Shown here: piece after piece, positions 1 through 64,000 of the stretch
Numbering within the stretch: position 1 is the first letter of the stretch
How the letters are laid out: each line of letters starts with the position of its first letter
Assembly: GCF_006345805.1 (NCBI RefSeq)
Contig: NC_043005.1
Coordinates: forward strand, 69,874,001-69,938,000
DNA from: Octopus sinensis
Lineage: Eukaryota
DNA length: 64,000 nt
Direction of reading: 5' to 3'
The notes under the pieces: generated by a model
What the model was told of the DNA's origin: nothing
Database searches by the model: none
What the model saw: only the letters and a program-made list of their open reading frames with translations
Made by a program: the position numbers and the translations under genes

Positions 1-259
1 ATTATATATATATATATAAGCAAGAAGGGTAGTAATATTATTTACTACCAGGTGCCCAGCACAAAAGACGAATTAGTCATAAGACAAAAATATTATTCAT
101 ATAGAAAAATATTATTCATGTGGTTATACAATTAAGGGCACCTAAATACACATGCCCGTGTAAATTTTGCGTCTGCGCAGAGATTTGAAAAGTTAAGATC
201 TGCTAGTAGTCGGGTTTAACATATAGCCCCACATCGCTGCAGACATCGATTAAATTCAG

Positions 260-339
260 GCGACTCGCTGATGAAGCCAGCCTTAGCAAACATATTCTGT
301 GTTTTGCTAGAAAGAAGCAGAAACCGCGGTACGAGTTGT
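260..339 (+). ncRNA. Type I hammerhead ribozyme motif, intact core
   Basis: Stem I GCGACTCG/CGAGTTGT, CTGATGA at 268-274, long stem II (TTAGCAAA..TTTTGCTAG), GAAAC-CGCG-GTA with palindromic loop 3. Predicted cleavage after A331. Confidence 0.85.
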
Positions 340-704
340 TAAAGTTATCGGTAAACGTTTTTGATTTTCACTCTCGATAAATTCATCCCCTTTTTGTGTC
401 CCCAGCACTCGGCATCTTTATTTAGGTGCCCTTAATTGTATAACCACATGAATAATATTTTTCTATATGAATAATATTTTTGTCTTATGACTAATTCGTC
501 TTTTGTGCTGGGCACCTGGTAGTAAATAATATTACTACCCTTCTTGCTTATATTCGCATACTACATGATGAATTTATTCGTAAAATTCTTCCCGGCATGC
601 CCGTGTAAATTTTGCGTCTGCGCAGAGATTTGAAAAGTTAAGATCTGCTAGTAGTCGGGTTTAACATATAGCCCCACATCGCTGCAGACCTCGATTAAAT
701 TCAG

Positions 705-784
705 GCGACTCGCTGATGAAGCCAGCCTTAGCAAACATATTCTGTGTTTTGCTAGAAAGAAGCAGAAACCGCGGTACGAGTTGT
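705..784 (+). ncRNA. Type I hammerhead ribozyme motif, second tandem copy
   Basis: Same sequence as 260-339 shifted by 445; CTGATGA at 713-719; predicted cleavage after A776. Confidence 0.85.
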
Positions 785-894
785 TAAAGTTATCGGTAAA
801 CGTTTTTGATTTTCACTCTCGATAAATTCATCCCCTTTTTGTGTCCCCAGCACTCGGCATCTTTATTTAGGAGCCCTTAATTGTATATATATAG

Positions 895-926
<32 letters not shown>

Positions 927-1899
927 TATATTCATACATTATGCATAATCTAATCCTAATTAATTTTGAGTGAGCATTTGTTATTTAGAATATGTGTGCG
1001 TATATTCGAGCATGCATACAGTTTTTTGTTAGAAGTATGATTTAAAGATGCATATTCCATTTTTTATTAATTACATTCAGTATTCACTCGTTCTGCTTTA
1101 CCCTGGTACCTAGGCGGGTACCTCAGCTAATTTGAGTAATTGAATTAATTTGAATTGTCGAGTTACTGTATAGCAAACGACTCAATTGTCCGGTTGCATG
1201 AAAATCTTAAACTGCTGTGAACATCACTTCAACGATTTCCATATAAAACCTACTGCACACTTATTAGTATAACATAGCTTCAATGATATTTCTATCAAAA
1301 CATTTGTTTTTCTAAATTTCTTGAGGGAAAATGTGCAAAATATAACAAGACACGTTTATCTAGGAAACAGATATCTTATAAACTATTTCCCGTTGCAAAC
1401 ATATAAATGTTTATTCAAATAAAATTGCAATGCGATTGTTTATTAATAGCTATTGAACACTCAGCAGTTCATACATTGTCACATATCTCATTTGGTAACA
1501 ACTAAATCGCAAGAAAGAAACGTTTAGTATTTCATTATGCTGAACTACAGTCATTCTCTTGTAACTTGTGCATTGTTACTACACCCTGATGTTATAACTG
1601 TCCTGTTTCTAAGGTTTGTATTCAGCAACATGTCATGATTATCATCACCGTTCCCATTGTCATAATCATCATTATCTTCATCTTCACGGATCTCGTCGTT
1701 CCTATTGACGTCATCATCATTCACTTTTCAAATTTCTATTCATTCAGCAAATAAAATTTTGCTATGTCAGAAATGATATAAGGGAAAAACTGGGGAATTG
1801 TCTTCAGAATTTAAACTAACTATGCGATGGTCATCTAATTCCTTGAATTTACCATTGCAGCTGGCACGCACGTCATGATTTGGTATATCGATACCTTAC

Positions 1900-2480
1900 A
1901 TATCGCCCCTCCAAATATAATCAGTTGTGTATTTGTTTTGCTAATTGATGGTTCTGTTTTCAAATCATCATAAATCGAATTTATAACCGATAGATTTTGT
2001 TAGTTCGGATAATTTGCATTTTTAACAAAGTATGTTATCATTTATATTTTGGAAAGGGAATCCTAAGTGCAACATATTCAATAGATTTCTGTCCAACATA
2101 TGAATATTCTGTTAATGTTCCTGTCAATTTCTAAATACATTAATTAATACTCGTCATAGCTGTACATTTTTCGTTGATTTTAAATTCGAGTTCTGTAACA
2201 TTTAACTCCAAACCCGTAGGACATAACAGCAAATAGACTAGGTGGAATACTATATAGTAATGTTTCTTTTATTATAATTTCAGTTGGAATGTACGAAAAA
2301 ATAATGTATGTTCTTCAGATTACGTAACTTCCTCTAAATATGTACAAGATACTACGAGAAATTATATAAATAGATCCGATTCCTCTCATTAGCTTCGAAT
2401 TGAATCATTCGTGAATATAATTTTGATATTTCAAAGTATATAAAAAGCGTTCTCGATGAAAGAGTTGAAAGTATAAGAGT
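1900..2480 (-). pseudogene. Possible highly decayed Penelope-like RT remnant
   Basis: Minus-strand fragments such as TYLEE and YPN*QNLSVINSIYDDLKTEP weakly resemble PLE RT/thumb segments; many stops. Confidence 0.25.
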
Positions 2481-2843
2481 TCCTGTTTTATGTCTTATAC
2501 TACTTTTTTAGGCATTTATTATTAGGTCTCCAGATCTACTTCTGATTATACTTTAAAAAATACTATTCTAACGATAACTGTATAAATGGCTTGAGTGAAT
2601 GTACTTATGCTGGGAGTTATAATATTTGAACCAAGATTCAGAAATCACCGATCTGGAAAATTATTTCAGTGAATGTCATAACACGAAGTCAAGTGGTGCT
2701 TTGTAGATGTTTGTGTCCTGCATTTGATACTGAACTCTCCTTTAATGAAATATTCTAGAAATAAATGAATGATAACATTTCAAAGGATCGGCTTTCTCCT
2801 TAAGTCGCTCATATAAATTATATATATATAAGGGTGAAAAAAA

Positions 2844-3166
2844 TTAACACCAAGTGGTTTAGCGCATAAAAACTGGGACACAGTAAAAATTAATACACAC
2901 ATATAAGAGAGGGTCCACTATATGGACGCTCTTGCGCTTAAAATAGATCCGCAATGGTCTCAACCACCAAGGATTGTTCCCAAGGAGAATTAGCACAATT
3001 ATGAACATAGTTGTGGTAATTCTCCTTGGGAACAATTCTTTGTGGCTGAGACCATTGCGGATCTATTTTTAGCGCAAGAGTGTCAACATAGTGGACCCTC
3101 TCTTATATTTGTGTATTAAGATTTACTGTATCCCAGTTTTTAATGCGCTAAACCACTTGGTGTTAA
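2844..3166. repeat. Foldback with ~160-bp inverted arms between TA tracts
   Basis: TTAACACCAAGTGGTTTAGCGCAT... at 2844 mirrors ...ATGCGCTAAACCACTTGGTGTTAA ending 3166; short loop near 3005. Confidence 0.9.
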
Positions 3167-3271
3167 ATTGATGTTATTAAATTAATATCCAATCGTTTCA
3201 CCTTTATATATGTATATATATATATACATATATACATATACATACACACACATATATATATATATACATAT

Positions 3272-3339
<68 letters not shown>

Positions 3340-4305
3340 GCACATACATAGTTGTACACTCTTGCACATAAAATCACTATCACCAATATCACGGAAGCAA
3401 AATATAGCTGAAGAATTTCTTACTAAAGACAGAGATTGGTTGTCAATGATTTGAGATGTCGAGGTTAATATATAAAGATATTTTAGTAATTGAATTACAA
3501 GGAGAATATAGAATATAATAAGTGCATAGTTAATGGTTTTCCTCCATTCACTACAAAATATTTTGCAGAATGAGATTTCTTTGTGTAAACTTGTTTAAAT
3601 TCTTCTGTAATCGACACTTCATATTCTATAGAATATATAGAAATTTGACTTAGCGAAGTTCTAGATTTTTGAATTGCTCGAGAACATCAATGCATTTAGA
3701 ATAACTCATTGTGATGTAAGTGGAAAACAACAGAAGAGTTTAGAAAGAGGCGTTATAACTTTCATAGAGCTGATAATAAATGCATTCTTTTAATGTAATC
3801 TGCTTTCTTAGTTGTTTCTTTTCATTTACGAAATTAAACAAGAATGAGCACTAATCTTCTATTGGTCAGATGTATAAATGAAGATATGTTACTTTGTAAC
3901 ATTGATGATAAAGAAAAACCTGCAATTTGTTGAATGCATATTAGCAATGGTGTAAATTGCTATTCATGATAATTAATTGGAAATTTGTAGAATTCATATC
4001 ACGGTAACAGATTCTTTTGCAGATTATTTATTTTGTATCTTTGTCTCGATGTGTAGTAATCGTTGCAGTCAAAAAGTGTTAAGACTCTTTGTTTTGTACA
4101 AGTATATATTTATATGTGTAAGTTTGTGTATCTGTTTGTGTGCGCCTGGGTGTGAGCGTGTATGTGTATATTATATACATATGTAAGTGTGTGTGTGTGT
4201 ATACACACATATTTTACTTTACCCTTAAGGTAAAACAAAGTACTCCATTTGGTGAGAGATAAGCATTGTTTAATGTACACAGTATATTGTTATCGCCTAC
4301 TGATA

Positions 4306-5560
4306 TTGGGTTGGCAAGAAAGTAATTTGTTTTTTTTTTTGTGTGAAAATAAGTCACCTTTTCTTCATACAATGAATGAAATTTAATCAGTTATAAATTT
4401 TCCAGTTTCTCCGATTATCTTTTTCCATCTTTCTGCCGACTTCATGAATCCGCGCTCATAGATCATCTGGTCCTTATCAGCCAAACACTGAAGCAAGTGC
4501 GATTTCAGGTCATCGTCATTATTGAAAGTTTTATCATTCAAAGAATTTGGTAAACGTCGAGATAAATGGCAAGCTGCTGGTGTAAGTTCAGGGCTATATG
4601 TTGTATGTGACATCCATTCCAAACAAGGCTCAAATAATTTTTCATGAGTTAGCAAACGTTTCTGGTCTAGCTTTGTTATGGTGTAACACGATTCCTTTGC
4701 GAGTTGTCATTTTTTACCGTTTGTCTTTGATTGCTTCCTCCAGTTTCAAGAGTCGTTGACAGTAAGTATCTAAATTGATCATGTGCTTACTTGAAAGTAG
4801 CTCAAAATACACAACGCATTTGTAATCCCACGAAATTGACAGCATGAACTTTTTTATGCAGTTCAGCTTTCCATGTGTTTTTGCAGGTTCATTACGCTTG
4901 GACCATGATCATTTTCGATTGATGCTATTGTAGACTATCCATATTTTATCACCATTGATGATCCGTTTAAAAACAAGATCGATTTCATTGCATTTGAGAT
5001 GCATTTCACAAATATTTATTTATGTTAGGTGACACTTATTCAATTTATGTGGAACCAAAATATCGAGCTTCTTAAGGAGTCACGGATATTTTAAGTGATT
5101 TTCAGTTGTATGTGATACATTTAACGTCTCTGTAATATCTCGCACATTTATATGACAATCAGATTCAATTATGGCTTTGATTCGGTCCTCATCAACTTCA
5201 CTAGGTTGAGCAGAACGTTGGACATCTTTGAGTGAACAATATCCAGAACGGAATTTATAAAACAGTTTCTGACATATGTATTCTGTTAAGCAATCGACAC
5301 CATAAACTTCACATATCTCTTTCTGAGCCTCAGCGGCTTTCTTGCATTTATGGAAATAGTAAAATCAAAATATGGCGAAAACTTTTGCTCTCTGTGTTAA
5401 AATTGACACTGATCTAGCAGGTGTAAACGAAACTACGCGCAATGTTCTGAAAGTAATGGCTATCAAATTTCAAATGGAATACATTATAGCACTAACAAAA
5501 GTCATCCAAAATAATCTTAACTCTGTTTCCGAAAAATGAAAATGCTTTCTTGCCAACCAA
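4306..5560 (-). mobile_element. Mariner DNA transposon, full-length relic with disrupted transposase
   Basis: TIRs TTGGGTTGGCAAGAAAG / CTTTCTTGCCAACCAA with TA on both sides. Minus-strand WVPHK near 5050; YSPELTP (YSPDLAP-like) in ORF 4383-4655. Confidence 0.92.
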
Positions 5561-6115
5561 TAGCTTGATAAATTGAAAATATTACCTACACTCGTTTAAA
5601 AACTCGCCTAGTGTCTCCAAGTAATCTGAGGCTGTTGGTATGGGCCTATACTAGCTGAAAATCAGTGCAATGTAACTAGTGAAATCACGAGAAATAACAA
5701 ATTCAAATAGTGGAATGAAAATGAAAGGAAATTAGAAAAACATGTGGAATTAGAGTTCCCGCTGACTGTGATCATAGGTCTAGATACTGTAGAGTCAATG
5801 GAAGGAATCCAAAATCAGTCTGCGCAGACTTTATATATCCCTCGGTACAAGCCGTATTTATCACGACCTACATTCTCTTTCAGTCGCTGACTGAAATAAA
5901 CCGTGACTTCCTTTAAAGATATCGCCAGGATAATCGTGGCAGAATACAAAAAAAGAGTTAAGAAAAGGATATTGCGATCAACTCATTGTTGATCAACGTA
6001 GTAGATATTTAAGCCAAATTTCGTGCCTGATGCTTTCTTATAAAACAAATATAAGAAGATTCTATCAATTTATTTTTTTCCAGAAATGTTAAATAATGAC
6101 AGTACATGTATAGCA

Positions 6116-6700
6116 TTAGCTTACCCGGTCCTAGCGTGTGAGTTTGCATAGAAAACTATGGTTAAATGTAAAATGGAGTACATCGTCAACCAAATGATGT
6201 AGGAGTTTTGCATTTCTTCCTGTTTTTATTATAGCATGTACGTTACATGATATATTGTTCAACTTCGGCTAGAGTAAGAGAAAGGTAACTGAGACTGAAA
6301 TGAAATTAGTTGAAAACCACTCTCTTTCTTCACCAAGATTCAAAACAGATTGAATAATTTTATACAAACTAAAAGATTGAGAAACGTGTAGTGTTAAATA
6401 GTGCAATGCTTCTTTAGTTTTTCAAGATATTCGGACGCGACTTACCGTCTCAGAAACGTTGAAAATTATTATAGTTCATGATGTTTTGTTACCCAGAAGC
6501 CACATCACTACTTCTGCTTTTCGATATTATTGCCTCCCGGTGAGTCAGTCATACTGTGAGTCAGTCATACAGTGTGATATTTTAAATTGTTGCAATTCAA
6601 AATAAACCTAATTACATAAACATTACCTAACTAATTACCATTCTAACGACAGAAAATCAAACTGACATACACAAACACTTTACTCTACTACATTAAAGGA
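6116..6700 (-). mobile_element. Possible decayed non-autonomous Helitron
   Basis: Minus-strand A|TC start near 6700; TTAGCTTACCCGG at 6116 resembles a degenerate CTAG end with a subterminal hairpin. Confidence 0.3.
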
Positions 6701-7893
6701 TGTTTATCTAATACTTTCAAATGATAAGACACACCTTAAAAAATAGTAAAAATACAAATATTGTGCAGACAATTTAATTTAGGTTGTTTCTCTTTTTCGA
6801 CAGGTGATTAAAATTAATAAATTAATTTATATTTATAGAAAGAATTATAAATATGATAAAAACTAAAATTAACAAATTGCAAAATTTTGATATGAAAGAG
6901 AAAAATGTTACTATAGTAAATTTCATAGTAACATTTTCTCGTTTACTCGTTACAACAGGAAATATTTGTCATCACACCATAAAATATAGTATTTTTTAAT
7001 GCATATTAGTTTAATAGCAAATTTATAGTTAATTTAATAGCGCTGTTGCTTTTATATATATGTATTGATATTTGTAGTTCTGCATAAACTTCAGCTTAAC
7101 AACGAAATAACAGAAAAACGAAAAGCAGACGACTGGAAATATATCCTATTAATTATTGTAATGGAAACAAGCAAAACATAGAGAACAACAACAAAAGCAA
7201 GTCTCTATAGCTACAGCAGTAACAACAACAGTAAATAGTAATATGTCATATATTTGCAACATATAGAGTTGACGTGTATTCAATTTAATGCATATATACA
7301 CACAGACAAATATTTATGTGTCCATCTATGTATGTGTGACTGAGTGAGTGTGCTTGTGTATTTGTGAAGGTCTGTATTTAATCAAGTGAAAAACAATACA
7401 ATTACAGACACCCAAGACTTATGGCATTTTAGAAAAAAATCATCGATTGGTTTCACGTAGCGCATTACGAAACTCGGTGGGTAGTGTTACTCCTTTAGCG
7501 GATGTGCAAATATATAGACACTGGATTGATGATGGCTCACAAAATGTGTGCATAATGTATATAGTAGTTATTGCAATCACTGTAACGGGGAAAGCCATGA
7601 CAGTGAAACGCTTAAATCTTCATCAAAACAAAATTTCTACAAAGAAGAGGAATATATGAACGTCTGGGAAAATTTGCATTTCCGCACAACGAAATTTAGG
7701 GTAATTTCCATTTTACCTGATTCAAATGGAATATGTATATACATACGTGCGTATATTTAATCATACGTATATACTTACGTAGTACATACATACATATATA
7801 CGTACATATACATACATACACACACAGACACACACACAAATATATATATATATATATATATTTATCAAAATTCTATTAAAATTAGATATATAT

Positions 7894-8115
7894 AAAGGGT
7901 GATTCAAAAGTCGCCATACATAGGAACAATTTATTTTTTTATACGAAACAGTTTATAGCAAACGTTCTTTTTATTTAACAGGCTCTGTATGGTTACCATT
8001 GTTTTGAAATGAGATTGCAATACTTTTACTCCACTCATTGTGAACTCTTAATAGCACCGCTGGTGATATGTGTGCAAATGAGTTGGTGATGCGTTCCTTC
8101 AAATGATTTATGTCT
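7894..8115 (-). mobile_element. Tc1/mariner-superfamily 3' end fragment
   Basis: TIR-like AGGGTGATTCAAAAGTCGC after TA. Minus strand reads LKERITNSFAHISPAVLLRVHNEWSKSIAISFQNNGNHTE, resembling a transposase C-terminus. Confidence 0.65.
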
Positions 8116-8163
8116 TTTATCTTTCCGCGATACACCATCACTTTCCACTTAGTAGTAGTAGTA

Positions 8164-8204
<41 letters not shown>

Positions 8205-8849
8205 ACGGAGGAGGACGAGGAGGAAGGGGAGGAAGAGGAAAAGGGGAGGAGGATAGTGTTGCTGCTAATGGTACGTAGAACGAGAGGATCTTAATGGACA
8301 AGCAATGAAAAAATTAAGGTGAAAAAATATGAAATTAAAATGAAACTAAAAAATATAATTAAAGGTAATAACAGTATCCATGTTACACAAACCCCACCCC
8401 ACGAACATATATATAAATATATACATGCATAGACACACATGCATGCACATACACACAGATACAGACACACACACACATATATATATTCAACACATACACT
8501 TTTACACAAGTATCGACACACCCGAATACGGACAAGCATGGTTTTATGAACCTATTGAATTAAATTTGTGTAATACAAGTCAAAATACTTTATTGAACTT
8601 ATCATATATTTAAAGTGCATTAAACCATATTAGATATATGATAGAAAAGCGTATCAAATCCCGTAGAGACGTTTGCTTGATGCCATAGCATTACATTTAA
8701 TTGATGTATATCATTAGCCACCTTAATCGGCTATAGCAAAATCATATCGTATTTATTATGCCCCATATTTTAGTATCCTCTCATAAAGACATATCTAAAC
8801 GGGTTTCAAAATTGAAGCTGACGTTGGGATTACAAAGTTTCTGCATCTC

Positions 8850-9052
8850 AAGTGGCACGTAAAAAGCACCCACTACAATCACGGAGTGGTTGGCTTTAGG
8901 AAGGGCATCCAGCTGTATAAACACTGCCAGATCAGACAGGAGCCTGGTGCAGCCTCCTGACTTCCCAGTCCCCGGTCAAACCGTCCAACCCGTGCTAGCA
9001 CGGAAAACGGACGTTAAACCAATGATGATGATGAGGATGATGATGATGATGA
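8850..9052 (+). mobile_element. SINE 3' half with RTE-like tail
   Basis: GGTTGGCTTTAGGAAGGGCATCCAGCTGTA block, then GGAAAACGGACGTTAAAC and a (GAT)n tail. A short minus-strand tail of the same type lies near 24090-24135. Confidence 0.7.
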
Positions 9053-10169
9053 TTCTCCCTCTTTGTTTCTCTCTCCTTTCTCTCTCACTTTCCCAGTCTC
9101 TTACTCTTCCTTTCTCTCGGACTCTCCCTCGCTTTCTCTTACTCTCTATCTTTCTCTATCAGTCTCTCTCCCATTTATAAACAAAAAAAGATCTTCAGTA
9201 AGTTGAGAAAGAATATATTTTGAAAGAACACTCATAAATATCAGGCAGTGACAACGGAAAGGTCTGCTTCAAGGCAGACAGCAAAACACTAACATTTAAA
9301 AGGGACAGACGAACTTGCGAGCTGAATAAAAATAACAAAATATTGGAAACCAAAGTTTGAAGGGATTGAATCTGAGGAGAGTTTAAGGGCTGGCGTAAAA
9401 GTTTGAACCTGATGTAAAAGAAAATTCCTAAACACCAAGTTTTGAAGTGATTCTTTCTCACGACAATAGACTCACCATGTCAAGCATTCAAAACTTCTTC
9501 ATCATGGACGGCAACACATTGACGATTTAAAGGTTGACGCAAAATTCTTAGCTCGATGTAACAGAGAATTCCTAAAAACCCGCTCCTGTAAATTTTAATC
9601 CCCTTCCAGCCCCATTTATATACCTTTTCACATTTTGGTTAATATAACCCGATTTCATTCGGGTCTACTCGGGCCACATTTTATAAGATGGTGAATTTTG
9701 TCCTAGAGTTCACGCCTTTCATTTGAGGAAAAAAAATTGCCATGCAAACTCGCCAGCACTTTTAATATAAGTGTGCATATTTTCAGCTCAACCGACCACA
9801 TAATGCACACATTATATATGTGTGCGTATGGGGGGTGTGTGCGTGTATGTACGCATTGTATATACAAATGTATACACATGATATATATATATATATATAT
9901 ATATAAATACAGATATATACACTTTGTATTTACGTTATATATACATATTTATATATAGAACACACACACATATAAATTAACCCAATAAATATATGATTCA
10001 TAATATTTGTTCTCATGATTGTGTGGTGGCAGTTGTGGTGGTGGCGATGATAATTCCCTCTATGAATGCAGACAGATGTGAAGAGAGAGAGAGAGAGAGT
10101 GACAGCGCTGGGGAAGGCGGCGGGGGAAAGATATTAGACATTCCCTCGCTTTCTCTTACTCTCTATCTT

Positions 10170-10666
10170 TCTCTATCTATCTATCTCCCATTAATAAACA
10201 ACAAAAGATCGTGAGTAAGTTGAGAAAGAAAATATTTTTACGCTTTTTAAACCTTTCGTCGTTATTCTCATTCACTGATTATTACTTTCTCCCTTCCTTT
10301 TACATTCTCTCTATAACGTTATAGAGAGAAGGGGAAAGGAAGGGATGTAGACGCTATCGAACGACGTTATAGAGAGAAAGTGAAAGGAAGGGATGTAGAC
10401 GCAGTGAAACGACGTTATAGATAGACCGCGAAAGGAAGGAAGGAAAGAGAGTGAGTGATGGAGGAAGACAGATACATAAAAGAATGAGAGTAGACTTGTC
10501 AAAGTGCGTTTTTGGCCTAGCAACGACATCCTCACCTCATTTTACATGTCCCTGTAAATTTTGGAGTCAATCCGACGGGATCTAGTGGCCTTTAACCCGT
10601 TCTCAATACTAGAGCCAGACAAACAAACAAACAAACTTTTCACATTTCAGAATTATAATAAGGAGA
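10170..10666 (-). mobile_element. Helitron-like non-autonomous element (5' end) with internal ~50-bp tandem repeats
   Basis: Minus strand starts A|TCTCCTTATTATAA followed by (GTTT)n. ACGTTATAGAGAGAA..GGAAGGGATGTAGACGC repeats at 10316-10420. A ~55-bp block at ~10185 is shared with ~9165. Confidence 0.45.
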
Positions 10667-10667
10667 T

Positions 10668-10768
<101 letters not shown>

Positions 10769-11321
10769 TTTTTCAGATTTATGTATGCTAGACTACTGGT
10801 TTTAAATTAATATTATTAATTTATCTCCCTCATTAGTTAAATATTGAAATAAATACGTTCTCTAGTAGCCAGCATTAACCGCAGTAAATTATTTACTGCA
10901 GTTCTTCGCTACAGAAATTTTTAAAGCGCCAGAACTAAAACATTTGAAATTTATCCCTATTGTAATCGGTAAAACTAAACACGTGTCTGTTTTGGCACAG
11001 AAAGCTGGGGTTAGTTTTTTTCAGTTTACATTTGTTCTGAACGATTGTACTGACGAGACTACGGACATTTGAATTATGTAAGTAATTCTTTCGTTAATAG
11101 TCGAAACCGAGGTATGCGATTAATTCTGTTTTTTATATAAATTTTCATCTGTCTTACCCGCCTAATTTGTTTCTGGTGTTTCGCTGAATTGTAGATTGAT
11201 CGTTGATGGTCTACATCTAGCATGCGGCCGACTACATAGCGGTCTTGCCTTGTCAATATATACACACACATATATATATATATTTAGGTATGTATCTACT
11301 TCTATCCTTCTCTCTCTCTCT

Positions 11322-11373
<52 letters not shown>

Positions 11374-11377
<4 letters not shown>

Positions 11378-11929
11378 TATTAAATTAGAGATAAAACCAC
11401 TATTAGGCAAATCAAACAGTGAAAATCATAAGCCAATACATAGAAATAAAATTAATTAAAAATGTAAAAAAACATCTTTATATATAAAGAGAGGTTGTCT
11501 GCTGTCTGTCTCCTACGATTTAGAATCCTAACTACTCCCACATTTTGCGGTGCAGTTTAACCAAAACCGGGTATCTTATAGCCGTGATTCATATCGAGCC
11601 CTTCTAGGTATTAGCGCGCGTCTACGATGAGTCTACGCTATTAAAAATAATTTAACATCAATTTATCCCATTTTTTATGCATTTTTGGAATATATAAGGG
11701 AAGTAACTCTCTAAAAAGCTACAGTAACACCCCCCCCCTTTGTGGTTAGCCATATTGAGATGGCTATTATACTTTACATCTCTAAAAATGCTTATATAGT
11801 ATTTTACCCTTACAAACCCGAGCAACGCCGGGCAATACTGCTAGTAAAATATAAAATATAAAAATCGAATTAAATTAAAGTTAAAATTTTTAAAAATGAT
11901 TTAAATTAATAAATTAAACTTATAAATTT

Positions 11930-11994
<65 letters not shown>

Positions 11995-12143
11995 ACATTA
12001 ATTTAAATATTTTAATTGGATTTTTTATATCTTATATTTTATATTTTATATTTTTTATATTTTTTAATTAATTTCATTTCTATGTATTGGCTTATGATTT
12101 TCACTGTTTGATTTGCCTAATAGTGGTTTATCTCTAATTTAAT
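11374..12143. repeat. AT-rich foldback element in (TA)n, interrupted by a Helitron
   Basis: 11374-11470 mirrors ~12055-12143 (TTAGGCAAATCAAACAGTGAAAATCATAAGCCAATACATAGAAAT and its reverse complement). Confidence 0.8.
11475..11844 (+). mobile_element. Non-autonomous Helitron, 370 bp
   Basis: 5' TC after A; subterminal hairpin CCCG-AGCAACGC-CGGG at 11817-11832; 3' CTAG followed by T; no TSD. Confidence 0.85.
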
Positions 12144-12249
12144 ATTATATATATTTATACTATAAAATTAGATTTAATCCTAAATCTAATTATTCCCTGT
12201 AAGTTTGGATTTACTCCCTAATATTTTATTATTTTATTATCTATATATA

Positions 12250-12300
<51 letters not shown>

Positions 12301-12788
12301 CATCCAGACATACAAACAAACATACATACAGCGAAAGGGGACATCTAGTGATAATTCATAAGGAATTTGCAAATCTAGCATCCAACATACATTTTCTGCA
12401 TTATACCTTTTATCGTTGGGCAATAGAATGAATACCAACCCATCTGGTGCAACGTATGGATAAAATTGAAATATTGAGGAGAGAATGCAAATTAATTCAT
12501 ACTCTATAAAGGATCACAATATATGGGACTACCTGTGATACATATAAGGAACAGTGATAGATGTACAAAGTAACCATAAAATAATAAATAAATGTATACA
12601 TAGATAAATAAATAAATTCATATTAAGTGCACGGATGTAAACAGTATATGAAGCTATCCCTTACACACACGCAAACACCCACACACAAAAAAATTTGCCG
12701 GACAGCCATTATAATATCAACGACACGAATAACAACGACAGCAACAACGATGACAATAACAATATCAAATATATATAATATATATAAT

Positions 12789-12862
<74 letters not shown>

Positions 12863-13401
12863 ATTTCAACAATTGAGGGTAAAATTAATTAATTATTAAT
12901 CAATTTCACCAAGTATTCAGTATGTAAAGGGACCATTTAAGGCGAATTCAAAATATTACATTTTATAAAGGGCTTAGTAAAATAAATTACTTTGCCACAT
13001 ACCGAACTCATTAGAAATAGCAGCCAAAAAAAATTTTTTTAGCCAAATTCTAATACTTAAAGAAAATTTCTCTCAGATAGTGCTTACTCAAAATAGCCCA
13101 CGAAGGTATGGGGGTAAAAACATTAAAAAAATCACAAGTGCAAAGGTTATTTGAGAACGTACGTTTCTAGATCAGCCAAATACAATTCGACATTTCTCTC
13201 TGTTTAATGCTTCGGTTTTCACCGATAAAATTATGGTGTTTGCTAGGTTAGCCCACGTGAGTGGAAAGGGGAGGCCAGAAATTCTTCGCTTGCATATTTT
13301 GAATTTGTTGGCACTGTTAGTCTGAACGGATCTTCGGAGGTGAAAAGTCGCCAAAAGGATATGCTCCTACTTTCAGTGTTTACAAATCCGAATTAAGAAA
13401 T

Positions 13402-13463
13402 TTTGGGCTGACTCAAGAAATGTCGAATTGTATTTGGCTGATCTAGAAACGTACGTTCTCAAA
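13402..13463 (+). ncRNA. Hammerhead motif with mutated core (CTGACTC)
   Basis: Same fold as 13969-14030 but CTGACGA changed to CTGACTC; likely inactive. Confidence 0.6.
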
Positions 13464-13968
13464 TAACCTTTGCACTTGTGATTTTTTTAATGTTTTTACC
13501 CCCATACCTTCGTGGGCTATTTTGAGTAAGCACTATCTGAGAGAAATTTTCTTTAAGTATTAGAATTTCGCTAAAAAAATTTTTTGGGGCTGCTATTTCT
13601 AATGAGTTCAGTATGTGGCAAAGTAATTTATTTTACTAAGCCCTTTATAAAATGTAATATTTTGAATTCGCCTTAAATGGTCCCTTTACATACTGAATAC
13701 TTGGTGAAATTGATTAATAATTAATTAATTTTACCCTCAATTGTTAAAATTATAATTCATTTCTCTCTGTTTAATGCTTCGGTTTTCACCGATAAAATTA
13801 TGGTGTTTGCTAGGTTAGCCCACGTGGGTGGAAGGGGGAAGGCAGAAATTCTTCGCTTGCATATTTTGAATTTCTTGGCACTGTTAGTCTGAACGGATCT
13901 TCGGAGGTGAAAAGTCGCCAAAAGGGTATGCTCCTACTTTCAGTGTTTACAAATCCGAATTAAGGAAT

Positions 13969-14030
13969 TTTGGGCTGACGAAAGAAATGTCGAATTGTAT
14001 TTGGCTGATCTAGAAACGTACGTTCTCAAA
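13969..14030 (+). ncRNA. Type I hammerhead ribozyme motif, intact core
   Basis: Stem I TTTGGG/CTCAAA, CTGACGA, stem II AGA..GTCGAAT-TGT-ATTTGGC..TCT, GAAAC-GTAC-GTT; predicted cleavage after 14024. Confidence 0.82.
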
Positions 14031-14186
14031 TAACCTTTGCACTTGTGATTTTTTTTATGTTTTTACCCCCATACCTTCGTGGGCTATTTTGAGTAAGCAC
14101 TATCTGAGAGAAATTTTCTTTAAGTATTAGAATTTGGCTAAAAAATGTTTTTTTGGCTGCTATTATATATATATATATATATATAT

Positions 14187-14760
14187 AGCTCGATCCCAAG
14201 CAAGGGTTTCTGTATCACCTGGATCAATTCCAAGCGACTTCATAGTTGTCCTTATGCCGTCCTTAAATCTTTTTTTAGGTATTCACCCGATCGAGCTGGA
14301 TGGCAAACAAAAGTATGGAGTAGAGTGAAAGCGTTTGAAGTAGCGAGGCCAACGCATGCACGACTCAAAAGAGATTTAAGGAAGAATGCTACGATCGAGA
14401 AGCTGGCTCACAATGACCTTTTTGTGTTCAGTTTATGACAAACCACGCCTTTCTTTCGCTGGGCTCAAATTTAATTTTTGAACGCACGGTAAACTAACCT
14501 CCACCAAATATTCTGGCTCTATGTCTGTGCACAAATTTGAATGCAATGTGTGCCAGCAGGTTCCAAATCTAACTGACGTCTCAAATGACATTTTAAGATT
14601 CACAAGATCGGTAATCATCTGCTGCTCTTGGTGGGCCAATCGGATATTCAATCTATGTGGGTGTCTTTTCAGAACATTATCTGGTTTAAAAAGTGACATC
14701 AGATGCCATGACGGTTCTAGAGTACAAGTACAGGAAGTGGTCAAACTCTGCATAAGGTGT
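14187..14760 (-). mobile_element. RTE-clade LINE fragments
   Basis: Minus strand reads PKKRFKDGIRTTMKSLGIDPGDTETLAWDRA, typical of an RTE ORF C-terminus; upstream WHL and CTD words resemble the endonuclease end. Confidence 0.65.
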
Positions 14761-14767
14761 AGACAAC

Positions 14768-14812
<45 letters not shown>

Positions 14813-14929
14813 GCGCGCGCGCACACACACACATATATATAAACGTGTATACGTGTTTTAATCAATAAATATCTTGACAGTTGCCATTGTATCGAAATTA
14901 AAGCGGCTTAGCACAGATTGCATGCCTGC

Positions 14930-15620
14930 TAAGCTTTAACGTCCTAGCTCACTTCCAGTGTTTACAGCAGTGCTTGAAAGGAATGTGTGTAACGTGTGAT
15001 CGTCGCACTGACTATGACAGAGAAAGTTGAAGAGAGCATCTGCATAAAATTTAGCCAAAATCTTGGCAGCTCCTGCTCAAATGACTTTGTAATGTTTTGA
15101 AAAGGCTTTCATGGTCCTCAACACAATCAAGTTGGTCTTGTGCAACTAAAACCTGAGTGTCATTTTTTCAACTGAAAGCGGTCTTGGCACTAATTGGCAG
15201 ACTCGCATCTCATACTCAAATCTTCAGAGATAACGGACTGAACTGAACTGTACATCTTCTGATAACTGAACTGCACATCATCTTACGGATGATGGTTCGA
15301 CGATTTCCATTACAGCTACACGCACATCTGCGGTATTTTTCTCAGAACCGTCAATATATAGATATCTTTCTGCCATTTTGGAGACGTCGAAAGATCTCAT
15401 ACATTTGTGTGCGGTTCATAAACCCCTCTACATTTAATTTCTGAAACACTGCATAGACCTCTGAGCAGGTATCGCCATCACAACTTTCTCTGTGATTCTT
15501 AACGTGAGGATCACACGCTACACACCTTCCTTTCATGCATTGCTGTAAACAACGGAAGTGTGCTAGAATTTTAAAACTTAGAGTGCATGCACAAGCGAGT
15601 TCACGTTCACTACTTGCCAA
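14930..15620. mobile_element. Two converging mariner 5' fragments
   Basis: Plus strand MTEKVEESICIKF at ~15013. Minus strand GDTCSEVYAVFQK..MNRTQMYEIFRRLQNGR and a VPRPLS word. Upstream leaders 14940-15010 and 15500-15575 are imperfect inverted copies. Confidence 0.7.
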
Positions 15621-15747
15621 GCAGCTTCACATTGTGTTCTTTAGCTTCGTTACAATGGCAGAAGTCCCGATACTTATTGATCAGAATTCATGTATATATC
15701 TATATCTACACACACACACACCACACACACACACACATACTCACACA

Positions 15748-15803
<56 letters not shown>

Positions 15804-17949
15804 TATATCTTTGCGTGTATGTGTGTGCGTGTGTCTTTGTATGTGAATGCAGGTATGTGTGTAGTTATGTATGATCAATAGGGATGCGTTGCCACTTCTG
15901 CGTCGCGTTTGAAGAATTTTAATGCTAGAAGGAAAATATGCTTCTATATATATGAATAGGGAATGCAAATTTGCAATGAAAATATTTCTTTTGATAAAAC
16001 CGTCCATTGCAGATGATAAGTTAAACAATATCTCACATAATCCTACTTATATCAATACTAAAAGAAGACAAATAAAAGAAACAATTGATCGAATATTTTA
16101 TCTTCATCCTTATGTAAACATAACGGAAACAACTTCATATAAGTTAGTGCACAAAGATAATACTATGAAGTAAATATATATGGATAGAAGATATAACAAG
16201 ACGTATATATTTCATGATGAATGATAAATCATGCCGAAAGCATTACAATTGCTTCAAATATGCTAGCATTCCTGTAATATATATGCCTCAATTCGGCAAA
16301 TGCTTCAGAGTGGAAACTAAGCGAAATCCATTTTGTCTGAATTTATACCCATTACTTGCATGACCTGTATATAAATGAACATTTTTGTTCATAGCATTTT
16401 GATATATTTTATAATGATGTGTCCGGCACACAATTGTGAAACCTGCTCCAATGTTTTTTTTTTATGATTTCCTTCTATGGTTCTGGACAGACTTTCACTT
16501 GGCGTAATTTCCCGATTAATCGGTACTTGTTATTTTAAACATGGAGTGTGTGGTTACAACTCGCACAAGAAAGAAAATCTCTTGATATAATGTTATGTTG
16601 CAGGATAACTTCAATGAAATGAGTCAAAAGGAAACATTTTTCTACTGAAGCGTCCTTCATGTTCAACAGAAAAAGGAAAACAATAGATTCATGAGAATCT
16701 ATGAGGAATTTTGTTTAAAGTGGTCTGTATTGGATTCTGAAATTTCAAAAATTGAATAAAATATAACTGGAAATGTCCATTCGGCAATGTAAGTGAAATT
16801 TTGTAAGAGCCACAATTACTTCATATATGAAGTTGAGTAAGAAAACCCTAAAAAGTGAGAGCATATATTTGCCAAATGTTTACAATTTATTTATTAGCAA
16901 TTCAAACCAATGGTAGTCGAAAATATTCCAGTTATGTATTTTGCCATATCAAAATAGGTTTGTTACAGGTTAGCTAAGTACCTAGAGTGGTCTAAATTAA
17001 TTCGTGTCAGTGGTAATTACATAGTGCGGAGTGAAGCACGTACATTATTTTTGCTAATCTCTTAATCTAAGGAATTACCATTTATGCCACTAAAGTTTTG
17101 CATTCGGCTATATTTTCAATTAACTGATCTCATCTCTTTTGAGGGAACTGTCAAAGTATAGCCTATGTTACAAAACTAAAGATAAGCAATATCACGATAT
17201 CAAGATCGACTCAGTGTCCTAATTGCTGCTAGGACGATTTTCTACTGACACCAATATACACACACATATATATATATACATACATACAATGATACATATA
17301 TATTATATATATATATATATATAATATATATATATATATATAATATATATATATATATTACATATATACACACACACACATATATGTATACGTATATACA
17401 CACACACACATATATTATAGATAGATTGTTATAGATCATTAGAAGAATCAATTTATTAGACGCCGTCCAATAAATGTCATCAAATGAATGGAATGATTTT
17501 TGAATGTAAGATGCATTATTTATTTAATTTAACCATACAGCTGCTTCTGTCGCAAAAGACAATATTTCAGGTATACAATGGAAGAATATGTATTTCAACA
17601 AAAGGAATACACATCATTCTTGTAAGACATTTGTAACTCATCAATGAATAATAATTATATATTTCAATATTTAAAGTTAGCACATTTAGATATATTCTTT
17701 GTGATCATTATATTGATTACGTTTTCCAGCTAATTTATTTTTTCCCTCACCAAATCAAATTCTCAACTGAACCTTATAAGCCTAACTTTATTAGTATTTA
17801 CTTCCTTTCATTCATATTATTATCTAGGTATTACTCCCTCCCAATATGTCTAATGGCAAATATATAATATTTGGATTCTTTTTTTCCCAGACATATTGAG
17901 GATAATATCTTCTATAAAAATATAGAAAACTTGATAAGTTCAACGAATG

Positions 17950-18480
17950 TATAAACACAGAATGTACGGGAAAACTTATATCCCAAAAATTAGAAGAAAA
18001 CGGTAAGGAAAATATGGATAACTGTCAAAACACCTACACAGACAAAGAGAAATATCAATCTACAACCGATAACGTTACAAATCCTATGCAAATGAAAGTT
18101 GTAATCGTAGAGACCCTGAAAGGTGTACGTAAGACATAGATTGCAGAAGAAAAAAACAACAATAAGTACACAGGTCACGGGCAGATGTTTCTATTTAGCG
18201 TCAATGGTGAACTGGGTTAAATTTAGAACAGCGACTCACGAATTGACATTTAGGGACCAAAATAAAATCAATAGTGCAGGATTATCACAAAATATATGGC
18301 AATTGCAAAGAAATAAATTTAACTACGTAATTAAATGGAAGCTTTTGCCACACGCACAAAGTTACAAAACTAATAATACATTCTGTATAAGAAAACTATG
18401 AAATATGGAAAAGAAAAGATGTAAATAACATGAGAAACGAAAAAAAAATGTATTCATGTAAACACATAAATATCTGTTTA
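17950..18480 (+). pseudogene. Penelope-like element linker plus GIY-YIG endonuclease remnant
   Basis: SCNRRDPERC at ~18098 (decayed CxCx5C). ORF 18123-18401 reads HELTFRDQNKINSAGLSQNIWQLQRNKFNYVIKWKLLPHAQSYK, like PLE endonuclease C-termini. Long (TA)n follows at ~18695. Confidence 0.7.
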
Positions 18481-18695
18481 TTAAACTTAAATCATGTATA
18501 AATTAGATTTGACGTCAGTTAAAAATTAAAATCTCAATTCTAAATCTATAGTAATACATGAATATATTAACTTAATAACTGAAATTAGACAATATAACAG
18601 AAATATATTAAATAACACGAACATTATAAAAGGCAACTTAGTCAGAAAAATGTAATAGGAATTATACTCACCTAAAATTGTTTTATAACTATGAG

Positions 18696-18863
<168 letters not shown>

Positions 18864-19007
18864 ATATGAGAGAGTATATGCATATGTCTGTGTATGGACA
18901 TTTGAATATATACTATGTATACAGATATTTATTTTTTAGGAAGTTATGTACTTTTTTTATTAATGTATGACTGCGCTTTTAAGTTTGCTGGCCAGCCTGC
19001 AATAATA

Positions 19008-20281
19008 TTGGGTTGTCCGGAAGGTTCGTGCTGATTTTTAAAGGGAAGAAAAAGGTCAATAAATACTTGCCATTACATTTGTAATCAACCAAATATGAAC
19101 CATTTTGTTGCACAATGCGTCTCCATCTTTCCTTTAACTTGAAAATACTATCTTCCCAGAATTGAGGTAGTTTCATGGCAAAGAATTCATCAAGGTAGCT
19201 TTTTATGTCATCCAATAAATTGAATTTTTTACCATTTAAAACTATCCTGCAAGGACTTGAATAAGTGGAAATCCGAAGGACAAATATCTTGTGAATATGG
19301 AGGGTGGGGTAACACATTCCATCCGAGCTGCAGCAATGTTTGCCTGGTTCCCAAAGAAACGTGCGGTCTTTCATTATCATGTTGGAAAACAATACCCTTC
19401 CTCTGTTTGACAATCTGGACGTTTCTTTTGAATTGCTGCTTTTAACTCGTCCAGTGGTGAGCAGTATTTATCAGAATTAATTTTCTGGTCACTTGGAAGA
19501 AGCTCATAGTACAGATATTCTTTCCAATCCCACCAGACACAAAGCAAGACTTCTTTAGGGTGAAGACCTGTTTTGGGGGTGGCTAAGGGTGGCTCATGTC
19601 GCTTACTCCAGGATCGCTTTCTCTGAACATTTTGGTAGATAATCTATTTCTCATCTCCTGTCAAAATTTGCTTTAAAACGGGCGCGTTTTCATTCCGCTT
19701 TTTCATTCCGCGAATCACAGATGGAAGTGCGATCCAAAAGGTTCTCCTTACTCAACTCATGTGGTACTCAAACATCGTAGCCATTTGTGTACCCAAGCTT
19801 TATCAGGTGCTCATGAACGACGGATTTTGATAGGTTGAGGATTTTTGCCAATTCTCGGGTAAGGCAAAGTAAGTAATTCTCAATGACTTGATTTGGTTAT
19901 CATCTGTAGTGGATGGTCTGCCTGATTGCTGTTTATCAATATGGCTAAGATCGCCATCTAAGAACCTTGCGAACCACTTCTTTATATTTGTTTCGGATAA
20001 ATAAACATCACCGTAAACTGCGCATATCTTTTTGGGGTTGCTTGTGTTGCATTTTTACCTTTACAGAAAAAGAAAAGCATCAAGTGTCGAAAATGAACTT
20101 TTTTATCTTCCATTTTAAAGGGTTATAAAATTATAGGAACATAAAACTTCTTCCATGAAAAGATAGCATAAACTGTGCTCTAAATGGAGGTGTAGTCAAA
20201 TTGTATTTTATGGACCCAACCATGTTCTAAAATCAGTCGAAAAGTAAGCTACAATCGGCATGTACTTTCCGGACAACACAA
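19008..20281 (-). mobile_element. Mariner DNA transposon, full-length relic
   Basis: TIRs TTGGGTTGTCCGGAAGGTTCGTGCTGATT / AATCGGCATGTACTTTCCGGACAACACAA with TA on both sides. Transposase starts MEDKKVHFRH at 20113 and ends LKERWRRIVQQNGSYLVD; frameshifted. Confidence 0.93.
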
Positions 20282-20599
20282 TATATTGTGGAATCATGAC
20301 TGATGATACTGTTCTGCAAAACGAAAAACATGCATGAGCACAAGCATCCTAATACATGTCAGCATTTTATATTTGTAGAACAAAGTTTCGTCATATTTTG
20401 TTTGCATATTCTTTTATATTGTATATAATGTTGTTGAAGAGAAAGGTGGAAGAGCGGTTTCAGCAACATTGTCTGTAATGTCTGTAATATAAATTATACA
20501 TTCCACGAAATGTCAAGCGACTTACTTCCACGAAGATTAAACGTCTAGACTGTATGCTGCAAGAAACCTCACTTAATACACACACATAAGTGTATATAT

Positions 20600-20634
<35 letters not shown>

Positions 20635-20738
20635 CATACATACATACATACATACATACACACACATATGTATATATATACATGTACATATATATAAATA
20701 TATATGTATATATATATATATACATATATATACATATA

Positions 20739-20975
20739 CATATTCTGTTGTGTCTGAGGGGATTCATTTTCTTTTTGTGCCTTATAATTTAACACATTCA
20801 CCGGTAAAATTTTCACTTCGTCCTTATTTTTATTTTCCTAAAATTGTCCTTGCTCCTTGCAACATTTTTAATGATTATTGAAACTGTTGCAAGGAATAAG
20901 TGGAAATTTTACCGGTGAGTGTGTTAAATTATAAGGCATAAAAAAAATGAATCTTCCTAGACACAACAGAATATG
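20739..20975. repeat. Foldback adjoining a TA tract
   Basis: ATATTCTGTTGTGTCT..CACCGGTAAA mirrors TTTACCGGTG..AGACACAACAGAATAT; the left arm carries a ~35-bp extra segment. Confidence 0.8.
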
Positions 20976-21209
20976 CTTCAACACACGAACTCACATAAAG
21001 AATCTTGCAAACTAAATCCAGAAACGAAATATATACATATATATATCACTGCAACTTTTCGCAAGCCTGAAGAAGAGTCTTGTCTCTTTCATGGCCTTCA
21101 GGTTAAGAAAGTCGCTTTGCAAACATTATATATGTTCATCTTGCTAATAGGTTAGTTAGGGCTTGTTCCATGTGAGGAAATTTCTTATAGGTAAATGTGT
21201 TTAATCTCG

Positions 21210-21244
<35 letters not shown>

Positions 21245-21247
<3 letters not shown>

Positions 21248-21685
21248 TGGTACACCGGCGATTATAATTATTTTATTGTATCGCATTTATCTTTGTTTAC
21301 ATATTCTCTCGATAAATTTCTGACCGTTAGACGATATACCACAATCCCCTATTTTGTCGGGTTTTCGGAGTCTGCGCAGTGTTTTGAATAGTTTAGAAAG
21401 AGCATTTCGATAGACGCACATGGATCTATTGGTATGGTCTTTCCATCATTAACAGGAATCTTACTGAAGAGCCAGCCTGAGTAAATAAATACTATTTTTA
21501 TTACTGAATTTGCGAAACTGCAGTATAAGAAAAGTTAAGTTTGTAAAAGTTTTTAATTCTCATCTCACTAAATTATCCAGCTATTGTGATTAGTACACTC
21601 TTCGCCTTGATGGTAATGATATATGTATAATATGGCGTGTACTGGTACACGCGATTATAATTAATTTTATTGTATCATTTATCTT

Positions 21686-21690
<5 letters not shown>
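21245..21690 (+). mobile_element. HHR-bearing monomer (family 1-related), 395-bp unit with ~50-bp terminal direct repeat, in (TA)n
   Basis: TACTGGTACAC..GCGATTATAATT at 21245 and 21640. Shares GTCTGCGCAG, GCCAGCCT and CTCTCGATAAATT with family 1. Confidence 0.8.
21459..21530 (+). ncRNA. Type I hammerhead ribozyme motif, intact core
   Basis: Stem I TCTTA/TAAGA, CTGAAGA at 21464-21470, stem II closed by GC/GC, GAAAC-TGCA-GTA; predicted cleavage after 21525. Confidence 0.85.
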
Positions 21691-21731
<41 letters not shown>

Positions 21732-22379
21732 TTACAATATTTACATTTTCCAGACATTAAAAACCATAGAGAGTTAAATAAAATGCAACAGTAAAGACTT
21801 TTTAAGCAGTTCTGTTTAGACAAGCATACTAATTGGAATATAATTGGATTAACATTCACGTAAATAATTGTTACTGTATTACATGTTAATATAAGAATTT
21901 CTTTCATAACCAATTTCAACTATATATCAACGTCGTCTATTTATTGTTAATTTTGCTATGTAATTATTCACGAAGATATAGTTTCTGTTGTCATAGTAAC
22001 ATTTTCGTAAATATGTACGTGCCGTTCTCGCACATATTTACAATATGTGCACAAACAAAGAGAAAAATACCTGAACATATATGCATTCACGTGCTTTCCA
22101 AATTACATGCATGATATGAATAGATATAACACATACACACTTACATATATAGCGTATTTAAACACGCCGTTAACGAACACACACATGACATGCAAACATT
22201 GAAGCCATTCATATCGTACGAATAAGGCCACTTAAATACACGCTTGCTCGCAAACACAGATACATACATACATAGATACATACATACATAGCGAGCTGGA
22301 GAAACCTTTCGCTTTTACACGTTTATTCTTGCAAAAGCAGCAAATGCATGCAAACTTCAAAAACAACCGCATATACCCT

Positions 22380-22620
22380 CTCTAAGAGTGTACCAGAACA
22401 CACCAGATATAATTAAACATAATCTCTCACTGGCATTTACTCATCCCACGCAGAGCTACATGCAACAACGCAACACGCAATGGCACACACAACACACGGA
22501 TATTTCACTACACATCCAGCTCTATTACAAACAAGCTATCCTATAATCTGAACCTCATGGCAAATCACGCAACTACTGTACATCCCTGCATCGCTGGAAG
22601 TACACATGCAAACCAAACAT
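22380..22620 (+). pseudogene. Possible PLE thumb/linker remnant
   Basis: LNIISHWHLL near 22413 resembles the IIxKHWHIL word of PLEs; otherwise decayed. Confidence 0.3.
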
Positions 22621-22709
22621 GTTTTTATACACGCATACACACAACTACCGCCCATACGTCCTTTGTTACGACGCATCTAGAGGGTTACGTGTACGATATT
22701 TCTGATTAG

Positions 22710-22791
22710 TTATCTATCTATATCTGTAACTATCTATATGTCTGTATATCTATCTACCTATCTACGTACCTATCTATCTATGCATCTATGC

Positions 22792-22873
<82 letters not shown>

Positions 22874-22923
22874 ATATATATATGAAATCTATTTGTCTGT
22901 CTGTCTATCTATCTATCTATCTA

Positions 22924-22960
<37 letters not shown>
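22710..22960. repeat. (TATC)n plus (TA)n microsatellite, one of dozens of (TA)n, (CA)n, (TATC)n and (TACA)n tracts in the window
   Basis: Directly visible; other large tracts at 18695-18860, 23330-23430, 36630-36945, 39765-39900 and 40110-40250. Confidence 0.98.
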
Positions 22961-23325
22961 ATACACACGCACGCAAAAACACATACATAAACACACTCGA
23001 GCGTGCACGCACACAGTTATACACGCACACTGACATGAAAATACGTGCGCACATACACTCGTATATATATGTTACAACATTTCCGCAACAAACATGATAC
23101 AGTTCTGCAGAAATGGTTCGTAATAAAAACTAATGTCACAACACAACACACACAATAACAATCCAGCTTAGTAGGTTTCGCTTATTCTCCCTTTGTTAGA
23201 TACACATATTTAGTTTGTGAGTTAAGGTTAGGGTTAGGGTTATTAAGTAGTTAGATATAGGTACATACAAACATACATTCATGCAGGCATATATACTTAA
23301 TACTTAATGCATACATTATATACAC

Positions 23326-23410
<85 letters not shown>

Positions 23411-23479
23411 TATATATATATATATATATAAGCAGTTTGAAAACGCCACTATATAAGATAAATTTTAATTTTCTGGGAG

Positions 23480-23527
23480 ATTTTACATGTTTCGGTTCTT
23501 CGTGAAAAAACGAACCTCATCAAAAAT
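23480..23527 (-). ncRNA. Hammerhead motif with one core mismatch, inside a TA-flanked repeat
   Basis: Minus strand ATTT-TTGATGA-GGTTC..GAACC-GAAAC-AT-GTA-AAAT. A separate hairpin with ~55-bp arms lies at 23723-23838. Confidence 0.65.
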
Positions 23528-24226
23528 ATTCTAAAAAGTTAAGCGTAATAAATAAGTTCATAATTATTTCTTACTAATGTCAACAGAGACCACGTGGTGT
23601 TTTTCTTTGGTGGGGGGGACATAATGGCTGTCTTGTGCGTTGACTAGTATCGTTGGGTGTAATAGTGAAAGTGTAATATATATATAAATGTTTGCAGTTT
23701 CCTAAACACCTGTATTGTGATGGATAAACTGTGCGGTGCAAATAGCTCAATTAAACCTACACTTACATGATATACATATTTGAAATGTATACCATGTAAG
23801 TGTAGGTTTAATTGAGCTATTTGTCCAGCACGTTTATCTTAATAACGGAAGATGGCAGCGGACAAGGAAGATCCTTATCGGAAGCGGTGCCAGAAAAATA
23901 AGGTTTGAAAACCTGTACAGGTACACAGGTGAACGTGAGCAGCCAATTAAATGTTCTTCCAAAAAATATCGTTTAACATTAAAATGTCTTTCAGAATTTA
24001 ACTTTTACTTTCATAGAAATTTGGTACATTTATGTTTGAAAAAGTTTCGTTTTCGATTGTGTGTGCTAGGCAGTGTATCATCATCCCCATCCTCATCCTC
24101 ATCATCATCATCGTTTAACATCCGCCCTCCATGGTGAGGGATATCGGTAATTATGTATATGTACTCACACACCCTACATTGATTGTCTGTTTCTCTCTCT
24201 CTCTCTCCCTCTGTATATATATATAT

Positions 24227-27000
<2,774 letters not shown>

Positions 27001-27657
27001 ACGACGGGTTTCTTTCAGGTTCCGTCTGCCGAATCCGCTCACAAATCTGTGGTCGGCTCAAGGCTATAGTAGAAGACACTTGCCGTAGACTGAACCCGGA
27101 GCCATGTGGTTCATAAGCAAGCTACTTACCACACATCCACTCCTACGATTTCTTTTTACTTTTTGAGTTAAATAACGGTTTATTGTATGCTAAATAGCTT
27201 CGCTATATTGAACAAATAACACAAGGATTCATATTATCCTTACTTATATTAGCGAAGATGTAATTGCATAGAAAGTGGTTTGATCTGAGATCGTGTGCTG
27301 TAAATAGAGCGATTGCAGTGCGGGAGATATAAGTTAGACATTCAGAAACACACAAAACTGTCAACTTCACTTAAGCAATTGTAATATGGTGTCAAAACTT
27401 CCGTCTTTCGTGTCAGCGACCTATTAACTTATAAAATTGTTTGTCACGCCTGGGTATTTTCGAAAATACTGCAATTATTATCGTTTGTGATGGCTTTGAG
27501 CTCATTTTAGTTGCGATGGAATATGTCAGGCGTTATGTTTGGGGGTAGGGTCCATAGCCTGTTTTTACTACGGGATCTCAGCAATCACACTAATTGTGCC
27601 TTTGGCATTGAATTGTTAATTTTATTGGATGGATAGTGCCCAACGTAACAAAAGCAG

Positions 27658-27693
<36 letters not shown>

Positions 27694-27793
27694 CTGTAAA
27701 TTAAGAGCACCTGTGTATGCTAGATAGTGTCAGAGGTGAGATAATATATCAAACATAAATCAAAGACATGTGTTCTGTTTTTAACTTATGTTT

Positions 27794-27850
<57 letters not shown>

Positions 27851-28327
27851 GTTGATGATATAAGGGGCAGGAATATATTGTCTGAAGATAGAGAAATATA
27901 ATAATAACTGAATTAGGAATTATCAAAATGAATGTAGAGAAACACATAACATTTTATGAACACTTAAAAATCTATACACATTCCTGAAAAAGTAGCATAA
28001 CTTGTCTCTCACTTGGGAGAGAAAATAAGTTAAATAGCAGCGCTTCAACACATGAGTAATTGTGCTCCATGAATCTGAAGAAGTGAATATTCGCAGACAT
28101 AGCAAAATATAAATATGTCTAGTGAAATTGTGCAGCCTCTAGATATATTCACAATCTGACAATAAAGAAAATATATTAGATTTGCTAAGTTAATATAAGT
28201 AAGCATTTTCATTCCTAATATACTTTATGATTTACTTAAGCTATGCAGAAAAAGAAGTAAGGTTTCTTCATAACTTCAGAACCTGATGTGATAGAGATGA
28301 ATAAAGAACACCATGAATCACTATTTG

Positions 28328-28730
28328 TCGTTCGGTTCGGTTCGGTTTGCACTCCGTCGGTTACGACGACGAGGGTTCCAGTTGATCCGATCAACGGAAC
28401 AGCCTGCTCGGGAAATTAACGTGCAAGTTGCTGAGCACTCCACAGACACATGTATCGTTAACATCGATTTCGGAGGAGATTGATAGTGGCACAGTGTGTT
28501 ACAAGGATGGCCCCTTGAAATACAGGTACAACAGAAACAGGAAGATAGAGTGAGAGAAAGTTGTGGTGAAAGATTACAGCAGGATTCGCCACCACTCTCT
28601 GCCAGACGGAGTCTCGTGGAGCTTTATGTGTTTTCGCTCAATGAAAACTTACACTGCTCGGTCTCGGAATGGAAGCCGCGATCCTACGACCACGAGTCCG
28701 CTGCCCTAAACCCTGGGCCATTGCGTCTCC
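28328..28730 (-). mobile_element. tRNA-derived SINE (family A), full length
   Basis: Minus head GGAGACGCAATGGCCCAGGGTTTAGGGCAGCGGACTCGTGG with A/B-box-like words; (AACCG)n tail. Head homologous to 37266. Confidence 0.85.
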
Positions 28731-29167
28731 ACAGTATTTGTCGCACTTATCTTTAAAATGATACCATACAGTCAAGAAGAAAATCATGCAGGCTAGTATT
28801 ATCTTTGTTAGAGAGGTTGTATATACAGCTTAATGACCAATGTATCTTGTGAACTACCCTGTCATATATTGTCAGTTGCTATCTCGGTGCCAGTCGCCCG
28901 CATCCAGTGATTACATGGTCGTTTGTCTCTCAATCATCAACGTGCATATTTATGAATATGCATCTACATGCATATTTATGTATCTTAGGATGTACCCGTA
29001 TTTATTTTAATCGTGATTGCTGTTGTATTTTCATTGCCAACCGTAATATATACGTAGTCATAGAGAACTATTTCTGCACTTTGTCTCAATACATACGTAT
29101 GTCTATACATATGTCTATATACATTCGTAAGTCTTTTCATAGTCATGCATATTATAAACATTAATAA

Positions 29168-29330
29168 GGTGGTGAGCTAGCAGAATCGTTACTGTGTCGG
29201 GCAAAATGCTTAAACGTATTTCTTCCGATTTTATTTTCTGAGTTCACATTCTATCGACGTCGCTTTTGCTTTTCATCTGCTCATAGTCGATGAGATGATT
29301 ACCAGCTAACTACTGGTACACTTTCCACCA
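29168..29330 (+). mobile_element. SINE family D (Nin-domain-like), decayed
   Basis: GGTGGTGAGCTAGCAGAATCGTTA head and TTTGCTTTTCATC..GTCGAT..TACCAG block; homologous to 43972. Confidence 0.6.
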
Positions 29331-31586
29331 AAATTTAGTCTTTGTCTCAATATAAGACAGAAATATATGTATTAATATGCCGGATGTTTCTCGTGGACGT
29401 ACGCACGATTTGTTTAAGAGAATTGCCAAATGTTTATAATTGAAAAATATGCCACTATCCTTTGGAGAAAAATCGCTAGTTTATAATTCATAATTGGATT
29501 ATACAAATCTTCTTTTATAGGTCGTGACAGTATTTTGTCGATTAGTAGTGATCACCCACTGGCGCACAACTTTGTGGCAAATTTATATATTCCTTGAGGA
29601 TAGGGCTAATTGTTTTTCATTTTCTGAAGCGTTTCTGGTGAATATTTATGCTCTGAATTTGTATTAGCATTTTACTAAAATCTTGATTGCGTACAAATTC
29701 GTATATCATCCTTATTCTGGATGTTTTAGCAAAGTTTGCTTTTACTAATAATGGTAGAGTCGCATTGTAAAGAGGAATGCCTCAAAAGAAAGTAAAACTA
29801 TCTTGAAATTTTGTCAGAATATTTAAAGATAATAATTGTTTGAAATATTCCAATAAAAATAAAATTATACTCTTAAAAAATAAAACGCAGCTATAGCCAA
29901 AATCTGTTTACCAGAAGAACATTAAGAAATGTTGGCAGAAAGCTGGAAACTTGCCAATTCTAACTGTCAGTGGTAACGTTGATTTTAAAAGCAGTGAGGG
30001 AAAAATATATGAAATCTTCAAAATCTGAAATAAATAATAAATGAAGACTATAAAAATATAGGTGGAATAATAATCTACTATATCGTGATTTTTCTGCTGA
30101 AATTTGAAATCTGGCAAAACGAAAGATACATTCCAAGTTAGTCCTGATATAAAGTTAAGAAACATTTCGGGTTTCTAAAAAGATTGGAGTTATAACTATG
30201 CACGCATGTGCGCAAAACGCGCACACGTACACATACACACACATACACGCACACAATAGCATACACACAAACGTACATACGCAAACACACACACCGGCAC
30301 ACACATACATACTTACACAATATGTATGCATATATGTGTGTATATATAGATACGCACATATATTTTCATATATATATATATATATATATATATGCTATAT
30401 TCTGTAAAGAACATAGTAGAGCTCATTATAGAGCTCGCCCACCTTCAAATTTACCCTGTGCTGTCCAGTAGTAGTATTATATGCACTTCCAGGTTTGCGT
30501 TTGGGCATCTATCGTGTGTGAACAGGTAATTCAACAAATTGGAGTCAACAAGAATGGGTACAGTTGGACATTTATTTTTAATCACTACATTTGTTTCAAC
30601 GCAATGAAGTACCGCTCGGCAGGTACTTGATTATGGAACTGTTTCGCTGCATTATGGGAGGTAGTTGTGTTTCCTCAGGTGATATGTAATATTGCCTCCG
30701 TACGTTTAAATTCCTAGCCTTCAAGGACATCGTATCTATCTGTTCTGGCCTGCATTGAGGCCACGCGAGAGGAAACACAACATCTCATAATGCAGGGAAA
30801 CAGCACCTGAAAGGCATGGTCATTCATGGTGTATTCGTGAATAAATCAAAAACCGAAATATTTTTGAACGCTTTTGCCGCAGTTTTCATGGGCGCACCGG
30901 ACGAGAACTCAAATTTGATCTTTTCTGAGAAAGCGTCCCAACATGTAAAAAGCCTGTGACCTTTATGACAGTGCATATGACCAATGGGCGGAAATCATAA
31001 CTAAGGGATTTTATGTAGGTTATTTTCCATTAGCCGATAAAGAAATGTAAACTGAACGGCTTAAGAAAACATCAACACAGCTAACAATATGAATTAAGAA
31101 AATGTTCCTGCATGCAAACAACGCCTGATTTGTATGAAGTTAGTGCAGATTGCAATGTTATTGATAGATAATGGTGCTTTTTATCTGCTTGTGTGGTTGG
31201 TTTTTACATAGAGTACATCGTTACAAAACAGCTATCACAATAAACTAAGAAAGTATTCCTACATGTAAACTGGGTGTGATCTTTGTGATGACAGTGCATT
31301 TGTCTAAAAGCAGAACTGCTGTCCTTCATGGAGCGCTTGTCAATTGGCTGAAGCGACAGGAAAGGCATTGTCTTTTCATGGCATACTCGTGAATAAGTCA
31401 GAAACCGAAATAAGTCGATCTATTGTTTAGGAAAATAGTATTTACTTGTTCAAGTGTTGTACTGGGTAAGTTGCAAAAATAACAGTTCAAATACTAAGAA
31501 ATAAACATACTCAAATTGATTCATAGCAAATAAAATCAGTGACCTTGTCTGACAATTTCTTGTAAGAGAGCCCACATAATGTAGAA

Positions 31587-31642
<56 letters not shown>

Positions 31643-31789
31643 ATATATATATACATACATACAGCATAACCACCTGCAGCTTGTCACTGTGACATATTGT
31701 TTTTAATTGGAAAATTTAAGATTATATTTGTGCTAACTGGTTTGGAAACGAAAATGTATTCCACGTGATTTGTTGCAGGTTGTTTAATA

Positions 31790-32075
31790 AATCGAGAAAT
31801 ATTTATTATTCATTTTTTTCAATTATTATATATAGGAAAAAGAATGGGCTATTTCCCTTGGGTGTTAAAAGAAAATATATTGGTTATAACCGTGGATCAC
31901 TTTTATGGGCCCTAGCCATCCAATTATTGATTTTTCTATTAAACTTCAATCGAGCCTAGTAACAAACTGGATGTTAGTTTAGTATGTTTGCAAAGTTTCA
32001 CAAAAATTCGTTAGCGGGTGTAGATGGCAACTTGACACAAATAGACAAGCAAACAAACAACTTGCTTTATATGTA
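31790..32075 (-). mobile_element. Helitron-like 5' region
   Basis: GCAAAGTTTCACAAAAATTCG..GACAAGCAAACAAACAACTTGCTTTATAT resembles the reverse complement of non-autonomous Helitron 5' ends. Confidence 0.35.
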
Positions 32076-32076
32076 T

Positions 32077-32165
<89 letters not shown>

Positions 32166-33823
32166 AGGCGCCTTGTCTTGCTTCTTCTACGACATTCGAT
32201 ATGATATTTTTTAACAATCAGCTTCGTGGGCCGAATTACTTCTGGACGTTATTTCGCAAAAAACCAGCAATTCATCAAAACATGTACATTTTGTATATAC
32301 GACTAATAATGTTGAAAACTCTCCTTAAAGATAAATAAAATCCCTGAAGGTGTGTACGCAATCGAATCATCACAGGTAACACTTTGTAATATCAGGCAAG
32401 AGAAATTTAACGTATTATTACTAACATATTAGCATAATAGAACATGTCACGTACAACAGAACAATACTCTGCTATGCAGAGGTCTGCACTAATACATCTA
32501 TTCTATCTTCAGTGTTAAATAATTGATGTTGAAGCTTTCTTTCTCACATAGGTACTACGAAGAAGTGTATTAGCATTTAAAAATAATAGTAGTTCAGACG
32601 AAGATAGCAGTACACAATCTGAAAATATTCTTACAGTTTTACAGTGCACACAATATATTCCCATTGCAATATTGTTCGACAATTTATGAAAAAAACTTGT
32701 TAAAATCTACCAAATGCATTTTAACGTTTAAAAGCTTGTCTTCAATTTATTAAAATTCATGTTATTTTGTCAATATTTTTAGATGAAAATATATAGTTTA
32801 ATCATAAGGCCTGTAATGAATAAACGTATAACGCCGCCATTTCAAATATATACACTCAGCCCAGTAAAATTCCATGCAAACACCATTTGCCATTGTATCA
32901 CATTTTTTCTGTTTTTAAACAAGCAGCTATATTTTTAGTGGGTGGTAAAATGGGCGGAGACAAAGTGTATTGCCGTGAGATCTTATACGGTAGATAAAAT
33001 GCTAATAATTTTTTAACATGTAGCAAATACAAAAATGAGTGCTTATAAGTAATAACTAAGGATATCACATAACACATTCTTGAATGATAATTCGACGCCG
33101 GTGTTCTCCCACACATACACAAGCACAACCATACACAAAAACGCGCGCGAGCACACACCCATACACACACACACTCACACACACAAACACACAAAACTAA
33201 GGAAAAATCGAATGAAAAATGCAGTCAAATGATTTGCCGGTGGTTCCATGTGTTTAACATCTGATTGAGGCAGATTCTCCTTAAATTTCCAATTTGTGAA
33301 CCAGATGAGAAACTACATATCAACATCAATATGAAGTAGCAATGTGTGTTACAAATAACGTCCTATTATCCCACCTTCCAAGGCATGTTGTGTGTACACG
33401 TATTTCATGTCATGAGCGCATGATAACCAATATATACAAGTCTACCCCTAGATTAACCAAGAATAATGATATAGTATGCGATTTAAATGGTCAACAGTAA
33501 TCATGTTGTTTTATAACTCGTTTCCACCAGGCATGAACCATACACCAAACACACTCCTTCCCCGATCTACTCATGAGATAATTGCTGGCAATGAAGTACC
33601 ATAACCTACAGATTGACGAGGGGATACTGTTAACTTGTCTGCATTGCAACGAGCATTAATGTTTAATAATACCTGATGTGGTCAAACGAAACCTGGATTA
33701 TATATGCGAGTTATTAAGGTATCCGCCTGGATAATATATCACTTTTACACTCCCTTCATATATATATATATTAGTGTGTATGTAAAATATATAATATATA
33801 TACAACATACACACACATACGCA

Positions 33824-33878
<55 letters not shown>

Positions 33879-33896
33879 CATAGATACTTATACATG

Positions 33897-33989
<93 letters not shown>

Positions 33990-34876
33990 CTATGTATATA
34001 TAAAGGGTTAGGTGTGGTGTTCAGATATTGAATATTGAGAAAAAACGTCGCCAGTGTTCTGGAATTTTTTTTTATTTATCTATTATTATTAGCAATTTCG
34101 TTCGTTTCATGAACTTGTCAAATAGAACTTTGAGAATGTACACACATCTTGTTCATTTATATAAAACAGATGTTTGGCGAGGATTTCTTTGAGAAGAGGA
34201 GAACATTTTTTGTTTTGATGAGATTCCATGAAAATAGAGATAGATAGATAGATAGAAAGATAGGTAGGTTGATAGATAGATAAATAGTCAGACAGAGAGA
34301 TAGAGAGGTAGAGAGGGGGAGAGACAGGAGAGGAAGGGGATCTCCCTTACTATCTATTCACCATTGTATTGAAATAGGTTTAAGAATGGTAACTCTTGAA
34401 TAAAACAGGTGTACTGTGGTCATCACTGAAATTTATTTTGCTTTCTTTCTCTCCATTTTCCCCGTCTTCCCTTCTTTATTTTAACTGTTCTTCCTTTTTG
34501 TCCCCGTTTCTCCTCTTTCCTACTTTTTTCATCTTCCTTTCTTTTTCTCTTCTCTGAGTTATAATTAGAATACAAAATATGGTGTCTCTGCTTTTCTTTC
34601 AAACATTCAGTTTTGCAGAGAATTTTTGATGAAATGTAGTTCTTGATATTTACAGAGATGAGCACTATGTTTCCAATATTCGAGTTATATTTTAGAATAG
34701 AAAATGGACTCTCTCTGCTTTTCTTTCAAACATTCAATTTTGGAAAGAATTGTTTGATGAAATGTATCTATATTACTTTTCGGTAATGCGGATCGTCTCG
34801 TGCACATTCTTAAAAGGGAAGAATTTTGAATTTTCCGTCGCTGCATATTTCCTATATATCTATCTATCTATCTATC

Positions 34877-35165
34877 TTTTTTTTTTTCCTTTTCCCCTTT
34901 TTCCCCCTTTTTTCTTCTTTTTTCATTTCTTTTTTCATTTGTTCCTTTTCCTTTTCTTTTCTTTTTTCTTTTTATTCTTTTCATTTATTTTTATTTATTT
35001 TTTGTTCTTTTCTTCCCTTTTACGATCCCTCTTGATCGAAAACCTACGCCACCTCTTTTTTTTTCTTTTCATCCCCCAAAAGAAAAGCGCTACCTTGTAA
35101 CTTGTCCCATCTGTGTGCAGCCCTGTGTGGCCAATAAAGAAACTTATCTATCTATCTATCTATCT
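34877..35165 (+). mobile_element. 3' UTR fragment of a Tx1/L1-like LINE inside (TATC)n
   Basis: Homologous to 36240-36415 (ACGATCC..TTGATCG, AAAAGCGCTAC, CTGTGTGGCCAATAAA); (TATC)n on both sides. Confidence 0.7.
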
Positions 35166-35169
35166 ACCA

Positions 35170-36415
35170 ATCTTTCCTAGGTGATCCATTTGCTGTGAAC
35201 AACTGCTAAATTGAGGGCTGGGCATGCCGTGTTTGATGATGCATAGACATCCCCTCATACTGCGACATCTACGGCGCTCCATAGACGACAGTGAACATGT
35301 GTTGTTGCTGTTTGCGCGGCGCACTTTTCTACAGCTCGTCGTGTTTGGGAGAACTGCAGTCGTGGATCAAACAAAGGCCGAGGTTAGGCGAATGGCACCA
35401 CAAGTCTCAAGTGACTCTGCCGTCCGGGACCAACCTTATGCGATTTCAATTTAACAAACGTGTTCTATAGAGGATTAGTGGAGGGGAGGTGCGACGACTT
35501 TCAAGAAGTAGAATCTGGGTGTCAACGAGGAACACCCAACCAGCCTGTTCAGGACAACTTTTGGGCCGGTACCTATGGACAATCACCAGAAATACCTGAC
35601 CTGGCAGCTATCAAGAATCAATGCCCATTTCGGGATAAGCTATACAAGCAGGCTTCGAGACACACCAGACCGACTTGCCTGAGACGCGTTCAAGGTGACG
35701 AAACCGTTCTGCACGCACTCGTGCAGTGTCCAACCATTTCGGATATGTGGGCTTATGCCGAACGGATGCTGTTACGTGTGGGACGAGTTCGCTTGTCGGC
35801 CGAGTCTATGGTGAAAATTACTCCGTCACAATCTCTTAACCGGGACGGCAAGGCAGTCTTCATTGTACCGGTGGCCATGGTTAAATAATGTGAGTGGTGG
35901 AATCGAACGAAGGTTTTAAAGACAAACACTTACCTCTCTGGCCAATCGCTAATCAACTTGTTTAAGTACCACTTGAAAAGGAATGTAATAATAGAGAGAA
36001 GTCTTGTCTCGTGAAACATTCAATAAAGGCTGGGTGAATGTAGCAAACATGATACGTACGAATGAGAAAACCACTTTGAGCATGATCTTGTAAATGGTAA
36101 AGGACGAGATTAAGAGAGTTAGGTAGTAATTTGCCCTCATGTGTTTCCTCCTCCCTGCCTGACGTTACCGTGCTCTTTTTCGCAGGCTTTTCTTTCTAAG
36201 GATAAACCTAATTTGTCTCTTTTTTTACATTAATGATTTTTCTGTGATACACGATCCCTTTTCCTTCCTTTGTTTTTGTTTTACACGATCCTTTTTGATC
36301 GGAAATTTATTTCCGCTTCCTTTTCTTTGACTATTTTCAAAAAGCTCTACATTTTATTTTTGTTCCCTCTGTGTTCGACTCTGTGTAGCTAATAAAACTA
36401 CTTATTTATCTATCT
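35170..36415 (+). mobile_element. 5'-truncated Tx1/L1-like LINE: zinc-binding C-terminus and 3' UTR
   Basis: ORF 35460-35888 has PTCLRRVQGDETVLHALVQCP, a decayed CxxC..H..C zf-RVT motif; AATAAA then TATC at the 3' end. Confidence 0.8.
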
Positions 36416-36629
36416 CCATTGTTATGGAACCTCACCCAAAGAAACAAAAAAAAACTATGTTCTCCTCTTCTACAACATCTTCCCCTAAAAACACCTGTTA
36501 TATAAATGAACAAGCTGTTTGTACATTCAGAAAATTGGATTTGACAAGTTCAGGAAACCAACGAATGCACTAATAATAATGAATAAATGAAAAGAATTGT
36601 TTTTCCAAATTCGGGCGATGTTTTTTCTG

Positions 36630-36684
<55 letters not shown>

Positions 36685-36723
36685 ATATATATATATAATA
36701 TGTATAGATATATATATATATTG

Positions 36724-36755
<32 letters not shown>

Positions 36756-36826
36756 ATATTATATATATATATATATATATAATATATATATATATATAAT
36801 ATATAATATATATATATTATATATAT

Positions 36827-36870
<44 letters not shown>

Positions 36871-36951
36871 ATATATATATAATATATAATATATATATAT
36901 CTATATATATATATATATATATATAATATAGTATTATATATATATAACCAT

Positions 36952-37081
36952 TATTGGTGAATTGAAGAAATGGAGCTGAACGCAGATTGAACAGAAATCG
37001 TTTTATTTCACTATGAAATAAAAATGAAATAAAACGATTTCTGTTCATCTGCGTTCAGCTCCATTTCTTCAATCACCAATA
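36952..37081. repeat. Foldback with ~58-bp arms between TA tracts
   Basis: TTGAAGAAATGGAGCTGAACGCAGAT mirrors ATCTGCGTTCAGCTCCATTTCTTCAA. Confidence 0.9.
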
Positions 37082-37233
37082 TGTTTTAATTTCAATTATC
37101 CGCACCCCACCACGCACGGTTGAACCCAGATGGTTGTACCTCCAACCGTCTGTTCACTGCTGTGATTTTTGCTACTAAGGTATCGGTTAAACTTTTGATT
37201 AATCCACTACAAGATTATCATCTTCTATTTCAC

Positions 37234-37265
<32 letters not shown>

Positions 37266-37267
<2 letters not shown>

Positions 37268-37506
37268 CGCAATGGAGGCGCAATGGCCTAGTGGTTAGGG
37301 CAGCGGACTTGCGGTCGGAGGATCGCGGTTTCGATTCCCAGGCCGGGCGTTGTGTGTGTTTATTGAGCGAAAACACCTAAAAGCTCCACGAGGCTCCGGC
37401 AGGAGGTGGTGATCCCTGCTGTACTCTTTCACCACTCTAAAAGGCGGTGCTCCAGCATGGCCGCAGTCAAATGACTGAAACAAGTACAGAAAAAAAAAAA
37501 AAAAAA
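37266..37506 (+). mobile_element. Chimeric SINE: family A head, family B tail, poly(A)
   Basis: 37266-37435 matches the head of 28328-28730; 37438-37490 matches the tail of 48503-48906. Confidence 0.85.
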
Positions 37507-39030
37507 TATATAATCAAAATATCCTTGTTGCTTATTTTGATTGGAATCACTTCATTTTGAAATTATATGGATGATACCGCACTAAATTCTTGTGCCTCAA
37601 TTTAAGTACCATATATTCACCTGAATCTAAATTTTGTTATATATCATATATATGAGATTTTTATCGTCACTACTTCTCCCTGAAGTTGCCGAATCACCTG
37701 TATTGCAAGAAATAATAAGAACGCTTAACGATGTAAGACTAGTTACACTCACCCAGATATATGACACCAACTTCAATATATGACGAGTGAAAATTGTTAA
37801 GGAGCGTGCCTGAAGCGAAGTGTAGAACTGAATATCAATTCCCAATAATAATACAAAATAATATAAACGACTTCATTTCCTATATGTCTTTCATAACGCA
37901 GTAATGAAATGTATTTACCACTACTGAAACGGTACAAAGAATGCATACATGTCAATGTAGTAAATAATCCGGATAATTTTCCCTCACCATCACTATTATA
38001 TAACAGCATATAGAAGAGCGCATTGAAAGATATAAGCAGCAAACTCCAAGACGGTAAACGAGTTTTTTTGCATGTATAGAAAGCACAGACTCGTATATTC
38101 ACCTCACTGACGCACACGCGCGCTGAAACGCACGTACATACACACATGGACACACTCACTAACACATTCACATACATACACACACACAATCACATAAAGT
38201 GTGTGTATATATATATATATAGAAAGAGAGAGAGAGAGAGAGAGTTATATAGATAGATATATCTGGAGAAACGTCAAGATATATATATATATATATATTA
38301 TATATATTGTGAGTTTGGGGCAGGTTGGATACTGTTTCGCAAATATCGGTCAGTAAAAATGCCATAGGACGATAGATTACTGTGTAAAAAAAAAATATTT
38401 AATAGGTTGATATACGCAGAAAGACGAGTTAGGACACGTTTACAGTGATTTGCAAATATAGATTCCAGTGAAAATTAGATTTTGCTCACACAGACATACA
38501 TAACGCACATACACGCAAGCACGCACACACACATATGCGTATAAATACATGCGCACGCACGTACATATGTACATACGATTGTATATATATATATATATAT
38601 TATATATATATATTATAAATATGTGTGTATATATATAATATATACATATATATATATATATTAGATAGATAGACATGCATATATATACATATATATATAT
38701 ACTATATATATAATATATATATATACATACATATATATGTATATATATGTATATGTATATATATACATATATATTATATATATATATATATATGGGTGTA
38801 TATATATAACAAAAAAATATATATATGCATGTAAATATATCTTATTAACTAGAATACATATCCTAATATAATTTCTTGAATTCTCCTTCCAATTAATAGT
38901 TATTATTAATGTATTTTTCTTTAATAATTCTTTGCATTAAATATTAATTACTGCTTTAGCATGTATACTTATACGTACACACACCTACATACGCGTACTT
39001 ACATACACACACACTCACACACACACACAC

Positions 39031-39075
<45 letters not shown>

Positions 39076-39763
39076 TATCATATATATATATATATATATA
39101 TACATGCATGCTGAGCCAGTGTGAATAAGTGTGCTGAATAGTCGAATTACTAGCCTAATTGTGTCTGAATTGTTTCCTTTATTATAATGAGCTTTATTCC
39201 TCTCATCTTCAATCCTCACCAGAATACTTCCCCGCATTAAACAAAAATCATGTACGTCAGTGCGAATGATTATTGCGGCTTTTGCGTTGGTCGATGCACT
39301 TAGAAAATCCAAATATATCACGACTTCCTTTCAACGGTTGATCCTCGCTTTTTACAAATAATCATACATATGCAGCGGTTATTTAAAGGAATTGCTGATA
39401 TGAACGAGAAAAATTCTACTGATTAGTAATTAGGTGATTCTTCTTTGAAAAGAACATAGTGCGTGTGTTTTGATAATACATTGTGTTACATTGCATACAG
39501 AAAAACGTGGGCGATTGAGCTACATTTCCCGTATATTTTGTATTCCTGCTAATGAATAGAGGCATTGCCATTGTTTGTAATTTCGGAAGCTTACTAATTC
39601 ACATGAACCCGTTCAAACATATCTCAATCACTTTTTCTTCTAACTTCCTCCCTATTATTATGCTGAATCAGTCAACCGACAAGAAGTATTGATGAGTTCA
39701 GCTTAATTTTATCAAGGGTAACAGTAATATGTGTATATGTGTGTATGTATATGTATGTATGTA

Positions 39764-39842
<79 letters not shown>

Positions 39843-39856
39843 GATCTATCTATCTA

Positions 39857-39904
<48 letters not shown>

Positions 39905-40982
39905 TATATATATTAATCAATAATATATATATATATATATATAAATCAATCAATCTATATATATGTATGTATATATATATATATATATATAAAAGAAATA
40001 TTTAAAATTCAGTTGACTAAGGTACTTAAGATGATGTACCAAGCCAGTCCGGTATTATCGGCAAGGAAGACTCGAAGTTTTATTTATACACACATACATG
40101 CATGCACACATACATACATACATACATACATACATACATTCATACATACATACATACATACATACATTCATACATACATACATACATACATACATAGATA
40201 CATACATACACACATACATACATACATACATACATACGTACATATATATATATCATTATAACATTCTTCCAACTGGGTGTTTCGAAACCGCAACTTCAAA
40301 TCACTATACAATAGCAGCATACACGCACAAGTTGCCGACGTCACCTATCTCTAGACCAATGAAATTTTACAAACAATCGTTGCTGACATCGCCTTTAAGA
40401 GATGACTGTTCCCCACAGCGCAGCAAACCAGGTAGAACAAGACTTGACCACCGGATAAACAAGAAGTCAGCAGAACTTAAACGAATCAAAAACCAGATTC
40501 GCTCGTTGAAAAGTTTATAAAACACCGGATTCCAAAATACACCGTTATCCTTAATTTCTCCTTTGACTTTTTCCCTCTTAACTCAGCATGACTGAAAATC
40601 TGATGTTATCCATTTCTAGTCGATCACTACTAACACTAATGAGCTTTGTACATTCCAACAAACTGATGCACAGTTTCCATTATTCACTTATGAACTTTTA
40701 AACTCATCAACATCGAAATTTTTTAACATGGTTTTCTAATTCATAATTCAAAATTTTTCTGTTATGAACATTTGAATTTTTGGAATTTGAAACATTTAAA
40801 AATTGATTTCTAATTCGTAATTTTACTTTTTGCCTATCATAAGCAAAAAATAATGTTGAAACAATTGTAAACAATAACAAGGTTTTTCAAATACAGGTGC
40901 AACAACAAATTTGCATCTATCTATCTATATATCTATCTATACACACAAATACATACATACATACATACATATATATATATAT

Positions 40983-41028
<46 letters not shown>

Positions 41029-41352
41029 CCGACCTCAGTCCCACTGCGTGGCACCTTGATTAAGTATCTTCTACTATAGCCTCGGGCCGACCAAAGCCTT
41101 CCAAGTGTTAACTCAAACCTTTTGAAATAATTATAGTTATAATTTATATACTTCTTATTTAATACAAGACTATTTATATTATGGATGTATCTGAACTGTG
41201 ATTTGTATGGTCTAATTTTTCCTTTTATATTCTAATTTATAATCGCTGAAATCGAATTTGTAAATATCTTTAAGGTTTTAGACATTTCTCATATTAAGTG
41301 CACTTATTTGAAATCCAGTATATTTTATTTGCAAAAGAATGTATTTGATATA

Positions 41353-41401
<49 letters not shown>

Positions 41402-41608
41402 TATATATATAATTTTACATTGTATAAAAGGGCTTAGTAAAATAAATTACTTTGCCACATACTGAACTCATTAGAAATAGCAGCCAAAAAAACATTTTTT
41501 AGCCATTTCTAATACTTAAAGAAAATTTCTCTCAGATAGTGCTTACTCAAAATAACCCACGAAGGTATGGGGGTAAAAAACATTAAAAATTCACAAGTGC
41601 AAAGATTA

Positions 41609-41670
41609 TTTGAGAACGTACGTTTCTAGATCAGCCAAATACAATTCGATATTTCTTTCGTCAGCCCAAA
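41609..41670 (-). ncRNA. Type I hammerhead motif, intact core, in the inverted arm
   Basis: Reverse complement of TTTGGG-CTGACGA..GAAAC-GTAC-GTT-CTCAAA. Confidence 0.8.
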
Positions 41671-42116
41671 ATTTCATAATTCGGATTTGGAAACACTGAA
41701 AGTAGGAGCATACCTTTTTGGCGACTTTTCACCTCAGAAGAACCGTTCAAACTAACAGTGCCAACAAATTCAAAATATGCAAGCGAAGCCCTTTTATACT
41801 ATGTAATATTTTGAATTCGCCTTAAATGGTCCCTTTACATACTGAATACTTGGTGAAATTGATTAATAGCTAATTAATCTTAACCTCAATTGTTGAAATT
41901 ATAATTCATTTCTCTCTGTTTAATGCCTCGGTTTCCACCGATAAAATATGGTGTTTACTAGTCTGACCCACGTGGGTGGAAGGGGGAGAGCAGGAATTCT
42001 TCGCTTGCATAATTTGAATTTGTTGGCACTGTTAGTTTAAACGGTTCTTCTGAGGTGAAAAGTCGCCAAAAAGGTATGCTCCTACTTTCAGTGTTTCCAA
42101 ATCCGATTTACGAAAT

Positions 42117-42178
42117 TTTGGGCTGACAAGAGAAGTGTCGAATTGTATTTTGCTGATCTTGAAACGTAAGTTCTCAAA
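42117..42178 (+). ncRNA. Hammerhead motif, degenerate
   Basis: Core CTGACAA and loop GTAA instead of CTGACGA and GTAC. Confidence 0.55.
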
Positions 42179-42682
42179 TAATCTTTGCACTTTTGAATTT
42201 TTAATGTTTTTACCCCCATAACTTCGTGGGTTATTTTGGGTAAGCACTATCTGAGAGAAATTTTCTTTAAGTATTAGAAATGGCTAAAAAATCTTTTTTT
42301 GGCTGCTATTTCTAATGAGTTCAGTATGTGGCAAAGTAATTTATTTTACTAAGCCCTTTTATACAATGTAGTATTCTGAATTCGCCTTAAATGGTCCCTT
42401 TACATACTGAATACTTGGTGAAATTGATTAATAGCTAATTTATTTTTACCCTCAATTGTTGAAACTATAATTCATTTCTCTCTGTTTAATGCCTCGGTTT
42501 TCACCGATAAAATATGGTGTTTACTAATCTGACCCACGTGGGTGGAAGGGGGAGAGCAGGAATTCTTCGCTTGCATATTTTGAATTTGTTGGCACTGTTA
42601 GTTTGAACGGTTCTTCTGAGGTGAAAAGTCGCCAAAAAGGTATGCTCCTACTTTCAGTGTTTCCAAATCCGAATTAAGAAAT

Positions 42683-42743
42683 TTTGGGCTGACGAAAGAA
42701 ATGTCGAATTGTATTTGGGTATCTAGAAACGTACGTTCTCAAA
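42683..42743 (+). ncRNA. Type I hammerhead motif, intact core
   Basis: CTGACGA 42689-42695, GAAAC-GTAC-GTT 42726-42737, stem I TTTGGG/CTCAAA. Confidence 0.8.
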
Positions 42744-43246
42744 TAATCTTTGCACTTGGGAATTTTTAATGTTTTTACCCCCATACCTTCGTGGGTTAGT
42801 TTGAGTAAGCACTATCTGAGAGAAATTTTCTTTAAGTATTAGAAATGGCTAAAAAATGTTTTTTTGGCTGCTATTTCTAATGAGTTCAGTATGTGGCAAA
42901 GTAATTTATTTTACTAAGCCCTTTTATACAATGTAATATTTTGAATTCGCCTTAAATGGTCCCTTTACATACTGAATACTTGGTGAAATTGATTAATAGC
43001 TAATTAATTTTACCCTCAATTGTTGAAATTATAATTCATTTCTCTCTGTTTAATGCCTCGGTTTTCACCGATAAAATATGGTGTTTACTAGTCTGACCCA
43101 CGTGGGTGGAAGGGGGAGAGCAGGAATTCTTCGCTTGCATATTTTGAATTTGTTGGCACTGTTAGTTTGAACATTTCTTCTGAGGTGAAAAGTCGCCAAA
43201 AAGGTATGCTCCTACTTTCAGTGTTTCCAAATCCGAATTAAGAAAT

Positions 43247-43308
43247 TTTGGGCTGACGAAAGAAATGTCGAATCGTATTTGGCTGATCTAGAAACGTACG
43301 TTCTCAAA
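43247..43308 (+). ncRNA. Type I hammerhead motif, intact core
   Basis: CTGACGA 43253-43259, GAAAC-GTAC-GTT 43291-43302, stem I TTTGGG/CTCAAA. Confidence 0.82.
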
Positions 43309-43971
43309 TAATCTTTGCACTTGTGAATTTTTAATGTTTTTACCCCCATACCTTCGTGGGTTATTTTGAGTAAGCACTATCTGAGAGAAATTTTCTTTAA
43401 GTATTAGAAATGGCTAAAAACCTTTTTTTGGCTGCTATTTCTAATGAGTTCAGTATGTGGCAAAGTAATTTATTTTACTAAGCCCTTTTAAACAATGTAA
43501 TATTTTGAATTCGCCTTACATGGTCCCTTTACATACTGAATACTTGGTGAAATTGATTAATAGCTAATTAATTTTACCCTCAATTGTTGAAATTATAATT
43601 CATTTCTCTCTGTTTAATGCCTCGGTTTTCACCGATAAAATATGGTGTTTACTAGTCTGACCCACGTGGGTGGAAGGGGGAGGGCAGGAATTCTTCACTT
43701 GCATATATATATATATATATATATGCAATTTATAATAGAATTTTTAAGTAATATTTCACAAGTCATCTCTTTACATTTTCTTTAAATTCTAAAGATTCAT
43801 AATGAATTAAATTGGGGATTCCATAATATGTATATATTTCCCCATCCTAAAATTGATATATGCTTATTACCCTTAAGCTTTCTGTAAGAACAAAAATTGT
43901 ATTTAGCAAGCCGTAACATCTTTGCACTTCTTCGAAAACTTTCCCTTAACGAATCTTAAATTAACGAGTGA

Positions 43972-44175
43972 GGCGGCGAGCTGACAGAATTGTTAGCACC
44001 CTGAGTAACATACATGGCAGTACATTTCCCGCCTTTACGTTCTAAACCCAAATTCAACCAAGATCGACTTTGCTTTCATTCTTCGAAGTCGATAAAATTA
44101 ATACCAGTACTGGAGTAGATGTAATCTACTTCACCCCTCCTCCGAAATTTGCTGGCCTTGTGCTAAAATTCGAAG
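43972..44175 (+). mobile_element. SINE family D (Nin-domain-like)
   Basis: GGCGGCGAGCTGACAGAATTGTTAGCAC head; TCGACTTTGCTTTCATTCTTCGAAGTCGATAAAATTAATACCAG block. Confidence 0.65.
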
Positions 44176-45243
44176 CGTAAATTAAGAAGTCATTCGATAA
44201 TTTTATATCTTCCTGCTATGCACAAATGTGTTGGCTGTATATATATACATAGACATACGAAAAAAACACACATATATGTAAATATATAAAATATAAAAAA
44301 AGGTAATATATATGTATTTGTTGTTGTGCATATACATCAAAATATATTCATATATTTGCGTATAATTAATAAGGTGGTATTTCAAGTGTAGAATAGATAA
44401 GCACCGAATGAATTCTCGAATTAATCGAATTCTTCACTTCCAACATCCCTATCTAGATTAAGTAGCTACAGGGAACAATGAACAGAAATGTTGGACAAAC
44501 TATTGTAGATGACAGGAATTCACTTGTGTAAGATTTTACGTGTACACCTACACGATAAATATATAATATTATGCATTTGTTTCAATGATGCAGAATATGG
44601 TGAACATCATGATGCATATTAAGATCCGTGCACTATGAAGCAATATTATATCCGGCGTAAAAAAAGTAGCAGAAAAGTAGCAGAAAATAGCAGAAAATAG
44701 CAAAAATATAAAGAAAAATTATATTATCACTTAGCCTGAAGTTTGATATACGAGTTACGTTCAACCGAAAATCGACGAGCATTTTATTTAGGAGGGCGAT
44801 TAGAAAATTCTGTAGTTATTGGCAACATATTCATGTTTTACACTCGTGATAAATGCAGACGTATAGAAATGCAGCTTGGAAGAACGAGATAATTAGTAAC
44901 AGGAAGATGAGATGAATACAGGTACTTGGAAGGAAAGAGCATAAAATAAAGAGCCATATGTATGTTAGCGAAATCTGAGGAGCGTTATTGTGTAACGGAT
45001 TGAAATAATAGTAGTATGAGAGGTTCGCTCATTAATTTTCAAAAGTTTGACTTGTAAAGGAAAACTGGTAAATATTAGTATTGGTGATGATGGAATAAGA
45101 AGTCTAAATGATATATATTAAAAGTAGTCTGGGAATAAATAGCACATGAAGGAACCAGATAGAGTGTTATATATAATATATGTGTATGCATATGTATTGA
45201 GAAACAATGTTTATCGCCACTGCAACATGACTGCTTTTTTTTA

Positions 45244-46392
45244 TTCATTTGTTAGATGAATTCTTACGTTTCTCTCAAATGCTATTTGAATTAATACGAA
45301 TGATTTTATTGTGCAGTTGTATTGTTTGCTTTTTGTTTCTCTTTTGTCACTCTGCTCTTCCTCTATATCTTTTCTTCATCTTTTTTATAAGTTGTATAAA
45401 TTTTTCTTCTTTTAATAATATGACGATGCCGTGAAAAAGAGAAAACTATGTGTACTTTCGACGCCTGTCTTTTCTTCGATTTCAGTCAAGGTACGAATGT
45501 TGCCAAAGCCGCTCGAAATGTTTGTGTTCTATTACTGGAAGAGCAGCACCGGAACCTTTTTCACGCTTGAAGGAAGGGAAAATTCAACTTCACATATTCA
45601 CCGTTTTCCAACCAAAACGTTTTCCACAAAGTGATTTTTCTGAATTAACTTATCCTTGTGGATGAGTAATTTTTCAGATGGGATGCTCTCTTGATATGGT
45701 CACATGTCACCAGTGGGAGACGTACAAAACACAGTGCATGTATGCTACACGCGCTGAGAAAAAAAGGATACAAACTTCAATGCTCCACTTCACCAATATG
45801 AAGAAGAGTAAAGAACAGCTGAATCCCAACAAGCTGAGACCCCAGGCAAGCCAGAGCAGTAGACACGCAAAACATTGATCTGTGTATTATAAGATCGGGA
45901 AGAGTTAATCCGCTTCATCATGTTTATATAGAACTCCGTAGTTAATGCTGTGATATCCCTTTTGCAAATGCGACGGTAAAACGAAGCAATCACGTTCAAA
46001 CAACCCGAAATTCAACATGGTGTGCTTCTTTAACAGAATAATGCTTGCTCCAGTGTGTCACGTAGATGATGGAAATTAGTGTTTAAGTGATGTTTTGGGA
46101 AGTTCTACAGCGATCACGTTTTCTTCTGATATGGCGCATTCAGATTATCAAGTTCTTTATTATTTATTATTATTTTTGGTCGCCTTCCAAAAGTTCGCAA
46201 AACGAATCTTTCAGCACAATGTTCATAATGAATTTCTTCAATCATGTCATTCACCGGTAAGTGGAACGCTAGCAAGAAGTTGTGAGCAATGATGAAGAAT
46301 ACATTAATGACTTATTTATCAGAATTGTAGATGAAAATTGGTGATTATAATAAATCGTGGAAATCAACGCAAAAATTTATCTGACAACTCAA
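45244..46392 (+). mobile_element. Old mariner relic
   Basis: Degenerate TIRs (TTCATTTGTTAGATGAATTCTTACGTT vs the reverse complement of AACGCAAAAATTTATCTGACAACTCAA). YFRRL-type N-terminus near 45450; SSDMAHSDY (SPDLAPSDY-like) near 46125. Confidence 0.75.
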
Positions 46393-47545
46393 TGTTTATC
46401 GTGTATTCCACCTCACCAGTATTGTTATAATAAAGATTGCACTTATGGACGACTCTGTCGTTCTGCGCAACTGGTGAACTAGACTCTCTGCATAAGATAA
46501 TTCTGAGTTATAAGCGAAAATCATCAGATTTGTCATAGGCTTTACCTGATAATGGATACGCAAATTATAAGGTGATGGAAAATTGAAACGTAGGCTGTAA
46601 CAACAATAGCAGGAAAAAGATTGAACAGAAAGTTAGATTATAATATTCTTACAGAACTATGCTAGCGTAGATCCAAGGTGACTAAAATGCTGCACCAAAG
46701 ACAAGAGCAATCAGCACAATTATCCATCTACAGAAGGCGGGCGAAATTCAGGAATATTAGAGTGCGCAGACTAACATCTCATTACTTGTCCCCCATATTT
46801 TTTACAAAAGAGATTAAAGAGAATATTTAAGTTCTGAAACAGTGAGATGAAATTTTTGAGAACCCCGTGTAAATCTGTGTATGTCAAAAGTTCAAACATA
46901 TTAAATATGATTTCTTCTATTATCTTTAGGTATTAAATTCATTTTGGTATCTGACAGTGTATATATCTATGATCAGTAAAAACTAAAAAATCGGTTACTT
47001 TATCAGGCGTTAATCTTCGCGTCAGAAATTATATCGTTTTTACAGTTTTATTAGAATGTATGCATATGCTATACGTTAATCATTAGAAAAGCAATTGCGT
47101 AATTATCATGAATATCTAATCATAAAAAACTAATTTACTGCAGAAAAAAGTTACAACCACATAACTTCGTTAGGAAGATATAAACTGACAACTACAGTTC
47201 AAATCACGTTCTAGATTCTCCTGGAGATTGAGTGAATTTTTTGTCGGCATTTATTCCTCATTGCAAATTCTAATAGGAGATATCTAACGGGATTTGTTGC
47301 TCATTTTAGCAAATTAATCACGTGTAATGGTGAATAAATGATACCAAATTTTTTTCAATGTCTTATTATGATATCCAATTATTCTGCAAAACTATATTTA
47401 CAATATTTTTGTCATCTTTTTCATGCACCACGCAAATATAGCATAGCACGATGGAGTCCTGGAATAAGTAGATGTGCTTCAAGAGGAGACTGCTTCGATT
47501 ATAATCATATATATACATGCATATATATACATATAATACACACAT

Positions 47546-47576
<31 letters not shown>

Positions 47577-47608
47577 ATATATATATATATATATTTCTTT
47601 ACTGAAAG

Positions 47609-47648
<40 letters not shown>

Positions 47649-47791
47649 GTATATATATACACATTTTCATGTACTTATATGTGTGTGTGTACGCGAGTAA
47701 GTATATAAATGCCAAAAAGGGGGTAAAATTGTATTCGAATACCAACTACAGAGTAATTTATCATTTATCAAAGCCGAAACAAATCTTCCCA

Positions 47792-47833
47792 AACTATTAC
47801 CAAGTGTTTCAAACTAGGGTTCCACAGATAGTT
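47792..47833 (-). ncRNA. Minimal hammerhead-like motif, degenerate
   Basis: Minus strand AACTAT-CTGTGGA-ACCCTAGTTT-GAAAC-ACTTG-GTA-ATAGTT: perfect 6-bp stem I, one core mismatch. Confidence 0.55.
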
Positions 47834-47967
47834 GTGATATACATACTTGCATACACACAAACACACACATATTCATACACACGCACACACATATTCATAC
47901 ACACACACACACACATATATATATATATGCATATTTTTTGTATACACACAAACACACACACACACAC

Positions 47968-48003
<36 letters not shown>

Positions 48004-48228
48004 CTCATGGATGACAATCAGATATTTACATTTAGTAGGACTCAAAAGATTTTAACTTGATCGGATACAGAAGTAAATGTAAGGCTAAGCAAGTTAGACA
48101 GAAAATTATATAACGTATATTAAATACATGAAATACAAAAACTGTATATTTTTACATACAAAAATTCCCATTTATACAGAATACAAATGATATAGACAAT
48201 TAAAGGGATTGAAGAAAAGTATTTCAAA

Positions 48229-48319
48229 TCCAACAGCTGTTTCTGGTGGCTTGGTGCTTCAAAATAATATCTGTACATTGATTCCATTGTAGAATGAGAC
48301 GAGCCTCCGTCTTCAAGGA
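48229..48319 (-). ncRNA. Hammerhead motif with one core mismatch and long stem II
   Basis: Minus strand TCC-TTGAAGA-CGGAGGCT..AGCCACCA-GAAAC-AGCT-GTT-GGA; palindromic loop 3. Lies downstream of a weakly PLE-like YYIK..P word. Confidence 0.6.
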
Positions 48320-48502
48320 AAAGATCTTACATTTGAGCTGTTAAATTTGGGATTTTATTTCCATGTTTTAATGTAGTAATTTCATATTTTGATGAATTAT
48401 ATTAAACAATGTTAACTGTAAATGTATTTAAAAAATCGCTAAGAATCTCCAAATCCAAAACCTAAGCTATACCAGATCCATTATCTGTAATAGATTATGG
48501 AA

Positions 48503-48906
48503 CTCTTACTCTTTTACTGTTTTACTTGTTTCAGTCATTTGACTGCGGCCATGCTGGAGCACCGGCTTTAGTCGAGCAACTCGACACCGGGACTTACTCT
48601 TTGTAAGCCCCGTACTTATTCTATCGGTCTCTTTTGCCGAACCGCTAAGTGAAGGGGACGTAAACACACCAGCATCGGTTGTCAAGCAATGCTAGGGGGA
48701 CAAACACAAACACACACATACATATATATATACACATATATACGACAGGCTTCTTTCAGTTTCCGTTTACCAAATCCACTCACAAGGCATTTGTCGGCCC
48801 GGGGCTATAGCAGAAGACACTTGCCCAAGGTGCCACACAGTGGGACTGAACCCGGAAACATGTAGTTGGTTAGCAAGCTACTTACCACACAGCCACTCCT
48901 GCGCCT
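48503..48906 (-). mobile_element. tRNA-derived SINE (family B), full length with internal microsatellite
   Basis: Minus head AGGCGCAGGAGTGGCTGTGTGGTAAGTAGCTTGCT..GGTTCAGTCCC; tail GCTCCAGCATGGCCGCAGTCAAATGACTGAAACAAGTAAAA. Decayed copies at ~41035-41100, ~55020-55240 and ~62470-62780. Confidence 0.9.
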
Positions 48907-49348
48907 ATGAGAAAAATATACACAATGAGATTTGACATGCCATTGTTAGAGACCATCTGTCAATGCCTGGCGAAAATGGTTTCTATAGCAGTAAGTAATT
49001 CATTAAGCATTAAGCATGATGAGTAGAAGGAACAACAATCTTCTCTTTGTTTCGAATACGAACAGTGATGTTTTACTTTTTCTGGCAGATGGTAAGTAGA
49101 ACACTATCATTTTTGTTTTCCAGCTTTTTTCTTTCCTTTACCCGTTCTCTGCTACTCTCTGCTGCTTTCTTAAAATCTTCTTTATACTTTTCTCAATAGA
49201 TCAATTCATTCTGTCTACTGCCCCAATTATGTAGTGTTCGCTGTTTTTTTTTTACTTATATGTTTCTTTTCACCTTTTCTATAAACTATATGCTTAGAAA
49301 GATATATATAGATATATATATACGTACATACATAGAAGCAGCCACACA

Positions 49349-49384
<36 letters not shown>

Positions 49385-50348
49385 AATATATACATACATA
49401 TATAAATACACACCCGTTCATATAAGTATTACATATGTATATATACACGTCATAGACTCACATATATATGCATGTCTGCGTACGTTTCTGCGGATATGTG
49501 TATATTAAAGTATATTGAAAGCTAAAAATTTAACACAATCGTTGCTGTAAGTTGCATATTTTGGGCTGAAAAAGGTAATAAACAGAAACGATAGATGAGG
49601 AAAAACAGTGAAAATAGAAAAATATAAACAGAAAGAAAATGCACTGTAATTTCTAGTATGCATAGACAGATACTAAATATCAAATGAAAAATAAATGAAA
49701 CACGTGAAAATGCATAGGAAATCGAAATAAAAGCACTAATATTATTTCAGCTGGGAATCAAAAGAAAAATATATTACAACTTGATATTTTTGATAAACAA
49801 AGTGTCTTTAAGAAATATTGAGGCATTAGTGTTCCGCAATAAGAGATCACAGCCGCGCTAGTACGGATATTTTGCAAGAGGGATTCCTCAAGCCGGCCAA
49901 GCCGGTTGGCATTATAGGGGTCGACGAAAACGAGATGCTACATAAGTCTCATTGACTCAGTTGGTCAGGCAAGTGTATCCAGGTGGATGGTTTATTGATG
50001 GTTGCGTCTGATACAACACTGTATTAGAATTTTGAAAGACCTAAAGCGTTAGGAATATTGTGTGAAATAAAAAAAATGAATATGAAACCTATATTTTCAA
50101 ATCACAGAATCAAGTAATACAATAAGTTTTACGATTTTATGCAATTTGAAAGGCCGGCTGGATTTGATTTTGCTTATATTTTAGTTGCACAATACAGTAT
50201 TATTTAACAGCTTTTCTTTAGCATATACATCAAGGGACAAGCAAACACTAAAAGTTACATGCAAACATACACCAACATGCATGCACCAGCAACACGGAAA
50301 CACGTGCAAATGCTTTGACATCTATCTACCTATCTATCTATCTATTTA

Positions 50349-50415
<67 letters not shown>

Positions 50416-50646
50416 TGGTTGTATACTGTCAACTTAACGTGACAGTCCCGTATGGGAATTACACCACCTCTATTTAGCCCTAGGAAGTATCGACGCTTCC
50501 TGTCGGCTTTGACACATTTTCTGTCTCCTTATATTTGCAAAGGGGTGGTAAGCACCCCCACCAGCTAGGATTCAGACCTGAAAACATGCTTGTTTCTGGA
50601 TCTTGCCCGTCATATTTCCAATTATATGTATATATATACACACACG

Positions 50647-50677
<31 letters not shown>

Positions 50678-52757
50678 TAATATATGTATATGTGTGTGTC
50701 TATATATATATATATATACATGTAAAGATATGCGTGTATGCGTATGCATATATACATATAAATATATTCATGCATATGTTGTGTGTGCGTGCGTGGGTTT
50801 TTGTATGTGTGTGGTGTATCTCAAAGACAATCAAAAGCTATGTTAGGAACAATAATAATGCCATCTTTTATAACTCTAACGCAAACAGAACATAGAGTCT
50901 GTAAGTTGTAGAGTTACGTGTATTCTTCGAAAGAAAACCTCACGTACATGAGAGTTCGAAACCTATGCCAGTGTGAATGATATACATTCATAAATCTTGC
51001 ATGATAAATATAACAATCTCTATTCGAATATATTCTAGTACGTCAATATTTCAATTTTATAAACCAGAATAATCACAGGTAGGTAGTTTTGTACTTGTTA
51101 CTGATTTAAAGTATAATCATAAAAGCTTAAATTTTCAGGACTTAAAAAACTGATAGAAGTTCTGCAACTAAAAATGTCTTCTTGAGGGAAGAAAATCTAG
51201 CACTTCTCAAAATGAAAGATCATATCAAAATGAAAAATCCTAACAAATGAAAACTTCTGACAAAAGGAAAAATCCTACCAAAACGAATACAAAAATGTGA
51301 GATATGTATGCAAAAGTTGAGCTCTCGTTGAAAGCAAAAACAGCTTTATCTAACAAAAATGTTATTGCTTATGCACAAATATTTCAAAAGACTGTTTAAT
51401 CCCTAGTGTAGTTGGAGATATAAAGACAAAAAGTTATAAGAAATAATCGCAAACTTTCCACGTTCCACATGTCAACGCATTAGGCAACAACCTTTATAAA
51501 ATAAGAATGACATTAAGAAGATAATCTTAACAAAACAATGTGATTGATTAACATGAAGATGTTGATAACATTACAATGTTAGGAAGATAACCATGCGCAA
51601 ACAATATGTTTTATATGAAAATGTGTCGAGCACAAAAAATATTAGGAAAATATGCTTTTAAATCGTCTAAAGTGAAAGTGTATTTCGAAAAAGATTCTCT
51701 TAGAATAAAATGCTTCAATGAAATATTTTGCTAAAAACATGCTACAAATAAAGTATTACGGAAAGCCTTGATAAAATTATGTACATATATTTTCGTAAGG
51801 GTCCCCAGGTTTAATATATCGGGATAGAAGAAATGGAAAATACTTGAAGTTAATCTATCACCTAATTGTATAACGGAAGGTAAATCTTTTCAAATGCGTT
51901 TTCTATACGCTCGTCTTGGCTCCATTTTGATTGTATCTGCAATTTCATACTCTTTCATTTTATTCTTGAAGTCTAATTCAAGATCACACCTTATTTGACG
52001 CGTATAATAAAATAAGATATATAATAACGGCGACGACAATGATGACGACGGCGGTGATAACGATGAGGAGGAGGCGGATGATGATGATGATCATGATCAT
52101 GAACGTGGTATGATAGCATAAATATATAAAATTAAAAAACTTTAAGTACATAAGTTAAAAGGATAAAACATGTAAAACGCGAAAACATGAAAGCGTTGCA
52201 GAGATGGATGACTTCCAAGAACTATTCAAATGCATTTATTACTGCTTTGATTGTTTTCTGTTAAATTTGAACTACATGACACTAATCTGAGGCAAGGAAG
52301 AAGTTGTTTTACATAGAAAATCAAAGAAAAAAAAATTAAATATAGTGCAATTTACCTTATTGATGTTCCCTTCTTGGTCACATATCTGTTAATTTTGTCT
52401 GTTTCAACATCAACCATATCTTTGTGATCATTACTCGTTGGGTTACTGTTTTTTCAAAGCCTGGTTTCGTTTTGCAATATTTTAATTATTCTAACGTTAA
52501 TTTATAACAATGACGGCAAACACACTACCCGAATCAGATAATAAAACAATATTAATATAAATAGCAATAATATTTCCCAAAATTATGGGAGTAACAGATG
52601 CATAAGCATAATAACCAGCATTTGCTGTTAGAGAAAAAAAGGGGAATTAACAGGAACTATGTATCACATACAAATATACAGATGATATTATCACTGATGT
52701 AAGCATAACAGTTTTTTCCTTTTATACATACATATATATATACATATATATATATAT

Positions 52758-53604
52758 ATCATATAATTAAGGGCTAAAGAGGGTTATTCTAAAGCCAATA
52801 CACTGATCTATCCACTTATAATCCGCTTGCTACACGAGAATTGAAACTGAAAACGGGCAACTAACCTTTAGAAAATTTAAATTTCGTTATCTCTATATTG
52901 AATCAATTTCGGAATTAATCTTATAAAAAGATATATTCTTTCTTCAGTAGAGCTTTCGATGGGATATAATAAAATACTCACGTATGATCATGGAAAAAGC
53001 ACAAGCTAAAAACATAACTACACTTGAGTACATCACTTATACCTAAAAATAAAAATTCTTTGGTCAGCCTCAGAAACAACGTCTTGACCTTTCGCCGCTA
53101 CAAATTGTAATGGTTACCGGTCCTCCCGTAGCAAGCAGCGAGTTTACTACTAACAATATAGGATGAAGTCCCTTTCTCCACAGAAAAGGAATCCATCCAG
53201 AATTTTTATTTTTAGGTATAAGTGATGTACTCAAGTGTAGTTATGTTTTTAGCTTCTGCTTTTTCCATGATCATATGTGAGTATTTTATTTATATCCCAT
53301 CGAAAGCTCTACTGAAGAAAGAATATATCTTTTTATAAGATTAATTCCGAAATTGATTCAATATAGGGATAACGAAATTTAAATTTTCTAAAGGTTAGTT
53401 GCCCGTTTTCAGTTTCAATTCTCCTGTAGCAAGCGGATTATAAGTGGATAAATCAGTGTATTGGCTTTAGAATAACCCTCTTTAGCCCTTAATTATATGA
53501 TGTTTATACTTCAACCGTAACGGTTTTTTTAAATATACTGCCCACGCTTCCTGATGGATTCCTTTTCTGTAGAGAAAGGGACTTCATCCTATATTGTTAG
53601 TAGT
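52758..53604. mobile_element. Foldback of a ~490-bp circularly permuted unit in (TA)n
   Basis: 52758-53059 mirrors 53199-53500, and 53146-53197 mirrors 53553-53604. Confidence 0.85.
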
Positions 53605-53633
53605 AGTAGTATATATATATATATAATATATAT

Positions 53634-53685
<52 letters not shown>

Positions 53686-53688
53686 TAC

Positions 53689-54267
53689 GCGAGAAAGAAG
53701 CAACAAGAATGGATAGGTTTTTAGTACAATCGTTTCATACAAGGACAGGCTTTATTAAAAGTTGCAAAAATTACAGCATATAAACGTGTCCCGTACTCAT
53801 CAGCTAAAATACATGTGAGTTCTCTAGACATCCTAGTGGTTGAGGCTATACTCATGAAGTAATGTAGATAATTAAGTAACATAAACAGATTTTCAAAGTT
53901 CATTAAAGTTCTTTAAAGATGATGTGCAGTCTTATCACAGAATTTTAAAAAAGTTTTAATAGCATCCCAGAGAAGGTGACCTAATCCATAGTGCTATTAA
54001 AACTTTTTTAAAATTCTGTGATAAGACTGTACATCATCTTTAAAGAACTTTAATGAACTTTGGAAATCTGTTTATGTTACTTAATTATCTACATTACTTC
54101 ATGAGTATAGCCTCAACCACTAGGATGTCTAGAGAACTCACATGTATTTTAGCTGATGAATACGGGACACGTTTATATGCTGTAATTTTTGCAACTTTTA
54201 ATAAAGCCTGTCCTTGTATGAAACGATTGTACTAAAAACCTATCCATTCTTGTTGCTTCTTTCTCGC
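53689..54267. repeat. Near-perfect foldback with ~276-bp arms, TA-flanked
   Basis: 53689-53964 mirrors 53992-54267 with a 27-bp loop; this explains the twin 60-aa ORFs. Confidence 0.95.
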
Positions 54268-54385
54268 TTATAATCACCCCACATTACTGTATTGTTAAAA
54301 CAGTATAGTTTTTTTTGGGTGCATCTAAGTTAGGTACCATATTCAAGTAAATTCATTTAAATTAACTTGAATCTTTATTGCTTTT

Positions 54386-54435
<50 letters not shown>

Positions 54436-54729
54436 ATATACAAAGAGAAAGAGAGAGACAGGTGAACAGATGAGATAGAGAGAATCTCAATATAGAAAAC
54501 ACTTTGTAGTCCTCAAATGATTTAAACTTACATTTCGATATCTTTACCGAGGACTATAGCAGCAGCCTAAAAAGTGGCTAAAAGGGGAATCCAAGTGAGA
54601 AAACAATGATTAAAATAAACAGAAAAAACCTTAGGGCTTAATAAAGAAGAAATATATTTACATGTATACATGTATTTTGTACATTAAAACCCAGATTTTA
54701 TGTATTTATTTGAATTTTTATCTTTCTCT

Positions 54730-54816
<87 letters not shown>

Positions 54817-55523
54817 GTATGCATATGTATGTATGTATATAATCTGAATTGGACACGATCAACACTATATATATATTTAATCTAAAATAGAGACGACCAC
54901 CAATTTTTCTATCATTGGATTAAATAGGTGGTGAGATAGTACTTATCATGAAGCCAATGTTAGTCGTAATACACAAATAAAGAATCGTTATCCACTATCG
55001 TCTTGTTTGATATTTAAGCATTTATCTTTTACCTGTTTCAGTCATTTTTCTGTGCCATGCTGGGGAAACAACTTAAATGGTTTAGCAGAAATCTTTGACC
55101 ACAGGACTTATCTCCTTTTAAGTGCAGCACTTATTCTGACGCTCTTCCGTTAAACAACTTACTTACAAGGACGTGAACACACCAGTACTGATCGTCAAGG
55201 AGGGGGGAATCAACACAGACACAAAGACAGACGCATATAGATATTAATGACTTGTATGTACGTGGTATTTCTTTATGCAACCATAATGTAATATAAATGT
55301 AGTAAATGATTTTATGAGTCAATACTACTTTCCAATGAGTTAGCAGTGTTTTTAGATTATTTTGTTAAGGTTACTTCTGCAGACATACTATAGAAATTTC
55401 AGCTTTTGTGATATTTTTGCTAGTTTTTACTAAAGCATAATACTCTACCTCTGGTATTCGAGTAGTGTTTGTTGTCTACACCATCTCTCTTCGTCTTTTG
55501 AATTTTTGGTGAATTCTCCCTAT

Positions 55524-55589
<66 letters not shown>

Positions 55590-55644
55590 TGAGAGAGAGC
55601 GAGAGACAGAGAGTCAGCGATGAGATGAATCAATATATATATAT

Positions 55645-55942
55645 GGGATTGCACCTAGAAAATTAACCCTCCTAGACACAAGTCCGGGCAAGGTTGTTTA
55701 TGGAAGACCAGCAGTCGCCCATGCATACCATCTTCCCCTCTCCACGCCACCAGTGTTATCCAAGGGAAAGACAAAGGTCGATACAGCTTGGCACCAGTGA
55801 CGTCGCAACTCATTTCTACAGCTGAGTGAACTGGAGCAACGTGAAATAAAGTGCCTTGCTCAAGAACACAACACGCAGCCCGGTCCGGGATTCGAGCTCA
55901 CAACCTCACGATCGTAAGCTCGACGCTCTAACCACTGAGCCA
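55645..55942 (-). mobile_element. tRNA-derived SINE (family C) with CORE-like domain
   Basis: Minus strand TGGCTCAGTGGTTAGAGCG A-box and GAGCTCGAATCCC B-box-like, then TGTTCTTGAGCAAGGCACTTTATTTCACGTTGCTCCAG. Confidence 0.85.
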
Positions 55943-56285
55943 TATTGATTATCTATCTTCATTAGCAAATAATGGGATCAAACGTGACAAGAGAATTTGT
56001 ATCCAGAATGCAAGAGAGCAAAATGAAATGATACCCCGATTTAAAAATAATAACCTTTATATCTACGCATCGCATTAGAATCCTTGAGGGATATAACACA
56101 ATTATTCAAAATTTATCAAATTCTCTCCACACAAAGTCATTGACAGTAAAATGTATATGTGGAGTGTGAAAGGAGAGTACGTAGGCGTATGTATGTGCCG
56201 TAGGGTTATGATGGTGTATATGGTATGGGTGCAAAGTTTAACGGTGTAGAGTATAACTATCATGGATTTTGCAGTGCATTGTTGT

Positions 56286-56354
<69 letters not shown>

Positions 56355-56729
56355 ATGTGTATGTGTGCGGGCGTGTGTGTGTTTTATGTGTGTGTGTAAT
56401 TAATCAAAGGACATACTAGGTATGTCTGCCTCCTGGAAATAACAGTGAAAACTCTTATTTAAATCGTCGCCAAAATACACTGATAATAAATGCAGAAATG
56501 AACTGCCCCAAGGCAAACGGGCTGAGACAATCTTTCAGCATACTTTCAAGTACTTGGACTCTCGTGGACCGGTTTCAGGACTGACATAACACCCTCATCT
56601 TCCTTAGCACACGTTACTATGATGGAGAGCCCCAACCCGTCATATTGAAGTCTAAGCTCAATTGATTCTTTTAGCGCCGAATCTCAGCAGCCACCAGTGT
56701 GAAAATAATTTCAATATGGAGCAAATAAT

Positions 56730-57200
56730 TCACGAGAAAATATTTCATTTGGCCAAATTCCATTCCTATATCAGCTGAAAATGTTATTTTTAATTCCAGT
56801 TGTTTATTGACACTGTAAATATTTTTAGCATAAATCGTGATGTCATCTACAAATAAATTATCGGTAACTTTAAATGTATGTAGCAGTTGCACATCCTATC
56901 ATACAGCCATGTGATTTTTGTAGTAGAGGGGATAATGGATATAGCACCAAAATTAACAAAATTACAGAGAGACTATCTCCTTGTAATATTGTATTTGAAA
57001 TATTTATGGTATTTGAGACTGTCATTCCTCTCTCAGTTTTAAGTGTTAGAATTATCTCTCAAGTCTTTGTGAGTCACTCACTGTCAAAAAATATTAAAGT
57101 AACAGGAACTAAGGAGAAACGGAGACACTTCAGTAGCAACGGGTAGGGAATTGAGTCAAAGGCATTCCTATAATCAAGCCATACTGTTGTAAGGTTCCTA
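56730..57200 (-). pseudogene. Non-LTR retrotransposon RT core (R4/Dong-like)
   Basis: Minus strand WLDYRNAFDSIP, ILQGDSLSVILLIL and LFVDDITIYAK..FSADIGMEFG in the correct RT order. Confidence 0.85.
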
Positions 57201-58099
57201 CGATATATTTTAAAAATCTATAGCATTAGAACTGTTTATCAAAAGTTGATCGATACATCCCCACATTCCTTTCTTCTTTCCGCTGGCCTGCTCATCGCAT
57301 GCATGTATGTGTATATATGTGCATGCATCTATGTATGTATATCATTGTTCAGTTTCATTTCAAGATTTCTTGCAAATGGAAAAAGAGCCGCTTTCTAACG
57401 TAGATCCAAGGCTCCTTCATTGGAAATTCAGCATCAACAACAGGGTATTTCTGTTAGTAAGTATGTATGTATGTGTATGTGCAGATGTGTATGTATTCTC
57501 ATGCATATAGTTACATATCTAAACTTGCTCATATATACTTAAAAGATAAAGCTCTCGAAAGTTTTGCAGGTTTTACAGTTGCAGTGATGGATTGGATTTG
57601 TAGTCTCCGAATTAGCTTTCTCCTTTCCGGTTTTGAGAAGCCTAATTTCACAAGATTGTTATTTATGCGGTGTTAGATTTTACAGACTGGAATTAAAGAT
57701 GCCTAAATTCCCTATATCTGTAAATATACACGAAATCACGAAACAACTAACTCGTCTAAGTAATATCTATGTATATTGGATCAGTGAACAAAAGCGAAAA
57801 GATAAAAAAGACAATTAAGGAAGAGATACATCATAAAGTTTCGGATGTACTCCTTCACTTTCAGAAAAGTGTATGAGGAAATTAAATGCTTTTGAGCACA
57901 AAAATTTAACGCGGTGAGCAGGTGTCTCAATATATGGTACTATGAGGAATGATTTACTATGGTTGATGCGGGAGTTCACTATAGGTGTTTATGTTTGCAT
58001 TGTTGGAAAAAGAGGGAGAGTAGTGTGCTTGTGATATTGAGGGCTGCGTATATGTATTGCGGGGTGCGTATATGTAATGAAGGGTGCTTTTATGTACTA

Positions 58100-59200
58100 A
58101 GGTGTGCTAATACAGATATATAGTGGCATGGATTAGCGATGGTTGGTGAGTTTCGGCGTGTATAATAGGAAGGCGGCGAAATATAGGACATGTGGAAGGT
58201 AATACTTTGACGTGAATGTAGGTTCGAGAAAATGTGGGACTGATAGAAGTGTATATTGTGATATGTCCTGGGTATGACACGAAAATGCACTAACACCCAA
58301 GTTATACCTATCAATATCCGATCTATGGATTAAATAGATATTTTAAGGGCAGTGGCGAAAGCAATCAATCAAGCAAGCAAACACAAAAATTAATACCCTC
58401 TCTCTTTATATACCCAAACCGAGCGCAGAACTGTATAGCTGATGAACATAATATGATGTTAGTCCAGTAACATAGATTCATAGTTTGGAGGCTACTATCA
58501 CGTCAGTGCTCAAACGATTGTTATATGGTGGCTGAGATAGCAGGGTGTGATTTTGAGGCTCTTAATGTGGAGAAAGTAATGTACAAGATTGGGGAAATTG
58601 GTATAATGCAATACGTGGAAGAAAGAAACTTAGTGTAATGGATGGATAATAGTGATACACTTAGAGGCACAAGAGGAATATGATAGACGCAAAAGTACCA
58701 GATTGACACAGAAGGGGAAAACTAAAGGAAAAGAAGACGAAAAGGATAAGAAAAAAGAGTACAAGCGTGTTCAGACAGAAAAACGATAAATTGGGGGAAA
58801 ATTTAGAATAATTATTACAATAAATCACTGTAAAAAAAATTGATTACATTATTGGATAAAAAATACAGTATTGGTGAAAAGTCGTACACAAGTGATCAAT
58901 AGTGCAGGGAAAAGAGAAATGCCAATAGTACAGTGAAGATCTGAGATAGAGAATCTCATAAGGTAACCGATACGTACGCAAGTGCTTGACTGATTTTATG
59001 GCGTTTATAACAGAGGACATCCCTGATAGCAAATGGTGAATGTGATAAGAAAAATATTAGAAAATATCAATGTCAAGGAATTTAATCTCAACGAAATTTT
59101 TGTATGAGTTGTTCCAGTTACACGTTCAAGCAAACATTGTGTAGGAATTGAAAGCTCTTGGTCAAGAGAGTGAGAGAAACAGAGATAGGCTGAAGTGCGG
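58100..59200 (-). pseudogene. Possible decayed Penelope-like RT remnant
   Basis: Weak, ordered resemblance to PLE words (FSNIF..INAIK, PILYI, IFRRLPII); many disruptions. Confidence 0.3.
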
Positions 59201-60799
59201 TGGTGTAGACGAGTAAAGTGGAGGCACAACAACTCGGACGGGAGACGGGAAAGAAACTAGGCTGCAGACGTAATATGGGGAAAGAGTTGCAACGGACGTT
59301 GAAGCTGCGAATATTGAGGACACACTTAAACGCAGGAGTGTATACAAGAAGGTATAAGCGGGAGAGCACATGAATGTGGTACCTGGCTCACCGACTGACG
59401 TCTGTGAGAGTTAATGTGCAATCAAAGTCACAAAATAACCTAACTAATTTTATTGCTGCTATACAAGTCTATAGCACGGTAAGAAAAATGTGATGGAATA
59501 TTTTTGTAGCATATTATCATTTACAAGTAATTACTATGTAGACAATATTTTTAAAATAACAGTTACGATAGTGTACCACAAATATCCTCGGTTATTTTCA
59601 TGTACAATTATCTACTAAAATCATTTTAACTGCAAATATTTTTGTACATTTTACCCGAATATTGAATAGTAAAATACATTATCTGCAGCATAACATATTC
59701 GATATTGATCTTTTTGTTTGTCGCTGGCGCTATTCATGCTATCTGCGCAAAGCAAAAGCAAATTATTGGGTTAAGCATGGGCTAGAAATTACATTTGTTT
59801 GAATACTAAGGCACAAAAATATATGAAACGCATATGCGCAGGGTTGGGTTACTGAACAACCAGATGAAGTCCCTTTCTTCATCCTAACCGAAATCTGCCT
59901 CTCACGAAATTATTCAAATATAGGCTGTTTATGGAGAACTTGCATCTTTCAACTACGTTGAGTCTCATAACAGATTGAAATGAACTATTGTCATAGGATT
60001 TGAGTGAATCAACTTCTCAACACAAATGAGGGTCATGGCGTGACTATATGAGTTTTCTAGCGGAAACCTTAAACGTTTCCAGTCGACTTAGAAATTTATT
60101 TTAAAAAATGAATATAATTTTAGCTTTTCGAATTGACATATACTGAAGATGCTAACCTAAAAAAGAAGAAAAGAAAAAACAGATCTAGAAATTTTAACAT
60201 CCTGTTTCTGGATTGCTTTCCAGATACTTCGATATTAAAAACTTCCCTCTCAACCCGAATATACATGCAATAGAAAAGTTTTATACTAATGTATGTATTT
60301 TTACTGGCTTTACTAAATGCAAAAGAATTGTTTTGGACCTAGCGGTAAGAAACTACATACATGATCATTAGCCATCATGTCATGTTTAAAAAACACACAT
60401 TTCTCAGATTATGACATACAATCCATTGTCTCAGCATTATATACCCAAAGTTTAAACGGCCACAGAAGTGCAATTCATCTGTTTGGTAGTTATGGATATA
60501 TGAATGAAACAATCTTAAGCTTAATTAATCCTGTCGTTTCAAATTTCGGGCGGTTTAAATATCCACTTTCTTTGACTGCAAACTTAGCAAGAAATAGATT
60601 ATAATAAATTACGAAAATACGCTCATCACACATTCTGTTACAAACTGTTTACAAAAACTAATGCAGCTTAATGCGGGAAGAAAGACATTCGCTTAATAAA
60701 GTGACCTTAAACAATCAATCAAATTTACTATTAGTATCACCTGCTTCTTTAGAGAGCAGAAACAAACCAATACTTGACCTAGACAGTATGGTCCCCAGA

Positions 60800-62040
60800 A
60801 GATTATGAATGCTATCATTCATACGCAAGGGCTTGCTGACGGAAAACTGTGCTACTGACAAAATCAAGTAGACACGCAAGTTATTCTAACTCGTTTGAAA
60901 ACAGCACCTCTACATGTGACCACAGTTTTCATTGATCAAAACTCTAGTGTATAATCCACAGTTCGTATAACCATGCAAAGATATGTCTGATTTTCCTCAA
61001 ACGAATTATATTATTTTCAGTTATTACGATGTTGTTCATGTATGTAACATTACCGGAGTAAACGATGAGATTATCTTCCTTAAGGTGAATCGCCATACAT
61101 ACATAACATGCTGGAACACTTTCTGACAGAACCTGTCATATAAGTTTTCAAATAGTAAAATAAGTCATTTATAGGAATTTTTTTTTCACTAACGCTACAC
61201 ATACTTATCCTTAATATGTCCGAAATGATGATAAGATTAAAATATCTGACTTCCTGCAACATCATCATTTCTACTTTGCAGTTGTTACTTCATACAGCTT
61301 TAACAGTTATTTGATGGAAATTATCTGCAGCACAGATTTTATAGGTCTTGACTCAAGTAAAGTTTCCAACAGAGAGAGATGTTACGTGTTTTCAAATATG
61401 TAACTGCAACTGGAGTCTGTGAAATATTAACTGCGTTGCATTGTTTCCTGGGGGGAAAACCGAAAATGCTATTGTCAACTGAACGAAGTAAATGCAACAA
61501 GTTTTGTGGTGTTTTTCGGGGTACACTATTTGATTCAGCTCTCTCTGATATTTACAGAATTGATATCACAAATCTTAACTGCGATGCTACATTAAAACTT
61601 CAACTTCTCAGTTGCAGGCAGAGGAGCCAAATGTGTGTGTTACAGCTTTGAGTTTCCACTATATTCAATATACACTGATCCTGTAAGCCAAACAGGGACT
61701 ATTTTTAGCAACCGTGAATAACTTGAATAATGCATAAATATATTTCGAAACGAAATCTTAACGAAGGTCTGAAAGCCTGCGTTGAACAACATTACATGGA
61801 CCTACATATTATAGCGTAGGAAATATTCTTCGTGGATTAAATGATACCTCACAACTTAAAACGCTTCCTTACATGAAAAAATATTTTCATTAAACAGTGA
61901 AACTAACTACAAATTAGTTCTTCAAAAATCTTTCAGGGAATTACATAACTGCACTTATCGCAGCAATCCATTTACCTCAACTGTTCAAATGTAATATTTT
62001 CTAGGCTTCATATTTTCCATGTGTTCTCTCACTTAAACAA
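60800..62040 (+). pseudogene. hAT (ZMYM1-like) transposase remnant
   Basis: KIMNAIIHTQGLADG (RQGLAxRG-like), FIGLDSSKVSNRE then MLRVFKYV (DESTDxSxxEQ..RYV-like), and FHVFSHLN (CxxHxLN-like), in the expected order. Confidence 0.6.
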
Positions 62041-64000
62041 TACTAATCAATAAGCACACGCATACACAATCATACATATATGCATGTACGTGTACTCATA
62101 TTTGTTTCTATGTCGACATGGTGAGGATCTGTAAATTTTCTACTGAACGTTGAATAATTTTGCGGGGAATTGGTTGTCGTAGTGCATATAAAGTTATATA
62201 GTGTGTAAATAATGGGCTGAAGACTGTTTTTGCTCAGTAAAATTTGAAATCTGTCTATGGGACTTGGGATTCGAAATCACGTCTCCAGCAGACACGACAG
62301 GCGTATTACCATTGTACCAATGCAAACCTTTGAATTTCAGAGTGAAAATCATTCATTCATTATGATATACTACGATGTAATTTGGAAAGTATTGGTGATT
62401 TACCATAACATTTCTGTAAATCACAGATATATATATATATATATATATATTGTATCCATCTATTTTCTCAAGCCGCTAAGTTACGAGGGCAGAAACAAAC
62501 ATTCACGGGTTGTAAAGCGGTGGTGGTGGTGAGTTTCACCAAACACAGATACAAAGACACACAAGCAGTCATTATTACAGGCAAGCACACACACGAGAGC
62601 GCGCACGCGCACACGTATTCACGACGAGCTTCTGTCAGGTTACTGTAACCGTATATATTAACAAAACTTTGGTTGACCAAGGGTTACGGCAGAACACACT
62701 CGATCAAGATTCTACGAATTAGGACTGACTTTCGAAGTATCGTGTATCAGAAGCAAAGTAATTACTAAACTCTCACGCTAATTATAATGGCCATTACAAT
62801 TTTGCAGAAGAAATTATTTCATGTATATTTAACAAATAAAATTATTAGATATTCTTAAGCTTCATTCGAATAGTATTAAGCTCACAGTATAGGAACAGAA
62901 TTTGATGCAAGTAATACGCTCTAATAGTAATTTTTTTTTGTAAGAATGAATGAAACCAAGTACATTAATGAAAATATTCTCTGGTGTATATAAAATAAAT
63001 CCGGATGTAATGTATACATTCGATATTCTATCTGATCATTTCACTGGATTATGTTTATGTTCTAATGAGATTCTTTTGCAAAACTCATAATGTTATACAA
63101 CACAAAAGAGTTGAAGATGCTTCTAATACTGATGCCATTACACTTTCTCTTTTTTAAATTCATGCAGTCCATTCACACCCTTTTTATTCATACTATCATA
63201 TTACAAAGTTTTTCAGAAATTCTTCTGTGGTTTCATATTTCGACATGTGCGTGTAATTTAAAAGCTGAATTTCATTGTTAATGCATCAGCAGAAATGTGA
63301 GATACCTACATATTATCACTGAAATTTCCTTAAGCTAGAAATGTTAATTCTTCAGGAACAATTATAAGGATTATAAACTGAACAATACGCAGACTGTATT
63401 GTTCATAGAGAGTACATTTTAGAAGAACAGAAATATAAGAATTGAAGTAAAACTTAGAGTATGAGTAATTTTTATAAGCTTTGTTGATGGCTCTACTACA
63501 ATATGATACATTTGTTTCCCGTCTTTTAGTTTTATTATTCAAGGGAGAAATTTAGCCTGAACAAGACACACATAAATTATTAACACACACACACACACAA
63601 CTTATTAAAGTTACTAGACGCAATTTAAAACCAAAATGCACAGGTAACAGATCAAAGAGTAAAAGAGAGAGAGAGTTGGTACAATAGTCACTAAATATCA
63701 CTAAGAGTGACAGTCATCAAGAGTATTGCAAGAAAGAGGAATCAAAACAACTCTTAACCACGAACAGATCATTTTCTGTTCAACAGAGCACTGTCTCTTG
63801 ACTGACAAGAGAGTCAACCTCCCCTCAGCAAGCGAGAGCACAAGATCGGCTGGCCGATATCGGATATAATAAATCCGCATCGGTGACGCTACTCCATTGC
63901 CTAGGGTTAAGCTAACTCGAATTGTCAGTTTGTAGACTATACTACAGGAATCAGTGACTGATTCCGTGAAATAGTAAAATAAAACTTATTAATTATTGAA

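Follow-up and report, generated by a model that had tools for sequence, protein, structure and literature searches.

The window analysed here, a stretch of 64,000 nucleotides of Octopus sinensis DNA, contains at positions 12862-14163 a two-armed insertion, which consists of an inverted arm of 336 nt and a direct arm of 973 nt, with the 3′ ends of both arms lying outward at (TA)n. With moderate confidence, this is regarded as a retrozyme-like, non-autonomous hammerhead repeat that was inserted in trans by twin priming without poly(A) on one tandem RNA. The inverted arm (12862-13197) matches 13416-13751 in reverse complement with 98.5% identity, begins within the hammerhead, without its CUGA core, and has its hammerhead-sense 3′ end on a TATA word adjoining the TA tract, 4 nt in phase. 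The direct arm (13191-14163) has a period of 567 with 96.3% identity and comprises 1.7 copies of a 567-bp hammerhead-bearing unit. A descriptor match at 13969-14030 places the hammerhead sense of this arm on the + strand, so that the long arm is hammerhead-sense and the 3′ ends of both arms point outward. One of the two hammerhead cores at this focal locus is intact. The outward orientation of the arms into TA, together with their coordinates, had been proposed in an initial annotation of the same DNA and is borne out by the arm alignment and the descriptor. All of the junction words that it named are present at the junctions, including the AAG joint at 41786-41788; the microhomology at the focal joint is likewise present, comprising the 7 nt CATTTCT (13191-13197) and not the 6-nt CATTTC. 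The repeat family concerned, here family A, has one further occurrence in the window, at 41412-43703 (Table 1).

Table 1. Features of the focal insertion and of the other hammerhead insertions, numbered from the first nucleotide of the window.
Feature	Position	Strand	Remarks
Left (TA)n tract	about 12769-12861		preceded by (CA)n; putative target and primer of the inverted arm
Inverted arm, 336 nt	12862-13197	-	unit positions 226-561(564)
Inner joint	13191-13197		7-nt microhomology CATTTCT common to both arms
First full 567-bp unit, family A	13191-13757	+	hammerhead core mutated (CTGACTC)
Second unit, 3′-incomplete, 406 nt	13758-14163	+	end GCTAT/T, in phase with the tract over only 1 nt
Type I hammerhead motif, intact core, palindromic helix III	13969-14030	+	descriptor match; predicted cleavage after 14024
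Right (TA)n tract	14164-14187
Family A, second insertion	41412-43703		inverted arm 41412-41788 and 3.4 units 41786-43703, AAG joint
Intact hammerheads of 41412-43703	about 42683, 43247 (+) and 41670 (-)		descriptor
Family B two-armed insertion, unit 445	19-885		inverted arm 19-156, direct arm 151-885
Family B hammerheads	259 and 704		descriptor
Family C two-armed insertion, unit 492 (putative)	about 52760-53609		inverted arm 52760-53197, direct arm 53199-53605 and extra TAG repeats
Family D two-armed insertion	53685-54387		280-nt arms flanking a 27-nt spacer, right arm longer
Family D hammerheads	54147 (+) and 53809 (-)		descriptor
Family E single-arm insertion in (TA)n	21247-21688	+	one 395-bp unit and about 50 nt of redundancy, hammerhead 21459

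The focal insertion is one of five two-armed hammerhead insertions in the window, which derive from four families (A-D). In all five the 3′ ends lie outward, for which the chance is 1/32 if orientation is free, and all ten outer ends adjoin TA tracts, the edges of which account for 1% of the window. Family B (19-885) ends on TATAT and TATA and has an imperfect ATGCC joint. The single-arm copy of family E (21247-21688) shows TA microhomology at its 5′ joint and a 3′ end in TACATAT, 6/7 in phase, while its terminal redundancy recalls the tail of Penelope or a single turn round a circle. Between 52760 and 54387, two different hammerhead families lie side by side with a common TA tract (53610-53683). 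A MITE reading of the hammerhead insertions was rejected, as the two outer ends fall at different unit positions, and an assembly fold-back artefact was rejected as well, the arms being 96-99% identical with independent changes.

Several loci stand outside the counts of ends and offsets. These are the single hammerheads at 11043 and 30683, for which sense or template continuation is not visible, and likewise two TA-bounded asymmetric palindromes without a hammerhead, 20739-21036 and 36947-37235. In both palindromes the outer end of the short arm coincides with an ATAT word or lies no more than about 5 nt from one, and both may represent similar events that are older or fragmentary. A TA-bounded segment of 1.2 kb (30394-31589) contains a candidate hammerhead on the minus strand, along with a direct repeat of period 551 that has decayed. 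The window in general is AT-rich and microsatellite-rich, and Pfam matches among its ORFs (n = 224) are confined to mariner and zf-RVT remnants, the former being broken Mos1-type transposase remnants at 4717-5364 and 18982-20054 (- strand). MITE-like elements with terminal inverted repeats occur at 2841-3205, 11378-12144, 14919-15591 and 34035-36631. The last of these encloses the zf-RVT remnant (35415-35885), and the second harbors at 11818-11846 a GC hairpin followed by CTAGT, which we take to resemble a Helitron 3′ end. For 2841-3205 and 11378-12144, which have symmetric termini, the MITE reading was accepted and both stand outside all counts. A 1368-bp tandem duplication (24255-27001) with 99.8-99.9% identity, TA tract included, is either very recent or an assembly artefact.

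The hammerhead descriptor gave 13 matches across the window, including those in family A at 13975, 42689, 43253 and 41664; in 100 simulations of the null the mean was 0.06 and the maximum 1. The matches define seven unrelated type I hammerhead families within 64 kb (259, 11043, 13969, 21459, 30683, 53307, 54147), of which those at 259 and 21459 have a common start of helix II. In most of the seven, helix III is palindromic or near-palindromic, which suggests dimeric cleavage. Rfam returned no hammerhead at gathering score and none among the best 150 of 229 matches with E up to 10, so that identification rests on the descriptor and the hammerheads are predicted ones. Minimum-energy unconstrained folds of eight hammerhead stretches do not show the full core, with a notable z-score in only one of them. 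Two or more successive units with a complete hammerhead are present in family A (42683, 43247) and family B (259, 704). The units are 62-70% AT and their ORFs lack a Pfam match at curated cut-off, indicating that they are non-coding; a 24-nt pattern of family A had 0 matches in prokaryotic genomes. Family A (564-567 bp) and family C (492 bp) exceed the typical unit length of 150-450 bp and are therefore filed as retrozyme-like, while B (445) and E (395) lie within it. No Penelope reverse transcriptase or GIY-YIG endonuclease was found among the 224 stop-to-stop ORFs of at least 55 aa in the window (low-complexity filtered); the element is thus not an autonomous member and the enzyme would have been supplied from elsewhere. 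The insertion ends, 3′ and 5′ alike, coincide neither with the hammerhead cut site nor with any one fixed site, for which reason setting of the ends by hammerhead cleavage was rejected. The four 3′ ends of family A lie 140, 203, 297 and 404 nt past the cut site, which is at odds with fixed initiation sites giving a 30-40-bp tail.

The relation of the 3′ ends to TA words was assessed through the in-phase match between unit and tract, with breakpoints placed at random within the unit concerned as the reference. Of 11 3′ ends, the 10 that have visible template continuation were included (54387 being without). The matches measure 5, 4, 4, 1, 1, 4, 2, 0-2, 0-3 and 2 nt, with a null mean of about 0.9 per end. 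Their sum is 23 against 9.3 expected under strict counting (p = 8e-4) and 28 under lenient counting (p = 2e-5). For the five ends named in the initial annotation p is 6e-6, and its best TA examples are selected cases. The five ends that it had not named sum to 5 against 4.8 under strict counting (p = 0.50), with p = 0.054 under lenient counting. A score over a 10-nt annealing zone gave 51 against 35.8 for the ten ends (p = 0.0016) and 25 against 18.2 for the five held-out ones (p = 0.04), and the focal locus by itself has a TA match p of 0.04. In a phase-free test, whose window width was chosen after the fact, an alternating word of at least 4 nt lies 0 nt from 5/10 ends (0.67 expected) and within 3 nt of 8/10 (1.5 expected), the held-out ends giving 1/5 at 0 nt (p = 0.34), 3/5 at 2 nt (p = 0.02) and 4/5 at 3 nt (p = 0.003). 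Each unit of family A has five alternating words, and three of the family's four ends fall on three different ones.

The enrichment of TA words at 3′ ends is thus real but modest. The earlier proposition that outer ends fall on such words stands against shuffled endpoints when all ten ends are taken together, and fails for the held-out five under strict counting and for the word GCTAT at the focal right end (14163), which is 1 nt in phase and has no alternating word of at least 4 nt within 6 nt. Clear misses are 14163 and 53605, and the left end at 41411, absent from the initial annotation, matches over 1 nt. As for annealing of the cut ends to UA-rich sites in the RNA, the preference for UA words agrees with it, but the match extends over just 1-5 nt and is almost lacking at 2-4 of ten ends. 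The ends are predicted to be unpaired in the RNA at 0.59 against 0.37. The antisense strand scores too, so the predicted accessibility is not specific to the RNA strand; under a null restricted to TA words the sense strand is favoured in 3/4 settings and the antisense in 0/4, a weak difference. At 53597-53609, a TAG run at the 3′ end of an arm exceeds that of the template copy by two units. The extension (53605-53609) suggests slippage, or reiterative copying at initiation by a telomerase-related polymerase, of which it would be a possible trace.

The inner joints share 7, 3, 0 or 5, and 0 nt in four of the five events, the fifth (53685-54387) not being assignable. The sum of 10 exceeds the 3.0 expected (p = 0.008, strict), a signal driven by the focal joint, where the chance of at least 7 nt is about 0.001 per joint. 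Joining of the arms via microhomology, as had been claimed, is suggested by the sum and less so joint by joint, one having 0 nt and one, that of 19-885, being imperfect.

Both TA words and inner microhomology are also expected from fold-back, and do not discriminate between it and two-sided priming. Under fold-back a single priming event, either target-primed or self-primed from antisense RNA, would be followed by snap-back through microhomology and self-copying, with the end joined across the TA tract by microhomology; we judge this to be rather unlikely. It predicts the same orientation, and self-priming is already published for head-to-head pLTRs in the accessible part of PMC3846280. Twin priming on one RNA, on the other hand, predicts that the start of one arm lies beside the site at which the other was primed. 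The offset was accordingly defined, modulo the unit, as the distance of one arm's 5′ end from the other arm's 3′ end (its priming site), and amounts to +42/-32 (19-885), +3/-182 (12862-14163), -25/-13 (41412-43703) and +189/-53 (52760-53609). The smaller offsets (32, 3, 13 and 53 nt) are nearer to zero than expected by chance (p = 0.014, or 0.064 when the focal event is omitted) in a test that was suggested by the focal event itself and has n = 4 events with known unit. For all eight offsets p is 0.009, and for all six without the focal event 0.013. The focal direct arm starts 3 nt downstream (modulo 567) of the word where the left arm ends. Such adjacency of the arms is not predicted by fold-back.

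Containment and sequence variants bear on the same choice. The inverted arm is contained in the direct one in three of the four events with known unit, as fold-back would have it, and neither arm is contained in the other in the remaining one. In this family C insertion (about 52760-53605), 85 nt are exclusive to the inverted arm and about 51 nt to the direct arm, so that neither arm was copied from the other, unless by way of a later deletion, which fold-back would need in order to yield it. The fifth event, 53685-54387, resembles a near-perfect hairpin with a 27-nt loop and agrees with fold-back. Alignment of family A shows about 22 positions at which the two loci differ and at which all copies within a locus agree, the inverted arm included, which makes each locus one event. 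The inverted arm at 41412 carries 0 of roughly 14 private changes that the nearest unit has over the same stretch. This speaks against fold-back and is informative only if the changes predate insertion, the nearest unit at 41786-43703 having 18 changes against 5-6 in its neighbours (chi-square p = 0.051). The unit 41907-42472 has a damaged hammerhead and private changes about three times more numerous than those of its neighbours; its template unit may already have diverged. The focal inverted arm has one derived two-base change in common with the adjacent unit and not with the distal one, as fold-back would give, and variant sharing at the focal locus gives no decision on it.

Two-sided priming could also have taken place on two separate RNAs, or on a circle with two enzymes, the cDNAs being joined wherever they had stopped. 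Orientation, TA words, non-containment and the hairpin-like event would all be explained in this manner. Both offsets are small in 2/4 events, and a circle might account for the single-arm copy at 21247, which extends 54 nt beyond one unit. If the molecules were separate, on the other hand, the arms would not be expected to adjoin. For the larger offset no departure from uniform is seen (p = 0.30), so that a circular template is not required, and the unequal divergence among the units of 41786-43703 is better matched by a multimer that was already heterogeneous than by repeated passes on one circle (p = 0.051). We hold this alternative to be unlikely, and lean towards an uncleaved linear multimer over a circle as the template.

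Short junction microhomologies and scattered ends are typical of microhomology-mediated repair, and host repair would account for both the short microhomologies at all three junctions and the scattered end positions, whether by capture of fragments at a broken (TA)n through microhomology-mediated end joining or by later deletions that trimmed the arms to TA words. Capture at the DNA level offers no reason for 3′ ends to point outward in 5/5 events, and trimming would scramble the observed adjacency of the arms, making host repair improbable. It is least probable of all that insertion itself produced most of the TA tract sequence, UA words being copied reiteratively and no pre-existing (TA)n being cut, a reading that could draw on the TAG run two units beyond the template at 53605-53609 but is opposed by the long tracts that adjoin even ends with a 1-nt match (14164, 41411) and by the 68 TA tracts of at least 16 nt in the window, most of which are without such elements.

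In twin priming on one tandem RNA, a reverse transcriptase acting in trans, most likely that of a Penelope-like element, would cut both strands of a presumably pre-existing (TA)n tract. Each 3′ end would then engage the hammerhead-sense RNA internally by putative annealing, UA words being preferred and pairing over 1-2 nt tolerated. With both primers on one multi-unit RNA, the downstream-primed cDNA would run to the upstream primer, in the focal case stopping 3 nt short of it, while the upstream-primed cDNA would stop further 5′. The cDNA ends would be joined, often by microhomology (7 nt at the focal joint), and the second strands filled in, to give an inverted and a direct arm with their 5′ ends inward and their 3′ ends at TA. 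The two-sided priming put forward in the initial annotation thus gains from the outward orientation in 5/5 events, from adjacency (p = 0.014) and from non-containment in 1/4, while the TA words and microhomology cited for it do not discriminate, and the non-homologous start of initiation in PMC11167929 weighs against it.

Metazoan non-LTR retrozymes, in the accessible parts of the reports on them, resemble the present repeats in being non-coding, AT-rich tandem units with a type I hammerhead each, and their mobilisation by Penelope-like elements is presumed there (10.1101/721605; 10.64898/2026.07.22.740005). Retrozymes are reported at 150-450 bp, and families A (565-567 bp) and C (492) are longer. 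Inverted arms, (TA)n targeting and junction structure of retrozymes are not described in the accessible text of either report, and that of 10.64898/2026.07.22.740005 does not mention priming, target site or insertion site.

Penelope-like elements with an endonuclease, according to the accessible portions of PMC8557442 and PMC3846280, carry an inverted 5′-truncated copy at the 5′ end and partial tandems, show a bias to (TA)n and have hammerheads in their pLTRs. An inverted 5′-truncated copy, a partial tandem and a microsatellite target are found here as well, in 5/5 two-armed events. They differ in that there is no ORF here and in that the 3′ ends are scattered and TA-biased, instead of two fixed sites bounding a 30-40-bp tail. 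The mechanism of inversion in these elements is given in the same portions as "undefined" (PMC8557442) or as antisense self-priming (PMC3846280). Purified Penelope protein, a predicted dimer, cuts and extends both strands and initiates internally on unprocessed RNA; in vitro, initiation takes place at a fixed AC-rich stem loop lacking homology with the target (PMC11167929). The cutting of both strands and the internal initiation fit twin priming, but the fixed, non-homologous start does not.

The insertions work like L1 twin priming, without being members of that system. As far as the accessible text on L1 goes, common features are an inverted 5′ segment, internal priming by short complementarity, a small gap or overlap and a direct arm that is usually longer. 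L1 also has microhomology joints, to which the inner joints here may correspond (7, 3, 0 or 5, and 0 nt, with p = 0.008 driven by one joint). The direct segment starts next to the priming site of the inverted segment in L1 and, at 3, 13, 32 and 53 nt, in the present events. L1 twin priming gives median deletions of 14.5 nt and duplications of 22 nt in the portion of 10.1101/2024.08.27.596794 that is accessible, and the offsets observed here are on that scale. Unlike L1, there is no poly(A) tail or T-rich primer, both primers would be (TA)n ends and both sites internal. The template differs too, being a tandem non-coding hammerhead RNA, and target duplication is not discernible within the microsatellite. 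Inverted arms and TA targeting are hence already known from Penelope-like elements and twin priming from L1, and it is their combination that would be the new part. In searches of an open-access library we found no twin-priming account of Penelope or retrozyme inversions, although the junction figures of PMC11167929 may bear on it.

The tandem and inverted insertions of Penelope-like elements and their microsatellite preference are named an open task in the accessible part of PMC8557442. The arm-offset statistic and the test of containment require only an assembled genome to tell apart twin priming, fold-back and circular templating. With seven hammerhead families in 64 kb, the question of mechanism is directly testable in this genome, and the offset approach would also indicate whether the RNA form that retrozymes use is the uncleaved multimer or the circle. 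More tentatively, and as a possibility that we rate below an even chance, tail-less twin priming may be the general route of Penelope-type integration, in which a dimeric enzyme acts on one tandem, possibly circular, hammerhead RNA and each polymerase halts near the primer of the other. If true, this would explain the head-to-head inverted pLTRs, the variable partial tandems and perhaps the 30-50-nt overhangs of these elements. It would replace the antisense self-priming model, and retrozyme insertions, which have no fixed ends, would record the process directly.

Follow-up and report, generated by a model that had tools for sequence, protein, structure and literature searches.

Short non-coding repeats of low GC content that carry a type I hammerhead ribozyme have been described in animals as non-LTR retrozymes, with units of 350–390 bp in Mytilus and of 330/350 bp in axolotl (Cervera and de la Pena 2020, PMC7229834). 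As that work presents them, their hammerheads have a short helix III with a palindromic loop, and related subfamilies coexist in one genome. Canonical metazoan type I hammerheads are described with a helix III of 1–2 bp, a palindromic loop and a G10.1–C11.1 pair (PMC4209133), and activation by dimerization has been reported for them (PMC4209133; PMC6155905); the short palindromic helix III and families rich in compensatory changes were both described in the first of these studies. Vertebrate retrozymes, which occur as monomer and multimer copies, have been proposed to be non-autonomous derivatives of Penelope-like elements (PLEs) and to be mobilized by them (Li, Clavereau, Pollet, 10.64898/2026.07.22.740005).

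The repeat studied here lies at positions 21247–21690 of a window of 64,000 nucleotides of Octopus sinensis DNA (contig NC_043005.1; all coordinates are those of this window). Like the systems above, it is a short non-coding repeat of low GC content with a type I hammerhead; also shared are the short helix III and its palindromic loop, the G10.1–C11.1 pair, compensatory changes between relatives, predicted activation in dimers, monomer and multimer copies, a proposed mobilization by PLEs and the presence of a related subfamily in the same genome. No paper on cephalopod retrozymes was found by title in a literature search whose scope stopped short of subscription journals and supplements, and molluscs are not among the taxa named in parts of the main text of the vertebrate study. 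We consider it likely that 21247–21690 is a solo copy of a non-LTR retrozyme subfamily, predicted to cleave as a dimer, mobilized by a Penelope-like element and inserted in a TA microsatellite.

Structure of the locus

The window is AT-rich and contains many TA microsatellites, one of which holds the insertion:

21213–21246, no strand: left (TA)17 tract, the target microsatellite; the TA at the junction is common to the tract and the unit
21247–21641, + strand: repeat unit, non-coding, 34% GC; 395 nt in the assembly and about 404 nt in contigs of public runs
21257–21285, + strand: hairpin just ahead of the 3' end of the insertion, from folding
21642–21690, + strand: partial second unit (terminal redundancy), whose 3' end is a TA overlap with the target
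21689–21730, no strand: right (TA)21 tract

The preliminary description had reported a 395-bp unit with about 50 bp of terminal redundancy, and this is what is found: the unit at 21247–21641 is followed by a repeat of its first 53 nt, which differs from 21247–21299 by five missing letters, one extra letter and no substitution. The copy is thus 1.13 units long and solo, with a single ribozyme. Under the two-ribozyme rule used to call copies 'active' in the vertebrate study (10.64898/2026.07.22.740005) it is a monomer, and the sister repeat, family 1, counts as active. Its size and composition (395–404 nt, 34% GC) fall within the range of retrozymes (150–450 bp, GC below 50%, non-coding), and the sole frame of at least 100 codons that touches the unit crosses the TA repeat. 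At the 3' end of the insertion no poly(A) tail was found, and inspection of 21247–21690 by eye found no LTR-like layout; a target duplication inside (TA)n is unreadable against the repeat background. The 21257–21285 hairpin and one that precedes the left-arm end in family 1, which differ in sequence, have predicted folds of -8.1 and -15.7 kcal/mol. Set against the retrozymes of PMC7229834, as these are presented there, the unit differs in being a solo 1.13-unit copy and in its longer helix II, to which an internal loop and another hairpin are added.

Architecture of the hammerhead

The ribozyme is made up of the following segments:

21449–21463, + strand: 5' strand of helix I, with Ib at 21449–53, an internal loop with AGG, and Ia TCTTA at 21459–63
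21464–21470, + strand: hammerhead core CUGAAGA, from the pattern scan
21471–21513, + strand: helix II, with the G10.1–C11.1 base, an internal loop with CCU, and the distal helix 21480–84/21501–05
21514–21525, + strand: GAAA core, 2-bp helix III, palindromic loop UGCA and GUA triplet
21526–21538, + strand: 3' strand of helix I, with Ia TAAGA at 21526–30 and Ib GTTAA at 21534–38

All the elements of a type I hammerhead are present, namely the CUGANGA-type core (CUGAAGA), GAAA, the NUH triplet, here GUA, and helices I–III, and cleavage is predicted between 21525 and 21526. The GUA triplet is known in natural hammerheads (PMC1636495). Helix III consists of an A–U and a C–G pair around UGCA, and together with its loop (TGCA, 21519–22) it forms the 8-nt palindrome ACUGCAGU; further pairing is found in helix Ib (UUAAC/GUUAA) and in distal helix II (AGUAA/UUACU). 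Stem I had been described as different from that of family 1 and yet paired, and loop 3 as different and yet palindromic. Both statements hold, with verified coordinates for the stem: TCTTA/TAAGA here corresponds to GACTCG (262–67)/CGAGTT (332–37) in family 1, and TGCA corresponds to CGCG. With a helix I of 5 bp, a loop and 5 bp, the ribozyme is non-minimal, unlike the minimal hammerheads of PLEs described in PMC4209133, and family 1 departs from the hammerheads described there by an A·A at the base of helix II.

Rfam hammerhead models gave no match at gathering score in the whole window, nor were they among the 17 Rfam matches at E up to 10, which were dismissed as TA-repeat artefacts. A pattern scan for relatives gave no match in viral contigs. 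The single metagenome match (L001) lies in a GC-rich, bacterial-looking stretch with no homology beyond the pattern, and the two matches in prokaryote genomes (L002, L003) lack a hammerhead; all three were attributed to chance.

Relationship to family 1

Two further segments are needed for the comparison with family 1, which is the third line:

21370–21398, + strand: conserved block with the palindrome CTGCGCAG at 21372–79, 92 nt before the core (96 nt in family 1)
21543–21588, + strand: conserved U-rich block after the ribozyme, matching family 1 351–398 (score 46, reached by 0 of 1000 shuffles)
14–892, + strand: family 1, the comparison partner, with an inverted arm (14–156), a unit (151–595) and a partial unit (596–887)

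Family 1 has two ribozymes in tandem, with cores at 268 and 713. The local alignment of the two units is significant, with a score of 102 against a null of 30.4 ± 4.7 (maximum 50 in 500 dinucleotide shuffles) and a maximum of 52 against 310 other segments of the window. The aligned part, 21362–21633, is collinear and comprises 184 matches, 71 mismatches and 56 gap columns (72% identity), which agrees with the claim that the units share blocks in the same circular order. The claim does not extend to the first third of the unit, which is indistinguishable from chance: 21247–21370 scores 14 against family 1 (null 8.0 ± 4.6, maximum 26 in 300 shuffles), so that no homology is detectable there, and an out-of-order block, 21306–21357 against family 1 371–397, was rejected as chance because 204 of 1000 shuffles score as high. 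A shared core is not sufficient to produce the likeness, since six other hammerhead-like stretches of the window show none (z at most 1.8, compared with 18.8 for family 1). Only two of the 28 pairs formed by eight hammerhead-like stretches are outliers: the unit with family 1, and a pair of loci that belong to a single family (z 152). The next pair is at 4.2.

Variants in public sequencing runs

Contigs from four public runs (four organism codes) were compared with the unit, and 40 of the 49 substitutions and 12 of the 20 indels are listed. A 434-nt contig of run X1 covers the unit and overlaps itself by 30 nt, which gives a unit of about 404 nt. Relative to the contigs, about nine letters are missing from the assembled copy, including one in helix II; among the differences listed, substitutions are almost absent, and the contigs are longer by one or two letters at each of several sites. 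An extra G behind 21511 is present in all four runs and, by hand reading, lengthens helix II from 2 to 5 bp (GCCAG/UUGGC). The deletion-only pattern suggests that the missing letters are quite probably long-read errors, but letters may really have been lost at the locus, as contigs collapse copies, and the two copies of family 1 show no comparable indels between them.

In run X8, 213 contigs map on the unit in four identity bands (91, 58, 51 and 13 contigs), which exceeds what one locus could give and therefore indicates multiple genomic copies; contig depths were not taken as copy number. A loose end in the same run is a weak hint that a copy elsewhere has an identical 3' end. Also in X8, changes in the 5' strand of helix II are present without matching changes in the 3' strand among those listed. 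The variant contig X5 record 7 (depth 6.4) has 36 other letters than the unit; among the 40 listed of 49 substitutions, none lies in 21450–21473, and its proximal helix II carries A–U to U–A and G·U to A–U changes; the listed differences bear on its 5' half.

A third subfamily appears in three of the four runs (X1, X5, X10) as self-closing contigs of 426 nt, with a unit of about 396 nt. It matches 21254–21393 with 16–19 other letters and is below 80% identity elsewhere; it is closest to the unit in the third that lacks detectable homology to family 1, and is possibly a mosaic. Self-closing contigs of the unit itself (434 nt in X1; a joint from 21633 to 21247 in X10) were dropped as evidence for circles or arrays, because one locus with a 53-nt redundancy is enough for a 31-mer graph to close on itself. 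Eleven runs guessed to be RNA contain 0.33–0.40 of the unit's words, a figure that was not taken as evidence of expression.

Paired changes in the ribozyme

In a gap-free register, stem I pair 1 is G–C in family 1 and A–U in the unit, and pair 2 is C–G and U–A; the outer loop-3 pair, which can form only between two RNAs, is C–G and U–A. All three are double transitions. When the count is restricted to stem I pairs 1–4 and helix III with loop 3, all eight pairs are intact in both sequences, with three two-sided changes and no broken pair, while six slid registers give no two-sided change. Farther out in stem I, pair 5 (A–U to U–A) adjoins a 4-nt indel and pair 6 is broken. One pair of distal helix II follows a wobble path, being C–G in family 1, U·G in X5 record 7 and U–A in the unit. 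The base of helix II carries an extra A on each side in family 1, both of them absent in the unit, and the four copies of an unrelated second family of the window all have A·A at this position.

The probability of at least four two-sided Watson–Crick changes among seven pairs is 0.0004–0.002 in simulated independent drift, given five 5' changes and with pair 5 included, and hand arithmetic on the three unambiguous double transitions gives about 0.002. A formal shuffle of the pairs is non-significant, 55 of 500 being as high, in a comparison of only two sequences that has no power. MAFFT puts helix II of the two sequences out of register, and RNAalifold accordingly missed the hammerhead. What the preliminary description called covariation is three to five paired changes and no statistically supported signal; its statement that structure was kept while sequence changed is supported by the three clean pairs, by one in distal helix II, by the two As that differ together at the base of helix II and by the A–U to U–A change of the variant contig.

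These changes could have arisen by chance in a decayed repeat whose motif was chosen for its hammerhead look, with no recent selection on catalysis. The two full sequences and the outcome of the shuffle would fit this, as would the identity of the ribozyme region (about 71%), no better conserved than the flanking blocks (80–83%), and a hammerhead fold that is not the minimum-energy fold. It is nevertheless very unlikely, because the core fixes the register, every change among the eight pairs is two-sided while the slid registers have none, the probability is about 0.002, and the third variant contributes compatible changes. What the paired changes speak for, judged from sequence comparison, is that the ribozyme fold was under selection in the lineage; they are no proof that the 21247–21690 copy is active. 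The earlier argument for a selected catalytic function is therefore supported as far as selection on the fold is concerned, and stops short of the activity of this copy.

Proposed Penelope mobilization and other routes

The layout is of PLE type: the insertion studied here lies in (TA)n as a partial tandem, and inverted arms are present in family 1 and in other families of the window; family 1 combines a partial tandem with an inverted arm, and both its ends are in TA. PLEs are reported to form 5'-truncated partial tandems and inverted 5' copies, and to use (TA)n as targets (10.1101/2021.04.23.441226), and a PLE origin of retrozymes is argued in 10.64898/2026.07.22.740005. In a purely descriptive comparison, with no null, each of nine arm ends set against an internal copy abuts (TA)n and has a few T/A letters in common with it. 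On the other side, no autonomous partner was identified in the window.

The same layout raises the question of whether the unit is instead the detached pLTR of an autonomous PLE, left by a 5'-truncated insertion, in which case the ribozyme would have been selected in the parent and the unit would have no small-RNA replication of its own. PLE insertions do form 5'-truncated partial tandems (10.1101/2021.04.23.441226), Xenopus retrozymes are reported to resemble pLTRs (10.64898/2026.07.22.740005), and the extra nucleotide after A9 in family 1 is a trait of PLE hammerheads (PMC4209133). We nevertheless find this unlikely: what lies upstream of one unit is the unit's own tail, with head-to-tail closure in both subfamilies and no ORF end; helix III is full, unlike that of the minimal PLE hammerhead; and a search by eye of frames of at least 100 codons identified no such ORF beside either locus.

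Spread at the DNA level, by unequal crossover of a satellite or by DNA circles, or mobilization by LINEs, would make the ribozyme a passenger. Target-primed insertion by a PLE would account for short arms that are dispersed in (TA)n and have inverted 5' copies, and the 3' end has no poly(A) tail, so that we regard such routes as highly improbable, even though the units are tandem, DNA-level amplification is discussed for retrozyme arrays (10.64898/2026.07.22.740005) and LINEs are named as possible helpers (PMC7229834).

Folding, dimers and a possible life cycle

Taken singly, the 13-nt segments of helix III remain unfolded in prediction, whereas as dimers they form 8-bp duplexes of -13.1 and -16.1 kcal/mol. 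In the assembled monomer the hammerhead fold (-1.2 kcal/mol) lies 12 kcal/mol above the minimum (-13.4). The fold of the whole unit is no better than that of shuffles (z +0.75; circular -74.5 versus -74.7 ± 5.0, for an assembled copy about nine letters short), whereas that of family 1 is (-108.9 versus -89.3 ± 6.2, 40 mononucleotide shuffles). The circles described in PMC7229834 are 'highly self-paired'; for the unit as assembled, strong self-pairing is not predicted.

For a copy mobilized by a PLE as a retrozyme, these properties suggest the following cycle. Because helix III is unstable alone and an 8-bp helix can form from two copies, cutting would take place in tandem transcripts or between two RNAs, and the monomer is predicted to stay mostly uncut. 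Cut monomers would be ligated to circles by a host ligase, as in the literature on the class. A PLE endonuclease would then nick TA DNA, reverse transcription would start about 165 nt downstream of the cut site, cross the intact cut site and stop 53 nt into the second unit. The insertion does span an intact cut site and ends about 165 nt past the predicted cut; since this site was crossed intact, the template would have been a ligated circle or an uncut longer RNA, and a single cut linear monomer was presumably not the template, unless the enzyme jumped. A ligated circle has, in our estimation, somewhat less than an even chance of having been the template. The earlier proposal of slightly more than one turn around a circle is compatible with 1.13 units but not diagnostic, as reading an uncut tandem transcript, or jumping between templates, would leave an identical sequence; moreover, arm lengths across the window range from about 0.3 to 3.4 units, of which 1.13 is one draw.

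Observations on other systems bear on these steps. With an anole PLE in vitro, uncut RNA is reported to be the main substrate, and priming to begin at a site non-homologous to the target (PMC11167929), which differs from the short TA overlap at the ends here, itself a descriptive observation with no null. Among Xenopus retrozyme dimers, eight of nine are reported without cleavage in vitro (10.64898/2026.07.22.740005).

Possible loop contact and upstream block

The internal loops of helices I and II contain AGG and CCU, respectively, at a spacing that is equal in both subfamilies. The candidate contacts are CAGG/CCUG here and AGGC/GCCU in family 1, of which three core pairs are invariant; a small Watson–Crick pseudoknot between helices I and II could result. 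Potential pairing of loops I and II at conserved spacing is a feature of the pseudoknotted hammerheads of Perreault et al. (2011, PMC3088659); by comparison with these, as described there, the pairing here is only 3–4 bp and is invariant between subfamilies, hence without covariation support.

The block GTCTGCGCAG, 92–96 nt upstream of the core, is invariant between the subfamilies, and among the 40 listed of 49 substitutions the contigs have no other letters in 21364–21381. It could pair with loop 3, or it could be a promoter site. In a built-in switch, CUGCGCAG would pair with the helix III/loop 3 strand and lock the monomer circle, while in tandem RNA the palindromes would pair between copies and the AGG/CCU pseudoknot would prime cutting. 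Five pairs between CUGCGCAG and this strand are kept in both subfamilies through wobble changes. The duplex is weak, however (-8.7 and -9.3 kcal/mol), and absent from the minimum-energy fold of the unit; comparable palindromes occur in 68 of 159 segments of the window, so that the upstream palindrome alone is not rare; and the block may act as a DNA promoter site. We consider such a switch improbable. If true, it would answer how metazoan retrozyme circles escape self-cutting, a question left open in PMC7229834.

Other repeats in the window

The window contains several repeat families with hammerheads, as the pattern scan and self-BLAST show. The second family (12859–14164 and 41411–43706; cores at 13975, 41664, 42689 and 43253) has the palindromic loop GUAC, a GUU triplet and the A·A at the helix II base mentioned above; it forms partial tandems with inverted arms ending in TA, and carries the 12-nt palindrome ACCCACGTGGGT about 157 nt before the core. 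A two-armed insertion at 53685–54390 has hammerheads at 53803(-) and 54153(+), a loop 3, GAUU, whose dimer pairing requires wobbles, and a 10.1–11.1 pair that is G·U in one arm and A–U in the other. A solo hammerhead at 11050 (10770–11325, between microsatellites) has a canonical helix II and the non-palindromic loop CGAG. The inverted-arm repeat 52751–53610, with CUGAAGA at 52947(-) and 53312(+) and helices that close poorly, and the degenerate core at 58439 are probably decayed ribozymes.

In three unrelated families, arms ending near 875, 52760, 12870 and 41425 have a similar CCCT(T/C)AATT-like word only a few bases short of their 3' end; it is possibly a docking signal common to them, or a coincidence. 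At 24255–27001 a stretch of 1380 bp is directly duplicated (24255–25634/25624–27001, 99.8% identity), either recently or as an assembly artefact. Foldback (self-inverted) stretches of 120–330 bp lie at 2841–3169, 20739–20975 and 23723–23838, the second of which, just left of the unit, looks like an old miniature inverted-repeat element. By eye, the frame fragments 4383–4706(-) and 18979–19467(-) recall what we take to be mariner transposase ends, and 35415–35888(+) presumably the C-terminal zinc region of a non-LTR retrotransposon.

Implications

Earlier publications cover the class as well as its palindromic loop and compensatory changes, and the surprise is accordingly low; most likely the repeat represents a new subfamily of metazoan non-LTR retrozymes. 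It would add one more case for Penelope mobilization of retrozymes. The unit and family 1, a naturally diverged pair (72% identity), amount to a ready-made compensatory-mutation experiment for dimer-dependent hammerheads, in which each of the two loop-3 palindromes is expected to pair with its own kind rather than with the other, and which permits A·A and G–C at the base of helix II to be compared and the AGG/CCU contact to be tested.

Follow-up and report, generated by a model that had tools for sequence, protein, structure and literature searches.

Metazoan non-LTR retrozymes are non-coding tandem units, each with one type I hammerhead ribozyme (HHR), which are further characterized by low GC, a self-paired predicted monomer, co-occurrence with Penelope-like elements (PLEs) and a proposed circular template (PMC7229834; bioRxiv 10.64898/2026.07.22.740005). 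For PLEs themselves, Craig et al. 2021 (PMC8557442) give an inverted 5'-truncated copy, a tail that is often at one end only and a bias toward microsatellites. Frangieh et al. 2024 (PMC11167929) describe two internal RT start sites that bound the tail, nicking and extension of both target strands and a predicted dimer: In their in vitro system HHR mutants inserted normally, and the start sites were alike on both strands. Published accounts already cover the retrozyme class and its hypothetical circle, the link to PLEs and the one-sided tail (PMC7229834, PMC4209133, PMC8557442, bioRxiv 10.64898/2026.07.22.740005), and the enzyme mobilizing retrozymes, the circle as template and the origin of the inverted copy and one-sided tail of PLEs are stated as open (bioRxiv preprint, PMC8557442, PMC7229834).

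The 565-nt repeat of Octopus sinensis analyzed here is likely a new family of this known class, that is, a non-LTR retrozyme and non-autonomous PLE. It has all the retrozyme features listed above, and its HHR resembles those of axolotl in the 1-bp stem III, the palindromic tetraloop and the mismatch at the base of stem II. Its length lies above the 170–400 nt given by Cervera and de la Pena 2020 (PMC7229834) and within the 51–972 nt given by Li, Clavereau and Pollet 2026 (bioRxiv 10.64898/2026.07.22.740005). Unlike the described retrozymes it has a GUU triplet and is known here from sequence alone, and the available text of PMC7229834 and of the preprint holds no description for retrozymes of a strict (TA)n target, head-to-head arms or paired ends of two classes, termed A and B below. 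With EN+ PLEs of the Neptune/Nematis type the family shares partial tandems, an inverted 5'-truncated copy, a tail at one end, a microsatellite target and an HHR upstream of the 3' ends (PMC8557442, PMC11167929, PMC4209133); it differs from them by the lack of an ORF, a tail of ~95 nt instead of 30–40 and an HHR ~200–300 nt upstream of the ends, and no pLTR homology to a coding PLE was found in the 50 GIY-YIG stretches compared. Non-autonomous Chlamys elements such as MRC1 are likewise non-coding PLE dependants with multicopy head-to-tail insertions (PMC8557442), but their 3' end is similar to that of the autonomous partner, and their clade lacks the canonical HHR. Our literature search found no publication on the 565-nt family or on paired A/B retrozyme ends; Repbase and most subscription papers lay outside this search, and supplements may list such families. 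The main text of PMC13282606 mentions neither hammerhead nor retrozyme.

The window, a stretch of 64,000 nucleotides of contig NC_043005.1, holds two insertions of the family (Table 1). At locus B, the 3.4 tandem 565-nt units, the inverted arm and the four HHR motifs, three of them core-intact, that had been noticed in the first-pass annotation were all confirmed. The full units (41815–42379, 42380–42944 and 42945–43508) show 95–97% identity to unit 2, and twelve differences found in a single piece fall in unit 1. The direct arm has an atypical 3' end at an internal ATAT and overlaps the inverted arm by 3 nt. The three intact motifs (unit 2, unit 3, inverted arm) retain CUGANGA...GAAAC-GUAC-GUU. 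A second insertion of the same family, locus A, was also correctly recognized. The variants that had been quoted as specific to each locus are indeed present (one unit of locus B has one mismatch to the quoted string), but they are subfamily markers and not locus-private: Loci A and B differ in 18 of the 389 columns in which all pieces of each locus agree, with 5 of these 18 differences falling in an unstable homopolymer loop, whereas locus A and the insertion L072 differ in 1 of 397 columns. GC is 0.34 over 42001–44000, and the longest stop-free stretch of the unit comprises 52 codons in any frame, which makes the unit non-coding.

Table 1. Features of the two insertions of the 565-nt family, in window coordinates.
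Feature	Position	Strand	Remark
Locus B, inverted arm, 0.67 unit	41411..41788	-	outer 3' end is site A and adjoins (TA)n
Locus B, direct arm	41786..43706	+	29-nt stub, three full units and 198-nt partial unit
HHR-like motif, locus B inverted arm, type I	41609..41670	-	core intact
HHR-like motif, locus B unit 1	42117..42178	+	core broken: G8 changed/lost, palindromic loop changed
HHR-like motif, locus B unit 2	42683..42743	+	intact core with weakened stem II; cleavage predicted after 42737
HHR-like motif, locus B unit 3	43247..43308	+	intact core; cleavage predicted after 43302
Predicted 565-nt monomer between successive cleavage sites	42738..43302	+	highly self-paired predicted fold
Conserved stem enclosing site A	43449..43540	+	43449-43458 pairs with 43531-43540; site A at ~43490-43504
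~95-nt 'tail', site A to site B	43504..43598	+	site B at ~43589-43598; read through at locus B
(TA)n target left of locus B	41348..41411	.	sequence
(TA)n target right of locus B	43705..43724	.	sequence
Locus A, whole insertion	12859..14164		layout as in locus B, also within (TA)n
Locus A, inverted arm	12859..13200	-	outer 3' end is site B and adjoins (TA)n
Locus A, direct arm, 1.7 units	13191..14164	+	stops 60 nt before site A
Locus A, HHR motifs	13402-13463 (broken); 13969-14030 (intact)		within direct arm

Beyond the window, exact matches in the genome number 3,528 for a 21-mer of the unit, 3,025 for an 18-mer of the HHR and 4,147 for a third short pattern, with none for the reversed controls. 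The family is therefore not a product of chance and amounts to at least several thousand units: at least 3,500 in the 2.7-Gb genome, in several subfamilies whose monomers are up to ~20% apart. The element is real, young-looking and abundant. In four sequencing runs presumed to be RNA, contigs cover 23–27 of 30 bins, mostly with other subfamilies; since such contigs reveal neither strand, ends, level nor circularity, they carry no weight for or against a circle.

End mapping was performed on 94 insertions with 159 arms, the window loci included. Forty-one of these insertions were the best matches to the full unit, a choice biased toward long copies and the subfamily of the window; the other 53, drawn consecutively along contig C1 from among the first 100 hits to a 21-mer close to site B, are biased toward copies holding that site. 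Excluded from the counts were L153, which duplicates L151 in inverted orientation, the second of the tandem copies at L064 and at L127, an internal hit of L160 and the small separate insertions at L141 and L167; L157 and L168 were each divided into two. None of the 94 insertions has LTR-type flanks.

With the HHR strand taken as sense, the 3' ends of the arms are confined to two places: site A at unit position ~545–563 and site B at ~81–90 of the next unit, which gives a spacing of ~95 nt. Within class windows of 543–564 (A) and 78–112 (B), which are wider than the sites because the alignments run on into TA, we found 150 of the 159 3' ends (A 69, B 81), and 154/159 outer ends adjoin (TA)4+. 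While 29/94 insertions are one-armed, 65/94 have two arms, and all 65 of these are head-to-head with their 3' ends outward. Their ends form 55 AB pairs, one BB pair and no AA pair, with one atypical end in the other nine; under independent choice of ends, an AB pairing of 55/56 has a p of about 1e-15. The tail of ~95 nt consequently stands on one end only. The ends are paired and not first-come, because either arm can be the longer one and short arms pass A to reach B when the partner arm ends at A (e.g., L103). TA microhomology alone provides no explanation for the two sites, since the TATA that the main subfamily has at position 425 does not serve as an end. Across the genome, matches number 1,176 for one form of the junction from B to TA and 1,887 for read-through at B. 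Variable endpoints, in which the first-pass annotation had seen the signature of rolling-circle copying, with fixed endpoints counting against it, did not hold up: The 3' ends are fixed, and fixed start sites are compatible with a circle. The differing start and end points that it had reported are real for loci A and B, but both loci belong to the nine two-armed insertions with an atypical outer end. Moreover, it had missed that a Penelope-like integration is indicated by the combination of inverted arm, TA target and two fixed ends. The features of such an integration are found here: partial tandems with an inverted 5'-truncated copy, a one-sided tail and a microsatellite or AT-rich target.

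At their inner (5') side the arms are variably truncated: Arm lengths range from 33 to 2,432 nt, and the inner ends vary widely and are joined mostly by an overlap of 1–5 nt or a short filler. At the predicted cleavage site inner ends show a mild excess without formal test (10/159 in the 20-nt bin 360–379, compared to 5 and 5 in the bins beside it and 13 and 11 in the bins of 400–439). A pile-up of 5' ends there, as expected of a cut linear template, was set aside, the excess being only mild. A fold-back origin of the inverted arm was rejected as main route: Near-symmetric junctions occur in 14/65 cases versus 9.8 expected (p 0.10). A general enrichment of CCCTT before TA runs was not found (30/1,165 versus 21 in the control stretch), and target-site duplications are unreadable within (TA)n.

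Several further insertions lie in the same window. Another HHR-bearing family occupies 14–923, with head-to-head arms in (TA)n, a ~115-nt tail on one arm and ends preceded by GCCCTT and ACCCTT, like those of the 565-nt family. Unrelated inverted insertions are located at 2820–3200, 20739–20975, 23723–23838, 36952–37081, 52751–53605 and 53685–54271; several of them sit at TA tracts and have one tail-extended arm, and the short end of 52751–53605 carries GCCCTT. A 1.38-kb tandem duplication with 99.8% identity and TA tracts at its bounds (24255–27001) is either recent or an assembly artifact. Finally, a 157-codon open frame (35415–35888) contains a Cys/His pattern, which we take to resemble the C-terminal zinc finger of LINE proteins.

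For the question of the template, the relationship among units is informative. Units differ by 1.3% within the same arm and by 1.0% between opposite arms of a locus, compared to 9.7% between loci, and many of the differences are one-base indels resembling read errors. Clustering by locus, a check that had been proposed, was run: 51 of 75 full units have their nearest neighbor in their own locus, with 4 ties and 20 units for which this is not the case. Among 70 rare shared alleles, 51 are present in every piece covering the site, 39 of these across both arms, and 47 loci yield 38 distinct homogenized haplotypes. The remaining 19/70 alleles are restricted to some pieces: Eight lie in blocks of adjacent units (3 loci), five in one whole arm, three at the same rank of both arms, and three are mixed. 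Such partial alleles speak against a single clean rolling event, because none would be expected from a circle copied a single time; so do the 24 of 75 units without a strictly nearest neighbor in their own locus. Of the 159 arms, 116 run across one or more predicted cleavage sites and 40 across two or more; 176 of the 193 HHR junctions are of normal length, and 10 of 12 longer ones have the extra base in the loop and not at the cut. The clustering and the rare variants, most of which occur in both arms, indicate that the arrays arose mainly by copying of a single monomer lineage during insertion. Together with the crossed sites, this supports the original proposal that an enzyme passing through the ribozyme site copied each array from one template lineage. 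The homogeneity fits a circular template, short of proving one. As a separate observation, three consecutive units of L177 (3331–5002) have an altered HHR core, in contrast to the inner unit and the other arm, where the core is normal.

We then consider the RNA itself. At motif level each unit contains a type I hammerhead with conserved core, stem I and palindromic stem III: In a set of one unit per locus, the core positions are identical in 67–70 of 70 loci, and variation is seen at N7 (C43/U23/A3/G1), in the length of loop II and on one side of the pairs of stems I and II. The core is also conserved across subfamilies 12–20% apart. Stem III consists of 1 bp plus a palindromic loop, an arrangement described as needing a dimer (PMC4209133, PMC7229834). 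The motif is atypical in its GUU triplet and in an A.A, U.U or G.U at 10.1–11.1, where G10.1-C11.1 is usual, and its activity may be low because of this triplet and the noncanonical base of stem II. Rfam gave no hits at gathering scores in the window and no hammerhead at E<=10 over 42900–43550, and when the motif is folded by itself it does not outperform shuffled sequences (z 0.08 to 1.5); the minimum-energy folds of units 2 and 3 (-7.4 and -10 kcal/mol) do not correspond to the full catalytic fold. The circular fold of the cleavage-to-cleavage monomer gives z values of -6.5, -5.9 and -2.9 for three subfamilies (25 shuffles each), and the antisense strand folds well too (z -5.1, -3.6, -3.1). 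In the consensus fold of 12 monomers, 16 of 153 pairs show two-sided changes, a level reached in 0 of 500 shuffles and compared to 1–5 in slid controls, with the count drawing on related sequences and on a structure derived from those same sequences. Conservation along the unit is highest around A and B; this region includes the stem enclosing site A, which has one compensatory pair (U-A/C-G). Conservation of the HHR core, the covarying fold and the circular-fold z values thus argue for selection at the RNA level.

The 565-nt unit has no RT + GIY-YIG ORF and is not an autonomous PLE; candidate partners are present in the same genome. GIY-YIG matches number at least 147 among the matches listed, of 150 scored, several of them in open frames of 775–883 aa; the ORFs of 775–781 aa match RT + GIY-YIG. 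In two ORFs tested by Pfam, the RT scored just under and the GIY-YIG over the cut-off. A CX4CXXC precedes the nuclease in these two ORFs, as given for Neptune and Nematis (PMC8557442). PLE ORFs with the same end pattern as the 565-nt family are thus present: The RT + GIY-YIG family of L157 and L186 lies in (TA)n with inverted arms, the majority of the 43 matches to its 3' end extend as far as the long end, and in three inverted pairs a long end is combined with a short one, in two of them 30 nt apart. The two families have only a short ACCCT-type end motif in common. No PLE sharing the 565-nt unit was found in 50 GIY-YIG stretches, some of them overlapping, out of 147 listed matches and 5,029 candidates, nor was a unit attached to a PLE ORF in the unit-bearing loci, and the partner is for this reason inferred and not named. 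PLE fragments in L046/L101, L157 and L186 were rejected as joined partner, being separate insertions.

The coding PLE families of L157 (4090–8142), L186, L084, L082 and L089 lie in (TA)n and have 3' repeats with HHR-like motifs that combine a U-for-C core start with a palindromic stem III; this core start resembles the U3-A8 variant of PMC4209133. In L084 (674–2110) and L088 (5003–6439), a 479-aa open frame lies upstream of and overlaps the RT/GIY-YIG frame. This frame, which has no Pfam match, is unusual for a single-ORF element.

On this basis we consider it probable, with room for doubt, that the family is a non-autonomous retrozyme copied by a Penelope-like RT/GIY-YIG protein from a probably circular monomer RNA. 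For transcription, cleavage, circularization, enzyme identity and double priming we infer the following course: The array would be transcribed, and neighboring HHRs would pair via the palindromic stem III and cut out the monomer, which a host ligase would close into a circle. The PLE protein, likely a dimer, would bind the conserved structure around A and B and nick both strands of a (TA)n tract. One nicked end would then prime cDNA synthesis at A and the other at B, and each cDNA would travel around the template over 0.1 to 4 or more units and halt at a variable point. Finally, microhomology of a few bases or filler would link the 3' ends of the two cDNAs, yielding a head-to-head insertion that bears the 95-nt tail on one side only.

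It is possible, if on balance unlikely, that the same PLE-driven two-site integration instead employs an uncleaved linear multimeric array transcript, which would render the circle unneeded and the HHR weak or dispensable. In keeping with such a template, RNA left unprocessed serves as the main substrate for PAc in vitro (PMC11167929), only 1/9 predicted Xenopus retrozyme dimers was cleaved in vitro (bioRxiv 10.64898/2026.07.22.740005), the HHR of our family is atypical, and opposite-arm pieces of equal 3'-end rank are closer to each other (1.0% vs 1.7%) in 19/26 loci. The rank signal is gone, however, with rare shared alleles only (3 same-rank vs 3 mixed) and is therefore probably due to noisy short pieces near the junctions. 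Moreover, internal starts on a linear multimer can only shorten arrays, yet 38 of 47 loci have their own homogenized haplotype, which calls for repeated passage through one unit as a circle would provide; conservation of the HHR core among the diverged subfamilies also disfavors a dispensable ribozyme. Given PLE-type integration, we hold a circle to be the likely template and an uncleaved multimer to be the lesser possibility.

Alternatively, single units might have been inserted first and multiplied later by unequal crossover or slippage in satellite-type growth, a model proposed in bioRxiv 10.64898/2026.07.22.740005 and favored by the eight rare alleles in adjacent-unit blocks (L072, L133, L177) and by whole insertions duplicated in tandem (L064, L126/L127). 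As the main cause this is improbable: The clustering is by locus, 39 rare alleles are shared across the two arms, and opposite arms resemble each other as closely as do units of the same arm (1.0% vs 1.3%); unequal crossover neither makes nor homogenizes an inverted arm, and the arrays are short and dispersed. DNA transposons commonly have inverted ends and a TA target, and one might accordingly think of a TA-preferring DNA-level element, either foldback/MITE-like with long inverted repeats or Helitron-like with rolling-circle replication. We regard this as very improbable, since the ends differ systematically (A vs B), the arms are of highly unequal length with variable inner truncation, nearly a third of the insertions (29/94) are one-armed, and the G-U-tolerant covariation and the HHR core point to RNA. 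Least credible of all is that inverted arms and arrays are long-read fold-back or assembly artifacts: Palindromes and TA tracts are hard to assemble, and many one-base indels between units look like read errors, but the flanks outside the TA tracts are not mirrored, and the arms are not identical in sequence and terminate at distinct fixed sites.

Returning to the PLE-copied circular retrozyme, a more specific version of this reading is tentative and, in our view, rather less likely to be right than wrong: An asymmetric PLE dimer might make every complete insertion by priming one circular ribozyme RNA twice, with one subunit always at site A, the other at site B and both rolling in parallel, and a shared A/B fold might let a guild of unrelated HHR circles use the enzyme and even join in one event. 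A chimeric insertion that would fit such joining is L193 (628–6678; C1, about 18220100–18226200), in which 9.2 near-identical 598-nt units of a sister family are joined to two arms of the 565-nt family without TA spacer. The sister family has the A/B fold in common, retains the site A stem with a further exchange and carries an HHR-like motif whose triplet is GUC and whose core has one additional base. The chimera suggests that one enzyme handles both RNAs.

If true, the asymmetric dimer would provide a genomic proof of principle for rolling-circle, double-primed retrotransposition and would explain the PLE tail and the inverted copy together. The 565-nt family carries unusually clear genomic marks of integration, which makes it useful for testing how PLEs integrate, and it yields a sharp prediction: A and B starts should be anti-correlated per molecule. 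With thousands of young copies, an end pairing of 55/56, a covarying fold around the start sites and a genome that also holds apparently intact PLE ORFs, it therefore offers a ready substrate for an in vitro PLE assay.
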